Virus record (IMG/VR): IMGVR_UViG_3300027503_000009
Reading direction: 5' to 3' (one strand)
Origin: a virus
DNA length: 64,000 bases
This document shows positions 1-64,000 of the stretch, one piece after another. The translations under genes were made by a program, and so were the position numbers. Every line of letters starts with the position of its first letter. Position 1 is the stretch's first letter. Below the pieces are notes generated by a model. That model was given only the letters and a program-made list of their open reading frames with translations, was not told where the DNA came from and made no database searches.

Positions 1-15
1 AAGTTTGTCTCCCAC

Positions 16-44
16 TTGACAAACCTTTTTTGTCATGCTATACT
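16..44 (+). promoter_or_regulatory. sigma70-type promoter upstream of primase
   Basis: TTGACA(16-21)-17 bp-TATACT(39-44). Confidence 0.8.
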
Positions 45-55
45 AGTGATAGATT

Positions 56-1087
56 ATGTTTCTTATTGATAAAAAGTATATTGATATGATGAGCGGCAAT
101 CTGCCGAAATTCTCGTGGACTAGCTCAAATACAGCAACATGCAGATGCCCAATCTGCGGTGATTCCAAAAAAAATCCGAATAAAAAGCGTGGTTATCTTT
201 ACGAACGTGAAGGATACTTTTACTATAAGTGTCATAATTGTGGTGTATCTCATTCATTAAAACGTTTTATTGAATTAATTGATCCATATCTATATAACGA
301 ATATGTAATGGAGCGATATAAAACTAATGTTGTGTCTTCTATTGTAATTGCTAAAACTAAACCTGAATTTGATTACAATCAGATTTATCGTGAGAATAAA
401 GTTGACACAATTAAACAAGAATTTTTAAAATTTTCTACACCATGCTCAGAATTATCTGATAATCATTTTTGTAAAACTTATTTACAAGATAGGAAAATTT
501 CATCTGATAAATTTTCTGAATTATATTTCACTGATGATTTCAAGAAATTTGCAAATCATTTTGGAAACACTGAAACAAAACTACAAGAAAAAGAACAAAG
601 ACTTATTATTCCATTTTTCAATGCTGATAATGATTTAATTTGTTTTCAAGGTAGAAGTTTCTCGAATGTTGGTAATCGTTATATTACAATTAAAGTAAAA
701 GATGAACATAAAATTTATGGCATGAATAAAGTAGATATTCTAAAGACTGTCTACATATTAGAAGGACCAATTGATTCAATGTTTATTGATAATGCAATTG
801 CTGTAGCTGGTTCCGAATTCCAAAGTGCTATCAAAAATTTCACATTTGATTATGTTTGTGTTCTTGATAACCAACCTAGAAATAAAGAAGTAGTCGATAA
901 TTATTTTAAACTAATTGGTAACAATCATAAAATTGTTATTTGGAATGAATCTTTTTCTGACAAAAAAGACATTAATGCAATGATTTTAGATGGTAAGTCG
1001 AAAGAAGAAGTGTTTAATTTTATTAAACAAAATACATTTTCTGGACTTCGTGCTAGAGTTGAATTTAATAAGTGGAGAAAAATATGA
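56..1087 (+). CDS. gp61: DNA primase (T4 gp61-like)
   Basis: N-terminal Zn finger CPICGDS...CHNCG, TOPRIM motif EGPIDSMF, KDIN motif. Confidence 0.95.
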   Translation: MFLIDKKYIDMMSGNLPKFSWTSSNTATCRCPICGDSKKNPNKKRGYLYEREGYFYYKCHNCGVSHSLKRFIELIDPYLYNEYVMERYKTNVVSSIVIAKTKPEFDYNQIYRENKVDTIKQEFLKFSTPCSELSDNHFCKTYLQDRKISSDKFSELYFTDDFKKFANHFGNTETKLQEKEQRLIIPFFNADNDLICFQGRSFSNVGNRYITIKVKDEHKIYGMNKVDILKTVYILEGPIDSMFIDNAIAVAGSEFQSAIKNFTFDYVCVLDNQPRNKEVVDNYFKLIGNNHKIVIWNESFSDKKDINAMILDGKSKEEVFNFIKQNTFSGLRARVEFNKWRKI

Positions 1088-1314
1088 AATATTGGCAATA
1101 TGTTTATCCTTCTGATGGTCATTATAATTATGGTGTTGAAACATATTCTGATGATGACATTATTAATGAATATTGGGATTATTGGAAAGATAAAATGATT
1201 TGTCAGGAACTTGAAGAAGAAATTAGTAGAGAAAATTGTATTGATGATTGGGTAGTAATTAATTGGGCATTTGAAATTACAGAAGAAGAATATAAAAAAA
1301 CAAAAGGGATTTAA
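1084..1314 (+). CDS. hypothetical phage protein
   Basis: ORF overlapping primase stop; Trp/acidic-rich. Confidence 0.7.
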   Translation: MKYWQYVYPSDGHYNYGVETYSDDDIINEYWDYWKDKMICQELEEEISRENCIDDWVVINWAFEITEEEYKKTKGI

Positions 1315-1315
1315 T

Positions 1316-1684
1316 ATGTATACATATAACGCAAAAGTTGTAAGAGTGGTTGATGGTGATACCATTCTTTGTGATATTGATTTGGGATTTCATGTTAATA
1401 TCAGAAAGTCTGTTAGATTGGATGGAATTGATACACCAGAAAAAAATTCAAGAGTTGTTTCCGAAAGGGAAAAAGCAGCTAAAGCAACAGCAAGAACAAA
1501 ATATACTTTAGAAAACAAAATTGTGTTTATCAAAACAAGACTAGATGATAATGATAAGTATGGACGTGTTTTAGGTTATATTTTCGAAACAAAAAATGAT
1601 TTGGATAATAATCAATCATTTAATGATAAGTTAATTAATGAAGGATTAGCTTACATTTATGATGGAGGAAAAAAGAATGTATAA
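1316..1684 (+). CDS. thermonuclease (SNase-like) family nuclease
   Basis: VVRVVDGDT, VRLDGIDTPE, DKYGRVLG, N..LI.EGLA motifs; ATG at 1316 is more plausible than the ORF-track start. Confidence 0.9.
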   Translation: MYTYNAKVVRVVDGDTILCDIDLGFHVNIRKSVRLDGIDTPEKNSRVVSEREKAAKATARTKYTLENKIVFIKTRLDDNDKYGRVLGYIFETKNDLDNNQSFNDKLINEGLAYIYDGGKKNV

Positions 1685-2372
1685 GAATTATGAAGATATT
1701 CTTTCCGTTAACTTAATTTCCTACACACAACCAGACGATCAATTTTTTAACAACAAATTTCTTCAAGATGGAATCACAAACTTAATTACATATTGTGCAA
1801 GAGTTTCTAATCCATCCAATCAAAATAATATTGAAACATCTGACAAGTTAATCAATTATCTAATCAAAAATAAACACTGGTCGCCATTTGAAATGACCAA
1901 TGTTTGTCTTGAAGTTACATCAACAAGAGATATTGTTAGACAGATTCTAAGACATAGATCTTTTTCTTTCCAAGAATTTTCACAAAGATATGCAGATCCA
2001 ACAAAAGAATTAGAATTTTGTTTAAGAGAATGTAGACTTCAAGATACAAAGAATAGACAAAATTCAATTTCACTTGATGATGAATTTACAAATTATCAAT
2101 TGGCTAACACTTGGGAACAATTACAGACAGAAGTAATTAGTATTGCAAAATTAAACTATGAATATGCAATTTCTCAGGGTGTTGCTAAAGAAGTAGCAAG
2201 AGTTCTTTTACCAGAAGGTAATACAGTTTCAAGAGTTTATATTAACGGCACAATTCGTTCTTGGATTCATTACATTGAAGTTCGTGATGGTAATGGTACA
2301 CAGAAAGAACATATGTTGGTTGCTCATGCTTGTGCTGAAGCAATAAATAAAATTTTCCCTTATATTAAGTAG
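1677..2372 (+). CDS. thyX: flavin-dependent thymidylate synthase ThyX
   Basis: HWSPFE and RHRSFSFQEFSQRY signature, E.AR.LLP. Confidence 0.95.
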   Translation: MYKNYEDILSVNLISYTQPDDQFFNNKFLQDGITNLITYCARVSNPSNQNNIETSDKLINYLIKNKHWSPFEMTNVCLEVTSTRDIVRQILRHRSFSFQEFSQRYADPTKELEFCLRECRLQDTKNRQNSISLDDEFTNYQLANTWEQLQTEVISIAKLNYEYAISQGVAKEVARVLLPEGNTVSRVYINGTIRSWIHYIEVRDGNGTQKEHMLVAHACAEAINKIFPYIK

Positions 2373-2377
2373 ATAAT

Positions 2378-2575
2378 ATGAAGTTCATAAATTCAAAAGA
2401 ATGGTTTCCTGAACACGGAGCATTCCAAACAATTAGAGAAAATAATAGACCTGTCGCTAGACATATGATTTGTGATGAACTTAGAAACGATTTTAAAAAT
2501 ATTTCAAAAAGAATATATGAATCATATGGTTTGCTGCAAGCAGAAACAGATGGTTATTGGGTTTATTTTAGATAG
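2378..2575 (+). CDS. hypothetical protein
   Basis: compact ORF within the operon. Confidence 0.6.
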   Translation: MKFINSKEWFPEHGAFQTIRENNRPVARHMICDELRNDFKNISKRIYESYGLLQAETDGYWVYFR

Positions 2576-2584
2576 GAGTTTTAG

Positions 2585-4366
2585 ATGCCAGAATATCTAG
2601 GTATTAATATTGATTATTCAAGAGATTCTCTCTTTGATGAATTAGGTCTAAAGAGATTAAAAGAATCCTATATGAGAGAAGATGAAACTTCTCCACAAGA
2701 AAGATTTGCATTTGTTGCTAATAAATTTGGTTCTAATCCAGAACATGCACAAAGACTATATGATTATGCATCTAAACATTGGTTAAGTTTTTCTACACCA
2801 ATTCTTTCATTTGGTCGCACAAAGAAAGGCTTACCAATTTCTTGCTTTTTAAATTATATTAATGACACATCTGAAGGATTATCAGATACGTTAACTGAAA
2901 CAAATTGGTTATCCATGTTAGGAGGCGGCGTTGGAATTGGTTTTGGGATTCGTTCTGCTAGTGACAAGTCTACTGGGGTTATGCCTCATCTTAAAATTTA
3001 TGATGCGTCTTGTCTTGCATATCGTCAAGGGACTACTCGCAGGGGTAGTTATGCTGCTTATCTTGACATTTCTCATCCCGATATTATTAATTTTATTGAG
3101 ATGAGAAAGCCAACCGGAGATCCTAATCTCCGTTGTCTTAATATGCATCATGGTGTAAATATTCCAGATGCATTTATGGAAATTATTGAAAATTGTATGA
3201 AAGATCCAAATTTCGATGATACATGGGAATTAAAAGATCCAAATACAAATGAAGTGAAGGAAACAATTTCTGCAAGAGAACTTTGGCAGCGTTTACTTGA
3301 AATGCGTATGCAAACAGGCGAACCATATTTTCACTTTATTGATGAATCAAATAGAAAGTTACCAGAATTCTTAAAAGAAAAAGGTTTGAAAATTAATCAA
3401 TCAAATCTTTGTTCAGAAGTTATTCTTCCAACATCTTATAAAAGAACTGCTGTTTGTTGTTTATCATCTGTAAATGATGAATATTTTGATGAATGGAAAA
3501 ATGATAAATTATTTCTTGCAGATGTTGCGGAGATGCTTGATAATGTGCTACAATATTTTATAGATAATGCTCCAAAGACAATTTCCAGAGCAATCTATTC
3601 AGCAAAACAAGAACGTTCTATTGGTGTTGGTCAATTAGGTTTCCATGCATTTCTACAGTCGAAGATGATTCCTTTTGAATCAGTTGCTGCTAGAATTGCA
3701 AATAAAATGATTGCGAAGCATATTCATGACGAATTAGACAAAGCAAACTTTGCTCTTGGTACTATTCGTGGTGAAGCTCCTGATGCTGTTGGAACAGGAA
3801 AGAGATTTTCCCATACAATTGCAATTGCTCCAAATGCTTCTTCTTCAATTATCATGGGAAATACTTCACCTTCAGTTGAACCATACAAAGCAAATGCTTA
3901 TAGACAAGATACACTTTCTGGATCTTATTTAACTAAAAATAAGTTCTTGAATAAAATTATCAAAGAAAGAGTTAGTGAAGATTCACAAGAAATCTGGTCA
4001 TCTATTATTGCTAATGGTGGATCAGTTCAACATTTAGATATTCTTTCAGATGATGAAAAACTTGTATTTAAAACTGCTATTGAAATTGATCAGCGTTGGA
4101 TTATTGAACATGCATCAGTTAGACAAGAATATATTGATCAAGGACAATCTATTAATTTATTCTTTAAGCCTGACGTAAATGTTAAATATCTTCATGCTAT
4201 TCATTTCTTAGCATGGAAGCAAAAGTTAAAAACACTTTATTATTGCAGATCAGAAAAGATTGCAAAAGCAGATAAAGTATCAGAAAAAATTGAAAGAAAG
4301 AGAATTGAAGAAATTGACATGAAGCAACTAGCAGATGGTGAAAGTTGCATTATGTGTGAAGGTTAA
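2585..4366 (+). CDS. nrdA: ribonucleotide reductase class I alpha subunit (short form, no ATP cone evident)
   Basis: ISCFL, GGGVG, SNLCSE, APNASSS, KTLYY, C-terminal CxxC. Confidence 0.97.
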   Translation: MPEYLGINIDYSRDSLFDELGLKRLKESYMREDETSPQERFAFVANKFGSNPEHAQRLYDYASKHWLSFSTPILSFGRTKKGLPISCFLNYINDTSEGLSDTLTETNWLSMLGGGVGIGFGIRSASDKSTGVMPHLKIYDASCLAYRQGTTRRGSYAAYLDISHPDIINFIEMRKPTGDPNLRCLNMHHGVNIPDAFMEIIENCMKDPNFDDTWELKDPNTNEVKETISARELWQRLLEMRMQTGEPYFHFIDESNRKLPEFLKEKGLKINQSNLCSEVILPTSYKRTAVCCLSSVNDEYFDEWKNDKLFLADVAEMLDNVLQYFIDNAPKTISRAIYSAKQERSIGVGQLGFHAFLQSKMIPFESVAARIANKMIAKHIHDELDKANFALGTIRGEAPDAVGTGKRFSHTIAIAPNASSSIIMGNTSPSVEPYKANAYRQDTLSGSYLTKNKFLNKIIKERVSEDSQEIWSSIIANGGSVQHLDILSDDEKLVFKTAIEIDQRWIIEHASVRQEYIDQGQSINLFFKPDVNVKYLHAIHFLAWKQKLKTLYYCRSEKIAKADKVSEKIERKRIEEIDMKQLADGESCIMCEG

Positions 4367-4368
4367 AT

Positions 4369-4626
4369 ATGGCATCATTTATTCAAGAATTAATTAGCGC
4401 AAAACTTTCTTATGAAACAAAACTGGCAACATTAGAGGAAATGGTATTTCATCTATTTCCAGACGAAGATATAGACGATATTGAATTTGATTGGTATGAT
4501 TCATCAATCTGTATTAATTTATCAAAATCTTATCCAAAAGAAAAATTTATTCAATTATTTGATATGGGTTTAGAAAAAATCCATATCAAGAAAACAGCAA
4601 TTTTCGAAACTATATCAAAGGACTAA
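4369..4626 (+). CDS. hypothetical protein
   Basis: ORF tightly packed between nrdA and nrdB. Confidence 0.65.
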   Translation: MASFIQELISAKLSYETKLATLEEMVFHLFPDEDIDDIEFDWYDSSICINLSKSYPKEKFIQLFDMGLEKIHIKKTAIFETISKD

Positions 4627-4627
4627 T

Positions 4628-5608
4628 ATGACTAAGAAAAAGAATCAGTTAAAATTAACAGATGAAAGAAGTTATTTTAAACCTTTTACTTATCCTTGGG
4701 CATATGAAGCTTGGTTAAAACATGAGCAGTCTCATTGGTTACATACAGAAGTAGAAATGCTTCAGGATGTAAAGGATTGGAAACAAAAATTAACAGAAAA
4801 TGAAAAATACTTTCTTACACAAATTTTCCGCTTTTTCACGCAAGGTGATATCGACGTTGCATCTGCTTATGTCAACAACTACTTACCATTATTTCCGCAG
4901 CCTGAGATAAGAATGATGTTGCTTGGTTTTGGTGCAAGAGAAGCTTTACATGTTGCTGCATATTCGCATCTTGTAGAAACTCTTGGTTTACCAGAAACCA
5001 CTTATAATGAATTTCTTGAATATAAGGAAATGGCTGAAAAGCACGAATATATTCAAGAAATTTCTGATTTAGAACCAAATGAAATTGCAAAACAAATTGC
5101 ATGTTTCTCTGCATTTACTGAAGGAATGCAATTATTTTCTTCATTTATTATGTTACTAAATTTTCCAAGACATGGTAAGATGAAGGGCATGGGTCAGATT
5201 GTAACATGGTCTATCGTTGACGAAACAATGCACACAGAATCAATGATTAAGTTGTTCAGAACTTATATCTCAGAAAATCCAGATATTTGGACTGATGAAT
5301 TAAAATCATCAATTTATACCATCGCAACAAAAATGGTTGAATTAGAAGATAAATTTATTGATCTTTCTTTCCAAATGGGAGAAATGCAGAATTTAACAGC
5401 AGATGATGTAAAGAAGTATATTCGTTATATTGCTGACAGAAGATTAATTTCTCTTGGTATGAAAGGTATTTTCAAAGTTAAGAAAAATCCATTACCTTGG
5501 GTTGAAGAAATGATCAATGCGCCAATTCATGGTAATTTCTTTGAGCAAAGAGTTACAGATTATGCAAAGGGTGCGTTAACTGGATCTTGGGAAGATGTGT
5601 GGGGATAA
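4628..5608 (+). CDS. nrdB: ribonucleotide reductase class I beta subunit
   Basis: EALH..AY, EGMQLFSSF, DETMH, NFFE..VTDY. Confidence 0.97.
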   Translation: MTKKKNQLKLTDERSYFKPFTYPWAYEAWLKHEQSHWLHTEVEMLQDVKDWKQKLTENEKYFLTQIFRFFTQGDIDVASAYVNNYLPLFPQPEIRMMLLGFGAREALHVAAYSHLVETLGLPETTYNEFLEYKEMAEKHEYIQEISDLEPNEIAKQIACFSAFTEGMQLFSSFIMLLNFPRHGKMKGMGQIVTWSIVDETMHTESMIKLFRTYISENPDIWTDELKSSIYTIATKMVELEDKFIDLSFQMGEMQNLTADDVKKYIRYIADRRLISLGMKGIFKVKKNPLPWVEEMINAPIHGNFFEQRVTDYAKGALTGSWEDVWG

Positions 5609-5613
5609 TTCGT

Positions 5614-5781
5614 ATGAATATTCAAAAGCCGCCTGTATTTGATGCGATTGAACATGTTTGGTATATTGAAGACGAGAATGGTAATATTATTAGAGTGACA
5701 GATGAATTTTATAGAAACGAGTTAATTAATTGGACTAGGATAATCAAATTATCAGGTAAAGAAATTGACGATGAGATATAA
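5614..5781 (+). CDS. hypothetical protein
   Basis: short ORF after nrdB. Confidence 0.5.
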   Translation: MNIQKPPVFDAIEHVWYIEDENGNIIRVTDEFYRNELINWTRIIKLSGKEIDDEI

Positions 5782-5873
5782 AGGATTTACAAGCATTATA
5801 ATATGTCACTAATACCAATTGGAACATATCCAGATAATTTTGATATTGAAACTAATTTTTAAAAAGGAATAAT

Positions 5874-6170
5874 ATGTATAATAAAAATGACATTGTATCA
5901 TTTAAATTAATTAATGGTGAAGAAATGATTTCACGATTTATATCGGAATTAGATAATTCTTATATTGTTGAAAAGCCACTTACACTTTTTCAAACACAAC
6001 AGGGATTATCTTTAATTCCATCTTTAGTCACTGTGAACTTAGATAATGAAATTAGAATCAATAAGTCTGCAATTGCAATTCACGCAAAATCTAGAGATGA
6101 AATGATGTCTGCATGGATGGAAGCAACAAGTGGTTTAGTTGCACCAAAAAATTCAAAATTAGTAATTTAA
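5874..6170 (+). CDS. conserved T4-like phage small protein (probable SH3/Sm-like barrel)
   Basis: SD aagga; FKLINGEEMI...Y..EKP pattern. Confidence 0.7.
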   Translation: MYNKNDIVSFKLINGEEMISRFISELDNSYIVEKPLTLFQTQQGLSLIPSLVTVNLDNEIRINKSAIAIHAKSRDEMMSAWMEATSGLVAPKNSKLVI

Positions 6171-6186
6171 ATTTAAAGAGGTAAGA

Positions 6187-6303
6187 ATGGAAAACGAAGA
6201 TAAAAAAGCAACAGAAACAAAAGAAAAAATTACAAAAATAGAAGAAAAAATTGCTAAATTAGAAAAATCTTTGGAAAAACTAAAGAAGACCTTAAATAAC
6301 TAA
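6187..6303 (+). CDS. small coiled-coil peptide (38 aa)
   Basis: SD gagg; heptad-like KIEEKIAKLEKSLEKLKK; below ORF-track cutoff. Confidence 0.5.
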   Translation: MENEDKKATETKEKITKIEEKIAKLEKSLEKLKKTLNN

Positions 6304-6358
6304 GGTCTTCCCTGTCCACGATATTTTTTAAAACTTCTTTTCTTACTTTTATTCATTG

Positions 6359-6398
6359 AAGACCGCTTAGGATCACGAATGTCCTGGGCGGTCTTTTT
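6359..6398 (+). terminator. intrinsic terminator
   Basis: aagaccgcttagga...tcctgggcggtctt stem followed by T tract. Confidence 0.6.
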
Positions 6399-6483
6399 CC
6401 ATTTTGATCTGCTTTCTAATCTTGTACCTTCATCAAATTTCAATCTTGCCATTAATTTTCTCCTGAAACTATATATAAGAGAT

Positions 6484-6726
6484 ATGAAAGAATATTTGCA
6501 AGAAGAATTAAAAACAAAATCATTTCTTATTTCTTTTAAATTTTGTGATAAAAAAGTAAGAAGTTACAAGATAACACTAAATAAAGATATAATACCAAAA
6601 GAAGCATTTTTAACTATTGGTCCAGAAACAAAATTTGCAACTGTGTGGGACATAGAAAATGAAAAATGGATAGCTTTTAGTTGGGATAAAATTTATAAAT
6701 TGGAAGAAATAAATGGCACAATATAA
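6484..6726 (+). CDS. small SH3/WYL-like beta-barrel phage protein
   Basis: R.Y..TL...IP...VWDIENEKWIAF.W pattern; ATG at 6484. Confidence 0.65.
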   Translation: MKEYLQEELKTKSFLISFKFCDKKVRSYKITLNKDIIPKEAFLTIGPETKFATVWDIENEKWIAFSWDKIYKLEEINGTI

Positions 6727-8065
6727 TAAAACATTACAACAAGTAGAAGCAATTGCACAAGAACCGAGATATGAAATAGTTGTTCTTGCTGATGAAAAAG
6801 GATCACAAATTGATAATTATAATCCATTAGATATTAATATTTCTAATGGTCAAATAGATGCATTTGGTAGAATAAGAATTTCAGATCAATTTACATTAGG
6901 TGATTATAAACATCTTTATGGAATTGATCCAAATTTTCTTGATGTAATAACTTCAAGTGCTACTATTACACATCTTCCAAATCAAGCTTGTGCCAGATTA
7001 GCTGTTACTTCAACTCCAGGCAGTAAAATAATCCATCAAACAAAATTTTATCATCATTACATGCCAGGAAAAAGTCAATTAATTAAAACGACTTTTAATT
7101 TTTATGCAGCAACTGCTGGAGTAAGAAAAAGAACAGGTTATTTCGATGCCAATAACGGAATATTTTTTGAACAAACAGGAACTGGTGAATTAGCTTTTAA
7201 TATTAGAACTTATGTTTCAGGATCTACTGACGATTCTACAAATAGAGTTACGCAACAAAATTGGAACATAGATAAATGTGATGGAACAGGAAGAAGTGGT
7301 TTTAACTTAGACATAACCAAAACACAAATTTTCTTCACAGATTTCCAATGGTTGGGTGTTGGTAGAGTTCGTTGTGGATTTGTACATGATGGTAAAATTA
7401 TAGTTGCACATGAATATTATAATTCAAACAACAAACCAACAGTTTACATGTCAAATCCAAATCTACCAATTAGATGTGAAATAGAAAATGTAAATGGTTC
7501 TTCTGCTGCATATATGGATCAAATTTGTTCAACTGTTGTCGCAGAAGGTGGTTATGCTGAAGTTGGTCAAGATTGGGCAACTGCTTCACCTTCACTAAGA
7601 ACTCTTAGTGCATCATCAACACTTCCAATATTAGCAATTCGTTTAAAAAATACATTTAATACATATGAGAATAGAATGATTGTTAGATTAATGGCAACAA
7701 ATGTTTTTAGTGATGGTGAAAATATACATTATAAAATTATAAAACTACCTAATGTTTCTAATTTAAGTGGTGGATCTTGGAACGATGTACATACAAACAG
7801 TGGAATTGAATATAATGCAACAGCTACATCATATACAGATGGCGAAGAAATAGATAATGGTTATGTTTCAGCAGCATCACAAAACGCAAACAAACTATAT
7901 GGAACATCTTCTCCAGCAAAAATAGGTCCAACAGCAAAAAAGAATTATATTGTGCAAAATTATACATCAACAGATTCAGAAATTTATGTTGTTGTAGCAA
8001 AAAATCTTTCAACAGTAAATTCAACAGGTGTTGGTGTTGGGATGCAATGGAGAGAAATATATTAA
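6713..8065 (+). CDS. probable virion structural / beta-rich protein
   Basis: 450 aa; DAFGRIRIS, YMPGKS, FQWLGVG.VR.GF motifs; Ser/Thr/Asn-rich. Confidence 0.55.
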   Translation: MAQYNKTLQQVEAIAQEPRYEIVVLADEKGSQIDNYNPLDINISNGQIDAFGRIRISDQFTLGDYKHLYGIDPNFLDVITSSATITHLPNQACARLAVTSTPGSKIIHQTKFYHHYMPGKSQLIKTTFNFYAATAGVRKRTGYFDANNGIFFEQTGTGELAFNIRTYVSGSTDDSTNRVTQQNWNIDKCDGTGRSGFNLDITKTQIFFTDFQWLGVGRVRCGFVHDGKIIVAHEYYNSNNKPTVYMSNPNLPIRCEIENVNGSSAAYMDQICSTVVAEGGYAEVGQDWATASPSLRTLSASSTLPILAIRLKNTFNTYENRMIVRLMATNVFSDGENIHYKIIKLPNVSNLSGGSWNDVHTNSGIEYNATATSYTDGEEIDNGYVSAASQNANKLYGTSSPAKIGPTAKKNYIVQNYTSTDSEIYVVVAKNLSTVNSTGVGVGMQWREIY

Positions 8066-8077
8066 AGAGGTAAAAAC

Positions 8078-8266
8078 ATGGATGAGAAAATTTTAAATTA
8101 TTTTTTGAACAACGCTTCACCAGCACAAATTATAGATTTTCAAAAAAAGAAAACCATAACACAAAAGTATAAATATCTTTTGCAGTTTGATTGGATAAAT
8201 CAAGATCAATACACAAAGTATACAAGGAAGAAAAATGAAAACAAAACTTTATTGCGAAGTGTGTGA
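8078..8266 (+). CDS. hypothetical protein
   Basis: SD gagg; 62 aa. Confidence 0.55.
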   Translation: MDEKILNYFLNNASPAQIIDFQKKKTITQKYKYLLQFDWINQDQYTKYTRKKNENKTLLRSV

Positions 8267-8408
8267 TTTAGAATTTACAGTAAATGCAAAAAACACATCA
8301 GTGCCAGTAAAATTCTGCCCTTTCTGCGGCACACACGACGAAGAATCTTTTGATTTTCTAAAAGATGACGAAGACGATTATCCAGAAGAACCTGAAGATG
8401 AATATTAA
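8235..8408 (+). CDS. small Zn-ribbon protein with acidic tail (57 aa)
   Basis: MKTKLYCEVC...FCPFCG...DDEDDYPEEPEDEY; not in ORF track. Confidence 0.7.
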   Translation: MKTKLYCEVCDLEFTVNAKNTSVPVKFCPFCGTHDEESFDFLKDDEDDYPEEPEDEY

Positions 8409-8423
8409 TGACGAAGTACATCA

Positions 8424-8996
8424 ATGCTTTATATTGGAATTGATTATTCTATAACATCACCCTCAATTTGCACATTCTATGGAGACAAAAAATCTTTTGA
8501 TCCTAGAATGTGCAATTTCTTTTATTACAACAAAACAAAACAAATTTCTCCTCTTGAATTTGTACACCAAACAACACCACCAGAAAATTACAAATCCCCA
8601 ATCAACAGATTTACCTTAATAGCAAACTGGACAATTAGATGCATTGATATAACAAAACAAGCATATGATTATCCAGAAACTATGATAATCATAGAAGATT
8701 ATTCATTTGGATCAAAAGGTAAGATATTTGAATTAGCAGAAAATTGTGGAATAATGAAATATATGTTAGAAGTGGAAAATTACAAATATCAAAAAATTGC
8801 TCCTACCACATTAAAGAAATATGCAACAAGTTCAGGTAGAAGCAATAAAGATGATATGTATGATAAATTTTTTGAAGAAACACAGTTAAAGCTAAAAGAA
8901 ACATTCTCAAAAAAGAAAATTAAAATATCTTCACCTGTATCAGATTTGGTAGATAGTTATTACTTGTGTAAATATCTGGTGTTTCCACCAGAATAA
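8424..8996 (+). CDS. RuvC-like Holliday junction resolvase / RNase H-fold nuclease
   Basis: YIGIDYS...IIIEDYSFGS...LKKYAT..G..NK...DLVDSY. Confidence 0.8.
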   Translation: MLYIGIDYSITSPSICTFYGDKKSFDPRMCNFFYYNKTKQISPLEFVHQTTPPENYKSPINRFTLIANWTIRCIDITKQAYDYPETMIIIEDYSFGSKGKIFELAENCGIMKYMLEVENYKYQKIAPTTLKKYATSSGRSNKDDMYDKFFEETQLKLKETFSKKKIKISSPVSDLVDSYYLCKYLVFPPE

Positions 8997-9033
8997 AAAC
9001 ATCTGGTGTTTCCACCAGAATAAAAACATCTGG
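8974..9033. repeat. 27-bp tandem repeat (2 copies + partial), each with a 7-bp hairpin
   Basis: atctggtgtttccaccagaataaaaac x2; tctggtg/caccaga stem. Confidence 0.9.
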
Positions 9034-9181
9034 GGAAAAAATTCTGGGGGAAAAATTTTTGGCGGGAAAAATTTTGGGGGGAATTTTTTTATTTTTTTAG
9101 ATTGTGTTAGGTTGGGTGTGTTTTCTGGGGAAAAGAAATAAAGTTTTTTAAAGTGGGGGATAATACATAATACCCTACCGG

Positions 9182-9199
9182 GGGAGTACTAGTACTCCC
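9182..9199. repeat. 18-bp perfect palindrome
   Basis: gggagtactagtactccc. Confidence 0.95.
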
Positions 9200-9236
9200 A
9201 CTTTAAGGTTGTGTTAGTACTAGTACCAAAAGGGGC

Positions 9237-9473
9237 TTAAGCCCCTTTTGCCAGCCACCAGTCGCATGATTGTTTGAGTATAGTTTGGGCCTCACCCAAA
9301 ACCCAATCACGGTGATCGTCGCTCATCTTATAGTAAGGATCAATCCGGAGATTATCCAGAATCGTTTGAAAAAATTCGGGATTGTTTTCGTTCCCCACAA
9401 TTAAATCAGCATACGCCAGCAAAATTTTGCTGGCGGAGTTGCGGTCATTCAACATCTTCAGTAACTTTTCCAT
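9237..9473 (-). CDS. hypothetical early protein
   Basis: 78 aa ORF; promoter-like ttgaca upstream. Confidence 0.7.
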   Translation of the reverse strand: MEKLLKMLNDRNSASKILLAYADLIVGNENNPEFFQTILDNLRIDPYYKMSDDHRDWVLGEAQTILKQSCDWWLAKGA

Positions 9474-9510
9474 AATTCATTCTCCCATGAAAACGTGGTT
9501 TCTGTCAATG

Positions 9511-9538
9511 AAAAAAAGGGGGTTTCCCCCCTTTTTTT
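9511..9538. terminator. bidirectional intrinsic terminator
   Basis: A tract-ggggg-ttt(c)-ccccc-T tract. Confidence 0.8.
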
Positions 9539-9745
9539 CTACTCAAACGTGATAACGTTGAAACCCAACGCCTTGAAAATATCGGTCAATTCTTCGACCG
9601 ATTCACCGTCCCATTCCGGCTCAAACTCCGGAAAGTTCCATTCCCCCTCAGCCATCATTTCCTGCAATTCCTGATCCGTAGGACCGGACATTTCCTCGCA
9701 GTTAATCTGCGTGTCGAAATCGTCAAATTCGAAATTGTTGGTCAT
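9539..9745 (-). CDS. small highly acidic protein
   Basis: 68 aa, D/E and F/W rich; tandem aagg SD motifs. Confidence 0.75.
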   Translation of the reverse strand: MTNNFEFDDFDTQINCEEMSGPTDQELQEMMAEGEWNFPEFEPEWDGESVEELTDIFKALGFNVITFE

Positions 9746-9871
9746 TTTCCTTTTCCTTTTCCTTTTCTGTAGTGGTGTATCCCCTACACCTATAGATTAC
9801 CACACTATCGGACAGAATCAAACGAAAAATGACGGGAAACGATATTTTTTTCGTTTCCCGTCATGACGGGA

Positions 9872-10492
9872 TTAGATCCCGTGGATTCGTTTCCACGTCA
9901 CCCAAGTAATAGCTTGAACCTGAGATGCGGACAAACCAACAATTCCCGCTACCATCCGGTATGCGGAAATAATCGCAGAACGTTCCCGTTCTGCGATATG
10001 CGGCATTGTCGCTACAGTGTAGCGATAGCCTACCGCAACGCTATAGGCATGAACGTCTACGGTAACCTTATCGTCACCGTTCTTATCACCGTTGCGGAGG
10101 TTATCAGCAAAAGCCGTAACCTTGGGACCGCTCAAAATATGGCGAAACGGTTCGTTCCGTTTGTCTGCTAACAGGATAGCAGCTGCCTTGTCGATGTTGC
10201 GACGATAGCCCGCAACACCGGACACTAACGATAACGGCTTATCGTTAGCGATAGCGTCGGCCAAAATATCAATTCCATTCAAATTTGAAGTCCAACGGAT
10301 ACCCGGCGATAATGCGGCAGTTGCATCAACTACCGCATCGAACGAAAAGTTAGAAACACGGGCAATAACCCGTAATTGTTCGTGGGCGGCGGTGTACCAT
10401 GCACCCCCGGAGCGTTTTTCTTCCGGCGTCGCCATATTGTAGACGGCGAGGATGTTGGTCATGAAATCGTTGGTCATACGAAAAATGGTCAT
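9872..10492 (-). CDS. conserved phage protein, possible HhH-glycosylase-like fold
   Basis: G..WY, LSP...W..N, GPKV.AF..N, VTVDVHA, QVQAITW motifs. Confidence 0.6.
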   Translation of the reverse strand: MTIFRMTNDFMTNILAVYNMATPEEKRSGGAWYTAAHEQLRVIARVSNFSFDAVVDATAALSPGIRWTSNLNGIDILADAIANDKPLSLVSGVAGYRRNIDKAAAILLADKRNEPFRHILSGPKVTAFADNLRNGDKNGDDKVTVDVHAYSVAVGYRYTVATMPHIAERERSAIISAYRMVAGIVGLSASQVQAITWVTWKRIHGI

Positions 10493-10692
10493 TTTTTCCT
10501 TTTCTGTTTGGCGCTGGCCTCAACTCTTATAGATTACCATAGGCCAGAACTAAACTGCAATACCCTACCACGAAAAAACTACATAAATTCCATAAATACC
10601 CCCCATAAGGAAAACGAATGATAGCGCATCCAAAATCATATTGATAACGTTGTTTTTCATACTGTTATTCTCTCATGAAAAAATGGGGATTG

Positions 10693-10908
10693 TCAATCCC
10701 CATTTTCATTATTTTCCATATCTTCAATGACTTCAATCATCTCACGGTACAACGGGCAATAGTTCCAGTGACCAACATGATGTCCCAACATCAAATCGAA
10801 ATGCTCATATTTTTCACCGTTCCACTCCCAACGGGAATGGATTAAATTATATTCATTCCCGTTGTGATAGACCGTCATGATTTTTTCTTCAATGTAATTT
10901 TGTTCCAT
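10693..10908 (-). CDS. hypothetical early protein
   Basis: TTGACA-17-TACCAT-6 nt-ATG. Confidence 0.7.
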   Translation of the reverse strand: MEQNYIEEKIMTVYHNGNEYNLIHSRWEWNGEKYEHFDLMLGHHVGHWNYCPLYREMIEVIEDMENNENGD

Positions 10909-10964
10909 GAGTCAATGGTATCAAGGTCAGAAAAAAATGTCAAGAAAAAAACAAAAAAAATTTT

Positions 10965-11135
10965 GGTACTATCGGTCCTGGTGCCAGTACTAGTACCTCG
11001 CCAGGTCTGGTACTATTGGTCCTGGTGGTACTATCGGAAGGGGATGGGCGTACTAGTACTAGTGACCAGTTAGTACTAATGCGCCCATCCGCAGTACTAG
11101 TACCGTTGACCAGACGGTACTAGTGGTACTGGTAG
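10965..11135. repeat. GTAC/(G)TACTAGTAC motif cluster with long hairpin
   Basis: 12 GTAC in about 170 bp; ggatgggcg...cgcccatcc stem (11042-11090). Confidence 0.9.
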
Positions 11136-11151
11136 GCAAAGGAACTACCAG

Positions 11152-11346
11152 TTAATCTTCCCAAACAAACTTCGCAGAATTTAACTTAACTTGCCCCCAT
11201 TGGTCAACTTGCCAACTCATTCCGGCCCAATCAAACAACCAATGTTCCCACAAGTTAGACCAACGCATGTTTGCGAGAATAATCTTCGCATCATATGATC
11301 TGAACTTCTCTTGAATTGAGGCGACAATCTCAGGCGTGGGTGTCAT
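11152..11346 (-). CDS. hypothetical Trp-rich early protein
   Basis: own promoter TTGACA-17-TAAGAT. Confidence 0.7.
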   Translation of the reverse strand: MTPTPEIVASIQEKFRSYDAKIILANMRWSNLWEHWLFDWAGMSWQVDQWGQVKLNSAKFVWED

Positions 11347-11401
11347 ATGTTCCTATCTTAGCACGATGTGTTCAGGTTGTCAACCTGATGTGTTCAAATT
11401 T

Positions 11402-11505
11402 CCTTTTAATTAAGTCCTTTTCCGGCATTATGCGTAGGTCATCAATACTTTTGGAGGGGTACAAACGACCCTTACGCATTGACGGAAAAGGACTTAATTA
11501 AAAGG
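11402..11505. repeat. long inverted repeat (23-bp perfect arms)
   Basis: ccttttaattaagtccttttccg / cggaaaaggacttaattaaaagg, plus inner atgcgta/tacgcat. Confidence 0.9.
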
Positions 11506-11510
11506 TGGGG

Positions 11511-11774
11511 CTACTGCCCCACCTTCTTGCTGATGTGACGGGCGATAATCTTGCCCGTCACCTGATTGCGAACACGCTTCTTATTGCCATTCTCAGCAAC
11601 AATCTGGTTGTAGAGGTACATAACAGCCCCAAGATTGGAGTCCACCAGATTGATCGTGGTGTACTTGGACTTGTCCACACCAACTTGAATCTGGTAGCCA
11701 GTGTTGGGGGTGTTCTGAATCGCACCCTTCTCATTCTGGAAGGAAGCGGTCTGGAAGTTGAAGGTCATCTGCAT
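11511..11774 (-). CDS. hypothetical early protein
   Basis: promoter, hairpin 5' UTR and SD aagga. Confidence 0.75.
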   Translation of the reverse strand: MQMTFNFQTASFQNEKGAIQNTPNTGYQIQVGVDKSKYTTINLVDSNLGAVMYLYNQIVAENGNKKRVRNQVTGKIIARHISKKVGQ

Positions 11775-11876
11775 TTTCGTTTTTTCCTTTTCTATCAGGC
11801 TTGCCCTGACTCTTTTAGTATCTCACAGGTTCGGTTGCTTGTCAACAGTTTTCAGAACTTTTTTTCTTGGGGGAGG

Positions 11877-12158
11877 TTATTCCTCCCCCATCCCCTCATC
11901 GCCACCATCCTCATTTTCTACATCACCCACAAACTCAACTCCCGGCCAGTAGAAAACATATCCATAACCCATGTTATCCCATTTCACATTGGTTGGGACG
12001 TAAACGTTTCTACGTCCCATTTCATACATCACATCCAAAATCTCAGCCATTGTGTCAACCACAATGGCAAGGCAAGATTTGCCACCCATATAACGGCCAG
12101 AATAGCCCCTGCACTCAAAACCACAATCTTCGAGAAATTCCTGCAAATCGCTTTTCAT
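11877..12158 (-). CDS. hypothetical early protein
   Basis: YSGRYMGGKSC...DNMG motifs; leaderless promoter. Confidence 0.75.
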   Translation of the reverse strand: MKSDLQEFLEDCGFECRGYSGRYMGGKSCLAIVVDTMAEILDVMYEMGRRNVYVPTNVKWDNMGYGYVFYWPGVEFVGDVENEDGGDEGMGEE

Positions 12159-12196
12159 GATTTTATTCTCCCATACTGGAAGGGGTTTGTCAACCC

Positions 12197-12412
12197 CTAG
12201 AACAACTTTTTGTGAAATTTCACAACTTTGGAAATCGCAGACTGCAAAGTTTTGCAGGGAACTAAGGAAATCTTCTCTTCAGAAAACAACATCAGTTCTT
12301 TTTTCTTAGGGTTCCAATCAGCAACCAGTGTGCCATTCAGCAAAAACTCAGTGAAGCAGTAGATGCTGCCACGGTCAAAGGTGTTGATTTCAAGTTTCTG
12401 TTTTTCAACCAT
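12197..12412 (-). CDS. hypothetical early protein
   Basis: TTGCCA-17-TAATAT directly before ATG. Confidence 0.7.
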   Translation of the reverse strand: MVEKQKLEINTFDRGSIYCFTEFLLNGTLVADWNPKKKELMLFSEEKISLVPCKTLQSAISKVVKFHKKLF

Positions 12413-12430
12413 GATTTATATTACCACGAC

Positions 12431-12521
12431 CCCTCAGAGAATGGCAACAGAAAAATGATGAAAACTAGAAGTTTTTTCTGTTGCCATTCTCTGAGGGGTG
12501 TCAGGGGTACCCCTGACACCC
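12431..12521. repeat. 25-bp inverted repeat abutting a 26-bp perfect palindrome
   Basis: ccctcagagaatggcaacagaaaaa / tttttctgttgccattctctgaggg; gggtgtcaggggtacccctgacaccc (12496-12521). Confidence 0.9.
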
Positions 12522-12534
12522 AAAACCCCAGGAA

Positions 12535-12550
12535 GGGCCGTTTCCGGCCC
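12535..12550 (-). terminator. GC hairpin terminator (identical copy at 16042-16057)
   Basis: gggccg-gaaa-cggccc on - strand. Confidence 0.65.
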
Positions 12551-12559
12551 AGGAATCAC

Positions 12560-12778
12560 CTATTCCCCGTAGTAGTCGTAAGACTCATACTGCGATTCAT
12601 ACATCGAATCCAGGTGCTGGTCCTCCAGCTCAAAACTAGGATCTTCAGGATAGTCCTGGAAATCGTCAGAATCATAGATGTCGGCCATTTCAGCCTGAGC
12701 ATCTTCCCAGGCTTCATTCCGACCCATTTCTTCCAGGTCGTTTTCGTAGAACTCGTAGGTGTCGTAGTCTTCAAACAT
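12560..12778 (-). CDS. very acidic small protein (72 aa)
   Basis: 27 D/E, 1 R, 0 K; SD aggag; ATG at 12778. Confidence 0.75.
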   Translation of the reverse strand: MFEDYDTYEFYENDLEEMGRNEAWEDAQAEMADIYDSDDFQDYPEDPSFELEDQHLDSMYESQYESYDYYGE

Positions 12779-12893
12779 TCCGTTTTCTCCTTTTGTCTTG
12801 GCTCTTGCCCTGACTCTTTTAGTATCGCACGTTGTAGCAGGGAAGTCAACAACTTTTTTTGTTTTTTTGTGGGGGATTTTCGCCCCCCACACT

Positions 12894-13130
12894 TTACTTC
12901 ACCTGAACCGCAACCTGTTTGATTTCAGCAACATAGACATCGCCCACATCAAACGTTCCATATGTCATTGGAGACTTCACCGCACAGTACCAGCGAGCGA
13001 AGGGGTTTTGCTTTTCCTTTTCCGGAGTCTGATAGGTCTTGAGAACACGCCATTCCCAGGAACCATCAAAACTCTTGAAAATCATATGAGGATTGTCAAT
13101 CTTGGCAGTTTTGCCGAATGGATTCTTCAT
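12894..13130 (-). CDS. conserved hypothetical phage protein
   Basis: WEWRVLKTYQ...ARW.CAVKSP.T.G..D.GD.Y; leaderless promoter. Confidence 0.8.
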   Translation of the reverse strand: MKNPFGKTAKIDNPHMIFKSFDGSWEWRVLKTYQTPEKEKQNPFARWYCAVKSPMTYGTFDVGDVYVAEIKQVAVQVK

Positions 13131-13168
13131 ATTGTTAGTATCTCACATTCTGGGGGGTTTGTCAACAG

Positions 13169-13492
13169 TTACCAGTGAAAAAGTCCCCTCTTTTTTTCAC
13201 CGTTTGCGTAAACCACTAAAACATCACCATCACCATCACCATCACCAAAAACAACAGGATCACCATAAGTAGACGGGACATCATCGCCAACTTCACCAGA
13301 CCATTTGCTGGACCAGCGATCACCGCAACAAGGGCAGTCAACGCCAGAATCACAACCATCGAAGTAAACACCCTCTACTTCTAAAACACGATTGTTCGCA
13401 TCTTCGGCGTTTTCAGCCTCAACAACAACGTGTTTTGCTGGTCCGGTGAAATGACCACCTGAATTATTTTGAGAAAAATGGAAGAATTTCAT
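13169..13492 (-). CDS. conserved hypothetical phage protein (Cys cluster)
   Basis: QNNSGG.F, YFDGC...DCPCCGDRW; leaderless promoter. Confidence 0.8.
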   Translation of the reverse strand: MKFFHFSQNNSGGHFTGPAKHVVVEAENAEDANNRVLEVEGVYFDGCDSGVDCPCCGDRWSSKWSGEVGDDVPSTYGDPVVFGDGDGDGDVLVVYANGEKKRGLFHW

Positions 13493-13549
13493 ACTTTTAG
13501 TTTCTCACATTCTGGGGGGTTTGTCAACCCCCCACTTGAAGTTTTTTTG

Positions 13550-13813
13550 CTATTCAGCGATTCGGCGTTCAAACACCCCACGTTCCAGAGTGGCAGTGTC
13601 AGAACCATCAGTGTGGAACGTGATGGGGAAGTAGTCTTCACCAATCTGAGCATAAACTTCAGTTTCATTCATACCCAAGTCAATCCAGTCACCAACAGCA
13701 CCAGCGTAAGTCTCAGATTCTACAACATTTTCAGGATTGAAATTCCCAGGAAGGTCACCAACCAGGAAACGCTTGATAGGGAGGGTCGAAAACTTAACTT
13801 TCTTCAGAAACAT
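13550..13813 (-). CDS. hypothetical early protein
   Basis: promoter, conserved 5' UTR and SD aggag. Confidence 0.75.
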   Translation of the reverse strand: MFLKKVKFSTLPIKRFLVGDLPGNFNPENVVESETYAGAVGDWIDLGMNETEVYAQIGEDYFPITFHTDGSDTATLERGVFERRIAE

Positions 13814-13853
13814 GGTCTTTTCTCCTTTTGTCCTGGCTCTTGCCCTGACTCTT

Positions 13854-13976
13854 TTACTTTACCACAACCTTTTTCCGGTTGTCAACAGAATTTTTCAAGT
13901 TTTTGTGAAAGTCACAAACGTTCCGTTTGCAGTTGGGGCAGTTCAGAATCGAAAGCATCAGGTGTTGTTTGCTCAT
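13854..13976 (-). CDS. 40-aa peptide with CxxC...C..H
   Basis: own TTGACA/TAAAGT promoter 6 nt before ATG. Confidence 0.5.
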   Translation of the reverse strand: MSKQHLMLSILNCPNCKRNVCDFHKNLKNSVDNRKKVVVK

Positions 13977-13980
13977 GTTT

Positions 13981-14130
13981 TTACTTTACCACAGAAGTTT
14001 TGGGGATGTCAAGAGTTTTTTTCAACTCTTTCGAAAAATCCAGCACAGTCGGAAATGCAATAGAAAACAAAGAAACAACCAGGACAATCAACAGAATGTC
14101 AAACATCGAATCACTGATAAGCCGTTTCAT
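13981..14130 (-). CDS. 49-aa membrane peptide
   Basis: leaderless promoter; hydrophobic ILLIVLVVSLFSIAF. Confidence 0.6.
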   Translation of the reverse strand: MKRLISDSMFDILLIVLVVSLFSIAFPTVLDFSKELKKTLDIPKTSVVK

Positions 14131-14165
14131 GAATCCATCATCTCACAGTCTGGGGAATTTGTCAA

Positions 14166-14276
14166 CTACTTAATTGCACAATCTGCTTTCATGGCGAAAA
14201 AAATAATAATCACACCGAAAAGATAACCCGCCATGAAAAACGTAAGATATTTGAGTCGAAGTTCTTTTCTTGTCAT
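14166..14276 (-). CDS. 36-aa membrane peptide
   Basis: promoter nearly identical to that of 13981-14130; hydrophobic core. Confidence 0.6.
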   Translation of the reverse strand: MTRKELRLKYLTFFMAGYLFGVIIIFFAMKADCAIK

Positions 14277-14307
14277 GAATCCATCATCTCACAGTCTGAG
14301 GGGTTTG

Positions 14308-14523
14308 TCAACCCCAAGAACCAAGTTTTTTCTTTTTTGTTGCGGCAACCAGAACAGCTTCAGAAATCATTAAAAAAACTTCAGAATCAATCACAGTCTG
14401 GATTTCCCGCAACTTGTAACCCTTTTGTTGCCAATTGATTACAATGGGTTTCAATGCTTCATACACTTCATCCGCAAGTTGTTGACCTTCAAGAGTTTTT
14501 GCTTCATACTCATTGTAAAGCAT
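14308..14523 (-). CDS. hypothetical protein
   Basis: 71 aa, start coupled to upstream stop. Confidence 0.7.
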   Translation of the reverse strand: MLYNEYEAKTLEGQQLADEVYEALKPIVINWQQKGYKLREIQTVIDSEVFLMISEAVLVAATKKKKLGSWG

Positions 14524-14660
14524 TATTCTTCCTCCTTCTTGTGCTTGCGCTTGCGATAATTCTTGCTTTTGGTTTTCTTGTCCTGGATAATAGATCCGGT
14601 CTTTACACCAGACCGGATCTTAGCAGGATTAAACTTGGGCAGCTTGATGTGTTCAACCAT
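14523..14660 (-). CDS. 45-aa basic peptide (ArfA-like pattern, tentative)
   Basis: MVEHIKLPKFNPAKIRSGVKTGSIIQDKKTKSKNYRKRKHKKEEE; leaderless promoter. Confidence 0.6.
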   Translation of the reverse strand: MVEHIKLPKFNPAKIRSGVKTGSIIQDKKTKSKNYRKRKHKKEEE

Positions 14661-14695
14661 ACTGTTATTATCCCATGTGTTCTTCACAATGTCAA

Positions 14696-14899
14696 CTACT
14701 CTTCAAGTTTTTTTTGTAAGGCACTGATAATTAAAGGTAATTCTTCTTTCGACAAGGTGATTCTACTCATAATTTTTCCTTGATCGTCATGTTGGCGAAT
14801 CTCAAACAACCCAAGTCCATCAGCATCATCTGTGACTGCAATATGGTCACCTGTGTCATCATTCCAAATTCTGTAGCAAATTTCCATACTGTGCCGCAT
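14696..14899 (-). CDS. hypothetical protein
   Basis: SD aggag; 67 aa. Confidence 0.7.
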   Translation of the reverse strand: MRHSMEICYRIWNDDTGDHIAVTDDADGLGLFEIRQHDDQGKIMSRITLSKEELPLIISALQKKLEE

Positions 14900-14907
14900 T
14901 TTTTCTC

Positions 14908-15027
14908 CTAGTTAAAAGGTGATTTGTATTTCTTACCACATTCAAGGCAACTGTAATGACCATTAACAGGTCTGGTCATCTTTGTGTGGAATTCCCGACA
15001 AAACCAAACACTAAGCTTTTGCAGCAT
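14908..15027 (-). CDS. 39-aa Zn-binding peptide
   Basis: MLQKLSVWFCREFHTKMTRPVNGHYSCLECGKKYKSPFN (C..H / CxxC). Confidence 0.6.
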   Translation of the reverse strand: MLQKLSVWFCREFHTKMTRPVNGHYSCLECGKKYKSPFN

Positions 15028-15202
15028 TTTGATTATCCTTTAACGTAGACAAAACCAAAATCTGCATCGTCACAAAGTCGATAATAGCCTGAGCGTTCAG
15101 GTAATCATCGTCGTTTTCATCGAACCTGCTAATAATCAGGTTCATCAGACCGATTACCTTCATGTTTCCGCTAATCAGATCGTCAATCACATCGTTCATC
15201 AT
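15011..15202 (-). CDS. hypothetical protein
   Basis: TTGACA-17-GATAAT-6 nt-ATG(15202). Confidence 0.65.
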   Translation of the reverse strand: MMNDVIDDLISGNMKVIGLMNLIISRFDENDDDYLNAQAIIDFVTMQILVLSTLKDNQNAAKA

Positions 15203-15240
15203 GATATTATTATCGCACCTTTCTTTTCGGTTGTCAAGCA

Positions 15241-15438
15241 TTATTTTGTAGACCTAAACCAAGACCTAGACATAGACCTAGACCAAGACCCAGACGCAGA
15301 CCAAGACCCAGACCCAGACCAAGACCCAGACCCAGACCCAGACCAAGACCCAGACCCAGACCTAGACCAAGACCTAGATCTAGACCCAGACATAGACCAA
15401 GACCAAATATTTCTTTTGTAGATTGATTTCTTGATCAT
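15241..15438 (-). CDS. (Ser-X)n repeat peptide, copy A
   Basis: MIKKSIYKRNIW + SW SM SG SR... dipeptide tail. Confidence 0.75.
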   Translation of the reverse strand: MIKKSIYKRNIWSWSMSGSRSRSWSRSGSGSWSGSGSGSWSGSGSWSASGSWSRSMSRSWFRSTK

Positions 15439-15444
15439 AGTTTA

Positions 15445-15603
15445 TTATCCAATTTCAGAATAAGTCCTAGACACAGACCAAGACCTAGACCCAGACCAAG
15501 ACCTAGACCAAGTCCTAGACCCAGACCTAGACCCATACAAAGACCAAGACCCAGACCTAGACATAGACCAAATATTTCTTTTGTAGATTGATTTCTTGAT
15601 CAT
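15445..15603 (-). CDS. (Ser-X)n repeat peptide, copy B (52 aa; not in ORF track)
   Basis: MIKKSIYKRNIWSMSRSGSWSLYGSRSGSRTWSRSWSGSRSWSVSRTYSEIG. Confidence 0.75.
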   Translation of the reverse strand: MIKKSIYKRNIWSMSRSGSWSLYGSRSGSRTWSRSWSGSRSWSVSRTYSEIG

Positions 15604-15607
15604 AAAC

Positions 15608-15637
15608 AAAAAAGTTTGGGGGATTTCTCCCCCAAAC
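15608..15637 (-). terminator. terminator-like hairpin between the Sm-like gene and copy B
   Basis: gtttggggga-gaaa-tcccccaaac followed by T tract. Confidence 0.7.
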
Positions 15638-15639
15638 CA

Positions 15640-15906
15640 CTAACCCTTCTTACCGATGCCGAAAGACTCAATTGCAGAAGTCTGCACATACCAAGTCTTC
15701 GTGGGAAGGTTCTGAGCGTCCTTGTACTTCGAATCGCTGAACGCACCAGTCTCATAAACAATCTTGGCATCGTCCAGAAGGACACAGGTATCGTTCACTC
15801 CAGTGAGCGTACCAGCATAGATGTAGTTCGCACAGAACAACATCACGTGCTCACCAAGAAGGGCCACAAGACCTTCACCCTGAACCTCAGTCACAATCTT
15901 CTTCAT
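15640..15906 (-). CDS. Sm/LSm/Hfq-fold small protein
   Basis: Sm1-like LLGEHV.LF....Y.G.L.GVNDTCVLL.DA and Sm2-like WYVQTSAIESF; own promoter and SD aggag. Confidence 0.7.
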   Translation of the reverse strand: MKKIVTEVQGEGLVALLGEHVMLFCANYIYAGTLTGVNDTCVLLDDAKIVYETGAFSDSKYKDAQNLPTKTWYVQTSAIESFGIGKKG

Positions 15907-16075
15907 AATCAGTTTTCTCCTTTTTTCTTGTCAGATTTCCTCTGACTCTTTTAGTATCTCACACCCTGTGTGATTTGTCAAGTTTTTTGTTTTTTGTTTT
16001 TCTAGCCTCCAACTACCTGCTAGAAATTTTAAGGGCAGGAAGGGCCGTTTCCGGCCCAAGAAATGCTATTCTATA

Positions 16076-16141
16076 TTAGTCGTCCCAGTCATACTCCTGG
16101 TAGTCGTCATGATCTTTGTAGTCGTTCCAGTTAATAAGCAT
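16076..16141 (-). CDS. 21-aa acidic micropeptide (tentative)
   Basis: MLINWNDYKDHDDYQEYDWDD; ATG overlaps the end of 16131-16481. Confidence 0.4.
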   Translation of the reverse strand: MLINWNDYKDHDDYQEYDWDD

Positions 16142-16481
16142 AGATATTTGCCTTTCCGTTTTCGATGAAGAGGTCACACCAGGCGGAAGTTTCAATTTTC
16201 TTTCCGGTGAGGACATTGATGAAGTAATCTGCCTCATAGGGATTGTAACGAACCGTGTTCCTTTTCAGGAAAAGCTCTTGGTCTTTTTGCCAATCACCTT
16301 CAACAAAGGCATGAACATTTTTCTTTTTTTCACGAAGAACACGTTCCCGTCCAGACTTGGAAACAGTGAACTTGGCATTTTTCAGGATGATGGTGTCGGT
16401 GTGGGCAATAACCTTGCGGGTTTTTTTGTCCATGACAGAGAAAACTTTCTTGTGAAGGTTGAAGTAGACTTTAACTCTCAT
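16131..16481 (-). CDS. conserved hypothetical phage protein
   Basis: VYFNLHK..FSV, GR.RV.REK.KNVHAFV.G, YNPY motifs. Confidence 0.85.
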   Translation of the reverse strand: MRVKVYFNLHKKVFSVMDKKTRKVIAHTDTIILKNAKFTVSKSGRERVLREKKKNVHAFVEGDWQKDQELFLKRNTVRYNPYEADYFINVLTGKKIETSAWCDLFIENGKANIYAY

Positions 16482-16519
16482 GTTTTTATTCTCTCACATT
16501 CTGATCAGAATGTCAAGGT

Positions 16520-16714
16520 TTATTTTGACTCAGACCTAGACCCAGACCCAGACGCAGACCAAGACCCAGACCAAGACCCAGACCCAGACCAAGACACAGA
16601 CCAAGACCCAGACTCAGACCTAGACCAAGACCTAGACCCAGACCAAGACGCAAACTGAGACTCAGACCCAGACCTAGACCAAATATTTCTTTTGTAGATT
16701 GATTTCTTGGTCAT
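16520..16714 (-). CDS. (Ser-X)n repeat peptide, copy C
   Basis: MTKKSIYKRNIW + SX tail; own leaderless promoter TTGACA-17-GAGAAT. Confidence 0.8.
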   Translation of the reverse strand: MTKKSIYKRNIWSRSGSESQFASWSGSRSWSRSESGSWSVSWSGSGSWSGSWSASGSGSRSESK

Positions 16715-16773
16715 GTTTTTATTCTCTCACATTCTAGGTGAAATGTCAAGGGGGAATTTCTTCCCCCTGCAAA

Positions 16774-17235
16774 CTACCAGGATGCTTGGTAGTAATAGGT
16801 CGTTCGACCATCAACCCATTCATCCTTGATTTCCTGGAAAAGTTTGATGGCACTTTCTAGGTCGTTCCAGTACCACTCATCAATTTGAATGGAACCAAAG
16901 AAAAACCCAGAAACAGGAGGAAACATTTCAAGAGCAATATCTTCTCTCTTAGAGATCAGGACTTCTTTCATGGTTAAAAGAAGATTGTCAACATTTTCCT
17001 CATAGAAAATAATTTCTTGACATTCATCCCTACCATCAGCAAGCTGCACAAACCAGTTGTGGAGTGCATTGAACTTGCGGAAATAACCAAGTTCCTCAGT
17101 CACATAGGTGACTTTATCCTTCTTGATGTGGGTAGGTTGTCCGTTGTTGGTCACAACAACTTCATACTTGTTTTCCTTGTCGAAAGACCAATTCTGAATG
17201 TAGCTCTTGCGGTTGATGTATTGATCAAGTCCCAT
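16774..17235 (-). CDS. conserved hypothetical phage protein
   Basis: MGLDQY...YFRK.NA.H.WF...GFFFG...YYYQASW. Confidence 0.85.
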   Translation of the reverse strand: MGLDQYINRKSYIQNWSFDKENKYEVVVTNNGQPTHIKKDKVTYVTEELGYFRKFNALHNWFVQLADGRDECQEIIFYEENVDNLLLTMKEVLISKREDIALEMFPPVSGFFFGSIQIDEWYWNDLESAIKLFQEIKDEWVDGRTTYYYQASW

Positions 17236-17279
17236 GATTAAATCTTATCACCATTCAGGATGTTTGTCAAGAAGAATTT

Positions 17280-17355
17280 TGGTGCGCCCAGCAGGGTTCG
17301 AACCTGCGACCCTCTGATTAAAAGTCAGATGCTCTACCAACTGAGCTATGAGCGC
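17280..17355 (-). tRNA. tRNA-Lys (anticodon UUU)
   Basis: 76-nt cloverleaf GCGCTCA...ctTTTaa...GGTTCGAA...GCGCACCA with encoded CCA. Confidence 0.97.
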
Positions 17356-17365
17356 ACATTAAATT

Positions 17366-17440
17366 TGGTAGCCCCGCAGGGATTCGAACCCCGATTCTAG
17401 GTTTAGAAGACCTATGTCCTATCCATTGAACGACAGGGCC
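17366..17440 (-). tRNA. tRNA-Arg (anticodon UCU)
   Basis: 75-nt cloverleaf GGCCCTG...ctTCTaa...GGTTCGAAT...CTACCA. Confidence 0.96.
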
Positions 17441-17448
17441 AAAAACTT

Positions 17449-17646
17449 TTAGGCAGTCTGATACTTGCCCTTGACTTCCTTGTTCAGAAACTTTCCAGAA
17501 GAAGGTGCGTTCACCAGATCCTCATAGACCTGAACAGGAACGTCCTTGTAGTCATACTTCTTACCGGAAGTAAACTTCACAGTGAGAATCTGATTGATGT
17601 GGTCATAACCAACACCAGAAACAGCGGAACTTTCAAGCTTTACCAT
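17449..17646 (-). CDS. KTSC domain protein
   Basis: SSAV..VGYD...L.V.F.SG..Y.Y..VP..VY..L..A.S.GKF; ATG 17646. Confidence 0.9.
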   Translation of the reverse strand: MVKLESSAVSGVGYDHINQILTVKFTSGKKYDYKDVPVQVYEDLVNAPSSGKFLNKEVKGKYQTA

Positions 17647-17708
17647 ATTTATATCCTTTTTTGTGGGTTGTGAGTTTCTCTCACTCACAACCCTAGTATA
17701 CCACAGAA

Positions 17709-17927
17709 TTACTTCTTACGCAAGCCCTTGTCGATATCAACAGCAGTTTTGAATGCAGGAATATCAAAATGTTCCTTGTATTCATCCAGCGGCATTTTCC
17801 GAAATTCATCAACGAAGGAACCTTCAACAATTTCTGCCAGTTCCCATTCACTCATAGATTCAACCAACTTGGTTGCATAAACCTGAGTCAGCAAATCCAA
17901 TTCTTTTACAGTCAGATCGTTAATCAT
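17709..17927 (-). CDS. hypothetical protein
   Basis: 72 aa; resembles neighbour 17936-18145. Confidence 0.7.
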   Translation of the reverse strand: MINDLTVKELDLLTQVYATKLVESMSEWELAEIVEGSFVDEFRKMPLDEYKEHFDIPAFKTAVDIDKGLRKK

Positions 17928-17935
17928 GTTTTCCT

Positions 17936-18145
17936 CTACTGTTCCAGTGTACCAGATTCCATGTCGTCTGTCAAGAGTTCAGGGGCAACTTCTGTGATTT
18001 CTGCCAGAATATCTTCAGTCCCCATCTGCTCCAAACGTGCATGAATGGATTCATAGGCATGATTGATGAGATCCTCCATGTCCATTGTATCAACAATCAA
18101 TTCTACATATTCGTTAATGAGGTCGTGCAGTTGTTCGTTACTCAT
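17936..18145 (-). CDS. acidic hypothetical protein
   Basis: YVE.IVD.MD..DL pattern; leaderless promoter. Confidence 0.75.
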   Translation of the reverse strand: MSNEQLHDLINEYVELIVDTMDMEDLINHAYESIHARLEQMGTEDILAEITEVAPELLTDDMESGTLEQ

Positions 18146-18147
18146 GA

Positions 18148-18357
18148 TTATATCTTAGCACCTTTCAGGTTAGTTGTCAACTCAATTTTTGAAGTTTTCA
18201 ATCCATACCACAATTTCATATAAGAACGGACTCTTGCCCACTTTCCGGTGAAAGTGATTTGTCGATAACAAGAACCAGTTCTAATACCGGAACAAGGGAT
18301 TGATTTTTCCCCAGACCTGGATGCAGTCCACACTCTTGAAATGCGTGATTTCATCAT
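18148..18357 (-). CDS. basic Ser/Arg/Trp-rich peptide, possible diverged SX-family member
   Basis: own leaderless promoter. Confidence 0.6.
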   Translation of the reverse strand: MMKSRISRVWTASRSGEKSIPCSGIRTGSCYRQITFTGKWARVRSYMKLWYGLKTSKIELTTNLKGAKI

Positions 18358-18388
18358 GAAACTATATTAGCACCTTTCTGTGTGTTTG

Positions 18389-18556
18389 TCAAGACCTAGA
18401 CCCAGACCAAGACCTAGACATAGACTCAGACTCAGACCAAGATCCAGACCTAGACATAGACTCAGACTCAGACCAAGATCCAGACCAAGACCCAGACATA
18501 GACATAGACATAGACTCAGACCAAGACTTAAATTTTTGTGTTCTTGATTTCTTCAT
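18389..18556 (-). CDS. (Ser-X)n repeat peptide, copy D (55 aa; variant leader; not in ORF track)
   Basis: MKKSRTQKFK + 22 SX pairs + S; promoter TTGACG-17-TATGAT-6 nt-ATG. Confidence 0.75.
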   Translation of the reverse strand: MKKSRTQKFKSWSESMSMSMSGSWSGSWSESESMSRSGSWSESESMSRSWSGSRS

Positions 18557-18587
18557 GATTATATCATACCACAGGCTGATGTGTTCG

Positions 18588-18779
18588 TCAAGACCCAGAC
18601 CCAGACCAAGACCAAGACCTAGACCCAGACATAGACCCAGACCTAGACCAAGACCCAGACCAAGACCCAGACTCAGACCCAGACATAGACCTAGACCTAG
18701 ACCCAGACCAAGACCAAGACCAAGACCAAGACCCAGTCCCAGACCAAATATTTCTTTTGTAGATTGATTTCTTGATCAT
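18588..18779 (-). CDS. (Ser-X)n repeat peptide, copy E
   Basis: MIKKSIYKRNIW + SX tail. Confidence 0.75.
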   Translation of the reverse strand: MIKKSIYKRNIWSGTGSWSWSWSWSGSRSRSMSGSESGSWSGSWSRSGSMSGSRSWSWSGSGS

Positions 18780-18785
18780 AGTTTA

Positions 18786-18971
18786 TTAACCAGTTTCAGA
18801 ATAAGACCTAGACCCAGACCTAGACTCAGACCTAGACCCAGACCAAGACCTAGACCCAAACCCATACCAAGACCTAGACCTAGATCCAGACCCAGACCAA
18901 GACCCAGACATAGACCAAGACATAGACCTAGACGCAGACCAAATATTTCTTTTGTAGATTGATTTCTTCAT
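18786..18971 (-). CDS. (Ser-X)n repeat peptide, copy F (61 aa)
   Basis: MKKSIYKRNIW...SYSETG; TG-TATAAT 6 nt before ATG 18971. Confidence 0.78.
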   Translation of the reverse strand: MKKSIYKRNIWSASRSMSWSMSGSWSGSGSRSRSWYGFGSRSWSGSRSESRSGSRSYSETG

Positions 18972-18996
18972 GATTATATTATACCACAGGTGGCCC

Positions 18997-19998
18997 TTAA
19001 CGGGCCACCTTGAAACAAGTGGATTTCGCAACTTTCACGAAATCTTCATCAGACTTCGCAAACTTCAGAATTTTCGCCAACTTCAACACCATGCGAAGCG
19101 ACAATTCCCGCAGCTTCTTGTGGTTGTCCTCCACAAACTGCATCAACGTCTGCTGCTGGTTTTCTTCCAGTCCCAGAGTGTGAAGCATATCGGTGTTCTG
19201 AACCACGTCCTTGATTCGGATCAGGAACTCACGGGTATTTCGCAAATTCAAATCCAAGTAGAACGAACGGGAAATCAGTGCCTGATAGTGAGGTGACATT
19301 TTGTTGCCCTGCTGGATCATGGCATCAAAATCCCGATTGGTGACGAAAATCACAGAACCACGAAATTCAAACGTGGAAGGAATTTCATCGCCAGCATCAT
19401 CTTCCCACTTCTTTTCCGTTTTCCAGGAAATCATGCGGCGTTTGGTGCTATCCAAAGCAGCTTTCCAGATGTTCAGACCAACTTCATCATCGAAAACAGA
19501 ATCAGCGTCATCAATCAGCAAAACACTGTTTTCATGACGATTTTCCCACAACATCCGGAAAATGCCAGTAGGACGAACAAAGCCCTTAACAGGAGTGTAG
19601 TTAATCTTCTCATCAAGGAAAGCATTCTCCAACATCATTTCGATGTTGTAGGTCTTGCCGATGCCAGGATTGCCGGAAACAATCATCGACGTGACCTTGC
19701 CTTCAATAACAGCTTCCACCATGCGATCCATCGAAGAGAAACCATCACGCTGACGCTCCAGAATTTCCTCGTCAGTTTCCACAACAAGAGGAACAACTTC
19801 ACCAGGAGCTTCAGCAACACCATTAACATTTCGCAGCACGTTCAGATCGAAGATGCCACGAGAAATCTTACCAAGAGTCCAAAACTTAACAGGAATGCGA
19901 ACATTGAAAATTTCAGCTTCCTGCTTAATAGTCTTAGCACGAAGAATGGTGCCGCCGTGCTTTTCAGTCATCTGGTCAACGAAGTTCGTGATGTTCAT
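18997..19998 (-). CDS. AAA+ family ATPase
   Basis: Walker A GNPGIGKT, Walker B LLIDDAD, FVTN sensor, ALISR, LRELSLR. Confidence 0.88.
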   Translation of the reverse strand: MNITNFVDQMTEKHGGTILRAKTIKQEAEIFNVRIPVKFWTLGKISRGIFDLNVLRNVNGVAEAPGEVVPLVVETDEEILERQRDGFSSMDRMVEAVIEGKVTSMIVSGNPGIGKTYNIEMMLENAFLDEKINYTPVKGFVRPTGIFRMLWENRHENSVLLIDDADSVFDDEVGLNIWKAALDSTKRRMISWKTEKKWEDDAGDEIPSTFEFRGSVIFVTNRDFDAMIQQGNKMSPHYQALISRSFYLDLNLRNTREFLIRIKDVVQNTDMLHTLGLEENQQQTLMQFVEDNHKKLRELSLRMVLKLAKILKFAKSDEDFVKVAKSTCFKVAR

Positions 19999-20033
19999 AT
20001 TGTTAGTATCTCACAGTTTGGTCAGGTTGTCAA

Positions 20034-20699
20034 CTAGCCAATCTGAATAAATTCAGATTTTTTGTTTCGTGCTTTGCCTTTGGCTTTCAATCCAACAATC
20101 ACGCCTTTGGCATCCAAGAAGCGAAGATCAGTTTCGTCGCCATTTACCACAGGATAGCCCCAATGAGTTTTGGGCAACTTGTCGAAAACAACAGCGACAT
20201 TAACACCATGCTTCAACGCTTCCAAGCACTTCTCCATATTATCACCACTGAAAGAATAAGTCAAGTGGTAATTTTCAGAAACACGCTCCCAAGGGCGATC
20301 CAGTTTAGTGTAATCATAGAACTGGACATTAGGACGTGCAGTGTGCAATGCCTTAGCCAACCAAGGCAGATCAGAAGTTCCATTCGGACGAAAAACAGGA
20401 ACCAGATTAGATTTTACCGCAGCAGCACAAGCTTTGTCAAGTTCTTTCAAAGCCTGGGCAATAAATTTTTCACGATTTTCAAACAACTTCTTGGTCTTGT
20501 TGATGCGTCCATTCTGGACATTAGAGAATGCACCCATGCCAGAAGTGTTCAGGCAGAATGCCAAACATTCTTTAGAAGCACCAGCACAGACCTGATGACC
20601 AGACAAATCACCAGGAGCCAGATAAATGATTCCGGTCTGATATCCAAGCTTCTGACCCTTGACCGTTTTTGCGTTTGCGTCGATGTTCCAGATCGTCAT
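20034..20699 (-). CDS. GP88-like Cys-motif protein (radical-SAM-related)
   Basis: C-x6-C-x3-C (CAGASKECLAFC), RPNGTSD, FYDYTK, D..DLRFLD. Confidence 0.75.
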   Translation of the reverse strand: MTIWNIDANAKTVKGQKLGYQTGIIYLAPGDLSGHQVCAGASKECLAFCLNTSGMGAFSNVQNGRINKTKKLFENREKFIAQALKELDKACAAAVKSNLVPVFRPNGTSDLPWLAKALHTARPNVQFYDYTKLDRPWERVSENYHLTYSFSGDNMEKCLEALKHGVNVAVVFDKLPKTHWGYPVVNGDETDLRFLDAKGVIVGLKAKGKARNKKSEFIQIG

Positions 20700-20740
20700 A
20701 TGAAACCAGTATAGCAAACTGAATATCAGACTGTCAACAA

Positions 20741-20965
20741 CTAAATGAACCAGCGACCATTAACTTTCTTTAATCTTCCATTTTCAATATCAGCAACAGT
20801 CACTCTTGCCCAATATTTGGCTTCACCGACAATATCATTATCAATTGTAGTACCGGAATCATATTCTTCATCTTCAATAAAAATTGAAAAATTAATGTTG
20901 TTTGCTTTCCAAGCATTCACATGAACTTTAATTCCGGTGTTTGTGTGTTGTGTAATGGTAATCAT
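20741..20965 (-). CDS. hypothetical protein
   Basis: TATACT shortly before ATG. Confidence 0.6.
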   Translation of the reverse strand: MITITQHTNTGIKVHVNAWKANNINFSIFIEDEEYDSGTTIDNDIVGEAKYWARVTVADIENGRLKKVNGRWFI

Positions 20966-20981
20966 TGATTACAGTATATCA

Positions 20982-21170
20982 CTACCGGATCATTGTTTCA
21001 ACCAGTTTTCTTCCTTTATAGAAAAAAAGTTTTTCCCAATCATGTTCTGATCTTAACCATAAACATTTAAGAAAGAAAATGAAATTTTCTACATCTCCTT
21101 CATTATGAAAATTGGAATATTTAAATTTAATCACTTCATTAGGAAATTGAACTTTCAATGTGATGTACAT
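20982..21170 (-). CDS. hypothetical protein
   Basis: TTGACA-17-TATAAT-6 nt-ATG. Confidence 0.65.
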   Translation of the reverse strand: MYITLKVQFPNEVIKFKYSNFHNEGDVENFIFFLKCLWLRSEHDWEKLFFYKGRKLVETMIR

Positions 21171-21334
21171 GTTTTGATTATATCAGTCCAAGAATAGGTT
21201 GTCAACTATTTTTTAACAAAATAATTCCAGTTTAATCTTAAAATTTGTTTCTTTAGTAAAGAATTTTCTTTTTTAACTGATAGTGTCATGTGTTCAGTAT
21301 ACCATATCCAGGATTTTGTCAAAATTAATTTTTA

Positions 21335-21499
21335 TTAATCTGAATTTTGAAGTTCTTCAATCTGCATTTTCAATTCATCGACCATATCTTGCAATTCAGA
21401 ATTAATTTCTCTTAATTTTGCAATTTTTTCATCCCGTTTTTGGATGATATCCATTAAATCGTCGATAATTTTTTCAAATTTTTCAATTTCTTCATCCAT
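21335..21499 (-). CDS. coiled-coil acidic peptide
   Basis: heptad pattern; probable ATG 21499. Confidence 0.6.
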   Translation of the reverse strand: MDEEIEKFEKIIDDLMDIIQKRDEKIAKLREINSELQDMVDELKMQIEELQNSD

Positions 21500-21515
21500 G
21501 TGTTCAAAATCCCCC

Positions 21516-21605
21516 AGAATTCTACTTGTTCCAGCCGTCAAAATTCCACCAATCTGTTAAAATTAGCAAAAAAATGATTAAAACGGCTGGAACAAGTAGA
21601 ATTCT
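21516..21605. repeat. 23-bp perfect inverted repeat
   Basis: agaattctacttgttccagccgt / acggctggaacaagtagaattct. Confidence 0.9.
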
Positions 21606-21623
21606 CATGTGTTCAGAAAAAAA

Positions 21624-21824
21624 CTAGCCCTGGACCAGCATCTGCTTAACAGAAAAACCCATAACTTCCTCAATATTCGGAGTAGTTACCATGTCTTCCA
21701 GAGTTTCATCGGTGAATTCACCAATCTTTAGCGTTTCTCGAACACATTCATTGTAGGAATCAGCAATAACCAGCGGATTTTCGGTCTGAATCTCATTGTC
21801 GAAAGAGCAAAACTTAACGTTCAT
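21624..21824 (-). CDS. hypothetical protein
   Basis: SD gagga; promoter at about 21895-21922. Confidence 0.65.
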   Translation of the reverse strand: MNVKFCSFDNEIQTENPLVIADSYNECVRETLKIGEFTDETLEDMVTTPNIEEVMGFSVKQMLVQG

Positions 21825-22193
21825 TATGTAATTATCCTCAGTTTTTGATTTTTTGTAGCTTCTGTGTGTTCGGAACACATCGTCTACTCTTTTAGTATAG
21901 CAAAGTCATGTGTTCATGTCAAGTGTTGGCGAAAAAAAGTTGGAAAAAAAATTTTAATATGAAAAAATTTTCAGAAAAAATGGCGCAGCAGTTAAAGTAC
22001 CCACAACTTTTCAACCATTTTCACAACTTCCCAACTATTTTCACAAATGTGTCATTTTTGACACATTGTGTCTTTTTTTCCACATAAATAGATACCCAAA
22101 CAAAACAACACCCCACCATTTCTATCGACTATTAGAGATGGGTCACTATTTATTCTACTTTTTTATCCTGTCGAAATACCCTGTCATTCTATC

Positions 22194-23057
22194 TTACCAT
22201 AACTTTTCTTTTTTATTGTAGTAATAAATTTTATTTTTTATATTGTGACATTCTTTACATTCTGCACTTAGATTATATTTTCCATCTTTCTTTTTATTAT
22301 ATTGGGAAAATAATTTTTCTTTTTTACACATTGAGCAAATTTTTGTTTGTGGTGTCTCTAATGTATAGTTTGCTGACATCCTTTTTAATTTTCTTGTTAT
22401 ATGTCCTTTTTTAGCAATTTCACTTCTTTCTTCTGGTGTGCTACTCTCCAACCATTTTGTTGCTCTTTTTTTAGCAATTTCACTTCTTTCTTCTGGTGTG
22501 CTACTCTCCAACCATTTTGTTGCTCCTTTTTTACCAATTTTACTTTTTTGTTCTGGTGTTAATTTAGCTAATGATGATTCATATCCCTTTTTACCCCCTT
22601 TTTTACCAATTTCACTTAATTGTTCTGGTGTTAATTTAGCTAATGATGATTCATATCCCTTTTTACCATTTTCACTTCTTTGTTCTGGAGTTAATTTAGC
22701 TAATGCTGTTGCATATGCTTTTTTACCAATTTCACTTAATTGTTCTGGTGTTAAATAATAATTTTTTCCACTTATTGCATAGTTTAAGTTTTTTGGTTTG
22801 TCGTGGATATTTTCTCTGATAATTTTTTCTTCTGCAATACCCAAACTAATTCTATTTTTGTGATGTTCGAGAATTATTTTTTTCTTACGTTCTTTGGGCC
22901 AGTTTTTTATAATTTCTTTTGCTGTTTTTGGTGATCCCATATAACGACAATCCTGCTCAGGGTTAACTGAGCAGGATCTCTTGCCGAAATAATTATGAAT
23001 TTCTACATTGTTTTCATCAAGTAGTTCTAGTTTGTAAATGTAGTGATAACAGGACAT
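22194..23057 (-). CDS. GIY-YIG (Seg-like) homing endonuclease-related protein with internal repeats and C-terminal Cys4 module
   Basis: YHYIYK...YFGKRS...YMGS; six TPE(Q/E).SE.(G/A)KK repeats; CSMC...CKEC. Confidence 0.7.
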   Translation of the reverse strand: MSCYHYIYKLELLDENNVEIHNYFGKRSCSVNPEQDCRYMGSPKTAKEIIKNWPKERKKKIILEHHKNRISLGIAEEKIIRENIHDKPKNLNYAISGKNYYLTPEQLSEIGKKAYATALAKLTPEQRSENGKKGYESSLAKLTPEQLSEIGKKGGKKGYESSLAKLTPEQKSKIGKKGATKWLESSTPEERSEIAKKRATKWLESSTPEERSEIAKKGHITRKLKRMSANYTLETPQTKICSMCKKEKLFSQYNKKKDGKYNLSAECKECHNIKNKIYYYNKKEKLW

Positions 23058-23058
23058 A

Positions 23059-23319
23059 TTAGAATAATTTTGAAATTTTGTTGAGAATTTTTGTTAATAA
23101 ATTTGGTTCATAAAGCGAACAATTACAATCTTTGTTTTGTAAATAACAAATTGAAGAACATGGATTGTCTGGATTTTCTTTTGAAAGTTTAGTGTAAACT
23201 TCCATATTAAGAGATTTTCTTGCACCATTTACTGGTGAATATTCAATTTTGTAGAATTGTGGATGATTACATTCAACGAATTGTGAATCAAAATGTTTGC
23301 AATTTTTACATAATACCAT
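23059..23319 (-). CDS. Cys-rich hypothetical protein
   Basis: CKNCKHF...C.HP...C..YEP. Confidence 0.7.
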   Translation of the reverse strand: MVLCKNCKHFDSQFVECNHPQFYKIEYSPVNGARKSLNMEVYTKLSKENPDNPCSSICYLQNKDCNCSLYEPNLLTKILNKISKLF

Positions 23320-23395
23320 AATACCCCTTTAATTTTAATCTTCGGACTGATAGATAAAGTACAAAATAATTAAAATGATAATAATTAACATTGCA

Positions 23396-23758
23396 TTATT
23401 CATTGTGAATGTCCGGAACAAAATTGTTGTTTTTATAGAAATTCTCAAAAAATTCTTCTATCTCTACAATTGAAGAAAATGTTTCACCGGAAAATGACAC
23501 ATTTACACATGTATTGTTTTGTAGATAGAAAGCTACTTCAAATGTGGTGGCGGGACCTACCTTGTTATATAGATCTGTAAATATGTAGTAGTAAATGTTG
23601 ATGAAATACTTTGTTTTATCATTTTCCTTTACTTTCTTTTGGAAAAACAAATCAGCATATTTGAACATTTGCTTGTCCTTGAAAGGGAAATGCTTGTAGC
23701 CGGAATCAATGATATTTTGTGGTGTGAACATAGTTTTTAAATTATTGATTACGTCCAT
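23396..23758 (-). CDS. hypothetical protein
   Basis: 120 aa ORF. Confidence 0.7.
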   Translation of the reverse strand: MDVINNLKTMFTPQNIIDSGYKHFPFKDKQMFKYADLFFQKKVKENDKTKYFINIYYYIFTDLYNKVGPATTFEVAFYLQNNTCVNVSFSGETFSSIVEIEEFFENFYKNNNFVPDIHNE

Positions 23759-23899
23759 GATCTAAAAGTGTAATGTGCAGTGAAAGATGAAAAAACTGCA
23801 CCACACTTGGAATTTGTCCATGAATGTAATGTTGATGTTGTCCAAGAATTTTTTCCAGATTGTGATGTTGGATTTCTTTTCAGTGTTGAGATTTTCATC

Positions 23900-24109
23900 T
23901 TATAGTCCATTAAGTAGTTTCTTGTATTCTTCTTTAAATGTTTCATTTTGCCAAATTTCATTAGCAATGAAAAATGCATCTTCAATTGGAGCAGTTTCAA
24001 CAAGATTTACATGGTTGTCTGTCATGCAACAATATGTGTATTCTTGTGCTGCTTTAGCTGCAAGAAATGTTGTAGCGTAATTAATAATGAATTTTTCTTT
24101 TTCTGTCAT
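23900..24109 (-). CDS. hypothetical protein
   Basis: TTGACA-18-TATAAT-6 nt-ATG(24109). Confidence 0.65.
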   Translation of the reverse strand: MTEKEKFIINYATTFLAAKAAQEYTYCCMTDNHVNLVETAPIEDAFFIANEIWQNETFKEEYKKLLNGL

Positions 24110-24116
24110 ATAATTA

Positions 24117-24536
24117 TTATAACACTTCCCAACCTTCATTGTCAAGAGTGTAGAAAACATTTTTAATTTCAAATTCAACAATTGCTCTCATGCAGCCAGG
24201 ACAAGGTTTTGACATTCCATAAATCATTTTGTTCGTTTTCACGTCAGTTTTTGCCCTGCACACAAACAAAGAAACTTTATTGAAATCTTCTACATCCAAA
24301 TAGCGTAACGCATTTTTAATTGCTGCAATTTCAGCATGAAGGAAAATAGATAAATCTTTATTAGTTGCATATTTAGCCTGTAAAGGAGATGATTTATTTG
24401 AATTTACACCAACAGAAATAATCTTGTTTTTGTGGACAATTGCAGCAGCAATTTTAGCACCAGCAATCTTGGGCGTTGCAATAGCAACTTCTTTCAAGAG
24501 AGAAAAAACTTTAATGATTTTCTGTTCCGACTTCAT
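24117..24536 (-). CDS. cytidine/dCMP deaminase-fold protein
   Basis: HAE...SKPCPGC zinc motif. Confidence 0.85.
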   Translation of the reverse strand: MKSEQKIIKVFSLLKEVAIATPKIAGAKIAAAIVHKNKIISVGVNSNKSSPLQAKYATNKDLSIFLHAEIAAIKNALRYLDVEDFNKVSLFVCRAKTDVKTNKMIYGMSKPCPGCMRAIVEFEIKNVFYTLDNEGWEVL

Positions 24537-24548
24537 ACTTTTATTGTA

Positions 24549-24776
24549 TCACAAATATTTTTGTTTGTCACTAGTGATTTTCGACCAAGCCATTGATGAA
24601 AAACCTGAATAGGAATTTGATGTTAAATTATTTACTTCTGACTTTCTTTTTCCATATCGACCGGAATATGAATAATTTTGTCCAATTTTTTCGTATCTTA
24701 GATTAACACCACTAGAACTTTTACGCTTAGTTTGAAAATCTTTGTAAAAATATTTTTTAGTTTTTGAATACATCAT
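24549..24776 (-). CDS. basic Ser-rich peptide
   Basis: 75 aa; K/Y-rich N-terminus and S-rich remainder. Confidence 0.55.
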   Translation of the reverse strand: MMYSKTKKYFYKDFQTKRKSSSGVNLRYEKIGQNYSYSGRYGKRKSEVNNLTSNSYSGFSSMAWSKITSDKQKYL

Positions 24777-25003
24777 AATTTTAAAACCTGTTCATCATTA
24801 ACATCCCAATCAGCAAAATAATAATTATTATCATCTAACCAGTCAAAAGAAACATAATTAAATGGTAAATCTTCACATTCACTTGCTTTTGAATAATCAT
24901 ACTTGTGATTGTTGATAAAATTCTTAACAGCGTCAAAATTTGTAATTGTGAACTTTCTCTCTGTGAGAAGTTCCGTGTTTTTGAAAAATTTAACTGTTAA
25001 CAT
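24773..25003 (-). CDS. hypothetical protein
   Basis: leaderless promoter TTGACA-17-TATACT. Confidence 0.7.
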   Translation of the reverse strand: MLTVKFFKNTELLTERKFTITNFDAVKNFINNHKYDYSKASECEDLPFNYVSFDWLDDNNYYFADWDVNDEQVLKL

Positions 25004-25038
25004 AATATCAGTATATCACAAAAATATAAGTTTGTCAA

Positions 25039-25410
25039 CTATTCATCAATAAATTCTTGACAGGAAACCATGACCATATTTAGTTCACAAAAGCACTCTG
25101 AAATTTCTGGTGTTACCAACCCCTCAATAATATATACATCATCATTTTTTTCAATATCATATGTTGAAGGAATACCAGTGCAATAATAGTCCATATAATC
25201 TTCTTTATAGTTAAAAAGACTATTTCTAATTTCAGCTACAACATTACCAGCAGTTCTCCAGGAAACTGAGAAATCCTGATTCTTGTAATCCCATACAGTA
25301 TTACAAAGTGCTGCATAAAAATTCTGTGCAAAATTATAATCGTCAAACTTGTGAGCAAAAGATGAATTTTTTACATCTTCAATAAAACTTAAAATTGTGT
25401 CGTGGTTCAT
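25039..25410 (-). CDS. conserved hypothetical phage protein
   Basis: AQN.YAALCN..W...SWR.AG..VA...YMDYYC.G. Confidence 0.8.
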   Translation of the reverse strand: MNHDTILSFIEDVKNSSFAHKFDDYNFAQNFYAALCNTVWDYKNQDFSVSWRTAGNVVAEIRNSLFNYKEDYMDYYCTGIPSTYDIEKNDDVYIIEGLVTPEISECFCELNMVMVSCQEFIDE

Positions 25411-25577
25411 TGTTTAATCCTACTCATGTAATAATTATTTGATCTTGATAGTACCATACAATCTTCTCCAGAAGAAGATATAAATTTTCCTTCAGGTGTG
25501 CGTGAAGTTTTTCTTGAATCTGTACCAGATTTTGATTTAGTAAAATGAAGTATATTTTTAGGTTTTGATCGTTTCAT
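25407..25577 (-). CDS. 56-aa basic Ser-rich peptide
   Basis: MKRSKPKNILHFTKSKSGTDSRKTSR...; fills the gap between two coupled ORFs. Confidence 0.55.
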   Translation of the reverse strand: MKRSKPKNILHFTKSKSGTDSRKTSRTPEGKFISSSGEDCMVLSRSNNYYMSRIKQ

Positions 25578-25784
25578 TTAAATCTCCACTGGAATTAATT
25601 CTTCCTCAAGTATCCAACAAAATTGTAGATTAAAATCATCACGAAGACAATAAAAATTTTCTGACTTTTCTGTACCTGGAATTTGTTTTGTTTTTACAAC
25701 AATGTAAACGCTATGAGGATTCATCAGCATTGTACTTGCTACTTTAGGAATTACTTTTACTTTGTCTGCGATTCTGTATTTCAT
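25578..25784 (-). CDS. small SH3-like hypothetical protein
   Basis: KY.I.DKVKV...E.EL pattern. Confidence 0.6.
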   Translation of the reverse strand: MKYRIADKVKVIPKVASTMLMNPHSVYIVVKTKQIPGTEKSENFYCLRDDFNLQFCWILEEELIPVEI

Positions 25785-25786
25785 AC

Positions 25787-26722
25787 TTACATTGTAGCAG
25801 AATCAGAAAGCTTTGTCAAGCTCTCTTCATACATTTTTTGATAAGCAAACAAAGCTTTTTCCTTAGACTTGAGTTCAAGATCAATGTCAAGAGGCATTTC
25901 ATAGGTGTTCATGATAGATGTTGCATAATCAGAATGCGCCCGTGGATTGCAGGAAATACTTTCATGCAAAGCTTTAGATTCGCTGTAATGGAATAGTGGC
26001 TTAGTCTCACCCCATGTAGCATAAGAAAGATGAAATGCAAGAGATTCAGACAAATTATCTTGATGAAAACTATGGTGGAAATAGTCAAATGTGATTGGAG
26101 TATGAATATAAGAAAAAATATGCTTGAACAACTGATTAACAGAAAATGCAGAAGCTTTGTCATCATTCTCAACAACAAGACGCTTCTTGGTCTTTTCGTT
26201 AAGACGATAAAAATTAGTAATGAAGTTGTCGATAACTTTCTGAGAAAAATTCATACCAACATGGATGTTGAGGCAGTGATAATGATTGGCAGGAAAACCC
26301 ATCAACTCAAAAACTTCGTTGTGATGATGAAGATCATGAATGGAATTGTCAACAACATTCTGCTTGTCAGAACCTAGCTTGACAAAATGATCTGGATGTG
26401 CAGTTACACGAATACCAGCACGTTTAGCAATATCACCAGCAAAACGAAGATTGTAAGAAATTTCAGCAAAATCAGGAAGATCTTCTAGCTTGTACTTGGA
26501 GTTCCAAGGAAATAGATCGGAAGACAAACGAAACACCTTGATGTTGTTGCGTTGATTCCAAAGCATGATCTGGATAAGATCAAGAGTATTCTTGTATGCA
26601 AGCTCAGATGCATAGGCAATACCACGCTCATTAAACGTAGCTTCTCGCATGGTGCGATTGGTAGTAATACCTTTGTCGGATAGTTCCAGATTAATGCAGC
26701 AGTAACCAAATTGAGTGTTCAT
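25787..26722 (-). CDS. uvsE: UV DNA damage endonuclease (UVDE)
   Basis: GYCCIN, FRLSSDLFP, HP..F, NIHVG, LVVENDDK, FDYFHH, AHSD, E.K.KE.A. Confidence 0.95.
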   Translation of the reverse strand: MNTQFGYCCINLELSDKGITTNRTMREATFNERGIAYASELAYKNTLDLIQIMLWNQRNNIKVFRLSSDLFPWNSKYKLEDLPDFAEISYNLRFAGDIAKRAGIRVTAHPDHFVKLGSDKQNVVDNSIHDLHHHNEVFELMGFPANHYHCLNIHVGMNFSQKVIDNFITNFYRLNEKTKKRLVVENDDKASAFSVNQLFKHIFSYIHTPITFDYFHHSFHQDNLSESLAFHLSYATWGETKPLFHYSESKALHESISCNPRAHSDYATSIMNTYEMPLDIDLELKSKEKALFAYQKMYEESLTKLSDSATM

Positions 26723-26840
26723 GAATACATAATATCACAAATTTTTGAATTTGTCAATAAAAAAGCGGAGGAAAACATCTTCCTCCGCTGAGTTATTTTA
26801 GTTTATGTCTAATTTACAATCTTTCATTATTTATAATAGT

Positions 26841-27884
26841 TTAAATTTCACCCTTCTCAAGCATCATGGCAAGTTTATCTGGATTCATCTTTTGCAGATA
26901 ATCTTTCATATTTTTTACTTTTTTGTCATACATGGCATATAGAGGTGAAGTAAACTTTGTATGTGACATTACTTTTGATACAAATTCTGCTTTTGTTGAT
27001 GTATTTTTCATACAAACTTCAAATATCTTGTCATACTTAGAACAAATTGAATTTATCATTTTTTTCATTTCTCTATATAAATCTGAAATTTCCGGAAATT
27101 CTTCGACAAATTCATCTTTTTCTTTTATTGCCATCACAATACCTTTTTTGAAATCAAATGATTCAACAAAGTCTTGCAGTTTTCTAAAGTTTTTATTTTT
27201 AATTTTAATTTTTCTGTTTTTTGAATCTATTACAATTAATCCTTCAATTTCTTTTGGATCTGAATTTTGTACAAATTCTTGTGCTTCTTGTATTGTATTA
27301 AATTTAAATGTTTTTGGAAGCATGTGTTCAAAACATTCAAATCTAGTTTCTTCCAATGTAACTTTATTAATAGCTGTTATGAAATATATTTTAACAGTGT
27401 TTGTGTTTACAATTTTTTTGTTGAATGGTGATATTATTTCAAATGTGTAGGTGTAACAAGGATCAAGTAAACTAATATATTTTTGTGGAAAGTATTTAAA
27501 GAATAATTTTTCTATTTTTGGTTCTTGGACATCATATTTTGTTGATAAGTGCCATTTTTCTTTATGGTTCCACAGATAAACAGTTGTACCATCAATTTTC
27601 TCTTCATATCTTAAACGTTTAGATGAGAAAATAGGTTTTGCATGAATTACTTTAGGTGTTGCTGCTATGATTGGAAAATTTTTATCATCAACATCAAGAA
27701 TTATTCCAGAACAATTATCAATAATTTCATTTGGTTCTGAATTATTATCATAGAGACAAAACTGAAATAAGTTAGAATAATCATTATGACTTTGAACAGA
27801 TACATTTCTATTTTGAAAGAAGTCTAGTTTCTGCTTAAAGTTAGTTTCAGTATCAGCTAGGTAATTTTGTAGTTCATTTTTCAT
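26841..27884 (-). CDS. RNA ligase, T4 Rnl1-like (divergent)
   Basis: EEKIDGT motif I, YTFEIISP.N.IV, EGLIV, KIK. Confidence 0.75.
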   Translation of the reverse strand: MKNELQNYLADTETNFKQKLDFFQNRNVSVQSHNDYSNLFQFCLYDNNSEPNEIIDNCSGIILDVDDKNFPIIAATPKVIHAKPIFSSKRLRYEEKIDGTTVYLWNHKEKWHLSTKYDVQEPKIEKLFFKYFPQKYISLLDPCYTYTFEIISPFNKKIVNTNTVKIYFITAINKVTLEETRFECFEHMLPKTFKFNTIQEAQEFVQNSDPKEIEGLIVIDSKNRKIKIKNKNFRKLQDFVESFDFKKGIVMAIKEKDEFVEEFPEISDLYREMKKMINSICSKYDKIFEVCMKNTSTKAEFVSKVMSHTKFTSPLYAMYDKKVKNMKDYLQKMNPDKLAMMLEKGEI

Positions 27885-27893
27885 AGTTAGGTT

Positions 27894-27901
27894 TATAAAT
27901 A
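27894..27901 (+). promoter_or_regulatory. T4-type late promoter
   Basis: TATAAATA upstream of 27927. Confidence 0.7.
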
Positions 27902-27926
27902 TTTAGTATAACAAAAAGGGGATTAG

Positions 27927-29099
27927 ATGGCCTTTAACGAACTAGGATTTATATACGAAGGTTTATATGCTGTTTGTGCGGCACATTATAGTACAAGTAA
28001 TTTAGTTTTCGAAAATGATTATGAAATAATTAATCTTTCACCAAAAACTACACTAGATGGTGGTTATAATAAAAATTCTATTTTGGAAACTTTAAAATTT
28101 TTATCAAATAATGTTGAAGAATACACCGGACAAGGATTAATTTTAACTGATAACTTTCTTGTTAAGAAAAAAGGAACTGAGCTTACAGATAACAAATATT
28201 TACGCTGTAAGTTAAAAATCAAATTACCTAAAGGAACTATCTTTTTTGCTAAAAATAAAAAATTAAGAAAGTCAATGAGTTATGCAAAAGAAGAAATATT
28301 TAATTTCTTAATTAACAGATTTCCATCAAGTATTATTTCAAACAAAATTAAAAATACTTTAATTTCTTACGTTGAGGATGAAATGATAAATTTAGTTGAG
28401 ATACATATTTCAACTACCGGAAATATACAAAAAATTAAAAATGAAGAAAATAATATTAATAAACTTTTAAAAAAATCAGATTTAGTGGTGAATTTTAAGA
28501 CAAATAAAGGTTATAAATTAACAAGTATGAATTTGAGTGAGGAAGCACCATCTTATAAATTAAATCAATTATTTAATATTTTATCAAAAGATTCATTGTT
28601 AGATGAAATTGAAGTTTCTTTAAAACTAACTTCCAGTTCTTCTTTGAATAAGAGAATACACAATACAAATAAAAAACAATTATATAAAGATTTTGGTTAT
28701 AGTAACAATTTATCTAAATCTTTTGATGAAATATTAAATGAAACTAGATCATTGTGGCTATCAAAATTGCAATATTTTTTATTTGGTATTTCTATAGACA
28801 ACATAATATATAATTCATTAAAAATAAATATAGTTAAAAAAAATATTAATCTAGATAAAAATCAGAAAAATTATATTAAAGAATTTTCATTTAATAGTTT
28901 TATAGATTATATGAAAAAACTAAATGACATCAATAAACTTTCTTACACAAAAAAAGAAAATTCTTATAACATAAATTATAATTCAAATTTACTTTATCAA
29001 ATAAAATTTATCGGTAATGATGTTAAAATTGAAATAAGTTCTTTTCTGATAAAAGAACTAACTAATAATATGAAAAAAATTATTGATAGTCATAACTAA
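27927..29099 (+). CDS. hypothetical protein, possible PD-(D/E)xK nuclease
   Basis: 390 aa, very AT-rich; N-terminal G..EG, KSDLVV, EVSLK. Confidence 0.5.
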   Translation: MAFNELGFIYEGLYAVCAAHYSTSNLVFENDYEIINLSPKTTLDGGYNKNSILETLKFLSNNVEEYTGQGLILTDNFLVKKKGTELTDNKYLRCKLKIKLPKGTIFFAKNKKLRKSMSYAKEEIFNFLINRFPSSIISNKIKNTLISYVEDEMINLVEIHISTTGNIQKIKNEENNINKLLKKSDLVVNFKTNKGYKLTSMNLSEEAPSYKLNQLFNILSKDSLLDEIEVSLKLTSSSSLNKRIHNTNKKQLYKDFGYSNNLSKSFDEILNETRSLWLSKLQYFLFGISIDNIIYNSLKINIVKKNINLDKNQKNYIKEFSFNSFIDYMKKLNDINKLSYTKKENSYNINYNSNLLYQIKFIGNDVKIEISSFLIKELTNNMKKIIDSHN

Positions 29100-29100
29100 T

Positions 29101-29307
29101 ATGACAATACAACTAAATCCACCCATTCCATTAATCACACCAAAAGGAAAAGGTTGGGCATATTTCCTAATTGATCGTTCCCAAGAACATGATTTGGAAT
29201 GGGTGGTTTTTATTGATAGTTCAGGTGAATGTTGGACTTTTAGAAATCAAGAAATTAGAATTCAAAACAACATCACAATGGGAAGAACTAATTTACATCA
29301 AAATTAA
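29101..29307 (+). CDS. conserved hypothetical phage protein
   Basis: QLNPPIP..TPKG.G.A..LID...EHDL.WV. Confidence 0.8.
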   Translation: MTIQLNPPIPLITPKGKGWAYFLIDRSQEHDLEWVVFIDSSGECWTFRNQEIRIQNNITMGRTNLHQN

Positions 29308-29590
29308 TCTTTTTCATTTCTCTTAAAACTTCAATTTCATAATCTACAGTTTCAACCTCTACACTGAAGTATGAAATAAATACGCCAATTAAACAAATTA
29401 TATTAACAATTAAACATCCAATTAATAATGCAGAATTTTCTTTTAGAATAATTACCATTAAAATAGCTGTTGTTAAAGCTGACATTAAACAATGCTTAAA
29501 AAGCATTCCAATAAATTTGGTTAATGCTTTTGTTCTAATATCTTCTAAATCTTGTTCTGTTAACTTCTTAACATCATTCAAGTTCATCAT
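29288..29590 (-). CDS. membrane protein (2 TM)
   Basis: two hydrophobic segments. Confidence 0.7.
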   Translation of the reverse strand: MMNLNDVKKLTEQDLEDIRTKALTKFIGMLFKHCLMSALTTAILMVIILKENSALLIGCLIVNIICLIGVFISYFSVEVETVDYEIEVLREMKKINFDVN

Positions 29591-29978
29591 AATCTTTTAT
29601 CTCCAATCCATATTCTAAAAATACATCATTCCATCTTTCAAAACTTTCTGAGTGACTCATTTTACCTATTGTCATATACTGATAGGCATGAATCATTTCA
29701 TGAGCTAAAATACTGATGAAAAAACAAAAACTGGGAAATGATTTGGACAATTCCAAATTTAATATTTTTTCTTTCTTACATTCACCTTTACACAATCCCC
29801 AATGATACTTATCTGACTTAATGTTTATTTTATTAAATTCAGGTAAAGTATCATTGAAGAATAATGTGTTCAGTTTTTTAAACCACTTTTTTATTTTTCT
29901 TTCTGTTGGGTGGTACAACCTTGGTTTCGACTTCAACTGCTTTTTCAGTTGGTATTTGTACAGATTCTTCCTTTCCAT
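29574..29978 (-). CDS. SprT-like zinc metalloprotease domain protein
   Basis: N..FF...LP, HEMIH, H...F. Confidence 0.8.
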   Translation of the reverse strand: MERKNLYKYQLKKQLKSKPRLYHPTERKIKKWFKKLNTLFFNDTLPEFNKINIKSDKYHWGLCKGECKKEKILNLELSKSFPSFCFFISILAHEMIHAYQYMTIGKMSHSESFERWNDVFLEYGLEIKDYDELE

Positions 29979-30408
29979 TTTGTTCCTTTAATGGCACAGG
30001 AAGCATTAGTTCAGGAAAAACAGAATTTAAAAATACATTATCAACATCTTTCAAAGAAAATTTCTTAGTCAAAACACTTTCCAAAAGCTTTGCTTCCGAT
30101 GGGCTAATTGACTCTAGAATTTGTGCTAGAATCATTTTCTTTCTGTTGATATTAACGTTTCTATAAATTCTTGTGAAAATATATAAACGTCTATATTCTT
30201 TTTGAAGAGAACCATAACTTAAACCAATAGGACTAGAATCTGGTTTGTATGTTGGAATTTCTGTATCAAACTGAATTCTATTATCTAAACCATAACGTAA
30301 AATGGTTAATAGGGCAGGAGTTTTATTTTGGAGTAGAATTTTCTTTTTATCATCTAATGATGCAGCCTTATTAACTGCATCAAATACTTCTGATAACATC
30401 AATGTCAT
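29878..30408 (-). CDS. conserved T4-like phage protein (rnh neighbour)
   Basis: SEV...V.K...KK..L, QILE.I...EA.LL. Confidence 0.75.
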   Translation of the reverse strand: MTLMLSEVFDAVNKAASLDDKKKILLQNKTPALLTILRYGLDNRIQFDTEIPTYKPDSSPIGLSYGSLQKEYRRLYIFTRIYRNVNINRKKMILAQILESISPSEAKLLESVLTKKFSLKDVDNVFLNSVFPELMLPVPLKEQNGKEESVQIPTEKAVEVETKVVPPNRKKNKKVV

Positions 30409-30455
30409 AATTATCCTTGAGGTGGGAATTAAGTGAATTTAATCACTATTTATTT

Positions 30456-31313
30456 TTAAAAATCCTGAATGTTTTCCATTAGATTTTTTAACTTAGCACT
30501 AACAAAGTAATTAAACATTTTATTCTTATCTTTCACAAATTCTCTGTTATAGCTTTCTAAAACATTTTTCTTGATTAAATCTGGAATGTAATCAAAATCA
30601 ATTAACTTGCGGTTTCTAATGAAACCAGCAATCATCTTTTCATCACAATAATCTTCAGGCTTTTGTTTTAGCCAAGCCTGAAGTTTGTTTGATGAAATTG
30701 GTTTTTGTCGTTTTGATGTAACAAATGTGTCATCATCTGACAGGAAGTTAGGAATACCATCACCAGAATCTCCACGAATAATATGTTCATAAAGAAATTC
30801 TTCTGGATCATCAATATTGATTAGTTTTTTTGCGATTGGATTTAATTGCTTTACATTCTTATATTTCTGCAATTGACTTAAATCTTTATCAGCAGAGACA
30901 ATTAAAATCTTTTCATTCTCATGAAGTTGCTTTACAAGAACTGCAATTACATCATCTGCTTCGGCACCATAAACATCAATCACCTTATAAGGCATGAACT
31001 CCATGATTTCTGCCTTAATTTTGTTTAAAGAAACAAAGAAACTTTCCCAATCCAGTCCGGAGTTATCTCTATCCTTTTTTCTGTTTGCCTTGTAATGTGG
31101 ATAAAATTCCTTGCGCCAATAAACTTTGTTGTCACAACAAATAACTAGCTCACCATATTCTGCTTTGTTGTACTGAACAATGCCTCTAATGGTATTTAAA
31201 ATCATATGACGCAACAAGTCCTCCTCTACCTTAATAGTAGAAGAAGACTTGTTGATATTCAAATTCTGAAATAAATTTGAAATTGCCACCTGATTGAAAT
31301 CTAATAAAATCAT
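30456..31313 (-). CDS. rnh: RNase H / 5'-3' exonuclease (T4 rnh)
   Basis: ILLDFNQ, YWRK..YP.YKANRK, EADDVIA, S.DKD..QL, GD.GDGIPN. Confidence 0.95.
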   Translation of the reverse strand: MILLDFNQVAISNLFQNLNINKSSSTIKVEEDLLRHMILNTIRGIVQYNKAEYGELVICCDNKVYWRKEFYPHYKANRKKDRDNSGLDWESFFVSLNKIKAEIMEFMPYKVIDVYGAEADDVIAVLVKQLHENEKILIVSADKDLSQLQKYKNVKQLNPIAKKLINIDDPEEFLYEHIIRGDSGDGIPNFLSDDDTFVTSKRQKPISSNKLQAWLKQKPEDYCDEKMIAGFIRNRKLIDFDYIPDLIKKNVLESYNREFVKDKNKMFNYFVSAKLKNLMENIQDF

Positions 31314-31615
31314 TCTGTTCTTCCTAAATTACGAAGTGCATAACTTTCCAGGTCTTTAATATGACGTTTAATTGTTTTGTCTGGATCTTTTGGAGCTTTT
31401 TCTAAGTCTAGTCTTGTATAGACTTTAGTTTCATCAAACTTAGAAATATCATAAATACTTTCTACTTTGTAGCCTTCTCTTAGTTCATTTGTAGAAATAA
31501 TTTCTGTAATGACACCAAGACATAGTTGTTCTGTTAATGGTTTTGACCAATCAAAACGATAAACAGCATCATCAATTTCTAAACGCTCAACACCAAGTTC
31601 TTCACTAGTAAACAT
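31310..31615 (-). CDS. hypothetical protein
   Basis: coupled ORF. Confidence 0.65.
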   Translation of the reverse strand: MFTSEELGVERLEIDDAVYRFDWSKPLTEQLCLGVITEIISTNELREGYKVESIYDISKFDETKVYTRLDLEKAPKDPDKTIKRHIKDLESYALRNLGRTE

Positions 31616-31855
31616 TTAATCCTCGAAATCATAATCTCTGGCATAATCGCCGTAGTAAACATAGTTTGTATATCCATCTGGATCTGACTGTCGTTCGATA
31701 TCTAAAGCCTCAGATAGTGTATACCATGTCTTTTCATCAATGTTCCCATCTTGCTTGTAAATTGGGATCTTGCAAATTTCGCCGTTCTTACGATGTGGGT
31801 TAATTTCCCATCCATTCATAATAAGAAATTCTTGTTCCTTAGTTAAGTGACTCAT
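31616..31855 (-). CDS. hypothetical protein
   Basis: coupled ORF. Confidence 0.65.
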   Translation of the reverse strand: MSHLTKEQEFLIMNGWEINPHRKNGEICKIPIYKQDGNIDEKTWYTLSEALDIERQSDPDGYTNYVYYGDYARDYDFED

Positions 31856-31858
31856 ACT

Positions 31859-32986
31859 TTAAAATGCCTTTAAAAGAATGCAGTGTTCGTTTATCCTTCC
31901 GGTTGTTTTAATTGGTTTGGTTTTTAGACCTTCAAAAGTCTTTCTGAATACAATCTTACCACCATTGAGGATTGTTGTCAATACCTCTTCTGGTTTTCTG
32001 AGACGTTTTCCCACAGAAAGATTTTCATCAAAATTTAAAAGAGTTGTGCCTTTGATTTCAAAAGATTTATCTTTCTCAGCAACATAATTAAATAAAATTT
32101 TGTACTGAGTGTTGTAAACCCATAGATTTGTTGCACCAATAATTTTTTCAGGATTAATACTTTTTAGATTTAATTCCTGGAAATTATCCATATATTTTAG
32201 TTTTTTAATTTGCTTTGCAGCGGATTTTGGTTTCTTTGTTCGTGTTCTTTTAACAGGAACTTCTTCAACCTGTTCAGTTACAGCTAGACTTTCAAGAAAT
32301 GAAATTAACTCTAACTTCTTTTTGTATGGAATATGGCTATATGCCTCAATACAATCAGGCTCAGTTGATGTTAATTCATCTTTTACCTGATTCCATCTCT
32401 CTATAATATGTAGGTGAACTTTTTTTGGTACGTTATTTTTTGCTACCCAATCATTATAATTAAAATTAAACTTGTATGATTTATCTATAATGAAAGAATG
32501 AACTTTTTCTTCAAACTCACTAATTAAATTAGAAGTGTGTTCATGTTCTTTTTCAATTTTATAAAGCTGCTTAATTTTGTTCTGCTTTACTTTTTCTTCA
32601 TGGATTAAAGAATGTTCTTCAATTAAATCTTTAATATGAATATTAATCTTTGATAAAGAAGATTTCTGAATAGGACCATTGTTCATGAAAATTCTTAATG
32701 TTGGTCCATAAGGAATAAATCTCTTTTCATTAACTGATTCTAGAATATCAGTATCATCCTGTGTGAAACCAGGATTATTCTTACAGTATTCCAAAACCCA
32801 TTTCTTATGTTGCATAGGTGTAGCATTATAGCTATACCAATTATATGCAGAGCCAAGAATTGATAGTCTTGCTTTATTATGAAGTACAGTTACATCAATG
32901 TCATTCCACTTTGGTTCCTTTGTACCAAAAGGATTGATGATGTCCTGTACACGTTCTCGTTTTTCTAGGATGTCTTCTTCAACCAT
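31859..32986 (-). CDS. conserved hypothetical T4-like protein
   Basis: SINPEKIIGA..LWVYNT, KGTT...FD...S..K.LRKP, GRIN...ILLK. Confidence 0.8.
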   Translation of the reverse strand: MVEEDILEKRERVQDIINPFGTKEPKWNDIDVTVLHNKARLSILGSAYNWYSYNATPMQHKKWVLEYCKNNPGFTQDDTDILESVNEKRFIPYGPTLRIFMNNGPIQKSSLSKINIHIKDLIEEHSLIHEEKVKQNKIKQLYKIEKEHEHTSNLISEFEEKVHSFIIDKSYKFNFNYNDWVAKNNVPKKVHLHIIERWNQVKDELTSTEPDCIEAYSHIPYKKKLELISFLESLAVTEQVEEVPVKRTRTKKPKSAAKQIKKLKYMDNFQELNLKSINPEKIIGATNLWVYNTQYKILFNYVAEKDKSFEIKGTTLLNFDENLSVGKRLRKPEEVLTTILNGGKIVFRKTFEGLKTKPIKTTGRINEHCILLKAF

Positions 32987-32992
32987 AAGCTC

Positions 32993-33185
32993 ATTATAGC
33001 AAAGACTATTTAGGTTGTCAAGAAAAATATTTTTAAACTTTTTTGACTAAACACTTGACAACTTACATTTTCTGTGCTATAATAAGAGTGTCGTTGACAG
33101 AGATAATATATTTAATATTAGTAGCAAAAAAATATATAAAAAATATAAAAAAGTTCTTGACAAACTCGTATTCTGATGCTATACT
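32993..33185. promoter_or_regulatory. divergent promoter hub (one leftward, two or three rightward sigma70 promoters)
   Basis: leftward TTGACA-17-TATAAT; rightward TTGACA-17-TATAAT (from 33055) and TTGACA-17-TATACT (from 33157). Confidence 0.8.
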
Positions 33186-33241
33186 GGTATCATAGTGGTT
33201 GAACACCACAATTAAACTTATAACAAAGGAAAAACAAAAAA

Positions 33242-33475
33242 ATGAATACAACTGCAACAACTACAACTCCCTTCCGTAAGGGTTCACAGAACTCACGTCT
33301 TCTAAACGCTCTAACAAGAGGTCAGAAGATTTCTGCTTCTCAGGCACGTTCACGTTTTGGTATTACCAACGTTTCTGCCCGTGTTCGTGAGATGCGTAGT
33401 AAGGGTGTTAACATTGTTACAAATTACAAGACCTATAATGATGGTACTCGTAAGGCATTTTATACTCTAGGCTAA
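33242..33475 (+). CDS. small winged-helix DNA-binding protein
   Basis: ISASQARSRFGITNVSARVREMR..G..I...Y.LG; followed by a terminator. Confidence 0.8.
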   Translation: MNTTATTTTPFRKGSQNSRLLNALTRGQKISASQARSRFGITNVSARVREMRSKGVNIVTNYKTYNDGTRKAFYTLG

Positions 33476-33481
33476 ATAACA

Positions 33482-33507
33482 GGGGGGTGTAAAAGCCCCC
33501 CTTTTTT
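33482..33507 (+). terminator. intrinsic terminator
   Basis: gggggg...cccccc-tttttt. Confidence 0.75.
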
Positions 33508-33509
33508 AT

Positions 33510-33995
33510 ATGATAGAAACAATTGAATGGGATAATTATTTTTTAAATTTATTACCCCATATTTCAAAAAAATCAAAAGACACAACGAAAACCTCTGCTA
33601 TCATTGTAGGTCCAGATCACGCAATAAGATCAACTGGATATAATGGTATGCCAAGAGGTTTTAATGATTTAGATTTAAATAAATGGGAAAAACCAGAGAA
33701 ATATTATTGGGTGGAACATGCTGAAAGAAATGCGATCTATAATGCATCAAGAATGGGTACTAGTACTTATGGCTGTACTATGTATGCTTCTCATTTCCCG
33801 TGTGTGGACTGTGCTAGAGGAATTGTACAGTCTGGTATTTTAAGAGTTGTTTTAATGAAGGAAAATCTTCATCATTTTAGACATCAGACTTCAAAATATT
33901 TTGAACATGAAAATAAAACTATTGAAATTTTCAATTCATGTGGTGTGATGTTTGATATTTTACCTTTAAATGTTGACAATGAATGGGCAGTATAG
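33510..33995 (+). CDS. cd: dCMP deaminase
   Basis: STGYNG.PRG, HAERNAI, FPCVDCAR.I.QSGI. Confidence 0.92.
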   Translation: MIETIEWDNYFLNLLPHISKKSKDTTKTSAIIVGPDHAIRSTGYNGMPRGFNDLDLNKWEKPEKYYWVEHAERNAIYNASRMGTSTYGCTMYASHFPCVDCARGIVQSGILRVVLMKENLHHFRHQTSKYFEHENKTIEIFNSCGVMFDILPLNVDNEWAV

Positions 33996-34007
33996 TATAC
34001 TTGGATT

Positions 34008-34226
34008 ATGGAAATGACAACTGGAATTATTCTATCACTAACTATTGTACATCTTCTTTTTGTTTTTGTGACTGGTTATTCAACATTTTTTTGGCTTTCA
34101 AAGCTAATGTTGGTACTGGAAGCATTTCAAAAGGGAATTTTTAATTCAATCCCATTTTGGATTGAGACATCAAAGAAAAAGTATAAGGAAGAAATTAAGG
34201 AACTTAAAGGAACTATTCGTGTATGA
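34008..34226 (+). CDS. small membrane protein
   Basis: leaderless promoter TTGACA-17-TATACT-6 nt-ATG; hydrophobic N-terminus. Confidence 0.65.
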   Translation: MEMTTGIILSLTIVHLLFVFVTGYSTFFWLSKLMLVLEAFQKGIFNSIPFWIETSKKKYKEEIKELKGTIRV

Positions 34227-34537
34227 AATATGAAGAAAAAGAAATTCTAGCAGAAGTTGAAGGTTATATTGAAAGTACATATAATGAACATTATGTTCGT
34301 GGAAATGATATTCAAGTAAATGATTTAATCATGGCTATTGGACATGGTGAAGGTTCATACATTTCAAATGCTATTGAATATCTCGCACGTTATGGAAAGA
34401 AAGATGGAAAGAATGTAAAAGATCTTTACAAGGCTATCCATAATATTATTTTATTGATTCATTTAAATCATGGTGAAAAAAATGTTGAATCTACAAAAAT
34501 TCCTAATCGAAAACAACGGAAATCTAGTTCTTCTTAA
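34223..34537 (+). CDS. DUF3310-like phage protein
   Basis: HY, NAI.Y..RYGKKDG....DL.KA.H. Confidence 0.8.
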   Translation: MKYEEKEILAEVEGYIESTYNEHYVRGNDIQVNDLIMAIGHGEGSYISNAIEYLARYGKKDGKNVKDLYKAIHNIILLIHLNHGEKNVESTKIPNRKQRKSSSS

Positions 34538-35606
34538 AGAACAGTTTGGTATTGATACAAACGTTCATAAAAAATATAATAATTTAATTCAATTCACATA
34601 CAATCAAATTGATTCTTATAAGGTAAAAGCACATCCTATTGTTAGGGAATCCCGTGGTATTATTTTAGATTCTGCTGACAATTGGAAAGTTGTTGCACGT
34701 CCATTTGATAGATTTTTTAATTATGGCGAAAATGTAGATGAAGATAAATTTGATTGGACTTCATTTGTAGCACAAGAAAAAGTTGATGGTTCTTTGATGA
34801 TTGTTTATCATTATCGAAATGAATGGCATGTTGCAACAAAAGGAATGGCTTCAGCACATGGTCCTGTTGGTAATATGGATTTTTCTTTTGCAGAATTATT
34901 TTGGAAAACTTTTAATAATCAGATGTATTTTATTTCTGACTTGAATCCTAGAAGTACATATTTGTTTGAGTTGACTTCTAAGTATAACAGAGTTGTTACA
35001 TCTCAAAGTAACAATGATGGAAAATTAACTTTAATTGGTGTTCGTGATAATGAAAATGGACGTGAAATTCTATCCGTTATATATCGTGAGTATTTTGATG
35101 TTGTTCGTTCTTTTTCAATGTCTACAATTGAAGAAATTCTTTCTTCTGCTAAGGAGTTAGATCCTTCTAAACAGGAAGGTTTCGTCTTAGTTGATAAAAA
35201 TTTCAATCGTGTTAAAGTTAAATCTGAAAAATATGTTTTAATTCATCATTTGAAAGATTCACTGAATGATGATAAAATTATTGATTTGATTAAATCTGGC
35301 GAAGATTCTGAAGTAATGGCTTATTTTCCAGATTTAAAGAAAAAATTTGACAAATTTAAATCATATTATTATGAATTACAAGGACATTTAGAAATTTTTT
35401 GGGAATTTTTTCCACTTGATATTAAAACAGTATCAAGAAAAGAATTTGCTTTACATGTAACTCATTCATATATTCATGAGATTCAAGGGTTCTTTTTTGC
35501 TATGTTAGATGGTAAAGTAAAAAATTCTAAAGAATGGTTATTAAATTTAAACAATAAAACTATATTAAGTATATTTAAATCGTGGAACAACACAAAAGAA
35601 CAATAG
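34482..35606 (+). CDS. RNA ligase, T4 Rnl1-like
   Basis: ESRGIILD, RPFDRFFNYGE, QEKVDGS, FELTS..NRVV, EGFV, RVKVK. Confidence 0.9.
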   Translation: MLNLQKFLIENNGNLVLLKEQFGIDTNVHKKYNNLIQFTYNQIDSYKVKAHPIVRESRGIILDSADNWKVVARPFDRFFNYGENVDEDKFDWTSFVAQEKVDGSLMIVYHYRNEWHVATKGMASAHGPVGNMDFSFAELFWKTFNNQMYFISDLNPRSTYLFELTSKYNRVVTSQSNNDGKLTLIGVRDNENGREILSVIYREYFDVVRSFSMSTIEEILSSAKELDPSKQEGFVLVDKNFNRVKVKSEKYVLIHHLKDSLNDDKIIDLIKSGEDSEVMAYFPDLKKKFDKFKSYYYELQGHLEIFWEFFPLDIKTVSRKEFALHVTHSYIHEIQGFFFAMLDGKVKNSKEWLLNLNNKTILSIFKSWNNTKEQ

Positions 35607-35764
35607 CAAGATCAGCAAGTTGGAGAATAACAGCAACAATAGTCACGGCTATGTGGACGGGAATAGAATCAGCTATTCTTATGAACATAGCCATGACTTT
35701 TGTTCATTATATTCATGAAAGAATTTGGTTAAAAGTTGATTGGGGTAAACTTGACAAATCCTAA
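35582..35764 (+). CDS. DUF2061-like small membrane protein
   Basis: HKRTI.R..SWR..AT...Y.HER.W.K..WG. Confidence 0.8.
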   Translation: MEQHKRTIARSASWRITATIVTAMWTGIESAILMNIAMTFVHYIHERIWLKVDWGKLDKS

Positions 35765-35819
35765 ACAATAGGTTATACTATAATTGTGAGTGGAAACTAC
35801 ATAATGCAAATGGTGAGAA

Positions 35820-36233
35820 ATGACAACAACTGAAATTTTAATGAAAATTTATCCAGCATTAAATGAAGATGGACATTGGTTGTATGATTATCAACCTATG
35901 ATTGATTCTTTTGGAGAAGTCCTTAACCAAGTGGAACTTGGGTCCTATCAAGGAGACACGACTGCTCTCTTACAAAAGGATAATCTCTATGGTCTACTTG
36001 AATTTGGATGGGGGTCTTGTTCTGGATGTGATGCTCTTCAAGGATGTAATAACATTAATGAATTAGTTGAATTATACGAAAGTCTTCGTAATTCAATTAG
36101 ATGGATTTCTAGAGAAGAAATGTTGAAGTTCTTCAAGGAACATGATTGGGAAGGTGGACATTCCTGGTATGAACAAGAAGGAACTGAATTATCGGATTTC
36201 GTAAAAGAGTGTATTGTATATCTGGAGACATAA
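35820..36233 (+). CDS. hypothetical protein (Cys motif)
   Basis: YQGD...FGWGSCSGCDALQ. Confidence 0.75.
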   Translation: MTTTEILMKIYPALNEDGHWLYDYQPMIDSFGEVLNQVELGSYQGDTTALLQKDNLYGLLEFGWGSCSGCDALQGCNNINELVELYESLRNSIRWISREEMLKFFKEHDWEGGHSWYEQEGTELSDFVKECIVYLET

Positions 36234-36364
36234 TGGAAAATCTATTACAAATCTCTTGGCCGCAAGCTGTAGTTCTTTGTGTTGCTGCTTTGTCTGCTGC
36301 TGCAACAGCTATTACTTTTATCGGTCTTGTTATTACTGAACGATATCCTTGGGATAGGGATTAA
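36233..36364 (+). CDS. 43-aa membrane peptide
   Basis: MENLLQISWPQAVVLCVAAL...; coupled to neighbours. Confidence 0.55.
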   Translation: MENLLQISWPQAVVLCVAALSAAATAITFIGLVITERYPWDRD

Positions 36365-36365
36365 T

Positions 36366-36761
36366 ATGGCAAAACCTTGGATTCATGCAGTTTCTTCTGC
36401 TAGAAAGTTTGGTGGTGTTCCAGAAGATTATTTGGATATCCATCAATTAATGGATTCTTCAAAGGGTGCGATGTCTGATAATCGTCATCGTGCTTTGACT
36501 CATAACTCTTGGTTTCTTTCAAATATCTTAGAAAAGGTGTTTGGTGTGAATATCAAGAATTCTGATGGACGTGATGTATCAGTTAGGGATGTTGGTGAAC
36601 AACATATTCTTGAAGATTTTGGTAATCGCTATATCCCTAATGCTTCTGATTATTTGGAAGAAATGGAATATAAGTCTTGGATGAATGCTGGTAAAGACAC
36701 TATCCCTTCTTCTCACAAGAAAATTGCAAAAACTTTTAATACAAAAATGAGGATTGATTAA
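36366..36761 (+). CDS. DUF6915-like conserved protein
   Basis: H..SSA.KFGG..EDY..IH..MDSSK...D.RHRAL.H, EQHI.ED. Confidence 0.8.
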   Translation: MAKPWIHAVSSARKFGGVPEDYLDIHQLMDSSKGAMSDNRHRALTHNSWFLSNILEKVFGVNIKNSDGRDVSVRDVGEQHILEDFGNRYIPNASDYLEEMEYKSWMNAGKDTIPSSHKKIAKTFNTKMRID

Positions 36762-36762
36762 T

Positions 36763-37227
36763 ATGGATAAGAATGTTTTTCTAGATAAGATTCGTGAGTT
36801 CAAGCGTGTTATGGAAGAACACAAGATTATGATGAAGGAGAATGCAAAGAACGTCTTTACTGAAATCTCAAAAGATATCTTTACAAATAACCCTCAACTT
36901 AACTCGTTTTCTTGGAACCAATATACACCTTATTTCAATGATGGTGAAACTTGTTATTTTTCAGTGAATCGAGATTATTACAAGATTAATAACTCTGATG
37001 ATACGATAGATTCTTGGACTTTAAACCACGAGGTATACAGACAAGATCTAGATTTAGAAGAACTGGGTTTTGATTCACTTGAATCACTTAAGAAAGCATA
37101 TAACGACATTGACGAACTAATGAATATCTTTGATGATTCGGATCTAGAAGAGATGTTTGGTGATCATGCTGAAGTTACAGTATCACGAAATGATGGTGTA
37201 ACAGTAGATGGATATGATCATGATTAA
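36763..37227 (+). CDS. conserved hypothetical phage protein
   Basis: W.QYTPYFNDGE.C.F, FGDH..V, Y.HD. Confidence 0.8.
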   Translation: MDKNVFLDKIREFKRVMEEHKIMMKENAKNVFTEISKDIFTNNPQLNSFSWNQYTPYFNDGETCYFSVNRDYYKINNSDDTIDSWTLNHEVYRQDLDLEELGFDSLESLKKAYNDIDELMNIFDDSDLEEMFGDHAEVTVSRNDGVTVDGYDHD

Positions 37228-37238
37228 TGATTAAACCA

Positions 37239-37246
37239 TATAAATA
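37239..37246 (+). promoter_or_regulatory. T4-type late promoter driving tmRNA
   Basis: TATAAATA immediately upstream of the acceptor piece. Confidence 0.7.
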
Positions 37247-37251
37247 TTAAA

Positions 37252-37590
37252 TGATAGGTGTTGATCTGGATTGAATGCATTTCGGACCTGGGTTCGACTC
37301 CCAGCGTCTCCACCAAAAGCACATTGTGAGGAGCTAGTTGCATGGCAAATTCGAACAAAGTGCAACCCAAGATATAATAGTGTACATAAAAATCTTGAGC
37401 AGTGTGCTTTTGGGGGGGACGAAATGGTTTCGACGGGATGAGCTAGAGAAGGGGAATCTATCCAGTAGCCGACTACTGTAAAATCGGGAACTATAAACGC
37501 AAATACTAACGTATTAGCAATGTCTGCTGCTGCCTAAACAGTTTCAGACGGGGTTGGCAACTTTCCTTGCAACAGAAAAGTTGCAATTTA
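37252..37590 (+). ncRNA. ssrA: tmRNA, circularly permuted (two-piece)
   Basis: T-arm + CGTCTCC-ACCA (ends 37315) precedes the GGGGACG...TTCGAC 5' end (37415); G3-U70 pair; PK1 cagtag/ctactg + ccga/tcgg; tag ANTNVLAMSAAA* (37499-37537); outer ends approximate. Confidence 0.92.
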
Positions 37591-37698
37591 ACTTGACAAT
37601 AAATTTAAATTATGTTACAATTGTATTGTATAGTTAGATAAAAATTTAAGGAGAATCTAATCGGCGCAGATTCTGCGCCTTTTTTATTTTAAAAAACA

Positions 37699-38133
37699 AT
37701 GCTAGTAAGAATTATAGTAACAGCAATGTTATGTGTGTTCCCAATGGCAGCGCAAAAAATTGACAAAGAAACTATGTGTTTAGCTAAAAATATCTTTTTT
37801 GAAGCTGGTAATCAAGCTCTTGAAGGAAAAATGGCGGTTGCCTGGGTCACCTATAATAGAAAACTTCATCCCAAATACCCAAAAACATATTGTGCTGTAG
37901 TATATCAAAAAAATCAGTTTTCATGGACAAGAAATAAAAAACTAAAATTAGTTAATGATTGGAGATGGCACGATAGTGTTTTCGTTGCTAGACACTTCAA
38001 AATGACAAAAGATCCAACAAAAGGATCAATATATTTCCATGAAATTTCAATCAAACCACCTTGGACGAAAAAAGTGAAGAAAATTGTGAGAATTCAAAAT
38101 CATGTGTTTTATGCCTCTTCTAAATATCAATAG
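37699..38133 (+). CDS. cell wall hydrolase (SleB/Hydrolase_2) with signal peptide
   Basis: CLA.NI.FEA, G..AVA.V..NR, P.T.C.VV.Q..QFSW, DPT.G..YFH, H.FY. Confidence 0.92.
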   Translation: MLVRIIVTAMLCVFPMAAQKIDKETMCLAKNIFFEAGNQALEGKMAVAWVTYNRKLHPKYPKTYCAVVYQKNQFSWTRNKKLKLVNDWRWHDSVFVARHFKMTKDPTKGSIYFHEISIKPPWTKKVKKIVRIQNHVFYASSKYQ

Positions 38134-38138
38134 GGATT

Positions 38139-39155
38139 ATGAAACTATTAGATCAGAACATCAAGGGTGATTTCACCCAGGAATTAAGAACTAAGTTGTA
38201 TAATAAGATTATTGGTCAAACGGAGCCAATAGAAATTATTTGTGAATATTACCAATTATATAAAACTAAATTAATTCCAACTAATCGCCCGATTGCCAAT
38301 CTTTTAATGATTGGTCCTACAGGCACTGGTAAAACAAGAGTAGTTGAAGCTTTTGCAGAAAGTGTTTTTGGTTCTGATAAAGCGTTTATTAAGATAGATT
38401 GTGGGGAATTTCAACATAGTCATGAAATTTCTAAACTTGTTGGTTCTCCACCTGGATATCTTGGACATAGAGAAACACATCCAATTTTTTCTGAAGAAAA
38501 GATAAAGCAACATCAAACAGAACAAAATAAATTTACAATTGTTTTGTTTGATGAAATTGAAAAATCTTCTGATGCACTATGGAATTTATTGCTTGGTATT
38601 CTTGATAAAGGTACATTAACATTAGGTGATAATAAACAGGTAGATATGTCTTCTTGTTTTATTATTATGACAAGTAATATTGGTGCTCAGAAATTAGCAC
38701 AATTGAAGAAAAAAAGAGATCTAGGATTTACACAAACTGATAAATTAAATTCTGTCTCTGACATGAGAAATTTTTCTATTTCTGAAGTAAAGAAAAAGTT
38801 TACACCAGAATTCATTAATCGTCTCGATAGAATGATTTATTTTAGAGAATTAAATCATGATGATTATATTAAAATTCTTAATATTGAATTAGCATTATTA
38901 CAAGATCTAATAATGTATAAAACTAAGCAAAATATCTTTATTGAGTTTACAGATAAGTCAAAAGAGTATATCTTGGCAAAAGGTATTAGTAAAGAATATG
39001 GTGCAAGAGATTTAAAGAGAATTATAGATAGAAGTGTAAAGATTAGTTTAAGTAATCTAATAGCTAGTAAACAAATTGAACAATATGATATTGTAAAAGT
39101 AGATTATGATGATGATTTTAAATTTTATAAGATTGAACCAGAGGATTTATTATAA
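38139..39155 (+). CDS. Clp/Hsp100 AAA+ ATPase, single (D2-type) domain
   Basis: IIGQ, GPTGTGKT, GSPPGYLG pore loop, LFDEIEK, MTSN.G, LGF loop, PEFINRLD, YGAR.L.R. Confidence 0.9.
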   Translation: MKLLDQNIKGDFTQELRTKLYNKIIGQTEPIEIICEYYQLYKTKLIPTNRPIANLLMIGPTGTGKTRVVEAFAESVFGSDKAFIKIDCGEFQHSHEISKLVGSPPGYLGHRETHPIFSEEKIKQHQTEQNKFTIVLFDEIEKSSDALWNLLLGILDKGTLTLGDNKQVDMSSCFIIMTSNIGAQKLAQLKKKRDLGFTQTDKLNSVSDMRNFSISEVKKKFTPEFINRLDRMIYFRELNHDDYIKILNIELALLQDLIMYKTKQNIFIEFTDKSKEYILAKGISKEYGARDLKRIIDRSVKISLSNLIASKQIEQYDIVKVDYDDDFKFYKIEPEDLL

Positions 39156-39412
39156 TGCCTTTTTATGATTTTAAATGTAGTTCAACAGAAGAAGTTTTTG
39201 AAAAAAGAGTTAATTATGATGATTTAGAAGCTTATGTACAATCAGACTGTCCAATTTGTGGACAGAAAGATATTGAAAGGGTAGCACATTCTATCAGAAT
39301 TGCAGATCCAGTTAGAATTGGTGTCAGAAAGGTTCCACAAGCCTTCAAAGAAGGTGTTTTAGATAGAATTAAACATAGTGTACCCAAAAATACGCTAAAA
39401 AATAAATATTAG
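39155..39412 (+). CDS. FmdB-type zinc ribbon protein
   Basis: MP.YDFKC...CPICG. Confidence 0.8.
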   Translation: MPFYDFKCSSTEEVFEKRVNYDDLEAYVQSDCPICGQKDIERVAHSIRIADPVRIGVRKVPQAFKEGVLDRIKHSVPKNTLKNKY

Positions 39413-39502
39413 TGATGAGTATTTTCTCTAACATCATTAATCCTTCCAAAAGCACAGTGTAAAACTGTGCTTTTTATTTTTAGCCCTAACATTAGGAGAT
39501 CT

Positions 39503-40237
39503 ATGTCACAGAATAAGAAAAGAAGAAATAACGCAGAACCTGTTGAAAAATCTACATCATTACAAGGTTTAAGAATTCAAAACATCACTCCAAAAACACA
39601 AGCTCAACAAGATGTATTTGATGCGTTTAATGAAGGTTATCATCTGTTTTTACATGGTGTAGCAGGTACAGGTAAAACCTTTATTTCTTTATATCTAGCC
39701 TTAAAAACAATTCTTACTTCAAAAGAATATAAAAAGATTGTTATTATTCGTTCAGCAGTTCCATCCAGAGATATTGGATTCTTACCTGGAACAGCAAAAG
39801 AAAAAATGATGATGTATGAAATGCCTTATCAAGTTATTTGCAATACCTTATTCCAACGTGGTGATGCTTATGATATTCTAAAAGGAAAAGGTACAATTGA
39901 ATTTGTTTCTACCTCATTTTTAAGAGGCATCACCTTAAATGATGCAATTGTTATTGCAGATGAAGCCCAAAATTATACATTTGCTGAAGCTGATACACTA
40001 ATCAGCAGAGTTGGTCCAAATTGTAAGATTATTTTCTGTGGTGATATTGACCAAACAGATTTAATTAAGAGTAGAAATGATTTAACTGGACTTCCAAAAT
40101 TCATGAACATCATTGACAATATGGAAATTTTTGACTTCATTGAATTCCAAACTGATGATATTGTTAGAAGCTCTTTAGTTAAAGACTATATAATACAGAA
40201 GAAGAAATTAGGATACGGTTCAGCTTTTGAAGGATAA
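39503..40237 (+). CDS. phoH: PhoH family ATPase
   Basis: GVAGTGKT, RSAVPSRDIGFLPG, FLRG.T, DEAQN, GD..QTDL, DIVRS. Confidence 0.95.
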   Translation: MSQNKKRRNNAEPVEKSTSLQGLRIQNITPKTQAQQDVFDAFNEGYHLFLHGVAGTGKTFISLYLALKTILTSKEYKKIVIIRSAVPSRDIGFLPGTAKEKMMMYEMPYQVICNTLFQRGDAYDILKGKGTIEFVSTSFLRGITLNDAIVIADEAQNYTFAEADTLISRVGPNCKIIFCGDIDQTDLIKSRNDLTGLPKFMNIIDNMEIFDFIEFQTDDIVRSSLVKDYIIQKKKLGYGSAFEG

Positions 40238-40266
40238 AATGGGGGGAGAAATCCCCCCTTAAAATT

Positions 40267-40923
40267 ATGAAAACACAAAAAACATTTACCCATAAATTTA
40301 TATCATTACCACAAATTGAAGAAACAACAATAAACGAAAAAAGACATTATAAAACACCAGAAGGTAAATTTTACCCATCTGTCACAACAGTATTGTCTTC
40401 AGTTGAAAAAAGTGGAATTGAAGAATGGAAAAAACGTGTAGGTGAAGAGGAAGCAGCTAGAGTTTTAAAAAGAGCTAATGAACGTGGTACCTTGATTCAT
40501 GGTATGGCTGAACAATACCTCTTAAATCGCCCTATAAGCCCCAACATGACGTTTTTACAGCTTAAACCATATCTGGATATGGTAAACAACGTTTATGGCC
40601 TAGAAGTGCCATTATATAGCGATTATTTGCAGATTGCTGGACGTACAGACTGTATTGCAGATTATAGTGGAAAACCTTCTATTATCGACTTCAAGACTAG
40701 TAGAAGAATAAAGGAAAAAGATGATATTATGAATTATTTCCTTCAGGCATCATGCTACAGCTATATGTTTGAAGAAAGAACAGGAATTAAGATTCCTCAG
40801 ATTGTTATTTTAATTGCAGATGATTATGGTGGAACAATACCATACATAGAAAAAAGGAGCAACTATCGTGAGAAGTTGCTCCAGGTTATTCTTAATTTTA
40901 GACAATCTGTGAAAAGTTCTTAA
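40267..40923 (+). CDS. PD-(D/E)xK exonuclease
   Basis: YPSVTTVL, RGT..H...E, AGR.DC, IIDFKTS, Q...Y. Confidence 0.88.
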   Translation: MKTQKTFTHKFISLPQIEETTINEKRHYKTPEGKFYPSVTTVLSSVEKSGIEEWKKRVGEEEAARVLKRANERGTLIHGMAEQYLLNRPISPNMTFLQLKPYLDMVNNVYGLEVPLYSDYLQIAGRTDCIADYSGKPSIIDFKTSRRIKEKDDIMNYFLQASCYSYMFEERTGIKIPQIVILIADDYGGTIPYIEKRSNYREKLLQVILNFRQSVKSS

Positions 40924-42604
40924 CTTTTTGGAATCTAATTGAATTATTAAACTTATCTACAACTTGATCTTTATGTGATATGATGTAGATAGTCATTCCT
41001 TTTATACTCTTATTCAAGATTTTAAGGAAGTTTTCTGTTCCTTCAACATCAAGTGAACCATCAAGAATTTCATCAAATATCAATAAATTGGTATTGGTGG
41101 AATTCTTTTTCTTTGCTATTTCTCTAAAAGCAAACAGAATTGCAAGATCAATCTTATTCTTTTCACCTTCAGAGAATGATTCATAACTAAAATCATCTCT
41201 ACCTCTTGATTTCATTTTTTCTTTGAAGTTCTCATCAAACTCAAACGAAATAAAGAAATCAAGCATATCCAAATATTGGTTAATTAGCTTGTTAATAACT
41301 GGAATATAATTGTTGATAATTTTAGTTTTAATCCCGCTATCTTTCAGCATCTCACCAATCACATGGTAATAACTTTCATCTTCCCTTAACTTAATCAGTG
41401 TTTTTAAACAATCTTCAAGTTCAGTTTTAGTTTCTTCCAATTCTTCTTTTTTGAATGGTTGCTCTTTTTCTATTTTGATACTGTCCAAGTCAACTGTAAG
41501 TTTTGAGTTATATTCATTTAATGCTAAAATATAACTAGATTGTTCTCTTATGTCATCATTTAATTGTGTTAATACTTCTGCATATTCAGTTAATTCTTTT
41601 ATCTTTAGTTCAATTTTATTGAATTCAGAAGTAGCTTCTTTGAATCCATCATACATTTCCTTCAACTTTTGATTTTTAGTTTCTTGTATTTCTTTTTTGA
41701 AATCTTCATCAATAACTTGAGAACAAGTTGGACAAGATGTATTCTTATCAAAGAATGATATATCGGACTTGATTTTTAGAATATTCTGTTCTAACTTAGC
41801 AATAATAGTTTGAAAATCTCTTGACTTTTTATCTAAAGACTTTAATGGATTCAATTTCTTTTTGTATTCTGTTATCTTTTCTTTTAATTTCAGAATATTT
41901 TCTTCATGTTCTGAAATTTTACTATTATTTTTATCTAAAGTATTTTTTAATTCTTGTAACTTCTTCTCACTGTTTTCTTCAAGTTCATTTATATGCTTTT
42001 GAACAATTCTAACTCTTTCTTTTAAGATTTCAGATTGTGTTAGATAAACATTTGTTTCGGAAACTAACTCAGACATCCTAGATTTTAAAGCAACATTCAT
42101 TGAAGAAAATATTTGAATATCAAGTAAGTCTTCAATAATAAATCTTCTATCAGCAGCAGATAATTGCATAAAAGGAACATAGTTTCCAGAACCAAGAATA
42201 ACTACTTGAATAAAAGATTTATAATTAACATTTAAAATTTGTTCTTCTAAGAAAGATTGATAATCTTTTGAATCAGCAGACTGTTCAATTAATCTATTTT
42301 TATCATAAATTTCAAAGATGTTTGGTTTTAAACCACGAACAACTTTATATTTGTTGTTGTTAACCACAAATTCAATTTCAACAACACAATCTTTCTGGTT
42401 GATGGAATTTACTAATTGTGGTTTGTTAATCTTTCTAAATGGCTTACCAAATAAACCAAAGGTAATAGCATCTAGGAGAGTTGATTTACCTGAACCATTA
42501 ACACCAACAATCAACCATGTTTTCTTTGTGTTTAAATCAATTTCAGTAAAATTATTACCTGTAGATAAGAAGTTCTTCCATCTTACTGTTTCAAATTTTA
42601 TCAT
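40898..42604 (-). CDS. gp46: recombination endonuclease ATPase subunit (Rad50/SbcC-like)
   Basis: KNFLSTGN, G.NGSGKST, CPTC hook, FSEGE, LIFDE, SH. Confidence 0.97.
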   Translation of the reverse strand: MIKFETVRWKNFLSTGNNFTEIDLNTKKTWLIVGVNGSGKSTLLDAITFGLFGKPFRKINKPQLVNSINQKDCVVEIEFVVNNNKYKVVRGLKPNIFEIYDKNRLIEQSADSKDYQSFLEEQILNVNYKSFIQVVILGSGNYVPFMQLSAADRRFIIEDLLDIQIFSSMNVALKSRMSELVSETNVYLTQSEILKERVRIVQKHINELEENSEKKLQELKNTLDKNNSKISEHEENILKLKEKITEYKKKLNPLKSLDKKSRDFQTIIAKLEQNILKIKSDISFFDKNTSCPTCSQVIDEDFKKEIQETKNQKLKEMYDGFKEATSEFNKIELKIKELTEYAEVLTQLNDDIREQSSYILALNEYNSKLTVDLDSIKIEKEQPFKKEELEETKTELEDCLKTLIKLREDESYYHVIGEMLKDSGIKTKIINNYIPVINKLINQYLDMLDFFISFEFDENFKEKMKSRGRDDFSYESFSEGEKNKIDLAILFAFREIAKKKNSTNTNLLIFDEILDGSLDVEGTENFLKILNKSIKGMTIYIISHKDQVVDKFNNSIRFQKVKNFSQIV

Positions 42605-43662
42605 TCTTTTTCCTCAACTGTAGCATCAAGATATATTTCTTTTAGTAAATTTTTTAGTCTGTTTTTATCCATATCCAAAACTAAATCATCTACATAAGCA
42701 TTTAAAATGGTTAAAGTGTCTTCTGACATCTTAACTTCAACTGTATTATTTTCTAGTTCTATTTTCTTTTCTTCAACAACAGTAACATCTAATGGAGTAA
42801 CTGCATAAATTGAATCTAAGAATGTACTAAACTTCTTTGGATTAATTGCTTCACCGACAATAACCTTAACATAAGAAGAAGCAAACTTATTAAAGTATTC
42901 CTTACTGTATGTATTACCTTCAACATAAACTGCTCTATAGAACATTCTATGAGGATTTACAATATATTTTAATTCATTAGTTTGAACATCCAGTACATGA
43001 AAACCTTTTTCTTCACCACAATCAGCAAAAGTCATCTCATATGGAGTTCCAAGATATGATATATTTCCATGAGAATTTTTTGTGTGAAAGTGTCCAGTGT
43101 AAACCATTTCAAATTTTTTATAAACATCTTTATCTTCTCCATGTTCACAAATTGCACCTTTGTGCATTTCATAACCAGAAATTTCAAGATGTCCAAAAGC
43201 AATTTTACATTTGGTTTTATTTATAACTTCATATGATTGTTGACCATTATCAGAAGTTAACCAAGGAATAAAAAGAAAATCTTTTCCTTTAATGTTAACT
43301 TCTGAAGCAACACCATCATAAATGTGAATGTTATCATATTCTTTTAATAATCCACTAACAGAATTGACTGTATTGGTATTTTTATAATAAACATCATGAT
43401 TACCAACACAAACAAACATCTCAATTCCATACTCTCTTAACTTATCAAAAAAGTGTTCTTTAAAGAAATTTAGTGTATGGAAATTGATATATTTACGCCT
43501 ATCCCAAACATCCCCCATATGAATAAGTACATCAATATTGTTTTCTAGTAAATAAGGAAAGAAAATGTCCTCAAAGAACATTTTCATATTTTTCATGAAA
43601 TATATGTTGTCATTACGGACACCAAAGTGAGTGTCCGTAATGATTGCTATTTTTTTATTCAT
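42601..43662 (-). CDS. gp47: recombination endonuclease nuclease subunit (Mre11/SbcD-like)
   Basis: TDTHFG, GD.WD.RK, GNHD, GHLE, GHFH. Confidence 0.97.
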   Translation of the reverse strand: MNKKIAIITDTHFGVRNDNIYFMKNMKMFFEDIFFPYLLENNIDVLIHMGDVWDRRKYINFHTLNFFKEHFFDKLREYGIEMFVCVGNHDVYYKNTNTVNSVSGLLKEYDNIHIYDGVASEVNIKGKDFLFIPWLTSDNGQQSYEVINKTKCKIAFGHLEISGYEMHKGAICEHGEDKDVYKKFEMVYTGHFHTKNSHGNISYLGTPYEMTFADCGEEKGFHVLDVQTNELKYIVNPHRMFYRAVYVEGNTYSKEYFNKFASSYVKVIVGEAINPKKFSTFLDSIYAVTPLDVTVVEEKKIELENNTVEVKMSEDTLTILNAYVDDLVLDMDKNRLKNLLKEIYLDATVEEKE

Positions 43663-44032
43663 TATAAAGTTCCCAATCTTTGTAAATAATTATTTTCCCT
43701 TTCCCCAACATTCTAAAATAATGTGCTGTTAAATTATATTTTTCAGCCATGTATATTGCATCAGCATTTAGTTCTATTATATTAGAAACTATGTTTATAA
43801 AATTATATTTTGGTGAATTTTTACGTCTATTTGTATTTGCTATCCTAGCACCCTTACCATAATCTGGATGATTTGGATTATTAACACTATTTGGATTATT
43901 TGGATCTGCTGCTTTTTTTCTACCAACTAAAAATTTTGAATGGTTTGGATCATTTATTGTCATAATATTATTTCTAGACACCTCCTTCATTTTATTAATA
44001 TATGAAAAATCACTTTTTCTTTTATTCTCCAT
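43655..44032 (-). CDS. homing-endonuclease-derived DNA-binding fragment (no catalytic domain evident)
   Basis: NPNHPDYGK and C-terminal AEKYNL...YK.W helix-turn-helix-like end. Confidence 0.45.
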   Translation of the reverse strand: MENKRKSDFSYINKMKEVSRNNIMTINDPNHSKFLVGRKKAADPNNPNSVNNPNHPDYGKGARIANTNRRKNSPKYNFINIVSNIIELNADAIYMAEKYNLTAHYFRMLGKGKIIIYKDWELYNE

Positions 44033-44062
44033 AGTAATTAAAGCTTTATTTTCGTCGCTCAG

Positions 44063-44605
44063 CTAATCGAAGATTGCTCCCAAATTAAGTTCTTTATGCT
44101 TAGTAGTTTTTTTCTTCTTGTTAGTTTCTTTTTGTTCAAAATTTTTGATAATATCACCGATATTTTCTTGCATATAACCAATATAATTATTAGTATATTC
44201 TTTATTGTCGTGATCTTGTCTATCTAAACCAATCACTTCCATTTTTTCTAATAACTTACATTTAATGTAAGATTGTTTGCTTTCTTTTTCTATTCTTCTT
44301 AGGAAAGCATAGTAAATTATTTGTGTTAAATATGCGAATGGATTTTTTGATTTGTCTGGATCGAAGTTATCAATATACATCAAACAATTTTCAATAGCAT
44401 CACCAACCATGTCATCTTTAAATGTATAATTAATAAAATTTGGTTTGTATGACAAATGTTCACTGATTAATAAAATACACTCACCAACATACTCTGGAAT
44501 TTTTGGTTTCTGTTCATTATTTTCCTGAGCTTTTAAAACTTGTTCTTTGTATTCAACAAGTGATTCTAAAAGTTTAGTATTGTCAACATAATGTTTTCTT
44601 TTCAT
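44063..44605 (-). CDS. gp55: late transcription sigma factor
   Basis: HYVDN, YVGEC...I...LS.KPNF.NYT..DDM..D, NPFAY.TQI...AFLRRI.KE. Confidence 0.95.
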   Translation of the reverse strand: MKRKHYVDNTKLLESLVEYKEQVLKAQENNEQKPKIPEYVGECILLISEHLSYKPNFINYTFKDDMVGDAIENCLMYIDNFDPDKSKNPFAYLTQIIYYAFLRRIEKESKQSYIKCKLLEKMEVIGLDRQDHDNKEYTNNYIGYMQENIGDIIKNFEQKETNKKKKTTKHKELNLGAIFD

Positions 44606-44934
44606 TAGTGGATAACATCTCCTATTGTATCGTTTAATTCTTCAAATTCATCGTCCATTTCATTATTAATAGTCTTAGTATAAAAACTCATAATTTTAGA
44701 TGAAGGTATTGTATAAGCAACTATATGTTGTGTTGATAAAAATATTGCTTGATCTTCGTCTGTATATAAAAACCAAGGGGAGAACCCAATATTCATATCT
44801 CCTCTCTCATTAACCATCTGTAGAATCTTATATGCATTTTTTATCATATAAGCTACTTTATTTTCAGACAATTGAATTTCTTCTAAATCACATACAACAT
44901 CTTCGCCATTTGTTAATTTAATTTGTTTAATCAT
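44605..44934 (-). CDS. conserved T4-like protein between uvsW and gp55
   Basis: IKL.NGEDVVC...PW pattern; conserved position. Confidence 0.75.
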   Translation of the reverse strand: MIKQIKLTNGEDVVCDLEEIQLSENKVAYMIKNAYKILQMVNERGDMNIGFSPWFLYTDEDQAIFLSTQHIVAYTIPSSKIMSFYTKTINNEMDDEFEELNDTIGDVIH

Positions 44935-46406
44935 AATTTTATTTGATAAATCTTGTGTTTAAATTTCTCCTCATTATATATTTTAACACGTTCAATGAAG
45001 TGTTGTAAAGTAAAATTTTTATGTTTTTTTAATGAAAAATCATCTGCGATATCATATAAAACTGCTGTTGTTTTGTTATGATTTTTTCTTAATGCTCTAC
45101 CTATACTTTGTAGATTTCTAATTCTAGACTTACTAGGTGATGCGAATATAACATTATGTAGATTCTTGATAGAAACACCAGTTGAGAATGTTCCATAAGA
45201 AGCAACAATAATTACATTATTATTTTCTTCAGAAACTTTTCTAACTTTTTCTCTATCTTCAGCAGAAATTTCACCAGAAACAAAGAATATTTTTTTATTT
45301 TTTGCTTTCTGTTTAATCATTTCAAATAATACTTTTCCATGTTTTTCAACAAGATTGAAAAGTAATAATGTATTACCTTCACAAGATGTAGTTAAATTAA
45401 CGAGGAAATTATTTCTACCTTTATGTGCTACAATATAATCAATTTCTTCGGAATACTTCATCTTTTTTACAATCTTACGTTCTTCCTCACTATATTCGAT
45501 GATGCAACAGTTAATATTAATGTCAGATATTTTTTTCTTTTCTATTAATTCTTTAGTTGTAATAACTTTTTCGACCGGACCAAACAAACCAGTTAAAACT
45601 AATTCGTGTGTCTTAGTTCCATTTAAAGTTCCTGTTGTTCCTACTCTAACACTTGCTTTTTCACATTTAAGTGTGATATCCTGAAGTGACTTGGCAGAAA
45701 ATAAATGACACTCATCACCAATAAGAACATCAAAATCTTTAAACCAATTTTTGTTTAATTTATAAATACTCTGCCATGTAGAAATAACAATATTTGAGTT
45801 GTTAATTTTCTCATGACCAGAGTAAATTTTATGACAATTTTTATCAGACCATTTAGGTGTTTTTGTATAACTCTGGAAATCTCCAGCCATTTGTTCAACA
45901 AGAGAAGTTGTTGGAACAATAATTAATATTTTTTTACCTAGCTGTTGATAATATCTTGTTATAAGATAAATGATTAATGATTTTCCACTAGAAGTTGGAG
46001 ACAACAATACACCACGATTATTGTTAACACAATGAATAAATGCGTTTAACTGATAATCATGTGGTGTTATGTCTGGAATATCTAAAGAGGCAACAAAATT
46101 TGTTGCCTCTTCTAGTGATATATTTTGTTTTGGTTTTAAATCTAAACTCTCTATTACTACTTTATAATCTCTTTTTTTGGCAAATTCTAAAACTTTTTTT
46201 AGAAGTCCTAAGTATATTTTCTTTTCATAAAGTGAAAATAATCTTATTTTACCATCCCATGTCTTCATTCTAAAAGCTGGCATAAATGTATGTCCAGGAA
46301 CAAGAAATGTAAAATGTTCATTTAATTCATACAAAATACCAGCTTCAGAATCTATTTTAATATAGTTTTCATTTAGTTTAGATATGTATAAAGTATTATC
46401 TTGCAT
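44931..46406 (-). CDS. uvsW: SF2 DNA helicase UvsW
   Basis: WDGKIRL, SPTSSGKS, DECH, TGT, STG..I, QSIGR.LR. Confidence 0.96.
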   Translation of the reverse strand: MQDNTLYISKLNENYIKIDSEAGILYELNEHFTFLVPGHTFMPAFRMKTWDGKIRLFSLYEKKIYLGLLKKVLEFAKKRDYKVVIESLDLKPKQNISLEEATNFVASLDIPDITPHDYQLNAFIHCVNNNRGVLLSPTSSGKSLIIYLITRYYQQLGKKILIIVPTTSLVEQMAGDFQSYTKTPKWSDKNCHKIYSGHEKINNSNIVISTWQSIYKLNKNWFKDFDVLIGDECHLFSAKSLQDITLKCEKASVRVGTTGTLNGTKTHELVLTGLFGPVEKVITTKELIEKKKISDININCCIIEYSEEERKIVKKMKYSEEIDYIVAHKGRNNFLVNLTTSCEGNTLLLFNLVEKHGKVLFEMIKQKAKNKKIFFVSGEISAEDREKVRKVSEENNNVIIVASYGTFSTGVSIKNLHNVIFASPSKSRIRNLQSIGRALRKNHNKTTAVLYDIADDFSLKKHKNFTLQHFIERVKIYNEEKFKHKIYQIKL

Positions 46407-46821
46407 TTAAAAATTTTTCATAATCAAGCATAATTCCAATCGCCTTATCTCTCCATTTAAATCTATCAACAACAGTTTCAAGTAAATTAAGAATTTTTTC
46501 TACTTCTTTTATTTCTTGATTAAGTTTTAAATACTCATCATCTGCTTCAACATAAGATTGGATCTGTGGTTTTCTTAATTTTAAAGAGAATGGTTTTTGT
46601 TTGTAAACTTCATTTGAGGCTTGACCACTATAATATTCTGTTAAATCGTTTTTAAGTTTCTTTTGTTTATCAAATAAATTATTTAATTCATCTTTGTATT
46701 TCAAATAAAGATCAATATATTTTATATGTCTCATAGCAGAATTATTTGGTTCATTTATCAAATCATCCATATAAATTTTATAATCTTTTTGAAAATTTTG
46801 TTTAATTTCTTCGTATGTCAT
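46396..46821 (-). CDS. uvsY: recombination mediator UvsY
   Basis: H.KY, YYSG.A...Y...PF..K, Y..AD; position upstream of uvsW. Confidence 0.85.
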   Translation of the reverse strand: MTYEEIKQNFQKDYKIYMDDLINEPNNSAMRHIKYIDLYLKYKDELNNLFDKQKKLKNDLTEYYSGQASNEVYKQKPFSLKLRKPQIQSYVEADDEYLKLNQEIKEVEKILNLLETVVDRFKWRDKAIGIMLDYEKFLNAR

Positions 46822-46879
46822 TCACAATCCTTAATTTAATTTAATAACATATTATAACATAAAGTTATAAGTTTGTCAA

Positions 46880-47404
46880 CTAAATTTTAATAATTTCATA
46901 GTAAGTGTATGCAAAAGTTGCTGATGCTGTTTTGTAAGAACTATCATCTGTTACTGTTGTAAAAACAATTGAAGAAAGTGATACTGGAAATATATTTTTG
47001 AAGTTTATTTTTAAGTTGGGATTAGATGCGTTTGTTGTTATATGTAATGTTGCATCAGAATATAAACCATTAGATTTTATATTAGCTAGATTATCATACC
47101 AATCTTTGTCTAGGTAATCGCTCTGAGATATAATCCAATTCTGTAATTCTCTATAATTAGCTAAATCTTCATCAAGAATAAATTCAATAATTAATTCATC
47201 AAAATTTATTTTTGTTCCTGTGAATGGAATATTTCTTTTTGGTGTTGGGTATTCAGCAGCAGGAATAGAAATTCCTGGAATATTTGCAGTCTGACAAAAA
47301 TAATCAACATAATTTAATTTTGAAATGTCTAATTTAAATTTTGATGCAGATAATAAACTTAAATTATCTGGTTGTTTATAGAGTGGACCTAGTGTACTTG
47401 GCAT
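46880..47404 (-). CDS. gp3: tail tube terminator / completion protein
   Basis: FCQ.ANIPG, F..DE.L.NY..L..W, SDATL, FP.SLS, A.F.Y. Confidence 0.88.
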   Translation of the reverse strand: MPSTLGPLYKQPDNLSLLSASKFKLDISKLNYVDYFCQTANIPGISIPAAEYPTPKRNIPFTGTKINFDELIIEFILDEDLANYRELQNWIISQSDYLDKDWYDNLANIKSNGLYSDATLHITTNASNPNLKINFKNIFPVSLSSIVFTTVTDDSSYKTASATFAYTYYEIIKI

Positions 47405-47419
47405 AATATACCTCGAACA

Positions 47420-47427
47420 TATTTATA
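47420..47427 (-). promoter_or_regulatory. T4-type late promoter
   Basis: TATAAATA upstream of gp3. Confidence 0.75.
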
Positions 47428-47432
47428 AAATA

Positions 47433-47463
47433 AAAAAAGGGGAGCTTTTGGCTCCCCTTTTTC
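47433..47463 (-). terminator. terminator after gp23
   Basis: ggggagc-caaaa-gctcccc followed by T tract. Confidence 0.85.
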
Positions 47464-47481
47464 TTTGGTTTGTTACTAAGG

Positions 47482-48840
47482 TTATAGTAGGTTGTTTACC
47501 TTGACTAGTCTGTAGTAACCGTTTGACTGAGCAACAATTGCTGCGTTTGCAGAGAACTGTGCTGCGTTGTTTGCATAAGCTGCATTGAAGAATGGATTTG
47601 GTGCTAGACCATAACGTGTCTTGAATGCAATCTTTGGCTGGAAGCTGTTTGGATCGACTGCACGAACCATTTGTAGTGGAACATATGGGCAGTAGAAGAA
47701 TCCAGCGTCATAAGGTGAATTACCCTTATAACCAACCATCAATAGTTCTGATGTGGTTGCAGGAGTAATACCCTGTACACCACCAGCAGAAGTTGCTGGA
47801 CCAGAAATAAAGTATGGATCAACATAAACCTTGTAGCGACCATTTAGAACACCAGCGAAAGTATTACCAGTATCATCTACTGATAGATTTGCCTTCATTG
47901 CTGGAGCATAGTCTAGAACACCTGCCATAGCTAGGGCTGAAGCAACGTCTGATGAACAAACGATGAAGTTACCCTTTCCACGACGAGTATCCTTAGCAAT
48001 TGCATTAGCTTCACGTTCTACCTGGAATAGTAGACCCTTGAACTTTTCAACTGACCAACGACCATTTGAGTCAACGTCAAGATCGAATGTACCAGCAGTT
48101 GCTGTACCAGCTTGTGCGCCTGTACGAGCAATTGTGTATAGTGTACGAACGATTTCACGGTTGATTTCAGCTAGAATTTCGTTGCTTAGAATGTTTGATA
48201 GTTCACCTTCTGCATCAAGACCATGAACTGCCTTTAGATCTTGTGCAATTTCCATTGTGTATTCTGCTTTTAGCGCACGGGTCTTTGCTGAAACTGTAAC
48301 CTTGTCAATGGTGAATGCCATTTCCTTAAAGGATGGAGCACCACCACCAGTTCCTAGATTTTCAGCTTCTGCTGTTGTTAGTGGACGACCAGTTGCAAAG
48401 CCTGAATCAAATGGTGAATAACCAGCATGGCTGGTTGCACCAGTGTGGCTTCCTGCTTGCTGACCAGAGAAATCTGAATCAGCTTCTTGGAATAGAGCTT
48501 CGTTTCCGGTTTGGCTATCGTAACGTGCCTTCATAGCAAAGATTAGTCCTGTTGGACCTGTCATTGGCTGAACACCGCAGACATCATATGCCATTAGGTT
48601 TGGTAGTGTACGACGAACTAAAGAAATAAGAATTGGATCAAATGCACCAATTGCACCACCACCATAATTGTTTGTAGGTGCTGTTTCATTTAGTGTTTGA
48701 GCTTCTTGCTTTAGTGCTGATTCCTGATTTTCTAGAACAAGTGCTGTAACGGCTCTACGATACTTATCTTCGATCTTTGGAAGATCTGGATGATCGAGAA
48801 CTGCTCCCCACTTTTTCTGTAAGTTTTCAGTTAAATACAT
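47482..48840 (-). CDS. gp23: major capsid protein
   Basis: DP.LI.LVRR..PNL.A.D.CGVQPM.GPTGL, KTRALKAEY, EINRE, YCPYVPL, FKTRYG. Confidence 0.99.
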   Translation of the reverse strand: MYLTENLQKKWGAVLDHPDLPKIEDKYRRAVTALVLENQESALKQEAQTLNETAPTNNYGGGAIGAFDPILISLVRRTLPNLMAYDVCGVQPMTGPTGLIFAMKARYDSQTGNEALFQEADSDFSGQQAGSHTGATSHAGYSPFDSGFATGRPLTTAEAENLGTGGGAPSFKEMAFTIDKVTVSAKTRALKAEYTMEIAQDLKAVHGLDAEGELSNILSNEILAEINREIVRTLYTIARTGAQAGTATAGTFDLDVDSNGRWSVEKFKGLLFQVEREANAIAKDTRRGKGNFIVCSSDVASALAMAGVLDYAPAMKANLSVDDTGNTFAGVLNGRYKVYVDPYFISGPATSAGGVQGITPATTSELLMVGYKGNSPYDAGFFYCPYVPLQMVRAVDPNSFQPKIAFKTRYGLAPNPFFNAAYANNAAQFSANAAIVAQSNGYYRLVKVNNLL

Positions 48841-48872
48841 TTAGTTTTTCTCCTTGAAATAGGGTTCTTTTA

Positions 48873-48880
48873 TATTTATA
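48873..48880 (-). promoter_or_regulatory. T4-type late promoter
   Basis: TATAAATA upstream of gp23. Confidence 0.8.
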
Positions 48881-48892
48881 AAAATTTAAATT

Positions 48893-50257
48893 TTACTTAG
48901 AAGTTCTGGAAATAACGTCTAGATAACGCTTCATTGAAGAATCAATATTCTTTTCTTCTTCAATGGTAGGTTCAACAACATCTTCCATAACTAGTTTCTT
49001 AGTTTCTGTTGCATCTTTCTTATTGCAATGTGCTTCACGAAGAGTTTCTAGTTTCTTTCTAAATTCATCTTCGTTAGTAAATTCAACAGTTTCGCTTAGA
49101 GAAACTAATAGCTCGCTATCAACTAGTGTTAATCCAGCAACAGCTTCAGAAACAATCTTATTCTTTCTTAGTGCGTTGATTTCATTTACTAGCTTTGCAT
49201 TTTCAGACATTAGACTATCTAATTGTTCATTAGCTTCTTCTAATTCTGAAACTGCCTTTTCAGCAATATCAATCTTTTCTTCTGGAACGGAAATATTGTG
49301 AGTTTCGAATAGGGCTTTTAGACCGGATAGGAAGTCTTCAAATAATTCATTCTTTAGACCATTTGTAATTGCAACTTCATTTTCCTTGATCCAGTTTTCA
49401 ACAACATATGAGATATACATATCTGTTGTTGATTCAACTTTTTCTTGGATAGCTTTTGTGGTTTCGGCTAACTTAGTATTATATTCTTCTTTAATTTCAG
49501 CAACTTTTTCTGCAACCTTAACATTAACTGCTGATTCGAAAATTGTTGCAGCCTTTGTCTTGAATTCTTCTGAAAGTTCTGTTTGTTCTGCGAATAGTTC
49601 AGTGAAGTTAACGTCAGCAATATCAAAATAAGTTTCTTCCTTCATGCTGATAACTGCTGAAGTACCTTTTAATGAAGGGCTTGTCTTCTTCATTTCATTA
49701 GCTTTACGCTTTGCTTCACCTTTATCAAGAGCAGTTACAACAGCAGTCTTAACTGTTGAAGTTCCCTTCTTGAATGTAATTGTGAAAGTTTGAGTTTCTT
49801 GAAGATTTTCTACATCTTCTTCAATAGCTTCTTCCTTCATTTCTTCTTCGTCTTCTTCTTCATCTTCATCATCTTCTTTTTCAGACTTAGAATAAGCTTC
49901 CTTCATGTCTTCTTCTTTTTCGTCTTCTTTTTCTTTCTTATCCATCATCTTCTTGATAAGCTTCTTATCTTCTTCTTCATCTTCATGCTTTTCTTCTTTA
50001 ACAACTGCTGCAACAGCACCCTTCATTTCGATTGATTTTGCTGCTGAAGTGTTATTGTCACCTTCTTTTGAAGACTTAGTAGAACCAGTTTCTGCTGATG
50101 CATCTGATGGCTTTGTTGTTGGAACAGGCATCTGTGTCATACCTTTTGAATAATCTGGTAATGCATCGGTTGGACTTACAACTGCTGGACCCAAATCGTG
50201 CTTTTCTTCAGTGATTGGATTTAACATATTTAAAATTTGTTGTTCAAGTGATGGCAT
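48893..50257 (-). CDS. gp22: prohead core scaffold protein
   Basis: LSEEFK.KA.TIFE.AV, Y..YVVE.W..EN..A; acidic; lies between gp21 and gp23. Confidence 0.92.
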   Translation of the reverse strand: MPSLEQQILNMLNPITEEKHDLGPAVVSPTDALPDYSKGMTQMPVPTTKPSDASAETGSTKSSKEGDNNTSAAKSIEMKGAVAAVVKEEKHEDEEEDKKLIKKMMDKKEKEDEKEEDMKEAYSKSEKEDDEDEEEDEEEMKEEAIEEDVENLQETQTFTITFKKGTSTVKTAVVTALDKGEAKRKANEMKKTSPSLKGTSAVISMKEETYFDIADVNFTELFAEQTELSEEFKTKAATIFESAVNVKVAEKVAEIKEEYNTKLAETTKAIQEKVESTTDMYISYVVENWIKENEVAITNGLKNELFEDFLSGLKALFETHNISVPEEKIDIAEKAVSELEEANEQLDSLMSENAKLVNEINALRKNKIVSEAVAGLTLVDSELLVSLSETVEFTNEDEFRKKLETLREAHCNKKDATETKKLVMEDVVEPTIEEEKNIDSSMKRYLDVISRTSK

Positions 50258-50288
50258 TTAAAACTCCTTTTTTAATTATTTATCTGAA

Positions 50289-50954
50289 TTAAATTTTTGT
50301 TAATTTTTCCATGAACTTATTGAAAGCTTCTAGTCTTAATTGTTCAGATAATTCTGACTTTTTGACTGAATATGAATCTTCTACGATATCTTTAATTTCT
50401 GTTAATTCTGATTCCTTAAAGATACCATTATCATAGATCCATTCTTTACCTTCCATGATTCCACGAACAAATGCAGAAGTACAGCTAGGATCTGCAACAA
50501 TATCACCAGCAGTTGCTAAGTGATAATCGTCCTGAACAATAGCTGATTCTCTCATTTGTTTAATAGAACCAATACCTCTAGTAGACATTCCTAATTGTGC
50601 GCCTTCATCAATAAAGTTCTTGACAATTTTACCAAAAGGAGTATCTAAAATTTTAGCCTTACCAATAAATTGGTTGCCTTCTTGTCTTAGAGACTTAATG
50701 ATATGTGATACTCTATCTAAATTAATTTGAGGATTTTCTGGGTGACCTAATTCACCAAATGCACGATTTTTAGCAATACTTTCTTCGCTATAACGTGCAA
50801 CTTCTCTTTCTAGAATATGACGTGGATAAATTCTTTTATTTCTATTTTCTGTTTCAGCTTCTAGAAACACACCTTCAACATAATAATCTTTCTTGCCGTT
50901 AGATTCTTCTGTTAAGAATGATATGCTATTAATTTCTTCTACAATTAACTTCAT
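50289..50954 (-). CDS. gp21: prohead protease
   Basis: NRN.R.YP, GELGHP, INLDRVSH, STRG.GS, DIVADPS. Confidence 0.97.
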   Translation of the reverse strand: MKLIVEEINSISFLTEESNGKKDYYVEGVFLEAETENRNKRIYPRHILEREVARYSEESIAKNRAFGELGHPENPQINLDRVSHIIKSLRQEGNQFIGKAKILDTPFGKIVKNFIDEGAQLGMSTRGIGSIKQMRESAIVQDDYHLATAGDIVADPSCTSAFVRGIMEGKEWIYDNGIFKESELTEIKDIVEDSYSVKKSELSEQLRLEAFNKFMEKLTKI

Positions 50955-50955
50955 T

Positions 50956-51111
50956 TTATTCCTTCTCTGGTTGTGCGAATAATGAAGAAGCTATTTCAGC
51001 TTTCTTTGTATCTAATGCTGCACTTAATTTGGTTTGTAAAGTGTTATATACCAAATCACGAAACATTGTAGCTTTTCCTGCTAGAGCTAATTGTGTAAAA
51101 TTATTTTCCAT
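50956..51111 (-). CDS. small prohead core protein (gp67-like position, 51 aa)
   Basis: MENNF...LDTKKAEIASSLF; between gp20 and gp21; late promoter at 51127-51134. Confidence 0.65.
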   Translation of the reverse strand: MENNFTQLALAGKATMFRDLVYNTLQTKLSAALDTKKAEIASSLFAQPEKE

Positions 51112-51136
51112 AAAATAACCTTTAATTATTTATAAT

Positions 51137-52777
51137 TTAGTAACTTTTAATTCCTGAAGCACCACCAGGACCACTGGTTCTTACTATATCAGGAATGTCT
51201 AATGTTTTATCTGGATGAGATGAATCATCTTTCTTTTGCTTTGCTGGTGCTGTTTTAGTAGCTGGTTGCCCAGATGTACCATTAACAGCAGCTTCTTGTT
51301 CTGGTGTAACTAGTTCACCAGTTTCAATTTCTTGTTTGATTTGTTCATCCATCATTTCAATAGTTTTTTCATCTTGTTTAAAAATATGTGTTCTAACATA
51401 TCTGTTAGAGAAATATTTTCCAACAAATGGTTCTAAGTCTTGTGCAATCTGAATTCTTTCTCTTAATACTTCAATATTTTTATTTTCAGTAAAATAAGAA
51501 TCTTTTGCAAATTCATATCTAATATTCTGACGAATCTTAGGCCAATCAGACTTAGAAATATAACCCTTTAATACTAACTGGGTATATAACAAATCATCAA
51601 ATAACATTGTGAATCGTGAACGTAGATTCTCAATAAATTTGAAAAATTTCAATTCATCTCTTGAAATTTCTGATGCACGTCCAAGGTTAAATCCTTCACC
51701 TTGCTGCATTCTTGAAATAGGTACATTTAGTGACTTAAAAAGTTTTTCTTGGAAATACTTTACGTCTTCAATATCAGAAAGATTTTTTCCACCTTCTAAT
51801 GTTGAAATTTCAGTTCCTCTTGCACCTTCTCTGCGTGGTAACCAATAATCTTCAAGCATTGAATAATGCTTTTTATCATCACGCATTTCGCCTGTTGCTG
51901 GATCGTAAATCAACTTATTTCTAAATTGACCCATGATATCTTTCATGTATTGTTCAGCTTTTAGTTTTGGTAATGTACCAACATCAATGTAGAAAATTCT
52001 ACGTTCCGGTGCACGAACTAGTCTGTAAATAACCAGAGCGTCTTCCATCATTCTTAGTTGATTTAATGGTTTAATAGCCTTATGTAAATGACTTAGCACC
52101 ATATTTCTTGTATTATCTACAAGACCAGAATGTACATAACAGATACTATCTGTAGTAATTCTCATTCCATGATTACTTTGTGGTGCATTTGAAACAATAC
52201 CTTGATCATTATAGACGTAATATTCATCTTTAACATCTACTAATGGAACACCATATTGAGAAATTTTCTTTTCAATTTCTCTAACTTTTCTAATATTTCT
52301 TGGGTCGATGTATCTTAGTTCTTTTAAACCTTCTTCTGGTTTTGATACATCAATAATCTTGTGAAAATATAGTCTTCCATCTACATACCAACGACGAAAA
52401 ATTTCTACAGAATTTTGAGTAAAATCAAGCATATTTAAAATGCTTTGGAATTCTGTTTGTATAATCTTCTTAGTTTTATTGTCGTATGGTAGATTGTCTG
52501 TTAAAACTTTAATTGGTGAATTATTATCTTCTACAACAATAGATTCATTAACAATATCATTAATTGCTTGTTCTGTTTCGGGATGGAACGACATTTCACG
52601 ATAACGATTGATAAGATCATTTTCGTTCTTGGCATTTCCATCTAAATCAATGTAACTACCAGTAATACCACCAGCAGAAACAGTCATAGCTCCATCTGTG
52701 TTCGTTGGAATGGCGAACGATGGAGTCTCTTCTTTTTTCTTACGTCCTATTTGGAAACCGAATAATTCAATTGGCAT
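51137..52777 (-). CDS. gp20: portal vertex protein
   Basis: ELFGF, WYVDGR, YIDPR, RAPERRIFYIDVG.LPK.KAEQY, EDYWLPRR. Confidence 0.98.
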   Translation of the reverse strand: MPIELFGFQIGRKKKEETPSFAIPTNTDGAMTVSAGGITGSYIDLDGNAKNENDLINRYREMSFHPETEQAINDIVNESIVVEDNNSPIKVLTDNLPYDNKTKKIIQTEFQSILNMLDFTQNSVEIFRRWYVDGRLYFHKIIDVSKPEEGLKELRYIDPRNIRKVREIEKKISQYGVPLVDVKDEYYVYNDQGIVSNAPQSNHGMRITTDSICYVHSGLVDNTRNMVLSHLHKAIKPLNQLRMMEDALVIYRLVRAPERRIFYIDVGTLPKLKAEQYMKDIMGQFRNKLIYDPATGEMRDDKKHYSMLEDYWLPRREGARGTEISTLEGGKNLSDIEDVKYFQEKLFKSLNVPISRMQQGEGFNLGRASEISRDELKFFKFIENLRSRFTMLFDDLLYTQLVLKGYISKSDWPKIRQNIRYEFAKDSYFTENKNIEVLRERIQIAQDLEPFVGKYFSNRYVRTHIFKQDEKTIEMMDEQIKQEIETGELVTPEQEAAVNGTSGQPATKTAPAKQKKDDSSHPDKTLDIPDIVRTSGPGGASGIKSY

Positions 52778-52787
52778 AGTAATATAT

Positions 52788-52811
52788 AGGGGAGGCTAAA
52801 ATAGCCTCCCC
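52788..52811 (-). terminator. hairpin after gp19
   Basis: gggggaggcta-tttt-agcctcccc. Confidence 0.6.
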
Positions 52812-52822
52812 AATTAGTTTAA

Positions 52823-53392
52823 TTAAAGAGCAAGTGAACCAGTTGTTCCATCAGTTGATGGAACTGATTCCCACCATTGATATTGGAATTCACATGTATA
52901 AGTTTCAATTGAGTTGTTATTTTCCCAACTTAGATCAATTGCACTTACGTTTGTTGGAAATGCTCCTATGAAATTTACAACTTTTAATACATCTCCAGCT
53001 TTGCCATATTGCTTAACTAGTAAATTTACACCATAACCATTGTTAGCAATTGTTTGTGGAATGCGAGTATTTCCGGCGTGGCTGTTCAATGCATTCATCC
53101 AATTTTCAAGAGAATTTCTAATAGCAAAATCTTCATCATTTAGAATTGTTACTGTCCATGAGTCAAAAGTTCTGTCTCCAGGAACCTTAACTTTTCTTCC
53201 GAAATAACTTAGTTCAATATTACCAAGTGTGCTTGCTGGAAGATTTGCTGCCTGACACATGAAAGTTGCTTTTCTACCTGCATTTGCTCCATTCGCAACA
53301 AATGTTGGAAAATTTAACGTTACTTCAAATAGGGTAGGACGTGCGCCCTGTCCAACCATTTGAGAGCGGAAATCAGTTAGATTGAAAGGCAT
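52823..53392 (-). CDS. gp19: tail tube protein
   Basis: ARP.LFEV, GR..K..GDRTF..W.VT..NDE.F, FP..V..I.L.W. Confidence 0.96.
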   Translation of the reverse strand: MPFNLTDFRSQMVGQGARPTLFEVTLNFPTFVANGANAGRKATFMCQAANLPASTLGNIELSYFGRKVKVPGDRTFDSWTVTILNDEDFAIRNSLENWMNALNSHAGNTRIPQTIANNGYGVNLLVKQYGKAGDVLKVVNFIGAFPTNVSAIDLSWENNNSIETYTCEFQYQWWESVPSTDGTTGSLAL

Positions 53393-53414
53393 TTAATATA
53401 TTTCTCCTATTTCC

Positions 53415-53422
53415 TATTTATA
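53415..53422 (-). promoter_or_regulatory. T4-type late promoter
   Basis: TATAAATA upstream of gp19. Confidence 0.75.
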
Positions 53423-55351
53423 TTAGAACTTACCAACAATTTCTTCAAATGCAACACCAGTGCGAACTGCAACGAAGTTTAGTTGGATAAAGTTGATTGA
53501 ACGAGCAGGTTTGATATAGATATCACCAACAAATTCATTTCTGTCAATGACTTCTGGAGTATTATTTGTTGTGTCGCAAACAACTCTGAAATCATAGATT
53601 CCTCTACGTCCTTGAATATCTCTTAGATATGGTTCAACTAAGTTAACGAATGATGCTCTTGTGAAATCATCGTTAAGTTCGAATAATGTATATTTAGATG
53701 CTGTTGCAATTGCCTTTTCAAGAATAATGAAAAGTCTACGAACATTGATTCTATCAAAAGCTGATGGCTTCTTTAATAGAGTCTTATCACCGAAAAGAAC
53801 AATACCCTGTCCTGGGAATGTTGTTACTGGATTAATACCAACAACATATAGAGAATCACGTTGTGCTTCTGTTGGATTCCATGCAGACTTAATAGCATTC
53901 TTGACAATACCACGATTAAATCCTGCTGGTGAGAACCAAGCATCTCTTTCTAGATCTGTTCTTACACATAGTCCAGCAATATCAGCATTAAATGGAATCC
54001 AACGGAAAGTATCGTTGTACTTATCATACTGATATTTCCAACCAGAATCCATAATTGCATAAGATGAAGATTGTAGAACATTTCTATATGCAACAACATT
54101 TGTTGTTGGATCTGATGCACTAACAACATCAACATAACGTGGAGAAACTACTGCAATTACATCTTTTCTTGATTCACAAATGTTGTTAATTACATAATTT
54201 GCTACTGCATATTCTGTTGCTGCAATAGAACCAACTGATGCTCCAACTACAGGAGGACAAATTGCAAATGAAATATCAACTTCATCAGCATTTGCAAATA
54301 AATCCCAACCTGTCTGTAAATCACCATTTGTTGCAGTACCATCTAGACCACCAGCTAAACTGGTTGTAATACTTAAACCAGAGAAGTTAGTTACTGTGTT
54401 AAAATCAGATGTTGCTACTGAACCCCAAGCTGGTGAAGCTGAAACTGGATGATCCATCCAATAAACATAATTTGAACTTCTAGAAATTGCTGTTGCATAA
54501 TAAATTGAATTATTTGCACTGTCTTTTGCATCTGATGCGATTGATAAGAATGCAAATTTTTCTAGAACAGTACCTTTTGTTCCTGTCCAAACACCATCTT
54601 CGTCAACTACAACAACGTGGATTTCGTCATTTGAACCATCTCTTGCTGCAACATAATCAGATGTTCCAGGTGCCTGAGAAAATTCATCTGAATATTCCCA
54701 ACGTGCTGAAGAAATTGAAGCATCATCAATTGCAGTTGATGAGAATGCTGCATTAACAGTTAATGATGTGTTGCTTGCAATTGCTGTAATTTTTCTTTCA
54801 ATTCCACTAACTGTGATATATGAACCAACAGTTAATTCTGTTGTGAATGATGTTCCAGTACCTGTAACAGTTGTAGATGATGCTAAAACGTCTACTGTTC
54901 CTGTAATGCTTGTATCTGAAAATAAACTTCCAGCAGGACAAATAGAAACTTTTAAGCTATTACCTAAAATTCCTGGATATTTTGCTGCCCATGAACCAAC
55001 AGAACCTTGTCCTGTTGAATATCCTGCTTCATATGCAGCAAGATTTTTAATTAATAAACCAGCACCATCAGATGTTGCATTTCTAGCTGCTGAACCAACA
55101 ATTCTAGCAACTTTTAGATTATTGCTGTATGATAAGAAATTTGCGCCTTGAAAGAAGGTAGTTGCGTTTGTAGAATTTGGTTTGCCAAATTTGTTAACAA
55201 GAGTTTTTTCTGTATCAACTAGTGTAACAACTTCTACTGGACCCCATTGAAATTCTCCAACTAACGCACCACCAGTTGTTCCAACTGCTGGAATAATTGT
55301 AGTTAGATCAATTTCACTTACGCTAACTCCAGGGGAAATGCGAAAAGCCAT
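53423..55351 (-). CDS. gp18: tail sheath protein
   Basis: SPGV...E.DL, F.WGP, WFSPAG.NRG, FDRINVRRLF, IKPARSINFI.L.FVA. Confidence 0.98.
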   Translation of the reverse strand: MAFRISPGVSVSEIDLTTIIPAVGTTGGALVGEFQWGPVEVVTLVDTEKTLVNKFGKPNSTNATTFFQGANFLSYSNNLKVARIVGSAARNATSDGAGLLIKNLAAYEAGYSTGQGSVGSWAAKYPGILGNSLKVSICPAGSLFSDTSITGTVDVLASSTTVTGTGTSFTTELTVGSYITVSGIERKITAIASNTSLTVNAAFSSTAIDDASISSARWEYSDEFSQAPGTSDYVAARDGSNDEIHVVVVDEDGVWTGTKGTVLEKFAFLSIASDAKDSANNSIYYATAISRSSNYVYWMDHPVSASPAWGSVATSDFNTVTNFSGLSITTSLAGGLDGTATNGDLQTGWDLFANADEVDISFAICPPVVGASVGSIAATEYAVANYVINNICESRKDVIAVVSPRYVDVVSASDPTTNVVAYRNVLQSSSYAIMDSGWKYQYDKYNDTFRWIPFNADIAGLCVRTDLERDAWFSPAGFNRGIVKNAIKSAWNPTEAQRDSLYVVGINPVTTFPGQGIVLFGDKTLLKKPSAFDRINVRRLFIILEKAIATASKYTLFELNDDFTRASFVNLVEPYLRDIQGRRGIYDFRVVCDTTNNTPEVIDRNEFVGDIYIKPARSINFIQLNFVAVRTGVAFEEIVGKF

Positions 55352-55395
55352 ATTTTTTCTCCTTAAAATTTTAGTCTATTTAGACTTTCAATTTT

Positions 55396-55403
55396 TATTT
55401 ATA
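55396..55403 (-). promoter_or_regulatory. T4-type late promoter
   Basis: TATAAATA upstream of gp18. Confidence 0.75.
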
Positions 55404-55415
55404 ATTTTGAAGTTT

Positions 55416-57041
55416 TCAGAAATAGTTTCTTTCAGCAACAAGTTCCCAAAAATCATTATTTGAATCACCTTCTATGAAGTGAGAATCAAAATCATTTGCC
55501 CCAAAAAAACCTGTTGGGAGTAAATCCCTATCCATAACTTCTTCTGTTTCTTTAATTAATTCCAATCGAATACTATTGTCAGTATATTCGGAGAAATTTT
55601 TCTGTGCAGATAACCAACCAAATAAAACCAAACACATAGCCAAATCATCATTGTAACCTTCTTCCGCACCATACTTCCCATCTGGATGTAGAACGAAAGT
55701 GGAAAGCTCACTAATTAAATCAAAATCATTTAAAACAATTTTTCCACCTTCAACTAATGTTTTCATATTAGAACAACCTAATCTTTTTGTTGTTCTAGTT
55801 GTTCTAATACCTCTTCTAAATTTATCAGAAGAAAATCCTGTGGTTAAAATTTGATCGTTGGTATTATTTACAGATAAAATATTTTCATAATTTAAATCAT
55901 GAAATAAAATGTCAACAATTTGTCCACCAACGTCATTAATTTCAACTAATACCTGTGCTTCATTATATTTTTTTGCTGCTGTATTAATAATGGCTGGATA
56001 TGCCATTGGTACAATATCATTTCTTTTAAATGTAGCAACAACTCTGTATGGAATTTGAGACACATTTAAAATAATGAATGCTGAATAATTTTTACCAACA
56101 CCTCTAGCAACATCAACCATCATGAAATATTTTTGATTTTTTTGTGGTTCTTCAAATATTTTAAAGCCATCTTTTGTATGTAAAGCGTCAGTAAATCTTA
56201 ATGACCTTAATGTTTCTGCTTTAATTAGTGTATCTGCTGAACCAAGAAACTCATTTCCATATTCTTGTCTGAATCCAGATTCGGTTAAAGTGGAAATCAT
56301 TTGTTCTTTCCACTTTTCATCTCTACCTGGAACATCTGACCAATGAACTTCTATTGGGAAGAATTCATTTCTTTTTTCTGTTGCGTCTTTGTAAATTCTA
56401 TAAAATAAATTAAGTCCTCTTGGTGTAGAAGAAATAATAACTTTTGAAGATGTACCAGAAGAAACTACAGGGAAAGTAGATGTGAAAAATTCATCAGCAC
56501 CTTCAACGAATGCAAATTCATCAAGATATAGAAGATTACACATGAATCCACGAATTGATGAAGATGAAGTAGAAGAAGCAATAATTCTAGAATTGTTTCC
56601 TAATTCAATTGAACCTTTATTAAATGTAGTAGCTCCAGGTTGTAAGAAAAATGGAATTGTTTTATATGCTGTAACAATTTTAGAAAGAATTTCTCTTGCA
56701 ACAGCACCTTTGTTTGCTAGAATTGCTACTGTTTTATCAGCATTAAAGAATACATACCATAAAATATATGATGAAATAGTGATAGTTTTGCCAGATTGTC
56801 TACCTGACAAAATTACACTATGCCTATTGTTATGAACAGATTCTACAATATTTTTTTGATAAGTTCTTAAATTTAATGGAACAAGACCTTTATCAATTGT
56901 ATTAACTTGAATATATTTCTCAATAAAATAAATTGGATCTTGAGAACAACGAATATATTCTTGAACCTGTTCTTGACTGTAATTTTCAACAATACCAGCA
57001 GCTTTAACTGCTGGATCTTTATAATATGGTGTATTATTCAT
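55416..57041 (-). CDS. gp17: terminase large subunit
   Basis: GRQSGKT, LANK...A.E, YLDEFAF, STP.G.N.FY, D.ARG.G..YS, DDL.M. Confidence 0.98.
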   Translation of the reverse strand: MNNTPYYKDPAVKAAGIVENYSQEQVQEYIRCSQDPIYFIEKYIQVNTIDKGLVPLNLRTYQKNIVESVHNNRHSVILSGRQSGKTITISSYILWYVFFNADKTVAILANKGAVAREILSKIVTAYKTIPFFLQPGATTFNKGSIELGNNSRIIASSTSSSSIRGFMCNLLYLDEFAFVEGADEFFTSTFPVVSSGTSSKVIISSTPRGLNLFYRIYKDATEKRNEFFPIEVHWSDVPGRDEKWKEQMISTLTESGFRQEYGNEFLGSADTLIKAETLRSLRFTDALHTKDGFKIFEEPQKNQKYFMMVDVARGVGKNYSAFIILNVSQIPYRVVATFKRNDIVPMAYPAIINTAAKKYNEAQVLVEINDVGGQIVDILFHDLNYENILSVNNTNDQILTTGFSSDKFRRGIRTTRTTKRLGCSNMKTLVEGGKIVLNDFDLISELSTFVLHPDGKYGAEEGYNDDLAMCLVLFGWLSAQKNFSEYTDNSIRLELIKETEEVMDRDLLPTGFFGANDFDSHFIEGDSNNDFWELVAERNYF

Positions 57042-57047
57042 TCAAAA

Positions 57048-57698
57048 TTAAATATAACGTCTAAAGACTAATGTAAATTCCTGAGCTGTTGATTGATTTA
57101 ATGCTGTGCCGCCAGAATTAACTGAAACTAATTTTAAGAATCTAACACCAGATAATGCACCAAATGGTAAATTAACATAAGATGAAGCAGTTACTGGATA
57201 AGATAATTTTGCATTAGCTTCATTATATACTGTATAATAATTATCTGCTTGTGCAGTGGAAGTTACAGTAATTGTTACTGCTGTATTATAATCACCAGTT
57301 GCGGTGTTTGATACAGAAATAGTTCCTGAAACCATTTCAACTAACATTCTACCAGTTCCATTTGATGTTGTTGCATTTAAAACATTTGCTACAGCACCAC
57401 TAGAAAATGTAATTTGTGATTGTTTTAATCCATATTGTGATGCAAAAATAATATCATTTGGATTTGATTGTGATGCAGTATATGTAAATTCAACAAGATA
57501 AGTTGAAATATTTGCATCCACACCACCTTGAAAACCAATACCATAGTTAGTTCCATTTGTATTTGTTGACCATGTTGAAGGTACAATAATACCAACTAAA
57601 CTACCTAAAGCATCTGGTTCTACAGCACCAGAAACAGAACTTCCTGATGCAATTGTTACTTTTCTGGTTACTAGACCATCATAAACGTTTCTTGACAT
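57048..57698 (-). CDS. probable virion beta-rich protein
   Basis: Ser/Thr/Val-rich; SD aggag; late gene block. Confidence 0.6.
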   Translation of the reverse strand: MSRNVYDGLVTRKVTIASGSSVSGAVEPDALGSLVGIIVPSTWSTNTNGTNYGIGFQGGVDANISTYLVEFTYTASQSNPNDIIFASQYGLKQSQITFSSGAVANVLNATTSNGTGRMLVEMVSGTISVSNTATGDYNTAVTITVTSTAQADNYYTVYNEANAKLSYPVTASSYVNLPFGALSGVRFLKLVSVNSGGTALNQSTAQEFTLVFRRYI

Positions 57699-57724
57699 TA
57701 AAATCTCCTAATATATTATATTTA

Positions 57725-58054
57725 TTAAATATTCCAAGGTGCAGGTTTATATACTAATGGTGGATTTTTTAAATTTTCTATTTGTGCAGCTAGAGAAGCA
57801 TCATAATTATCTACAACTTCTTGTGTAAGTGAAGAAACTGTCCAAGAAATTAAATCTTGCTTTGTTAGATTGTTATATTCTTTAAAATCATTTGGATCTG
57901 GATCTGACAGATTGATTGAACCGTAGGAATCTACAAAATATTCACCATCTAATGCACCTCTTCTCCATTCATAAGAAACAACTACATCTGTCATACTATC
58001 TTGAATTGGTTTAACTTTAATTCCATTAAATTGCCATGTATATTCTACTGCCAT
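57725..58054 (-). CDS. fibre-associated small protein
   Basis: YTW...V.W.....G.YGS..L...F..Y..LT....W...PW; directly after the fibre gene. Confidence 0.7.
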   Translation of the reverse strand: MAVEYTWQFNGIKVKPIQDSMTDVVVSYEWRRGALDGEYFVDSYGSINLSDPDPNDFKEYNNLTKQDLISWTVSSLTQEVVDNYDASLAAQIENLKNPPLVYKPAPWNI

Positions 58055-58068
58055 ATTTATCCTTTAAT

Positions 58069-61000
58069 TTATTTATCAATTGCGAAGTCATGAACAAAAT
58101 CCAAACCAAAATGTTCATTTAGAAAACGCATCATTTTTTCCATATCTATCTTTAATCGTTTTCCAGTTCTTGTATCTACAGAATCATAAATCCATTCATT
58201 AGTTTCTCTGTCGTGTGGTGAAATTAGTGTTGCGTTTCCAGAAGCATCCATAACATAACATTCACCACTAGAAGAGTATATTGAAATTCCATTTGATAAT
58301 GTTCCGGCAGGTGCAGTTCCATTAAATATATCTAGATGATTTGTTCCTGTTGTAGTTGCACGTTGATGGGTTCCGCCTATTTTAACATTTCCTGAATCAT
58401 CTATACGCATTCTTTCTGTTGCAGCAGTATATAATTCAACAGTTCCACCAGTACCTTGAAGTTGACCCATACGCAAAGAAGTGTTATTTCTTATGCTAAA
58501 TATTCTACCAACATCAGCAGTACTTACGTCTATATAAAGACCAACAGTTGCATCGTCTGGATTATTAAATACTATTTCTCCACCTTCACCACCAGTTGCC
58601 AATTGTGTGGTGACTCCTTTCACATTAAGAGTTGTTGCTAGGGTTGTTGTTCCAATACCGACATTCCCAGAAGAACTGATTCTCATTCTTTCAGTAAGAG
58701 TATTTGCTGTTGAACCAGTACTTCCTGCTGATGCTGTTTGGAAAATTAACACTCCACTTCCACCAGTACCAGTACCATTACCAGCAGCAATAGTTAAGTT
58801 AGAACCAGCAGCATCTGTTCCTGTTCTAGCTGGACCTCTTAAAGTAGCTGCTGTAGTTGTAGCACTAGCTTCGCCAGAACCAAGAATAATATCTCCTGTT
58901 GAATTAATACGCATTCTTTCGAAAGGAGAACTATTTGCTTTTGTATAAAACAATAATTCTCCACCAGAGAGTGTTCCAGTACTGTTTTGTATAGCAGTTA
59001 TTCCAGCAACATTGTAGTGTGCATCGTTTTGACCAAGACTTCTACTAAAAAATATTCCACCCAAAACTGCACCAGATGTATTTACGCCACTCACTAAATT
59101 TAAGAAAGATTGTGTAGCATCATATATTTGTATTGTTTTTGCAGTAGTTAAAATACCTGTATAAGATGTTGTACCATTAATATAATTCGTTCCACCACCT
59201 AGATCTAAGATAGTTGCAGGAGCCGATGTTCCAATACCAACATTTCCAGCAGAACTAATGCGGAATCTTTCAGTAAGAGTATTTGCTGTTGAACCGCTAC
59301 TTCCGGCAGGTGCAGTTTGAAAAACAAGTGCGCCACTTCCACCAGTACCAGTACCATTACCAGCAGCAATAGTTAAGTTAGAACCAGTTAAATTGGTTCC
59401 TGTCATGTTTGGTCCTCGAACTAAGTTCGAACTTGCTGATCCGCCACCTTCACCAAAACCTAAAATAATATTACCATTTAGATCAATTCTCATTCTTTCA
59501 GTTAAAGAAGATCCGTTACTAGTATAAAATGATAATGTCCTTGTTATAGCAGGATTTCCTATAGCTGATCCAGATGCAGCAATAGTTCCAGATCCTGAAT
59601 TATTAAATCCTATTCCAGCCGATCCACTAGCTATCAAATCTCTAGAAGCTCTCCAGCGAGGATTGACTTCAGTTGAGAAATATTCTTCAATTTGTGCACC
59701 AGAAACTAATTGTATTCTAGTATTATTAAAAGTTCCGGCAACAATAGTACCATTAACTTCTAATTTTACTCCTGGTGAAACTGTACCAATACCAACACGA
59801 TCATTTGTTTGATCTACATATAATGTATTTGTATCTACTGTTAAAGCAGCAGCAGTTAATCTAGTTCCATCAAATGTTAAATTTGCTGATCCAGCAGTTG
59901 TTCCGGATGAATTATATAGAACTTGTGTATTAGAACCACCAATTGGTCCGGTGGCACCTGTAAATCCTGTTGCACCTTGTAATCCAGTTGCTCCAATGAA
60001 ACCTGTGGCACCTTGTAATCCAGAACCAGTTGCACCAATGAAACCTGTGGCACCAATGAAACCAGTTGCACCAATAAATCCGGTAGCTCCAGTGAATCCA
60101 GTTGCACCTTGTAATCCAGAACCAGTTGCACCAATGAAACCTGTGGCACCAATGAAACCAGTTGCACCTTGTAATCCAGAACCAGTTGCACCAATGAAAC
60201 CTGTGGCACCAATGAAACCAGTTGCACCAATGAAACCTGTGGCACCTTGTAATCCAGAACCAGTTGCACCAATAAATCCGGTAGCTCCAGTGAATCCAGT
60301 TGCACCAATGAATCCGGTAGCTCCAGTGAAACCTGTGGCACCTTGTAATCCAGAACCAGTTGCACCAATGAAACCTGTGGCACCAATGAATCCGGTAGCT
60401 CCAGTGAAACCTGTGGCACCAATGAATCCTGTGGCACCTGTGAATCCAGTAGCACCAATGAATCCTGTCGCACCTGTTAATCCAGTAACACCATGTAATC
60501 CTGTGGCACCCGTAAAACCAGTAGCACCTGTGAATCCAGTAGCACCAATTATTGTTGAACTTGGTGTTCCCGCAGAATTAATATCAAATAATTTCCAATT
60601 TCCACTATCAAAAATTAAAACAATAACATCATTATCTACAATATAAGTATTATCAATAATAATAAATGATGAACTTTCAACTAAATCTGAACCAGATGCT
60701 AATATTTTAAATCCAGTTCCTGTAGAATAATCAACAGCGATATATATCGCTGCACTAGTATACCCAGAAGGTAATGTGACTACAAGATTAGTTGGTGTAT
60801 TATTACCATAAACAATATATCTTTTATTATATTGTGCTGTAAATGAAGTTGTTTGTTTTACCCAGTTAAAATATTCAGAACCCAACGCTGCTGTTGTTTG
60901 TATTGTATTGTCTGAAAATTTAATTCCCTGAGATGAAGTAGTTATAAATCCGCCCGTACAAGTTAATCCTTGTTGAGCAGTTAATAATTTATGTGAAGTT

Positions 61001-61146
61001 AAACCACTAGAATTTGCAGTTGCGATATCTTCAGATGAAATTTCTTCTGTTTCAGCATTAACAATACTTCTAGTTGTTTCTGGTAAAACATCAGGTTCAA
61101 CTTCAGGTAAATTTTCTTCTGGATTTACAATATAAATTTCTGACAT
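58069..61146 (-). CDS. collagen-like tail/head fibre protein
   Basis: about 200-aa Gly-X-Y tract, repeated ERMRI...GNVGIGT fibre motifs, duplicated [18 protein letters not shown] block. Confidence 0.85.
59944..60546 (-). repeat. collagen-coding tandem repeat ([17 protein letters not shown] units)
   Basis: 18-bp periodic repeats. Confidence 0.95.
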
Positions 61147-61153
61147 ATTTAAT

Positions 61154-61161
61154 TATTTATA
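61154..61161 (-). promoter_or_regulatory. T4-type late promoter
   Basis: TATAAATA immediately upstream of the fibre gene. Confidence 0.7.
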
Positions 61162-62053
61162 ATAAAAAATCAACCCATTTATCAATATGAAATTTCCAAT
61201 CATAATTTTGTCTAGCATATTCTTGAATATCCAAACATTTATTTTTATATTCTTTCGGATTATCAGCATAATAATTCAATAAACTGACAGTTTCTGTTAT
61301 AAAATAATTTGGGTCAATACTAACAACATGACCACCACCAGCAGGACCATTTTTTTCAAAATAACCAACTGGTGTACTAATACATAATTTACCAGCAGCA
61401 GCGGCTTCTAACATAGGAAGTCCCGCACCTTCTTCTGTTGAAGCAGTTATAATACAATCAACGCTTTTATAAAAATTAGGCATTGAAAGATAGTGATAAA
61501 AATTATGTTTCTTAAAAGTTAGTCCAGTATATTTAACAGCTTGCTCAACAAGTGCGCCTCTTTTTATTTCTTGTCCAAAAAAGTTTTGTGTTGAATATGC
61601 TCCAGCCATAGCAACTGTGGATAATTTTTCGGAGGGTTTTGAATAAAATCTATCAAAATGAATTCCAAACGGAACAACATGTGATTTTACTGGAACACCA
61701 AATTCAATAGATTTCTTATCTAATATCTCAGATACAGTTCCATATTTTGCAATTTTATTAAAAATATCTAACCCCATTTGTTGTCTTGCTAATAAAATAT
61801 CCCATTGTCCATGAGCAACTGCAATAATTTTTTGTAATGGTATTTGATAATTTAATAAGAAACCAATACCAACTGGAGTTGTAACAAAATAATCAGTTGA
61901 ATCAGAAATTTTTAACATTTCGTCAATTTGATATTGACGTTCCCAATCTAATACTTCAGCATTAATACCAAATCGGTACAATTCTTTACAAAGTGAATTG
62001 TGAATTGTACCAAATGCCCATTTATTTTCTGTAAAAAATATTATATTTCTCAT
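61157..62053 (-). CDS. glycosyltransferase (GT-B, GT4-like)
   Basis: S..EGAGLPMLEAAA.G...ISTPVG; YDW C-terminus. Confidence 0.88.
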   Translation of the reverse strand: MRNIIFFTENKWAFGTIHNSLCKELYRFGINAEVLDWERQYQIDEMLKISDSTDYFVTTPVGIGFLLNYQIPLQKIIAVAHGQWDILLARQQMGLDIFNKIAKYGTVSEILDKKSIEFGVPVKSHVVPFGIHFDRFYSKPSEKLSTVAMAGAYSTQNFFGQEIKRGALVEQAVKYTGLTFKKHNFYHYLSMPNFYKSVDCIITASTEEGAGLPMLEAAAAGKLCISTPVGYFEKNGPAGGGHVVSIDPNYFITETVSLLNYYADNPKEYKNKCLDIQEYARQNYDWKFHIDKWVDFLL

Positions 62054-62056
62054 AAT

Positions 62057-62803
62057 TTATTTTCCTAATTCATGAAGAAACTTAAACCCTTTTTGTCTTA
62101 AATAATCAGTGTATTCAAACATCTTAGGAACTCCACCTGTACATCCGATAGCAACTTCATCACAACCTAATTCCCAACCTTTTAAACTTCCCCACATTTC
62201 TTTATTACTTTTTGGATGTGGAGGAACATATGTTCCTAAGTCTGTATATTTTTGTAAAACATATGAAAAGTGCATATCTTCACCAACAATAAAATTGTGA
62301 TCTATTGGTGGTAATTCTCTACAAAAAACTGATAATAAATCCCTGTGGAAAAACCAATTATGTCCAACAATATCTACACGTTCTACTTGTTCATTATTAT
62401 TTCCATCCCAACCATAACGATCAGTCATTTGATATTCATAAGAACTATTTGGAAATTTAATTCCAATTGCTCCAAGCAAACCTGGATGTTTTTCGTATGT
62501 ATTTAAACAATTTTCAATCCACTGTGTTCCTGGGATTGTATCATCATCTAATATACAAACATAATTTGTTCTAGCATTTAATGCATAATAAAATCTAGCC
62601 CAAACACCAAAATTAACTGATGCATATGATGATATGCAATAATTGGTTGATGTTTGCATATCATAATGAACATTTGGCATTGAATTTTGCCAATAAAAAA
62701 TATCTTTTACTTTAACTGTTTGTGTTAAAGCTGCATCTACTTGTTTTTTCAAATTTTGAGGTCTTTTATAACCATTCAAAATTACAGTAACATCATTATT
62801 CAT
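62057..62803 (-). CDS. glycosyltransferase (GT-A, GT2-like)
   Basis: TVILN.YKR, N.G...RF, ILDDD, GED. Confidence 0.85.
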   Translation of the reverse strand: MNNDVTVILNGYKRPQNLKKQVDAALTQTVKVKDIFYWQNSMPNVHYDMQTSTNYCISSYASVNFGVWARFYYALNARTNYVCILDDDTIPGTQWIENCLNTYEKHPGLLGAIGIKFPNSSYEYQMTDRYGWDGNNNEQVERVDIVGHNWFFHRDLLSVFCRELPPIDHNFIVGEDMHFSYVLQKYTDLGTYVPPHPKSNKEMWGSLKGWELGCDEVAIGCTGGVPKMFEYTDYLRQKGFKFLHELGK

Positions 62804-62804
62804 A

Positions 62805-63527
62805 TTATCCCCAATAACAAATCTTTTTATTATCTGAATGATCTAAAATATAGTAACCACGAATATTTAAATCTGATTGTAGCCAAGGATGTAAAGTTGA
62901 ACCTATATCTAAATAAGTATTGTTTTTATTTACTTCCCATAATTGTTGTGCTAATATTTTACCCAAAGGACCACAAGCAAATAAATATAATTTATTTTCT
63001 GTTTTCCAATTTTTTAATTCATCAACTAAATTTATATTTTCAACCCAAGCATTATATTTAACCGGAATAAATGCTTCTCCAGAAAAAGGTAAATTATTTA
63101 CTTTAGATTTTTCATTAGCAACTAATATTATATTTCTTTTTTTGAATAGTTCAATGTAATTGTTTATGAAATATTGATAATTTGAATTCACAAATATATT
63201 AGCATAGGTTAAATTTTCATCACTTTGATCTGATAATTTTTTCATATTATTAAAATTATTATATCCTTGACAACAAGGACAAACTATACCAACATAATAA
63301 TTAGGATCTTTATAGGTGAAAGATTTATGTAATAAATTTCTAGCTAAATCATATCTATCATCAAAACCATTTGTAGACCATTCACCATAACCAGAAGAAA
63401 TACATTCTCCTCTCATAGCAATCATTTCACCATCACCAAATCTAGCTAAAGAAAAATTTTTATTTGACTGTAACATCCATAAAAATTTTTGTATTTCTTC
63501 TTTAAAATTTTTCACAACATACTCCAT
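62805..63527 (-). CDS. GT-D-fold (DUF1792-like) glycosyltransferase
   Basis: SLARFGDGE, CGP.GK.L, LDIGS. Confidence 0.8.
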   Translation of the reverse strand: MEYVVKNFKEEIQKFLWMLQSNKNFSLARFGDGEMIAMRGECISSGYGEWSTNGFDDRYDLARNLLHKSFTYKDPNYYVGIVCPCCQGYNNFNNMKKLSDQSDENLTYANIFVNSNYQYFINNYIELFKKRNIILVANEKSKVNNLPFSGEAFIPVKYNAWVENINLVDELKNWKTENKLYLFACGPLGKILAQQLWEVNKNNTYLDIGSTLHPWLQSDLNIRGYYILDHSDNKKICYWG

Positions 63528-63528
63528 A

Positions 63529-64000
63529 TTATTTTTTAATTATTAAAATACCAACATTTAATCCATCAAACCAAGGTGCACCTGAACCAATAATTCTATT
63601 TTCATAATTTTTATATGATATTTTTTGTCTTAAATAATCTTCAATATTATTTAATTGTAGTCCAGGAATATCAAATGTTATAATAACATATCCATCTTTT
63701 TTAACTTGTTTTATCAGATTAGATAAATGATGTACATGATCACCGGGAATTTCCTCTAGTGCAGAAACATTTAAAATAACATCAAAAGATTCTTTGAAGT
63801 TATCATCTGGTTCTTTTGTTATATCATGTATACAAGTGTTATCTATTCTACTATAAAGAATGTCAGAATTAGTAACATATTCTCGACCAAACTTTTTTTC
63901 TAATTCATTCTTAAATCTCTGATGATGTTCTAAATCAAATCCCCAAGAAGAATTATGAATTTTTGGATTATTTGGTAATTCCAAATTGTTTAAAATATTT
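63529..64000 (-). CDS. SAM-dependent methyltransferase-like protein (5' end runs off the window)
   Basis: DI......FDVILNVSALEE...K.DG..IIT.D. Confidence 0.65.
   Translation of the reverse strand, partial: NILNNLELPNNPKIHNSSWGFDLEHHQRFKNELEKKFGREYVTNSDILYSRIDNTCIHDITKEPDDNFKESFDVILNVSALEEIPGDHVHHLSNLIKQVKKDGYVIITFDIPGLQLNNIEDYLRQKISYKNYENRIIGSGAPWFDGLNVGILIIKK

Follow-up and report, generated by a model that had tools for sequence, protein, structure and literature searches.

RS domains and the C9orf72 dipeptide-repeat proteins are RNA-binding and condensate-prone, and the ligands of Sm and Hfq rings are short motifs in single-stranded RNA that recur periodically. The Arg/Trp-rich antimicrobial peptides (indolicidin, tritrpticin and synthetic (RW)n) are short, cationic peptides rich in Trp and Arg. 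Here we analyse a stretch of viral DNA of 64,000 nucleotides (IMG/VR record IMGVR_UViG_3300027503_000009; 'the window'), in which six small probable genes for Ser-X repeat peptides are accompanied by a gene for an Sm-like protein. In the literature searched, we found no publication describing such a module.

All six ORFs (52–65 aa) are present on the minus strand where a preliminary description of the window had placed them. Copies 1 (18786..18971, 61 aa, leader MKKSIYKRNIW, pI 11.6, net charge +9), 2 (18588..18779, 63 aa) and 3 (18389..18556, 55 aa, Met/Glu-rich, net charge only +3) form a three-gene tandem cluster, with copy 1 first and an AAA-ATPase gene upstream. Copy 4 (16520..16714, 64 aa, leader MTKKSIYKRNIW) is solitary and has its own promoter, while copy 5 (15445..15603, 52 aa), which has none, lies directly 3′ of the Sm-like gene and is followed by copy 6 (15241..15438, 65 aa, net charge +11). 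Two ORFs had been reported as missing from the ORF track; both are listed there, with upstream TTG starts (15445..15609 and 18786..19031), which may explain the omission. As described earlier, five copies share the leader KKSIYKRNIW and the sixth, copy 3, has MKKSRTQKFK; the 30 nt of leader DNA are identical in those five, where shuffles give an expectation of 0 matches. In each peptide, which has 17–26 serines, the basic leader is followed by 17–26 Ser-X units. Position X holds W, G or R, with M, E, A and V in addition. The underlying DNA is a (TCT-NGG)n hexamer array, detected by Tandem Repeats Finder as period 6 under all six copies, and W, G and R are precisely the residues specified by the NGG codon box. 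Among such arrays, those of the window are unusual for their higher share of Met and Glu at X and for their lack of CGG. The peptides have pI 10–12 and net charges of +3 to +11 and contain no hydrophobic segment.

The start sites of several copies are arranged like those of their neighbours (all promoter elements are on the minus strand). A sigma-70-type promoter with a TG extension, TTGACG-17-TATGAT (18563..18591), stops 6 nt short of the copy 3 ATG, and TTGACA-17-GAGAAT (16721..16749) stops 6 nt short of that of copy 4. Neighbouring genes that match Pfam or PHROG families (ATGs at 16481, 18145 and 17235) have the same 6-nt distance from −10 box to ATG, a geometry that implies leaderless early mRNAs. 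The claim that three copies have their own promoter holds for copies 3 and 4; for copy 1 there is an extended −10 element only (TGTGGTATAAT, 18978..18988), which follows the hairpin of the upstream gene and ends 6 nt before the ATG, and the promoter scan found no −35 box for this copy. The ATG of copy 2 lies 6 nt past the TAA of copy 1, a spacing that suggests coupled translation, and its TGA stop falls within the TTGACG −35 box of the copy 3 promoter. Likewise, the ATG of copy 6 lies 6 nt past the TAA of copy 5. The Sm-like gene is preceded by TTGACA-17-GATACT (15953..15981) with a leader of ~46 nt, unlike its neighbours, and a GC-rich hairpin with a T-run, resembling a terminator or attenuator (15613..15638), separates it from copy 5.

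The preliminary description took the preserved reading frame of all copies as an argument for real expression. On its own, this is no evidence of coding: with a repeat unit of 6 nt, the frame automatically survives slippage. The arrays could be non-coding hexanucleotide microsatellites or DNA-level elements (protein-binding arrays, decoys for an AGACC-recognising restriction enzyme or recombination hot spots) with open frames as a by-product, and several frames are indeed open on both strands (Leu-Gly, Arg-Pro, Asp-X), and close relatives differ in the number and length of their copies. We therefore turned to stops and frame disruptions, which a neutral repeat acquires at the mutational rate and whose frequent occurrence in homologous loci had been named in advance as refuting the coding reading. 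In 273 non-redundant related arrays (3,946 units) there were 11 stops at X positions, of which 10 were the terminal stop and one was internal, against about 105 internal stops expected from G-to-A rates in non-T codons, a depletion of ~100-fold. TTG occurs 42 times at X in these arrays, internal TAG never, and neither stops nor frameshifts are frequent in the homologous loci. Furthermore, the serine codon is nearly pure within a locus and varies between loci (TCT 22, TCG 16, AGC 5, TCA 2), whereas the composition at X is stable across loci (G 36%, R 27%, W 27%). Since the DNA hexamer thus differs between lineages and Ser-[W/G/R] is kept, only the Ser-X frame is conserved; judged by codon classes, the antisense Pro-Arg frame would become Pro-Ala with AGC and Pro-stop with TCA. 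An ATG is found 3–30 codons ahead of the array in 153 of 182 related ORFs, with leaders averaging a net charge of +3.4, and ATG, leader and promoter geometry are as in real genes. We consider the microsatellite explanation very improbable. The start-site architecture, stop avoidance and codon-independent conservation uphold the proposal of a diversified, early-looking family of small proteins, and on these sequence grounds the six hexamer-repeat stretches most likely represent genuine early genes in a T4-like phage from freshwater.

The gene preceding copies 5 and 6 (15640..15906, minus strand) encodes an acidic protein of 88 aa (pI 5.2), a conserved partner of Ser-X arrays. Its AF2 model (pLDDT 90.7) fits the Sm fold, in which a short helix at the N-terminus precedes a barrel made of one strongly bent sheet of five beta-strands. 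Each of the 20 best VIA matches is an Sm/LSm chain (Z 8.2–9.9, rmsd 1.9–3.7 Å over 58–76 residues), the top Foldseek matches are likewise all Sm/LSm, and an archaeal LSM cluster in the Atlas matches with a TM of 0.75. Sequence profiles gave no such assignment: the protein has no Pfam match even at E 10, the Pfam LSM profile (PF01423) finds nothing in the nearest relative, whose partner protein is identical, and a profile search against PDB sequences returned noise only. Membership of DUF6948 (PF22253) was considered and rejected, with no match at E up to 10. Judged by an alignment, the protein seems to lack the Arg-Gly of the Sm2 motif; for this reason, and because of the missing Pfam LSM match, RNA binding by the Sm-like protein is only putative. 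The protein has 496 homologues, all unnamed, and 272 IMG/VR stretches were confirmed to encode a relative of the gene.

The two components are found together in both directions of search. Arrays lie just downstream of a homologue of the 88-aa gene in 58 of 70 evaluable loci (49 within 150 nt) and in 11 of 13 evaluable MAG loci; conversely, an Sm-like gene lies just upstream in 52 of 73 array loci. Among 80 related loci no third conserved gene was found at the module, the Sm-like gene being the only conserved neighbour. The window shows the same arrangement: copies 5 and 6 come behind the Sm-like gene on the same strand, after a gap of 36 nt, and the arrays consist of a short basic leader and (Ser-X)n, in which NGG codons for W/G/R fill most X positions and each array uses one serine codon. 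Copies 1–4 are not adjacent to it, so their partnership rests on paralogy, these four paralogues lying within 3.4 kb. Such tight linkage implies joint function, and the basic peptides are complementary in charge to the acidic partner. Genome comparison thus shows the Ser-X and Sm-fold pair to be a widespread phage module. The preliminary description was right that the family has no described function; it had missed both the conserved Sm-like gene and the NGG codon box.

This linkage also weighs against the peptides acting as protein-level effectors independently of RNA and of the Sm-like protein, for example as Arg/Trp-rich, AMP-like agents that shut off the host through membrane perturbation or nucleoid compaction, as decoys or inhibitors of host defence proteins (for instance by Trp-Gly/Ser 'hook' mimicry), or as substrates for serine modification. 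Their alternating Arg/Trp-rich composition and high pI are like those of (RW)n-type peptides, the promoters are early, four copies are located apart from the Sm-like gene, and rapid diversification is typical of arms-race genes. Against this, besides the linkage, the neighbourhood has no conserved kinase, glycosyltransferase or other modifying protein, and the absence of a hydrophobic segment speaks against it too. We regard such effectors as unlikely, though worth keeping in mind.

The earlier suggestion that a conserved leader with a variable core marks RiPP precursors, in which a maturase would recognise the leader and modify a hypervariable Ser-rich core, draws on a superficial likeness, namely this architecture in many paralogues. 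The core lacks Cys and is strictly a polymer of dipeptides, and the leader, of ~12 aa and basic, is only loosely conserved between lineages. Roughly 20 scanned neighbours at ~9.9–23.1 kb gave no Pfam or PHROGs match to a RiPP enzyme family; they comprise DUFs, KTSC, an AAA ATPase, GP88 and an L5 gp82-like protein. With no maturation enzyme among these scanned neighbours and an Sm-fold protein as sole conserved neighbour in 80 loci, we find this reading hardly credible.

Codon purity raises the alternative that the periodic (Ser codon-NGG)n mRNA is itself the ligand, for example single-stranded RNA for an Sm-like ring, with translation being secondary or regulatory. Positions 2 and 3 of the X codon are G in 90% and 96% of cases and position 1 is nearly random (1.88 bits); this extreme purity and the binding preferences of Sm and Hfq rings given above count for it. 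Synonymous third-base variants are rare (GGG 1248 versus GGA+GGT+GGC 53), so that either the arrays are young or homogenised, or a constraint at the RNA or DNA level acts as well. However, the serine triplet changes between TCT, TCG, AGC and TCA by lineage while the amino acid stays constant, and neither stop avoidance nor a conserved basic leader with its ATG is required of an RNA ligand, making this alternative quite improbable.

We favour, with reasonable though limited confidence, the explanation that the arrays are translated early genes of a two-component module, expanded here to six copies, that would act on RNA by a sticker-spacer mechanism. Each array would produce a disordered, strongly basic microprotein, with its leader of ~12 residues followed by (Ser-X)n. 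The peptide gene has multiplied and spread to two further sites, each with a leaderless early promoter, and the arrays evolve by 6-nt slippage together with single-base toggling of the first base of the X codon. Because such toggling never makes a stop, composition is kept while order and length change quickly. Copy numbers and ortholog lengths indicate that Ser-X genes turn over rapidly: the window has six copies (3+1+2) and its nearest relative, 88–97% identical, has seven (4+2+1), with ortholog genes differing by whole repeat units (by 12 nt in two pairs, for example). The peptides would be polycations in which Arg/Trp 'stickers' and Ser/Gly 'spacers' bind nucleic acid, most likely RNA. Acting with a ring formed by the Sm-like protein, they would remodel RNA or sequester it early in infection, by analogy with Sm/LSm proteins, in which Arg-Gly tails are provided in cis. 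This mechanism is inferred from composition and analogy only; of the functions listed in the preliminary description, RNA binding or condensate formation is a plausible one and best fits an Sm-like partner. More speculatively, and with doubtful odds, the module might be a portable phage kit for RNP granules, in which a viral Sm ring and many hypervariable Ser-(Trp/Arg/Gly) sticker-spacer peptides act as infection begins, either by condensing or sequestering RNA or by blocking a host defence that is guided by RNA or senses it. The [Ser codon]-NGG grammar, in which one base toggles between Trp, Gly and Arg, would then be a stop-safe device for diversification.

If the peptides are made, many phage lineages encode a class of proteins that annotation pipelines discard as low-complexity repeats, and their strict pairing with an Sm fold suggests that host takeover includes an RNA-directed step as yet unexplored. 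In the [Ser]-NGG grammar, a simple kind of coding repeat, no change of the variable base yields a stop, which bears on how hypervariable disordered proteins evolve. The window adds to this a T4-like phage with a six-copy expansion, copies detached from the partner and leaderless promoters that each serve a single gene.

Among known systems, RiPP precursors such as prochlorosins likewise come as numerous paralogues in which the N-terminus is conserved and the rest varies; the phage core, however, is a Cys-free dipeptide polymer behind a very short leader, with no linked modifying enzyme. Indolicidin, tritrpticin and (RW)n differ from the phage peptides, which are 3–5 times longer and half serine, are predicted to be intracellular, lack a signal peptide and are linked genetically to a protein with an Sm fold. 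RS domains of SR splicing factors and the poly-GR and poly-PR products of C9orf72 are, like them, Arg-containing alternating dipeptide polymers from short DNA repeats, but are eukaryotic and either domains or aberrant products, whereas the phage genes are dedicated, selected (as seen from stop avoidance) and have Trp as a major residue. The eukaryotic Sm/LSm proteins with C-terminal Arg-Gly tails (SmB, SmD1, SmD3 and LSm4) share with the phage module an Sm-fold core and a basic, disordered dipeptide repeat rich in Arg and Gly. In the phage, the repeat alternates Ser with Trp/Gly/Arg and is encoded by one or more separate genes rather than forming a tail; it is viral, multi-copy and hypervariable, and its partner has no Pfam LSM match, with putative ring formation and RNA binding. 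If the peptides are made, the phage pair would be a naturally occurring split form of a design known from eukaryotic snRNPs and P-bodies, an Sm core with a basic repeat tail.

The six Ser-X ORFs of the window, read from the sequence and the ORF listing, all lie on the minus strand: copies 1 to 3 at 18786-18971, 18588-18779 and 18389-18556, copy 4 at 16520-16714, and copies 5 and 6 at 15445-15603 and 15241-15438. As the preliminary description had proposed, each begins with a leader, which is short and basic; five copies share KKSIYKRNIW, encoded by 30 identical nucleotides (0 matches expected in shuffles), and the other starts with MKKSRTQKFK (copy 3, which has the differing leader and is rich in Met and Glu). 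All six are period-6 DNA arrays of TCT-NGG, where the Ser codon is nearly always TCT and X, the residue alternating with Ser, is encoded by TGG (Trp), GGG (Gly) or AGG (Arg), or by the single-base variants ATG, GAG, GCG and GTG. The resulting peptides carry 17-26 Ser-X units, with a pI of 10-12 and a net charge of +3 to +11. A protein search with the 15241-15438 peptide returned a single weak match, for which composition-bias correction is probably responsible, and with Ser-X peptides PHROGs gave no match and an ESM Atlas feature search nothing usable.

Copies 5 and 6 lie directly downstream of an ORF for an 88-aa protein (15640-15906, minus strand), behind a hairpin and T-run (15613-15638). 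The 88-aa protein has 496 homologues, all unnamed. Its AlphaFold model (pLDDT 90.7) was used in an exhaustive structural search, in which the top 20 matches were all Sm/LSm proteins (Z 8.2-9.9, rmsd 1.9-3.7 Å over 58-76 residues); Foldseek and ESM Atlas concur. In contrast to structure, sequence found no family: a Pfam search gave no match for the protein even at E 10, the Pfam LSM (PF01423) and DUF6948 (PF22253) models gave none in the nearest relative, and a PDB sequence-profile search returned noise only. The protein thus appears to belong to an Sm-fold family lacking a Pfam model.

Linkage of this Sm-like gene to Ser-X arrays extends well beyond the window. Among the best 80 IMG/VR loci encoding a homologue, 70 had enough downstream DNA, and a Ser-X array followed in 58 of these (within 150 nt in 49), as well as in 11 of 13 evaluable loci from MAGs. 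Conversely, of 73 arrays found by DNA pattern alone, 52 proved, once the profile had been iterated, to have an Sm-like gene as their direct upstream neighbour. No other neighbour recurred in more than 7 of the 80 loci and no third conserved gene was found in them, so the module consists of the Sm-like gene and one to several peptide genes only. This bears on the earlier suggestion that the peptides, with leader and repeat, are RiPP precursors: no maturation enzyme was found among the neighbouring ORFs scanned at about 9.9-23.1 kb or as a conserved neighbour in the 80 loci, and that reading is disfavoured. The window has one Sm-like gene versus six peptide genes; copies 5 and 6 occupy the canonical position and four are detached, and an HMM search for further Sm-like paralogues upstream of the detached copies found none. 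We hold it highly probable that the arrays are genes and, with the Sm-like gene, form a module.

The preliminary description had taken the kept reading frame as a sign of expression. Since the repeat unit is six bases long, frame upkeep by itself proves nothing, and the window arrays are also open in a Leu-Gly frame on the same strand and in Arg-Pro and Asp-X frames on the opposite one. Translation is argued for by four independent lines: start geometry, leader, stop avoidance and codon independence. An ATG is found 3-30 codons before the array in 153 of 182 Ser-X ORFs of related loci, whose leaders have a median of 12 residues and a mean net charge of +3.4. Stop avoidance was gauged in 273 non-redundant arrays of the family type, which comprise 3,946 units and were selected by Ser-codon periodicity alone, with any codon allowed at X. 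They held 11 stops at X, of which ten formed the terminal unit, the natural stop, and one was internal, versus about 105 internal TAG or TGA codons expected from the G-to-A rates that non-T codons show at these positions; TTG occurred 42 times at X and internal TAG not once. The frequent stops that would have marked homologous arrays as neutral repeats are thus absent, and the non-coding explanation is disfavoured.

Codon independence was assessed in loci collected via the partner gene rather than via the repeat. The Ser codon differs among them (TCT in 22 loci, TCG in 16 plus 4 mixed, AGC in 5 and TCA in 2), and the composition of X is steady across these classes (Gly 36%, Arg 27%, Trp 27%). 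For TCT, TCG, AGC and TCA, respectively, the second same-strand frame would read Leu-Gly, Arg-Gly, Ala-Gly and His/Gln-Gly, and the antisense frame Pro-Arg, Pro-Arg, Pro-Ala and Pro-stop. Judged from these sequences, Ser-X is the sole reading frame conserved across lineages. Two other candidates were rejected: antisense Arg-Pro peptides, as that frame is not kept in the AGC and TCA lineages, and AGACC arrays as mimics or decoys of a type III restriction site (EcoP1I), as other lineages have different hexamers.

Variation at X follows a notable pattern. Position 1 of the X codon is nearly random (1.88 bits) and positions 2 and 3 are G in 90% and 96% of cases; Trp, Gly and Arg make up exactly the NGG box, within which altering N never yields a stop. 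Gly is encoded by GGG 1248 times versus 53 for its other three codons together. This scarcity of synonymous third-base variants suggests that the arrays either arose recently or undergo constant homogenisation, with N remaining diverse, a pattern compatible with selection for a mixture of Trp, Arg and Gly. It also leaves room for constraint at the RNA level, and an explanation in which the periodic mRNA itself is functional is less likely, given the conserved Ser-X frame.

The nearest relative (L009, G001:C1:33000-48000) has flanks 85-97% identical to the window and seven Ser-X genes (positions 5006-9316) arranged as 4+2+1, versus six as 3+1+2 in the window; orthologous genes differ in length by whole repeat units (e.g. 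12 nt in two pairs). These differences point to very fast turnover of the family, via slippage and via recombination between leader and promoter cassettes. Every copy in L009 has a KKSIYKRNIW-type leader, so the MKKSRTQKFK variant appears specific to the window's lineage. Several IMG/VR contigs found by the DNA pattern (e.g. loci L095, L122, L126 and L113) have Ser-[W/G/R] arrays headed by another class of leader, M-N-x-A-x-L-R-A-G-F-D, and further contigs (L056, L080 and L081) carry unrelated (Ser-Arg)n tracts inside proteins of about 650 aa.

A scan of the minus strand at 14800-19200 revealed nine promoters of the TTGACA-17-(TG)-10 type. In copies 3 and 4 exactly 6 nt separate the -10 box from the ATG, and copy 1 is preceded by an extended -10 with equal spacing, bearing out the proposal that three copies have their own promoter; the fourth detached copy is coupled to the preceding one, and in tandem pairs the second ATG lies 6 nt after the first gene's TAA. 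The same spacing occurs at three neighbours that are plainly genuine genes, the L5 gp82-like PF25735 gene (ATG 16481), a DUF7326 gene (18145) and a phrog_7971 gene (17235), and at two small neighbouring ORFs with no family match (ATGs 18357 and 15202). Such spacing implies leaderless mRNAs beginning at the ATG, and the sigma-70-like promoters suggest that Ser-X genes are probably expressed early. The 14800-19200 region, and probably the entire 9-21 kb island, is built of one-promoter-one-ORF cassettes. At seven of the nine promoters the ATG follows the -10 box by 6 nt and lacks a Shine-Dalgarno sequence, which implies that this T4-like phage runs its early programme on leaderless mRNAs as a rule. 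For the minus-strand ORF 15011-15241, the listed start (15241) precedes the promoter of that ORF (15209-15237); its true start is probably ATG 15202, 6 nt after the -10 box, giving a protein of about 63 aa.

The window derives from a T4-like myophage: its genes include those for gp23 capsid, gp20 portal, sheath, large terminase, a UvsW-like helicase and a nuclease subunit resembling gp46. G+C is about 30% over most of its length but 44% (41-45%) in an island at about 9-21 kb, densely filled with small minus-strand genes and containing all six Ser-X ORFs. This island also holds families first described in mycobacteriophages (L5 gp82-like PF25735 and GP88, PF17338) and may represent an early block that was gained by horizontal transfer or is under different constraints. 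Genes for tRNA-Lys(UUU) and tRNA-Arg(UCU) (17280-17440, minus strand) lie amid the Ser-X cluster; Arg in the arrays is nearly always AGG, with a single AGA, and Lys is abundant in the leaders, making supply of these tRNAs for Ser-X translation a possible link. A tmRNA at 37206-37628 (plus strand; tag ANTNVLAMSAAA) scores 120.8 bits against Rfam tmRNA_permuted and 99.8 bits against beta_tmRNA, perhaps a sign that the host is a betaproteobacterium; the nearest relatives derive from freshwater metagenomes, including lake samples. Elsewhere on the minus strand, a long stretch of imperfect tandem repeats with an 18-nt unit (9/18/60/96 nt) at 59951-60549 lies within the 1025-aa late-region ORF 58069-61146, whose product is probably a collagen-like fibre protein, and about six copies of a 60-nt repeat (22404-22754) lie within the 287-aa ORF 22194-23057, which has no confident Pfam match.

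Full-text literature searches found no description of a Ser-X repeat/Sm-like family, so within the literature searched it appears to be unpublished. Megablast of the Ser-X region against INPHARED matched the tRNAs alone, and tblastn with the partner against public phage records gave a single match, the uncultured metagenomic MW202825, where neither module gene is annotated.

How the module might act can be proposed tentatively. By composition the Ser-X peptide is a polycation of the sticker-spacer type, in which Arg and Trp would be the stickers and Ser and Gly the spacers, and its mildly acidic partner (pI 5.2) has the predicted fold of RNA-binding ring proteins; together they might constitute a two-part RNA-directed device. 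The main alternative is an effector acting at the protein level without RNA. Complex prediction for the Sm-like protein and the 15445-15603 peptide (score 0.00) gave no verdict and is evidence neither way. Taken jointly, gene and module identity with this mechanism make an explanation that we consider moderately probable, the RNA-directed mechanism on its own being doubtful. Among known systems, the proposed pairing of an Sm-like protein with Ser-X peptides may be likened to Sm/LSm proteins with Arg-Gly tails.

Follow-up and report, generated by a model that had tools for sequence, protein, structure and literature searches.

Uncultured phages encode a predicted Sm-fold protein next to basic Ser-X repeat peptides

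In the eukaryotic proteins SmD1, SmD3, SmB and LSm4, an Arg-Gly tail is fused to the Sm core. The phage locus described here has a comparable composition: a predicted Sm core, and a cationic, probably disordered dipeptide-repeat segment. The layout differs, in that the phage repeat sits in a separate, apparently translationally coupled gene with its own leader. It also reads Ser-(Gly/Trp/Arg) and not Arg-Gly. We call the products SX peptides, for the serine at every second residue.

SmD1, SmD3, SmB and LSm4, together with the archaeal SmAP rings, are the best structural matches of the phage protein and share its predicted fold. Compared to eukaryotic and archaeal Sm proteins, the phage protein has neither the residues of the uridine pocket nor a match to the Pfam LSM profile. 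With Hfq and the Phage_Hfq family (PF23874) it has the small barrel of the Sm superfamily in common, but there is no profile match, and the structure is farther from Hfq than from Sm. To our knowledge, Hfq is not paired with genes for repeat peptides.

Some Sm-fold domains, like those of LSm14, EDC3, Naa38 and Gemin6/7, bind proteins and not RNA. LSm14 (with a peptide of 4E-T), EDC3, Naa38 in NatC and Gemin6/7 thereby offer a precedent for an Sm barrel that holds a short linear peptide. They differ from the phage protein in being eukaryotic and monomers or heterodimers; they have no sequence relation to it, and no repeat-peptide partner.

Serine at every second residue is also found in Gram-positive adhesins, for example in the Ser-Asp repeats of ClfA/Sdr and in the Fap1-type serine-rich repeat glycoproteins. 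These are however large, secreted, glycosylated wall proteins in which X is Asp, Ala, Val or Glu. The phage SX peptides have 20-90 residues and are cytoplasmic by sequence, and their X is Gly, Trp or Arg.

In searches of the full-text literature, no description of SX peptides or of the gene pair was found. The Sm-like proteins fall into two clades, for neither of which Pfam, PHROGs or NCBIfam holds a family. The same three collections have no SX family; the SX-A peptide described below finds only weak low-complexity matches to the ClfA/Sdr models of Ser-Asp-repeat adhesins. In the ESM Atlas, the Sm-like clusters are known only as viral hypothetical proteins.

A tblastn search of 50,697 phage records matched neither clade in any cultured phage. 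There was one match per clade, in different metagenomic genomes from Manatee Spring. In the clade 1 record (MW202825.1) the homolog is unannotated and has two SX ORFs behind it; the clade 2 match is in MW202573.1. The lack of matches in cultured phages may explain why the pair has gone unstudied.

The locus and the predicted fold of its 88-residue protein

The window, which is the whole stretch of 64,000 nucleotides that was analysed, is of the T4-like myovirus type. It encodes a Gp23 major capsid protein, a Gp20 portal, a tail sheath, a T4-type large terminase, UvsW and ribonucleotide reductase. A single Sm-like gene can be detected in these 64 kb. This gene, the SX genes and their neighbours in this part of the window are all on the minus strand. 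The features are listed in Table 1.

Table 1. Features of the Sm-like gene, the SX genes and their signals in the window
Feature	Position	Strand	Remarks
SX-A, 65 aa	15241..15438	-	Leader shared with SX-B, then (Ser-X)n; pI 12.0; predicted disordered alone
SX-B, 52 aa	15445..15603	-	Leader MIKKSIYKRNIW, then (Ser-X)n; pI 11.6
Terminator-like hairpin and U-run	15604..15638	-	11-bp G+C-rich stem, GAAA loop; separates the Sm-like stop from the SX-B start
ORF of the 88-aa protein, predicted Sm fold	15640..15906	-	Member of clade 1 in a large, unnamed family of phage proteins; pI 5.2
Shine-Dalgarno-like AAGGAG	15917..15922	-	10 nt 5' of the ATG at 15906; direct sequence reading
Sigma-70-like promoter of the Sm-like gene	15953..15981	-	TTGACA, 17 nt, TG-GATACT; 10/12 matches, TG extension
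SX-C, 64 aa paralog	16520..16714	-	Promoter-like site of its own (16749-16721), whose end is 6 nt from the ATG
SX-D, 55 aa paralog	18389..18556	-	Leader MKKSRTQKFK
SX-E, 63 aa paralog	18588..18779	-	
SX-F, 61 aa paralog	18786..18971	-	

The sequence-only reading of this locus had described an 88-residue ORF with its own promoter and Shine-Dalgarno sequence, then a terminator-like hairpin, and then SX-B and SX-A without a promoter of their own. All these elements are in place. A sequence scan found no promoter-like site and no Shine-Dalgarno sequence for SX-B or SX-A. The ATG of SX-B (15603) lies directly 3' of the U-run, and that of SX-A (15438) lies 6 nt past the double stop of SX-B.

Four further SX genes (SX-C, SX-D, SX-E and SX-F) are located away from the Sm-like gene. 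The remote copies retain the same leader. The hexamer pattern of the arrays occurs 101 times in the window, where 0 matches are expected, and the arrays are not explicable by chance. SX peptides have a pI of 10-12 and a net charge of +3 to +11. A single-sequence AlphaFold2 model of SX-A alone has a pLDDT of 57 and no secondary structure. The SX peptides are probably disordered, with which this model fits, as weak evidence.

The 88-residue protein itself was modelled by AlphaFold2 on an alignment of 89 sequences, with a pLDDT of 94 and a pTM of 0.82. The model has a short helix (residues 14-16), followed by bent strands at 20-25, 29-37, 41-52, 63-66/71-75 and 79-84. This is the N-terminal helix and strongly bent five-stranded antiparallel beta-barrel by which the fold is defined.

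In a Foldseek search of the PDB, Sm/LSm-fold chains make up nearly all of the best 50 matches, with a probability of 1.00 and TM scores of 0.55-0.65. VIA-align, an independent all-against-all aligner, has only Sm/LSm-fold chains among its best 30 matches (Z 9.8-7.4, 58-75 residues aligned). Hfq chains score Z 6.5-7.3 there, under the Sm/LSm chains at 8-9.8. By its model and its structural matches, the 88-residue protein accordingly has an Sm/LSm fold, and Hfq is structurally more distant from it than are the Sm proteins of archaea and eukaryotes. AlphaFold had been proposed as a check on this protein, and at the level of the fold its model bears out the Sm assignment. LSm14, EDC3, Naa38 and Gemin6/7 are also present among the Foldseek or VIA-align matches, and DUF6948 proteins are among the viral ones. 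The DUF6948 profile itself has no match among clade 1 or clade 2 members.

Sequence profiles have far less to say. At E <= 1, the window protein has no match to Pfam LSM (PF01423), and neither it nor the 89 family members match the Hfq or Phage_Hfq profiles. Two of the 89 members give weak LSM14 matches (best E 0.042), which do not amount to an LSM profile match. DUF6897 (PF21838) is matched weakly by 13 of the 89 (best E 0.0017) and not by the window protein. A first family profile found no match in PDB sequences; a deep one has the Sm proteins 1m5q_A and 8ro0_f on top, at an E of about 1. The Phage_Hfq cluster is a distant neighbour in the ESM Atlas, with a score of 0.79.

The sequence-only reading had also seen motifs like Sm1 and Sm2. 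This holds at the level of the fold, in AlphaFold2, Foldseek and VIA-align alike, but not for the residues that Sm proteins use to hold RNA: the pocket Asn and the Sm2 Arg-Gly are absent. The uridine-contacting Asn of Sm1 (loop 3) aligns with Cys41 in a HMMER alignment to 1m5q_A, which is a sequence alignment only. The Arg-Gly of Sm2 (loop 5) aligns with Thr76-Ser77. In an hhalign sequence alignment, Gln75-Thr76-Ser77 of the window protein stand opposite the GRG of clade 2, and G-R-G is kept there by most clade 2 members. Since the window protein does not keep the uridine-pocket residues of Sm, classical Sm-type RNA binding is not to be assumed. The analogy with Sm may end at the level of the fold.

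Pairing of the Sm-like and SX genes across phages

Adjacency was looked at in both directions. The forward test used 84 unique loci with a clade 1 homolog, from IMG/VR, MAGs, one GenBank metagenomic phage and JGI contigs. Enough downstream DNA to evaluate was available in 78 of these. A Ser-X ORF adjoins the homolog in 70 of the 78, in 67 cases directly downstream on the same strand and in 3 directly upstream. Control windows elsewhere in the same loci contain such an ORF in 5 out of 1,086 cases (0.5%). Among loci from MAGs, SX is adjacent in 10 of the 12 that could be judged.

The 8 loci without a match are not all empty. Five of them (L022, L023, L033, L034 and L060) have shorter or interrupted Ser-X peptides. 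L095 is degenerate, only the leader remains in L011, and the arrays of L078 are downstream at a distance of about 700 nt.

For the reverse test, 120 IMG/VR loci were fetched by the pattern (TCGNGG)6, which is independent of the protein. An Sm-like gene is found at most 300 nt upstream of 58 of the 76 evaluable Ser-X clusters. The remainder are mostly second copies, loci with reversed gene order, or unrelated low-complexity proteins. The proposal that homologs be checked for neighbouring SX ORFs is thus borne out from both sides, and the counts argue that the Sm-like gene and the SX genes are a conserved module, not a chance adjacency.

Many arrays of the reverse test are preceded by a protein of the second clade. 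It has 90-125 residues and the motifs YFIRTVT, AAWIADTGRF and VIVGRGSIIDA. The two clades are homologous by hhalign (97.5%, E = 6.7e-12), and the clade 2 profile matches the window protein at E = 9e-5. Clade 1 consists of 496 clusters at 90% identity, or 409 representatives at 50% identity (E <= 0.001). Clade 2 is far larger, with 90%-identity clusters numbering at least 7,482 and no Pfam annotation. Clade 1 proteins are mildly acidic, with a mean pI of 5.2; the mean of clade 2 is 6.2.

Some natural Sm-like proteins are tandem forms with two domains (P0128, P0133 and P0210). This is what one would expect of subunits that sit side by side, and it is an indirect hint of assembly into rings. Fusions of Sm and SX were sought among the longer homologs. 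In all of these the additional residues were at the N-terminus or formed a tandem Sm-like domain; no homolog had a Ser-X tail at its C-terminus.

The repeat part is alike in both clades, whereas the leaders split cleanly between them. Clade 1 leaders are basic and of the K-Q-K-Y-R type, like MRGLKQKYR or MIKKSIYKRNIW (81 unique examples). Clade 2 leaders are of the MNAAILRAGYD type (58 unique examples). This split fits recognition of the leader by the Sm-like partner. Adjacent genes are however inherited together, so the split alone is no proof of contact. SX copies far from the Sm-like gene retain the leader that goes with the clade of their phage, and this carries more weight than the partition by clade alone.

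The start of SX often overlaps the stop of the Sm-like gene as ATGA, which is frequent in both clades. As the genes overlap in most phages, translational coupling appears to be the rule there.

The window is different, because a hairpin lies between the two genes. This hairpin (15638-15613) starts 2 bases past the TAG stop, has 6 G-C pairs in its stem, and is followed by UUUUUUGUUU. The folding energy is -22.1 kcal/mol, with z = -3.0 compared to shuffles. A G+C-rich stem-loop that leads directly into a U-run is the signature of an intrinsic (Rho-independent) terminator, and the sequence has both parts. T4-like relatives that also have a gap (L005, L006, L009, L002, L010, L063/64/77) have a strong hairpin of different sequence in the same position, often with a T-rich run after it.

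The sequence-only reading had suggested that read-through of this terminator sets the ratio of the two products. The conserved position of the hairpin in T4-like relatives agrees with that, but the overlapping genes of most phages do not. An attenuating terminator is plausible for the T4-like lineage, as a local variant.

No third conserved gene turned up in 174 loci: the commonest neighbouring family is present in 8, all from near-identical phages. The neighbourhoods vary, from gp32/gp59/UvsW to an integrase, to PolA with a PD-(D/E)XK nuclease, to strings of small unknown genes. Phages that carry the pair include T4-like myoviruses, temperate phages with an integrase, and phages whose polymerase is of family A.

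Coding and evolution of the repeat arrays

An array of TCTNGG units is open in several frames by construction, and openness alone is therefore no proof of coding. Gene callers usually skip the SX gene, or choose the wrong frame of the array. Many contigs also end inside an array, and assemblies often break there.

One alternative is that the arrays do not code, or code in a different frame or on the other strand, for example for Pro-Arg or Gly-Leu repeats, and that adjacency to the Sm-like gene is incidental. The several open frames and the frequent choice of another frame by gene callers would allow this. A comparison across phages does not. In 74 unique arrays beside homologs, the S position is TCT, TCG, AGC or TCA depending on the phage, while the X codon is NGG and encodes Gly 630 times, Trp 469 times and Arg 443 times. 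In a wider set of 197 arrays, TCC is also found as majority serine codon. The serine codon tracks the GC content of the phage, with TCT/TCA at 0.39-0.43 and TCG/TCC at 0.55. Single phages (L061, L208) have arrays with different serine codons.

As the serine codon varies, so do the other frames. On the same strand these read Leu-Gly, Arg-Gly, Ala-Gly or His/Gln-Gly, and on the opposite strand Arg-Pro, Pro-Arg, Pro-Ala or Pro-stop, by phage. This is the reason for discarding Pro-Arg on the opposite strand and Gly-Leu on the same strand, which change or run into stops when the serine codon changes. Ser-X is the sole reading that is constant across phages.

The ORFs also have the layout of genes: an ATG (sometimes GTG or TTG), a conserved leader, the array, and soon after that a stop. 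The leader residues are written in many synonymous codons: one position has Arg in six spellings, and others have Gly in three and Ala in four. Such a spread at conserved residues points to selection on the protein. Together with the ATGA coupling and the adjacency statistics, this argues that SX ORFs are real coding genes and that the Ser-X frame is translated. We give practically no credence to non-coding arrays or another frame.

The arrays have a second peculiarity. Whatever the GC content, about 97% of units have an NGG codon at X; in the leaders, Gly and Arg are written with ordinary codons. Over the 197 arrays, which comprise 4,834 units, the two synonymous third positions have a nucleotide diversity of 0.03-0.04. 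For the X codon, the first base reaches 0.62 and the second 0.12.

Judged by these values, neutral drift cannot yield the pattern. It needs one of two things: slippage-driven concerted evolution with selection for mixed W/G/R, or an extra constraint at the nucleotide level, for example a GG every six bases. A diversity-generating retroelement was considered as the cause of the single variable base and rejected; there is no all-A template among the six copies in the window, and no conserved neighbour in the 174 loci.

The number of SX copies differs even between close relatives. The L005 locus has an Sm-like protein that is 100% identical in amino acids to that of the window, and its flanks are 96-98% identical. 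On the downstream side L005 has a single SX gene against two in the window, and on the upstream side two against one. Either real turnover or a collapse in assembly could be behind this.

What the module may do

The reading we prefer, although tentatively, is that the Sm-like gene and the SX genes together make up a self-contained phage module with two components, in which an Sm core and detached basic tails would engage nucleic acid. Both kinds of gene would be expressed early in infection. The mildly acidic Sm-like protein would oligomerise like other Sm proteins and capture SX peptides through their leader, both being made from one mRNA. The resulting particle would be an Sm core that bears several detached cationic Ser-Arg/Trp/Gly tails, a split counterpart of SmD1/D3/B or LSm4. 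It would then be the tails, and not the altered Sm pocket, that bind nucleic acid or condense it, with RNA of the host or the phage as the likeliest target. In the T4-like lineage, the hairpin and U-run would probably lower the output of SX-B and SX-A relative to the Sm-like protein, and the extra SX copies elsewhere would raise the dose of peptide. One thing is left unaccounted for by this explanation: near-exclusive NGG codons and invariant synonymous sites hint at a constraint on the nucleotides themselves.

The opposite charges of the two partners would also suit a different arrangement, where the cationic, Trp/Arg-rich SX peptides are toxic effectors that act on the membrane, ribosome or nucleoid of the host, and the acidic Sm-like protein is a chaperone or antidote that only keeps them soluble and harmless, or releases them at the right moment. 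Peptides rich in Arg and Trp, and repeats of Arg dipeptides, act on membranes or ribosomes. Tight translational coupling is typical of toxin/antidote pairs, SX copy number shifts quickly between near-identical phages, and the module is found among small genes of the early, host-takeover type. Four SX genes in the window are however remote from the Sm-like gene, at least one of them with its own promoter-like site, which is odd if each dose needs an antidote. SX peptides also have no signal peptide or hydrophobic segment. We think this arrangement unlikely, though far from negligible. A separate reading has SX as a fast-evolving phage weapon or counter-defence with the Sm-like ring as its loader, and this we regard as a long shot. 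The Trp residues of SX, in their Ser/Gly context, do resemble the GW/WG 'Ago-hook' motifs by which eukaryotic GW182 proteins and some plant-virus suppressors grip Argonaute. Within the same idea, the Arg/Trp-Ser tails could equally jam host RNA machinery. If it were true, the changes in copy number, in W/G/R order and in the first base of the X codon would reflect an arms race with a host target.

Ring proteins, Sm among them, read periodic RNA motifs: Hfq reads A-R-N, and TRAP reads GAG repeats. The Sm-like protein might likewise bind the repeat mRNA, with its GG every six nucleotides, 20-30 times over, for example to regulate its own operon, and the peptide would be secondary. The constancy of NGG in arrays as opposed to leaders, and the single free position amid nearly invariant synonymous ones, are what such a device would lead one to expect. 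Its spacer triplet is however always some serine codon, including AGC, which shares no base with TCN, and arrays of one phage (L061, L208) may differ in that codon. A start codon, a leader under protein selection and a stop right after the array point to translation, and the canonical RNA-pocket residues are absent. All this makes an RNA-level device distinctly unlikely. Very improbable is a RiPP-like system, in which SX would be a leader-plus-core precursor with modified serines, and the Sm-like protein the element that recognises the leader. It would explain a leader followed by a repetitive core, as well as leader classes that follow the clade of the partner. But a RiPP locus comes with a modifying enzyme, and neither such an enzyme nor any other gene recurs in the 174 loci; an enzyme of the host would need to act across very different hosts. 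The fold of the partner is also predicted to be that of Sm, and not a PqqD-like recognition fold.

The pair is among the commoner unannotated gene modules of uncultured tailed phages, and recurs in thousands of them. If our preferred reading of an Sm core with detached tails is true, the Sm superfamily would gain a new layout from a bacterial virus, one in which the dipeptide-repeat tails are separate from the core. The pair would also be a simple setting in which to study the interplay of low-complexity cationic tails and Sm rings. Should the peptides instead act on the host, they would be a new class of phage effector.

Starts and neighbours of the Ser-X genes

The Ser-X (SX) genes of this T4-like phage encode short basic (Ser-X)n peptides. 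Promoter-like sites of the form TTGACA-17-TG-GAnAAT are found near them, as listed in the table. Two of these sites end just ahead of an ATG, one at the gene for copy SX-C and one at the gene for the gp82-like protein, and neither gene has an SD. Such an arrangement suggests leaderless early transcripts for both. The third site runs from 15237 to 15209, inside an ORF, which means that the true start of this ORF is probably a more internal ATG.

Within this region, the match to cultured phages at the DNA level is confined to the tRNA part. The P-loop protein has a weak nSTAND3 match (E 2.5e-5), which is below the cut-off.

Further away, ARAGORN calls a tmRNA gene, with ANTNVLAMSAAA as the predicted tag peptide. 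The long protein with collagen repeats is presumably a fibre protein.

Features near the SX genes and elsewhere in the window
Feature	Coordinates	Strand	Remarks
Promoter-like site	15209-15237	-	within ORF 15011-15241
Promoter-like site	16488-16516	-	ends 6 nt before ATG (16481) of gp82-like gene
Promoter-like site	16721-16749	-	ends 6 nt before SX-C ATG (16714)
Mycobacteriophage L5 gp82-like protein	16131-16481	-	PF25735, E 3e-33
tRNA-Lys(UUU) and tRNA-Arg(UCU)	17280-17440	-	adjoining pair, between SX-C and the SX-D/E/F genes
KTSC-domain protein	17449-17688	-	PF13619, E 4e-20
P-loop protein, 333 aa	18997-19998	-	directly upstream of tandem SX-D, SX-E, SX-F
tmRNA gene, predicted	37223-37628	+	ARAGORN call, asterisk-flagged
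Collagen-repeat protein, 1,025 aa	58069-61146	-	collagen triple-helix repeats, PF01391, E 3e-22

Mis-called and unannotated genes

At one related locus (L219) the SX ORF is hidden, because the called downstream gene (5290-5823, 177 aa) stretches across the array in a Val-rich frame. The SX ORF there has 52 aa and lies at 5264-5425. In the metagenomic phage record MW202825.1, the homolog of the Sm-like protein is not annotated at all. The annotated ORFs behind it, 5434-5616 and 5619-5882 (opposite strand), are both described only as 'hypothetical protein'.

The wider Sm-like family

The Sm-like gene of the window belongs to clade 1. A second clade is much bigger, with at least 7,482 clusters, and its partners are Ser-X peptides with a leader of the MNAAILRAGYD type (loci L154, L158, L179, L199, L211 and about 50 others).

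Among contigs of chromosome size, only one was found to carry a homolog, a 3.4-Mb Nitrospinales MAG contig (L095). Behind this homolog comes an ORF that resembles a leader but is degenerate and lacks a clean Ser-X array; it may be a decaying prophage copy.

Natural tandem proteins also exist, in which the Sm-like domain occurs twice (P0128, P0133 and P0210, 186-218 aa). Their existence hints that Sm-like subunits are positioned side by side.
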